DNA of 58,373 nt, counting the filler, from Dugesia japonica (lineage: Eukaryota): assembly GCA_001938525.1 (NCBI GenBank). It is 5 parts of 5 records of this genome, joined end to end, with 100 filler letters (N's around TTAATTAATTAA, not from the genome) between each part and the next. Parts side by side here need not be neighbours in the genome. Positions count along the whole stretch, not along the records: positions 48,936 to 58,373 come from MQRL01585265.1; 4 more parts are not named here. The stretch is one strand, 5' to 3'. Below, piece after piece: positions 1 to 58,373 of this stretch (positions are counted from its first letter, which is position 1; each line of letters opens with the position of its first letter). A program made the translations under genes and the position numbers. The notes beneath the pieces were generated by a model. That model had not been told where the DNA came from. It did not search any database and worked only from the letters and a program-made list of their open reading frames with translations.

Positions 1-37640: not shown

Positions 37641-38946
37641 AACAATCAATTTTACGAGGTGCAACTATACTTTCAGATTAATGGCCTGCCTACAATGAAA
37701 TAGCAGCAATAGATTTCAATAACCAAACTATGAATCATTTTACTTCCTTTATTGATCCAATACCAGGCACTCACACTTTAAATATTGAGAGGATGTGAAA
37801 AGTGCATAACATAAAACTTAATTGAAAACTTAATGATTTTTATATGTACTTATTTATGTGGAAAAAGAATTAAAGAATAAATGGAACGAAAATATTTTAC
37901 AGTATACTACGTGATGTATCATTACACTAGCAACCACTACGACAAATATTATTATTTTAATTAAAAGAATTTGGAGATGAAATAACATATAATCAAGACA
38001 CAGGATTATTTCAACATATAAATCTTTAAGTATTAAATAAAAGGAGTTTTTGTCTTTAACTTGTGATATTTTATATTTGATATAGACATCTAATTTTTAC
38101 TGTTGCATTATTTAATTTACAAGGGCCTTATTGTAATATGAAATATTCAACATAAAATAAGGAGAAAAATCAAAGGAAAAAGAATGCAACTATTACAAAA
38201 GAAATTATTTTCATGATTAAGAATCGAATTCAATTGAGAAAGTCAAACATAAAAATTAGATTGACTCGATATTTTATGTTGCTCCATTGGAAAAATAGGT
38301 AATAGAATAAATGTTAGTAAAGATAAATCTTCTAAAGTTTCAATAAATTAAAAAGCTTTGATCAATATGTTAATTTTTGTTTTTATTAGAGGCCGAGCAT
38401 ATGTACCCATTCATTTAAGACTTTTAATTTTTAATTTAATTTCCAATAAATTCCACTCGAGTTATATTTTATTGTCTATATGGCTGAAATAAATAAATAA
38501 AATGAAAACCTATGTATTCCAATTGCAATTTATTAATTTATCAAATTTAATTTCTTCCAAAAATTACTAATTAAANNNNNNNNNNNNNNNNNNNNNNNNN
38601 NNNNNNNNNNNNNNNNNNNNNNNNNNNNNNNNNNNNNNNNNNNNNNNNNNNNNNNNNNNNNNNNNNNNNNNNNNNNNNNNNNNNNNNNNNNNNNNNNNNN
38701 NNNNNNNNNNNNNNNNNNNNNNNNNNNNNNNNNCTTTTCCTGAGAGTTGTTGTTAGTAATTCGAATCTTCGACAATTGTCTTCTTCAGGAATTAACATTT
38801 TTAATGGTTTAGTTCAACAATTATTTTTGCAATAATTGTAATTATAATTGTAATAATTATCTTCTATAAAAAAAATTAAATATTTTCAAAATTACGAAAA
38901 TAAACTATGGCGTAGATCAAAAAAGTTTCAAAAAAATGTTTCTTTT

Positions 38947-39046
38947 NNNNNNNNNNNNNNNNNNNNNNNNNNNNNNNNNNNNNNNNNNNNTTAATTAATT
39001 AANNNNNNNNNNNNNNNNNNNNNNNNNNNNNNNNNNNNNNNNNNNN
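38947..39046. other. Artificial spacer N44-TTAATTAATTAA-N44
   Basis: Identical 100-bp linker. Confidence 0.95.
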
Positions 39047-41925
39047 AATGTCATGAATTCAGGACTAAGTAAAGATGAAATAATTAATGACGTACTCTCA
39101 AAGAAGGTTAAAAATACAAATTTGAGAGAAAAATTGACAACACGTCCTGATATCAAGATCACGGAAATGAGATCCCTAGCAAAGATTTACAAGGATAAGG
39201 AACATTATCAACGAATCGCCGAAAAGGAAGATATCTGTATGATACAAAAAAAGTTATGCAAATGTAGTGAAACCTTACATAAATAGATTTGAAGAAGATA
39301 GACATAAAATACGTGTAAATAATTTGCCAGTAAAAAGAGTATAAGAGAGGAACACACAACCAGTGATTATGGAAGATAGAACACAGGTGATGAGGCCGAA
39401 ACCGACAGTATCAATGAAATATTTGGCAAGACGTTATTTTAATAGACAGAGAGGATTTCCAAAACCTCTTGAAGAAAAACTCCAAGACGTTATTGATGTG
39501 GAGAACATGGGCATAAACGATACCAATGCTCACTAAAAGACAAATGTTTAATTTGCGGCAAGTCTGGTCATCATTTTAGATCTTGTTTGATTGTACAGGG
39601 TTCGTCTAGTAGAAGGAACACTAAAATTTTGTGTATTCAAGAGGAATTGGACGATTCAAAAGAAGACGATGAGAGCGCGACAGATCATGATGTAGTAATG
39701 GGAAAAAACCAGAACGACTCCATTGCTTACATTTCATCGANNNNNNNNNNNNNNNNNNNNNNNNNNNNNNNNNNNNNNNNNNNNNNNNNNACAGATCATG
39801 ATGTAGTAATGGGAAAAAACCAGAACGACTCCATTGCTTACATTTCATCGATGGAGTCAGTATTGAAAAAGATGAAATAAATTGAAATGATGATGAAAGA
39901 AGAGAGATGTTTGAAATAGAAGATGGGTGAGAGTGGAGTATAGTAGATGTTAATGGAGTAAAGTTAGAGATGTTGTGGGATTCAGGAGCTTCGGCTACAG
40001 TCATGAGTGAGAACTATTGGATTAAAATTGGAAAGCTGTTGTTGTCGATGTGAAATATCAGATTTAATGGAGCATTTAATAAGGACGGAGAAAAACCGTT
40101 GGGTATAGCAGAATTAAGTATACAATGGAACAAGAAAGTCAGGAAAATTAAAGTCATCATAGTTAGACAGATCCACCCCGAATTGATAGACGGTATTGAT
40201 ACAATGCAAAGTTTTGGAGTGAAATTAACAGAAATAAATAACATCGAAAATGAGAGTCTGAAGATAACACATTCTGATAAAGACAGAAAAAATAACGCGT
40301 TGAAGTTGTTTATAGGAATAGATAACAGAAAAATTGTTCAGTTAATCCAGAATTTTGGTGAAATATTCATGGCTTTAAGGTTCGATATTGGGCATACGAG
40401 AAAATTTATACATGAAATTAAAGTTGAAGGAGATCTAATAGTACAGCACCCTAGTAGACAGTCGATGCATTTAGAAAAGAAAATTGAATATATGATTAAA
40501 GAATTAGNAAAGATTGGTGTAATCAGCAAGTGTAATAGTCCTTGGAATTATCCTATGCTATAGTTCCAGAATGTCCTTCGAAACTTCGTTCGTTATTCGG
40601 ACTAAGAAACTACTACAGACATTTCATAAAAGATTATGCAAAGATAGCAGCTCCTTTATATGAAGCAACTTCAGGTTGCAACAAACCGTTAGTTTGGACA
40701 GAAGCATGCCAGAAAAGTTTCAATGCGTTAAAAAACAAGCTATGTTATGCTCCAGTATTAGAATATCCCAGAGAGCATCGGATGTTCATTTTAGACACTG
40801 ATGCTAGTTTTGGGTCTATTGGTGCAGTACTTAGTCATGTAAAGAGGAAAATGAAGAGGTAATATCGTATGGTTCCAAGCATTTGACAGCTCATGAAAAA
40901 GGATAAGGGATGCGTGAGACAATTAATACAAGTATTGATAAATGCGAGATGTGTGCCAAAAGGAAAGTAGTACAGAGTCGTACAAAAGAAACATTTATAC
41001 CGTGGAGAAGCCAAAATTTTTTAGAACATATCATAGTGGACATAGCTTATATGGAACAGAGCAAGTCTGGAAAAAAATATATGGTGATAATGAGTGATCG
41101 TTTTAGCAAACTAGTCAGTTTATCTGCAGTTTCCAAAATGGATGAAGAGACGATTTTTATGATAACTTTGAACAAATGGATATACCGTTTTGGTAAACCG
41201 AAACATATTCTGACTGACAGAAGTATAGTGTTTGAAAGTCAAGTGATGGGAAAGAAACTAGGAAAATTTGGAATTTTACAGGAATTTAGTTCCCCGTATC
41301 AAAACCAGTCTAATAGTTTGGTAGAACGGATGATCCGAACAGTGAGGGGTATGATTACGATATCGATAAAAGGGAAATGTAATGAAAATAATTTGGAGCC
41401 ATTATTACCGAGAGTAGAATTTATTATTAATGCTACAATACAAGAGTCAANAAAATTGTCTCCTTTCGAAATCGTACTTGGTGAAAGATAAATCTGCATA
41501 CCAAAGAGGAAACGCTATCAAAAAAAGGACAGTGAAGAGATAGTGCGGCAGAATTTGGAGAATGCGGCGCAGAAAATGGGAAATTTCGAGAAAGATAAGC
41601 GAGGACAAAAATACTTTAAAGACGGGGAGTGGGTATTAGTCCGAGTAGAACCACACAAACAAAAGAAAAACGGTTTGCTGTATGAAGCCCCCATACCAGA
41701 TAGTGAGATTTGTATCAGCACATCAAGTTGAAATAAAGTTTTCAAATGGTTTGAAAACAAGAAGAATAGAATGGTATAAAAGATGGAAAATGTTTTGAAG
41801 GAGGGGAGAGTTATGGAAATTCGAAATAACGTTGTTTGAAAAATACTAATTAATGTTATAATTTATATTTAATAAAGTTTCTAATCTTAGTTGTTATTGA
41901 AATATGAGGACAAGGATATTGTAAC
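39047..41925 (+). mobile_element. Ty3/Gypsy element, pseudogenised, RT core deleted (gag, PR, RT start, RNase H, integrase, PPT, LTR remnant)
   Basis: Knuckles CGEHGHKRYQC / CLICGKSGHHFRSC; protease MLWDSGASATVMSE; SPWNYP (RT start) joined directly to LRSLFGLRNYYRHFIKDYAKIAAPL; LDTDAS; integrase IVDIA, ILTDRS, SPYQNQSNSLVER; PPT gaaggaggggagag at ~41797-41810. Confidence 0.9.
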
Positions 41926-42195
41926 TATTATTATTAATATATTATATTATTATATTATATTATTAATATATAAATAATTTGTTATATTTTATTTTATTAT
42001 ATTATTAATAATATATTATATAGTAAAATTATATCATTTTATTATATTATATATTATTTTATATTATTATATATTATTCTTAATATATAATATTATATAA
42101 TATTATTTATACTATTACTATTATAATGATTATTATTTTTATTGTTATTATTATATTATTTTTATTATTATTATTGTTATTCATTATAATAATCC
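41926..42195. repeat. AT-rich low-complexity (TAT/TTA/ATATT) satellite
   Basis: Near-pure A/T degenerate tandem repeats. Confidence 0.85.
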
Positions 42196-43089
42196 CAAGA
42201 CAAAATAACTTATAAAATAANNNNNNNNNNNNNNNNNNNNNNNNNNNNNNNNNNNNNNNNNNNNNNNNNNNNNNNNNNNNNNNNNNNNNNNNNNNNNNNN
42301 NNNNNNNNNNNNNNNNNNNNNNNNNNNNNNNNNNNNNNNNNNNNNNNNNNNNNNNNNNNNNNNNNNNNNNNNNNNNNNNNNNNNNNNNNNNNNNNNNNNN
42401 NNNNNNNNNNNNNNNNNNNNNNNNNNNNNNNNNNNNNNNNNNNNNNNNNNTTTGATGGGACTATTTTGACGTGTCGCATTTATTGGAATTATGCACTTTT
42501 GTGGTCATTTTTTAAATATGATCCAAAATTTCTTTTCGTTTAAACGATAATGAATTTATGAAACAGAACAATAAAAAACAATCCGAGTTTCTCTTAGCAT
42601 AGTTTCGGTACAACATAGTAGCAATTCCCTTTATATCAGCGTTTCACTATATATGAATCGCAGACTCATTATTGGGTCACGTGCTAATAGCAAATAAGTG
42701 ATAATAAAAAATTCTCCGTTGATATATTCATTTTCACCGAGAATTATGATTTCAATTACTGATGAATATTAAGATGATACGATACTAAATTATAGTGAAG
42801 GAATGAATTACTTTCTTACTTCAATCAGAATATTAAGTATTAGCTCTGAACTTTCAACTGAGCTCATTATAAAATATCATCTTGAACAAGAAGCCTCGTA
42901 TTTCGAGATAAATACAAAACAGATCTGCTAGTATTTGTCTAATAATAGTATTTTCGTCACAGTACTTGTATCAATACAAATATTGGATAGAGGATTCCAA
43001 AAGTTGAGAAATACCACTCTATATCATTCAACTAAATTTCGTTGACTTCATCTAATTAGGGAGTAATCTCAGTTCATAGGACATTCAAC

Positions 43090-43847
43090 AAAGGACGAAT
43101 CCACAGGAGAGGCGATAGGGGCGATCGCTCCCCCCTAACCGGATTTCGAGAAAGTTATATAATGATAAGGAGCGACTATCCACGTGAAAATTAGGATAGT
43201 AGTAAAGAAGAAATAATTAAAAACAATTTTGTATCAAAAGGTCGTAATGAATAAGATAATAATAATTGTAGATTAAAAATAAAGTAGACAGATAATGGCG
43301 CACTAAACCATATCCCAAGCGGATTACAAAGGGGTTTAGAAATTCGGTTTGAAATTTTGGTTTAGTAAATTAGGTAATCTATGATAAATTAAATAAATTT
43401 TATAATAAAAATTAACCTTATATAGAAATCTATTGTTTGTTTTTTATTGTTATTTCTATGTATTTCCTCGGGAATACGTTTTGGCGATTTTTACCCGTGT
43501 TATTCTTACTCAGCATAAAATTTTCTATTGAATAGATTGGTCGAAGAAAATAAAATTTTTAAAATTTTTATCCATAATAAAACATAAAAAAACATTTTTG
43601 GCCTAAGGTTTAGTTAAATTTCTTCATTTTGAAAATATTTAATTTTATTTTTAAAAAATGTAATATTTAAACTTTTTTACTAGATTTACGTGAAAATTAA
43701 TTAAAAATTGATTTTAGTAAAAGTAAACAAAAAATCATTAATTTCACTTTATTTAAACTAAAAATTTAGTTCCCGGTCGATTATACAATAAATGGTGTAA
43801 TTATTTTTAAATCGCCCCCCCATGAAAAATTCATGGATCGGTCTCTG
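43090..43847. mobile_element. hAT-type non-autonomous element
   Basis: Perfect 8-bp TSD cattcaac (43082-43089, 43848-43855); degenerate TIRs with subterminal ggggcgatcgc / atcgcccccc. Confidence 0.75.
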
Positions 43848-44549
43848 CATTCAACAAATACTAAAAAATTTTACATAAATAGAATTAAAACAAACATAGA
43901 AATAATTATACATACGGTTTCTAGGTCCACAAAAAAGTTGAAATCGATTAAATATAAATAAAATATTTTAATACATAAACATTTAAAATTCTTCGTAATC
44001 CTAAACTGTTTTTCACAAAAGAAATTTCGCTAATCTTTTAAAGCTTTTGGTAATATTTATAATTGATTAATATTAAGTATTGANCTGTGAAAAAATTGAC
44101 AAAAAACCTGCAAATTGCCAACAAAAGAAACAATAACCAATGTATCCATGTGAATTTGCATGAGTTCCTTATGGTGCTGAACTAGTAATATTAAACTTTT
44201 AACCGAGCACTCCTCATTCTTATGATGCAACTTGAATTGGGCGCAAGATTTTGCCAAAGGACTTGTTATTACGTCACACTCGATACATTTACTTTATAAC
44301 TATTCAAATGCATGTCCCACCCGTTTCAATGCACTATATATACTTTAAGGACGTTTTTATACGTCTTATCCGGTTAACAAGCTAATCAATACTAGACTGA
44401 TAGTAGTCTTTTGTTAACAAGCCTGATAATAAGTCTATATTTTGCTGTGAATTTTGCAAATTAAATATTTATTTTGATGTTCATTTTAAATTTTATTTGA
44501 TTTTAATTGGTGAATAAAAAACTCAAAAACGTATCTATCTATCAATTGA

Positions 44550-44778
44550 CAGTGACTTAGCAAAGGTTGAGGGGTCTATCATGTTCCGGGCTACACTTAA
44601 TAAAGGCGCCAAAATGTCCANAAAACAAATAAAATTTTCAAAGTCCAAAAAAATATAATGGTTTTTTATGGCAAGGGGCCTGCAATCTAAAAAAATTTGG
44701 AACCACTGCTTTTTCAGGGGAGTGAGGCGCCAAAAAAGGAATTGTGCCCGGTCGTCAGTTATGTTTGCTACGCCCCTG
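44550..44778. mobile_element. hAT-type MITE (same family as 34590-34854)
   Basis: Termini cagtgacttagcaa / ttgctacgcccctg; shared internal motif tctatcatg..ggct.cact. Confidence 0.55.
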
Positions 44779-47111
44779 ATAATCAAATATATTGATGTAA
44801 GGATGTCGTAACGTGCGTGGTCAATCAATTTTAATATTTTTTCATTCGTTCGAATAACATAATTTAATTTAAAATACTAATTCGATTTTTAAATGAGATC
44901 AGAAACAATATCCATTTCAATTCCGAACTGTTGAAAAGGAAATATAATAAATACGTTTTATTCATGTAAATTAATGAACAAAAAATATTGAAAATTTAGC
45001 CAGCAGATCCACATCGCTTGTTGAATTTAATATTATAATTTGTATTATAAATAATGAAAATAAATTAGTTGTATTCGAAATTAATTTCTTCGTCAAATTA
45101 TTCTATAATGAATAAAATTCTGTGTTAAATACTAATAATTTAGAATTGAGTAATTTTTTAAAAGGATTAATATTGAAATAAATGGTTCGTCATAGATTGT
45201 TTATCATCATTTGAGCACAAAATGTTTTTCTTTCAGTGTTACATCATAATTACTTCATTGAAATTTGAAAAGACCTGTTCAAAAAAATCTCAATTATAGA
45301 AGGTATTTATTTTAATTTAATTTTTCTATTTCGAGTATATCTGTCGGTCAATAAAATTAATTTAAAGATTTCAAAGTTTCTAAAAAATTATTATTTATTA
45401 ATTTATGGTCATTAATAATCATTGTCATTAAAAAAAAACTTTTGATTACTTAATAGGCGATTTGAATTTGTCAATTTGATAAAAATAAAAACAGGTGAAT
45501 TGATATGATAATTTAATCTGAATTTTAATAAAAATCGTTTACATGAAATGTTTAAAAAATGTCTACATCATTGTTATTTTAAGACAAACTTGGGAAATTC
45601 ATGCTGAACATAAAACATTCATTAAAGGATTGTTGATTGATATTGATTACGTAAAATGCACGTTAAAATATTTCAAAAAATAAATAATGTAATGCATGGA
45701 ATATATGGCACCTGTATTTGTGGTGTATGGGCTGATAAAATAACATAAAGATGATACGGTTTTATTAGACTGTTATGATTAAGAAAAGATTCTCCGTTAT
45801 GTAACATGAAATTTTTATAATATTAATTACTTGTTTAATAGTCTCAAATTTATTAATATTAATTATAATTATTTTCAATAAAAATTTTTAAAAACTGTAC
45901 ACCTCTATATTTTCATTCAAAATTGATTTGCAAATAAAATTCGGTCATGATTGTTTATTTACTTTATGATATTAGTAATTTTGAATAATAATAATTATTA
46001 TCAAGTATGCTTTAAATTACAAGGAAACGTGATGAAATTCTGATGACAACTATGTTTATATAGTTAGTCGATATTTGAGTAATNNNNNNNNNNNNNNNNN
46101 NNNNNNNNNNNNNNNNNNNNNNNNNNNNNNNNNNNNNNNNNNNNNNNNNNNNNNNNNNNNNNNNNNNNNNNNNNNNNNNNNNNNNNNNNNNNNNNNNNNN
46201 NNNNNNNNNNNNNNNNNNNNNNNNNNNNNNNNNNNNNNNTCAAAATCTAAATAAAGAAATCGATTTATAAAATATAATTATATATTCAGAAAAATTTAAT
46301 TGATTTACGAATTATTCGAAAAATAATAAAGTTAATAATATTTTAAAGTAAAAAAGACGATTTTGGAATGTTTCGAACTTATCCTTTGCATGGAGAATTT
46401 TTTTAAAATTTAATATTTCACAGTATTAATCATTTGTTATAGCTATAAAAAGTCATGTGAAATTGGTGTTGCACAGTAACAAAGATTACCCAAAGCAGAC
46501 GGAATAGATATCGCTCAGCTGATATTTTCTTTTTCTACAATTACCATAATAGTTACATCTCTATAAAATACTAATAATCGACTCGTAAAATTCAATTAAA
46601 ATATCAGAAGGAAAGTAGTTTATGCGTCATAGATGATTTTTAAAAAGATTGGATAATGGATATTAGAAATGACAGATTCTTTTCCAAAATAAATACTGTT
46701 AAATTCAAAAAAAATTATTCAAATATTCGCTGTAACTTTTTGAAGTTATTCTATGTGTGGAAACAAGAAAAAACATAGAAAAAAGTGTATAACTTTATTT
46801 TTTATCCTTGAAGGAGAAAAAATGAATTTCAACTCAAAAGTAAGAAATAATTATGGAATATATTTGGAAAAATAGGATAGATTAAAACTGTGCTCTCTAA
46901 AAATTTGCAGAAAAATAAAATATCAATTTACTCAAGTCTGTATATCTGATGGTAGTTCAATAAATAGAACTACGTTCGCATCATTTCCTGCTCCATTTGA
47001 AAACATATTTTAGATTTTAAGAGTGTAAAAAAAGCGAATAACCTGAACCAGTGTTGGTCAGAGCTATATTACTTCTGCCGATAAGACTATATTTGCTAAT
47101 GATAAAGTTTA

Positions 47112-47749
47112 CAGGGGCGGAATGATGGAGAGTAGGCAAGCCGGACAACTGCCTGGGCCGCCAAACCTATTTTGTAAAATCAAGTAACCTAAATACATAG
47201 TTTGCTTTGCATTTGTTATCAGCTTTTTACTAATTAAATGTTATTATTAAATCAGTTTAGATACGGCTGAACGGCATAAATCCAGAAAACATCAAATTTT
47301 TTTGATTTCTGAAAAAAAAACGTTCCACATTATGATATTAATAATATTATTATAATATTTCAATAAATTAAAAAACTTCAATCAAAATGTTGCTTTTGTT
47401 GCTAGTAATTAACTTTAATTCTCGTAAAAGACAATGGCCGAAAATTCGTATTACTAACAACAAAAAAACGACATTTTGATCGAAGCTTTTTAATTAATTG
47501 AAACTTTATAATGTGATCAAAAGTCAAATCCAAAAATTATCCTCGCAATAATTGTAATTCTAAAGCTATTATAATATTATCTAAAATTTAAGAAATGCTA
47601 ATGTTTTTGGTTGAAATTTACTTTACGTGTCTACTGGCCAGAACTACGTTACTGAAATTCATATATTAATTTTAAAATATGGGAAACGAAGGAAGGGGTG
47701 CCAAATGAGAATTTTCCCCAGGGTGCCTGAAAACCTTAGTACGATTCTG
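47112..47749. mobile_element. hAT-type non-autonomous element containing a nested foldback repeat
   Basis: Left end caggggcgga, right end cccagggtgcc..tagtacgattctg; degenerate TSD aaagttta / aatgtata; foldback family copy at ~47370-47560. Confidence 0.55.
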
Positions 47750-48835
47750 AATGTATAAAAGGATCGTATGAAGTTTTGATATTGCATTTTTTTTCATGAA
47801 AAATCATTATTTTTACATGGCAAAATTGTTAATTTGTAAAAAGAGCATCCGCAATTAACATAGGAACTTTTAATTTTGATGATTTTCAAATGGCAGCTTG
47901 TGGCATTTGCTCATATTANNNNNNNNNNNNNNNNNNNNNNNNNNNNNNNNNNNNNNNNNNNNNNNNNNNNNNNNNNNNNNNNNNNNNNNNNNNNNNNNNN
48001 NNNNNNNNNNNNNNNNNNNNNNNNNNNNNNNNNNNNNNNNNNNNNNNNNNNNNNNNNNNNNNNNNNNNNNNNNNNNNNNNNNNNNNNNNNNNNNNNNNNN
48101 NNNNNCTTCCTATCACTTTTTCTTAACATGTTTTATTCCAACATTTACAATCTTGTTTTACATAATGAAATGTAATTAAAAATAAAAAAATTTGAAAGAA
48201 AATATTAATAATTCAATTATGCTCCGTTCACCTTCTCCAGTTACACCAATGGATTGATAATTTGAAAAGAACACTCGAAATCATTTGTTTGGATATGAAT
48301 CCGAATTTATTTCTGTGAATAATTATCATTTACAGAATAAATATTTATGAAAATTGACGAAATTATATTATATTTTTTCATAATTTATAGTAAAATATTA
48401 TAAATATAGAAAAGAGTAGATTTTGTAATTCCTAACAAATTAAAATCCACTAACAATTTTTTTTGAAGATTAGTTACGATTACTGACTTAGTTAAGGCTT
48501 AGATGAACTTGAAAAATCAAGTAAGAATCGGAGGTCATTCATAAATAAGAAAAATAAGCTGTTTCTAAAAATTCCTTAAAATGATGGAATTAATTCTCTT
48601 TGTTTTACCTAAGAGAATTTTCCCTGAAGTCCGAGTATTTGTATCTCCTTTACCTTCTCTTGAACCTTTTACAGACAAAATCTTACAAATTTTAATGAGG
48701 AACCAGTGGTGCAACTAGGGAAAGAACATGGCATTTATCTAGATGCCGTGACTTTAGGGTACCAAATAAATTATTTGATGAATTTTATTATGTCAAAATT
48801 TTCATTTTTAAGGAATTATTGATATTTTCTTTCAG

Positions 48836-48935
48836 NNNNNNNNNNNNNNNNNNNNNNNNNNNNNNNNNNNNNNNNNNNNTTAATTAATTAANNNNNNNNN
48901 NNNNNNNNNNNNNNNNNNNNNNNNNNNNNNNNNNN
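48836..48935. other. Artificial spacer N44-TTAATTAATTAA-N44
   Basis: Identical 100-bp linker. Confidence 0.95.
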
Positions 48936-49027
48936 GAGTAAATGAAGATAACATGTTTGATGATCCAACATTAGCGATATTACAGAAAATCGGATGCCAG
49001 CTCAAACCAAGAGTTAGAGCTGAGAGA

Positions 49028-49243
49028 ATCATAATTGCGATTAAACCACCACAGGGTAACCGCTTTGAAATATCTATGAAACCATTAGATACAGTGCAAA
49101 ACTTGATTTGTAAACTTCAGTGTCGTGACGTACAGCCAATTCAACGCAGGTATTTTGGACAATTAATGGATCCAAATAAAACATTATTGGAAAGCGGACT
49201 AATCCCAGATTGGCCGAATGAGATAAGACTTGAGTATTCATTA
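49028..49243 (+). pseudogene. Ubiquitin-like domain within the retroelement polyprotein
   Basis: IIIAIKPPQGNRFEISMKPLDTVQNLICKLQ..RRYFGQLMDPNKTLLESGL aligns by eye with ubiquitin [48 protein letters not shown]. Confidence 0.75.
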
Positions 49244-50210
49244 AATTCTACAATGCGTATTGATCAAAACAATGTTTGTTTGGTAATAGAATATGAACCA
49301 AGAGAAATGGAAAAAATGGAAGCATTACCACATCAAATAAAAGATGAATTACAAAAGTTAACTATAGATAATACAACAGTTAAAAAGCTATTGAATTAAG
49401 CTATCATACTAGCTATACCTGTCAATACACTAGCACAATTGATTGATAATATATTACCGATAATGAGTCAGAACACTCCTTATCAAACAGAAATAAAAAT
49501 GCTCGTGCGGAAAAACGGCGAAGCTATTAGACATAATCCATCCAGACAAGGGATTTTGACACTGGACTATACAGGGCTAACAAAATATTATCATTGTTTC
49601 ACTAAAGTTAAAAAGTTAAGGAGAGAAATTCGACATGAAATTAATGATGAAAATATTTACCTGATAATTATACATGAAAGTTTAGTTGATGATGATGGAT
49701 GTTGGATGTCTTCCAGACAGAAAAATAAATGTAGTACTACCAGTAGTACCTGAATTGAGGGGTACATGGCAAATTATGCAGTTACCAGCACTAGTAACAG
49801 AAGAGTCTGAAGAGGAAACTGAACATAATCGAATGGAGATGGATGAATTGAATACACCACCACCTCCCAAAGCAGTAATACCAGCTATACTAGAGCCGAT
49901 TAATCAATTGCATCAAGTAGATTTAGATGTAGACGATGTAATAATTTATGTTGTAGAAGATGTGCCTACACATGAGAAAATGAGACCACCAATTAATAAT
50001 CAAACAAGCACAGTACAAGAAATATCAACACATAATAGACAGACTAACTCTCACGTAAATACAAGACGGAGAGGTAGACCACCTAATTCAGGGTGAATAC
50101 CGCCACCTAAAGATCTATTATCAGAGGAAACATTAATTGCCCCGAGAGCAAGACAAATTGCAGCAGCAGATACAACGTGGAATCAACCACCAGAGGTACC
50201 TATACATCGA

Positions 50211-50636
50211 ATGTCGAGTACAGAAAAGATAACTAATAATTTAGTAAAAGAAATCATGCCAAAGTTACCACTAGATAAAGTGGATTGTGAATATCAACTG
50301 AAAAAATTGATTAAGAGTTGTAGAGATCAACTGTCGACAGTGCAATACGACGATGAAAATATAAGTGCGGTCATACGGCGAGTGTATGAAACAGGTCTAG
50401 ATGAAGCAAAGATATGTAATATTTTTGCTTATTTAATCAAACGAATAAAATATGCTAACGAGAGAAATACTGACTTAGATCACGAGATAGAAATGCTGAG
50501 TGGCATAATCGATCAGTTTGTAGAACCATGGATTGTCACACATGGGCAATGGTCCGAATTTTTAAAATTACAAACAGTGAGAGGTAATAATCAAATACCA
50601 GTAAACAGACCACTAAATTTACAAAACACTATGTAG
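50211..50636 (+). pseudogene. Bcl-2-like domain within the retroelement polyprotein
   Basis: BH1-like VIRRVYETGLDEAKICNIFAY (cf. [21 protein letters not shown]) and BH2-like VEPWIVTHGQWSEF (cf. LEPWIQENGGWDTF) at Bcl-2 spacing; helical character. Confidence 0.7.

Positions 50637-58373: not shown

Follow-up and report, generated by a model that had tools for sequence, protein, structure and literature searches.

A probable Burro-type Bcl-2-like domain with a non-canonical BH1 site in a decayed retroelement fragment of Dugesia japonica

The planarian Burro1-4/GYPSM1 are reported to be Ty3/gypsy elements of giant size (Grohme 2018 and Jurka 2007, as cited in PMC6431247), and Burro elements encode, in a single frame, a SUMO-like domain (PF11976), a BCL2-like motif, a mononegavirus-like env and a protease (PMC6431247); the same paper notes that Dugesia japonica carries Burro fragments in decay, interrupted by stops and frameshifts. 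For this element family, protection of planarian stem cells has already been reported, but for a different gene, the B-IAP of Burro1 (Lee et al. 2026, Dev Cell, via PMC13465017), which is cargo of a planarian retroelement with an anti-death role, as the domain described here may be, but, as reported, differs from it in having RING and BIR and acting on caspases. Smed_errantivirus_1-6, reported as Platyhelminthes GAG-ENV-POL elements with a gB-type envelope (PMC13524379), agree with the element described here in type and position of the envelope but are reported to be intact, at 1 to 215 copies, whereas the present copy is broken; the term 'bcl' is absent from the text and seven supplements of that paper.

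Regarding Bcl-2 proteins themselves, African swine fever virus (ASFV) A179L and Bcl-xL gave the best sequence matches, with BH1 site, central helix and BH2 in register with the domain described here; both are reported as free-standing proteins with NWGR and proven BH3 binding (PMC11209288), whereas the present domain has DEAK, shows no BH3 motif and is part of a polyprotein. The canonical BH1 has been lost, as here, in the poxvirus proteins M11L and ORFV125, which bind BH3, and A49, which does not; these are, however, free DNA-virus genes with solved structures, no sequence link to them was found, and their two functional outcomes bracket the options for the present domain. M11L forms no Arg-Asp salt bridge with Bak BH3 and yet binds it, and BH motifs are not essential to the Bcl-2 fold (PMC3847314), while ORFV125, with SPGR, is reported to bind Puma BH3 still, about 250-fold more weakly (PMC9027176).

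The window analysed here is the whole stretch of 58,373 nucleotides from D. japonica (GCA_001938525.1), made of five parts joined by filler, the last of which comes from MQRL01585265.1 and contains the following features:

48937-53680, plus strand: decayed internal fragment of a Burro-like GAG-ENV-POL Ty3/gypsy element (from domain content and GC)
48941-49396, plus strand: ubiquitin/SUMO-like domain (PF11976 E 0.037; ubiquitin E 0.0017, a single-domain chain; PF11976 lies at the equivalent Burro position)
50211-50636, plus strand: Bcl-2-like domain (core at roughly residues 3-123) between two premature stops, 50094 and 50634
50400-50411, plus strand: BH1-site tetrapeptide DEAK, the NWGR counterpart (from alignment)
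50526-50561, plus strand: BH2-like motif PWIVTHGQWSEF, residues 106-117 (from translation, PDB alignment and relatives)
50637-50693, plus strand: signal-like, hydrophobic part of the envelope protein that follows the stop at 50634 in frame, with a counterpart in relatives
50694-52425, plus strand: broken gB-type (Monjiviricetes-like) fusion glycoprotein in three frames (five consecutive PF24664 matches, the best at E 2.8e-16; 51 relatives)
52921-53211, plus strand: aspartyl protease of retroviral type, its active-site motif degenerate (PF00077 E 1.5e-5)
53290-53670, plus strand: post-protease segment, dUTPase-like by published Burro position only (no match to a dUTPase-like domain in Pfam, PDB or NCBIfam)

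The domain order of the fragment (ubiquitin-like, Bcl-2-like, signal-like segment, gB-type envelope, protease) follows that of Burro, and the retroelement context given by the ubiquitin-like domain, the envelope and the protease bears out the claim of an earlier note on this DNA that the Bcl-2-like domain is transposon-encoded. The likeness to Burro is one of published domain order, in a description that is silent on BH1 (PMC6431247). Only a 4.7-kb internal piece is present, lacking the Gag, MATH, reverse transcriptase, integrase, LTRs, BIR and ankyrin cargo of Burro; it is cut off upstream by a gap ending at 48935 and runs to about 53680. No reverse transcriptase was found downstream of the fragment on the same strand, no LTR-like repeat or pair in 30000-58373 and no second element copy in the window, nor was a tRNA found. 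The GC content of the fragment is 32-35%, against 21-28% upstream and mostly 16-31% in the window. Along one stretch, a hand count gave 35 of 62 envelope residues identical to Smed_errantivirus_4 and 28 of 62 to Smed_errantivirus_1, the four other Smed_errantivirus envelopes looking more distant (by eye only). This likeness and the low GC would suit a planarian host.

The finding of such a domain is not new, since a BCL2-like motif has already been published for Burro elements (PMC6431247, section 7). What is added here, from sequence comparison, is a modest and testable point, the apparent loss of BH1 Trp and Gly across the family with the basic residue kept. In the literature covered, which did not extend to Lee 2026, Grohme 2018 and their supplements (these may discuss the domain), neither a statement on the BH1 of Burro-type Bcl-2-like domains nor a test of such a domain was found.

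The Bcl-2-like stretch runs from ATG to TAG over 141 codons with no internal stop, as previously noted, a run whose length is within chance expectation (see below). GLDEAKICNIFAY occupies residues 62-74 of the 141-residue protein around DEAK, and DEAK aligns without gaps to the NWGR of A179L, confirming the earlier assignment of the BH1 site. The BH2 motif, described earlier as well conserved, is present, but Gln113 replaces a Gly found in all six relatives, a change private to the window copy. By inspection, no BH3 motif of the form L-x3-[GAS]-D occurs in the 141 residues, and some pro-survival Bcl-2 members are likewise reported without one (PMC7022251). LVKEIM (residues 11-16), in a region poorly aligned among relatives, matches the BH4 pattern of two aliphatic, two arbitrary, one aromatic and one aliphatic residue (PMC3847314) save for the aromatic residue. 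No C-terminal membrane anchor lies within the domain ahead of the stop at 50634. A single frame (49686-51326, with stops at 50094, 50634 and 50832) covers the linker, the Bcl-2-like domain, the signal-like segment and the start of the envelope; since this frame reads through to the envelope, the former polyprotein most likely had the ATG at 50211 as an internal Met codon. The linker between the ubiquitin-like and Bcl-2-like domains (49400-50096, plus strand) contains RRRGRPP near 50066-50090, which we take to be an AT-hook-like motif, and comparable GRP-RK motifs occur upstream of the envelope in the relatives P0007 and P0011.

A full HMMER search with the domain and the envelope start as query (stops read as X, E <=0.001) gave 51 related proteins, 29 of them with the envelope start motif and 17 with at least 100 residues ahead of it. 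The Bcl-2-like domain was detected in six of these 17 (P0004, P0006, P0009, P0010, P0028 and P0048) and is absent before the envelope in the other 11 (P0005, P0007, P0011, P0013, P0015, P0016, P0018, P0020, P0030, P0049 and P0052); thus the domain is dispensable and the slot ahead of this envelope is variable. All six domain-bearing relatives, each a single record, have domain and envelope in one unbroken frame, which in P0010 also includes a CCHC knuckle and a ubiquitin-like domain and in P0009 is likewise unbroken. Four of the six may be broken upstream, since the predicted protein has its first residue at or within the domain. An 18-row envelope tree (the window copy with 17 of the 51 relatives; P0028 and P0048 omitted as too short) had support for four of 15 branches and does not order gains and losses of the domain. 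Two to four tandem aspartyl-protease domains follow the envelope in P0005, P0006, P0007 and P0011. Word-indexed protein searches gave no relatives, either for the window protein (targets of 77-247 and 248-2000 residues) or for the domain with the envelope start (204-651 residues); a viral scan with the envelope piece gave no locus, an Atlas search gave no usable match, and one metagenome locus was rejected because just 24 residues match, by chance, within a frame broken by stops, and it is otherwise unlike the domain.

The seven Bcl-2-like sequences share 12-30% pairwise identity over residues 53-120, and where the window copy has DEAK the relatives have TDSK, TFTK, SRNK, SEEK, NRDK and DQNR. 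None has the BH1 Trp or Gly, all begin with D, N, S or T, which would be a helix cap, and all end with Lys or Arg, so that the family pattern reads [D/N/S/T]-x-x-[K/R]-[I/V/L]. Since Trp and Gly are absent from all seven, the non-canonical BH1 is, as judged from these alignments, a family trait and not a product of decay. In the register of the A179L and Bcl-xL alignments, the basic residue takes the Arg139 position (7/7), the Phe146 position is Tyr in six of seven, the Ala142 position is larger in all seven and the Phe143 position is small in six. The hydrophobic central helix is conserved among relatives, and the BH2 pattern W-x5-G-W is largely retained, with the first Trp in six of seven (Tyr in one), the second Trp in six and the second Gly in six (Gln in the window copy). 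This family pattern, dropped Trp and Gly with a kept basic residue, is what carries over from the locus, and it raises the question of whether the Burro-type domain still binds BH3 or has shifted to another job like some poxvirus Bcl-2 folds.

Regarding function, an anti-death role for active elements can be predicted. The internal signal segment would target the envelope to the ER lumen, and the upstream part, including the Bcl-2-like domain, would stay cytosolic and membrane-tethered after signal cleavage; such anchoring of a cytosolic upstream part by a signal peptide is general polyprotein topology. This would place the domain at the ER, facing the cytosol, which is where tail-anchored Bcl-2 proteins act. 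As divergent poxvirus Bcl-2 proteins do, it could still engage host BH3 helices (from Bak, Bax or a BH3-only protein), its kept Lys/Arg contacting their acidic residue, while the remodelled groove would accept a narrower or different set of ligands. The producer cell would be kept alive in this way during particle formation. No stretch of the region is more hydrophobic than the signal-like segment (hydropathy 2.0 in an 11-residue window), and the BH2 motif lies 54 residues before the envelope start motif in the window and 56-86 in relatives; because relatives without the domain have the segment too, it is borrowed and not the domain's own anchor. Planarians are reported to have a Bak/Bcl-2 mitochondrial pathway (PMC7022251), Arg139 and Phe146 are reported BH3 contacts in Bcl-xL (PMC3792877), and in cellular Bcl-2 proteins the BH1 basic residue reportedly pairs with the BH3 Asp (PMC9027176). 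The binding of BH3 by M11L and ORFV125 despite their lack of NWGR, and the stem-cell protection reported for B-IAP, also speak for an anti-death role. Against the mechanism stand the loss of BH1 Gly and the enlarged Ala142 position, both in 7/7, the repacked central helix, the missing BH3 motif, the dispensability of the domain among relatives and the precedent of A49. According to published work, changing the BH1 Gly to Ala abolishes binding of Beclin BH3 (PMC2807451) and anti-apoptotic function (PMC3792877), while one preprint reports that BAD binding is retained. For the anti-death mechanism through a remodelled groove we see slightly less than an even chance; the explanation as a whole, a dead Burro copy whose active relatives would carry an ER-tethered anti-death domain of this kind, is placed at even.

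The main rival, possible though doubtful, is a non-BH3 scaffold: the Bcl-2 fold would persist, but its groove would be shut or repacked and its targets would be host signalling or ubiquitin pathways, by analogy with vaccinia A49, which is reported to have the fold without a usable groove and not to bind Bax or Bak (PMC4358236). The same changes in the groove (Trp and Gly gone and the Ala142 position larger throughout, the Phe143 position small in most) would fit such a role, as would the ubiquitin-like neighbour in this element and the MATH/TRAF cargo of Burro (PMC6431247). A basic residue kept at the Arg139 position in all seven sequences despite their divergence argues against it, and so do a BH1 and BH2 that are still recognisable, unlike those of A49. 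Moreover, the loss of NWGR, which the earlier note took as a possible sign of a role other than BH3 binding, does not imply one by itself, as M11L and ORFV125 bind BH3 without it.

An improbable alternative is a structural, matrix-like role with the central helical hairpin attaching to membranes while particles assemble at the ER and cell death left unaffected. The fixed position of the domain, 54-86 residues before the envelope start motif, and its conserved hydrophobic central helix are in favour, yet a core assembly role is hard to fit since 11 of 17 relatives do without the domain.

A more far-reaching reading, also possible though doubtful, is that flatworm-type GAG-ENV-POL elements carry an ancient Bcl-2 subfamily of their own, with a distinct BH1 ([D/N/S/T]-x-x-[K/R]), the envelope signal as tail anchor and a non-cellular binding mode controlling death or signalling at the ER; if true, retroelements would have their own parallel to the radiation of Bcl-2 proteins in poxviruses, and B-IAP would be joined by a second survival gene.

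The relatedness to Bcl-2 proposed earlier was upheld by both sequence and profile searches. The best PDB match of the window protein was ASFV A179L (6tzc, 5ua4; E 2.9e-4, 24 bits, residues 40-120; phmmer, 177,635 sequences), with PWIVTHG aligned to its PWMISHG, followed by designed helical repeats (E 0.04-0.09) and Bcl-xL (E about 1). Pfam and NCBIfam gave no Bcl-2 match for the window protein; five of the six relatives matched PF00452 independently (E 0.00089, 0.00096, 0.012, 0.055 and 0.2; 12.7-20.2 bits), and its curated cut-off of 31.4 bits was reached by none of the seven proteins. A profile of the six relatives, built with the window protein excluded, recovers the window protein among 559 targets at E 5.9e-14 (best background E 0.59). 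The seven-sequence profile gave 99 PDB matches at E <=1, the best (E 2.2e-4) being the W137A mutant of Bcl-xL, a solved structure without the BH1 Trp. Profile searches could have favoured another fold such as a capsid domain, which the earlier note named as grounds for rejection; they came out for Bcl-2, the best 60 of the 99 matches all being Bcl-xL, A179L or A1/Bfl-1. An apparent absence of helix 3 was dropped, as the profile alignment to Bcl-xL spans this helix.

Two single-sequence structure models have low confidence (pLDDT 47.2 and 47.9) and six helices in a fitting order. The first, which served as the query of all fold searches, superposed on Bcl-2 chains only with an rmsd of 9.5-15 Å; Foldseek against the PDB listed Bcl-2-family chains exclusively, at E >=0.11 and a TM of about 0.3, a result that may be sequence-driven, a VIA wide fold search gave generic bundles with no Bcl-2 chain among the matches listed, and a viral structure library gave nothing below E 0.4. 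The Bcl-2 fold is thus supported by sequence, with both models of low confidence, and the identity as a Burro-type Bcl-2-like domain is very probable. Another helical bundle, for instance a capsid-like domain with BH2-like letters by chance, is quite improbable given the independent PF00452 matches of five relatives, the exclusively Bcl-2-family chains in the best 60 of 99 profile matches, the absence of any capsid family from all domain scans and the agreement with the BCL2-like annotation of Burro (PMC6431247).

Regarding the state of this copy, four in-frame blocks contain 13 stops and three frameshifts in 1615 codons (nine stops in 1546 codons without one doubtful stretch), that is, one break per 101-129 codons, and, judged by stop density, substitutions have accumulated to about 2-9% per site since activity was lost. 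At this break density an intact 141-codon domain is expected by chance (P = 0.25-0.34), and the open frame is therefore no sign of selection. The suggestion that this copy protects host cells is not borne out, as it sits in a broken element and is in all likelihood non-functional; with its cargo known and the copy very likely dead, the locus itself matters little. Domestication as a stand-alone soluble host gene of 141 residues, to which the ATG, the stop and the unbroken frame would point, is highly unlikely, in view of the chance expectation of such a run, the change of a Gly invariant in 6/6 relatives and the breakage of every flanking domain. Although the copy has decayed and three of the four DEAK codons are one base from a codon for N, G or R, an origin of DEAK from NWGR by decay after insertion has a negligible probability and is refuted for Trp and Gly, because DEAK differs from any NWGR coding at no fewer than six of 12 bases (P <=1.6e-4 at 8% decay) and all six relatives also lack both residues. 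Single letters of the window copy, such as the Ala of DEAK, may nevertheless derive from decay.

Other features of the window include TRAF-like pieces at 21399-22013 and 25106-26143 (plus strand), with a RING and a TRAF zinc finger followed by an open frame of 345 codons that encodes two MATH domains in tandem; these pieces are probably a host gene. Burro elements carry MATH cargo too, but nothing was found to connect the pieces with the element, which lies 23 kb off. Decayed Ty3/gypsy-like fragments lie at 39497-41491 (plus strand; zinc knuckle and integrase) and about 55500-57000 (minus strand; RNase H and integrase), and their integrases are 34% identical to each other, with no match to the Burro-like fragment. 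A protein kinase N-terminal lobe with splice-like edges at 54819-55145 (plus strand; PF00069 E 1.9e-12) is probably a host exon directly behind the element.
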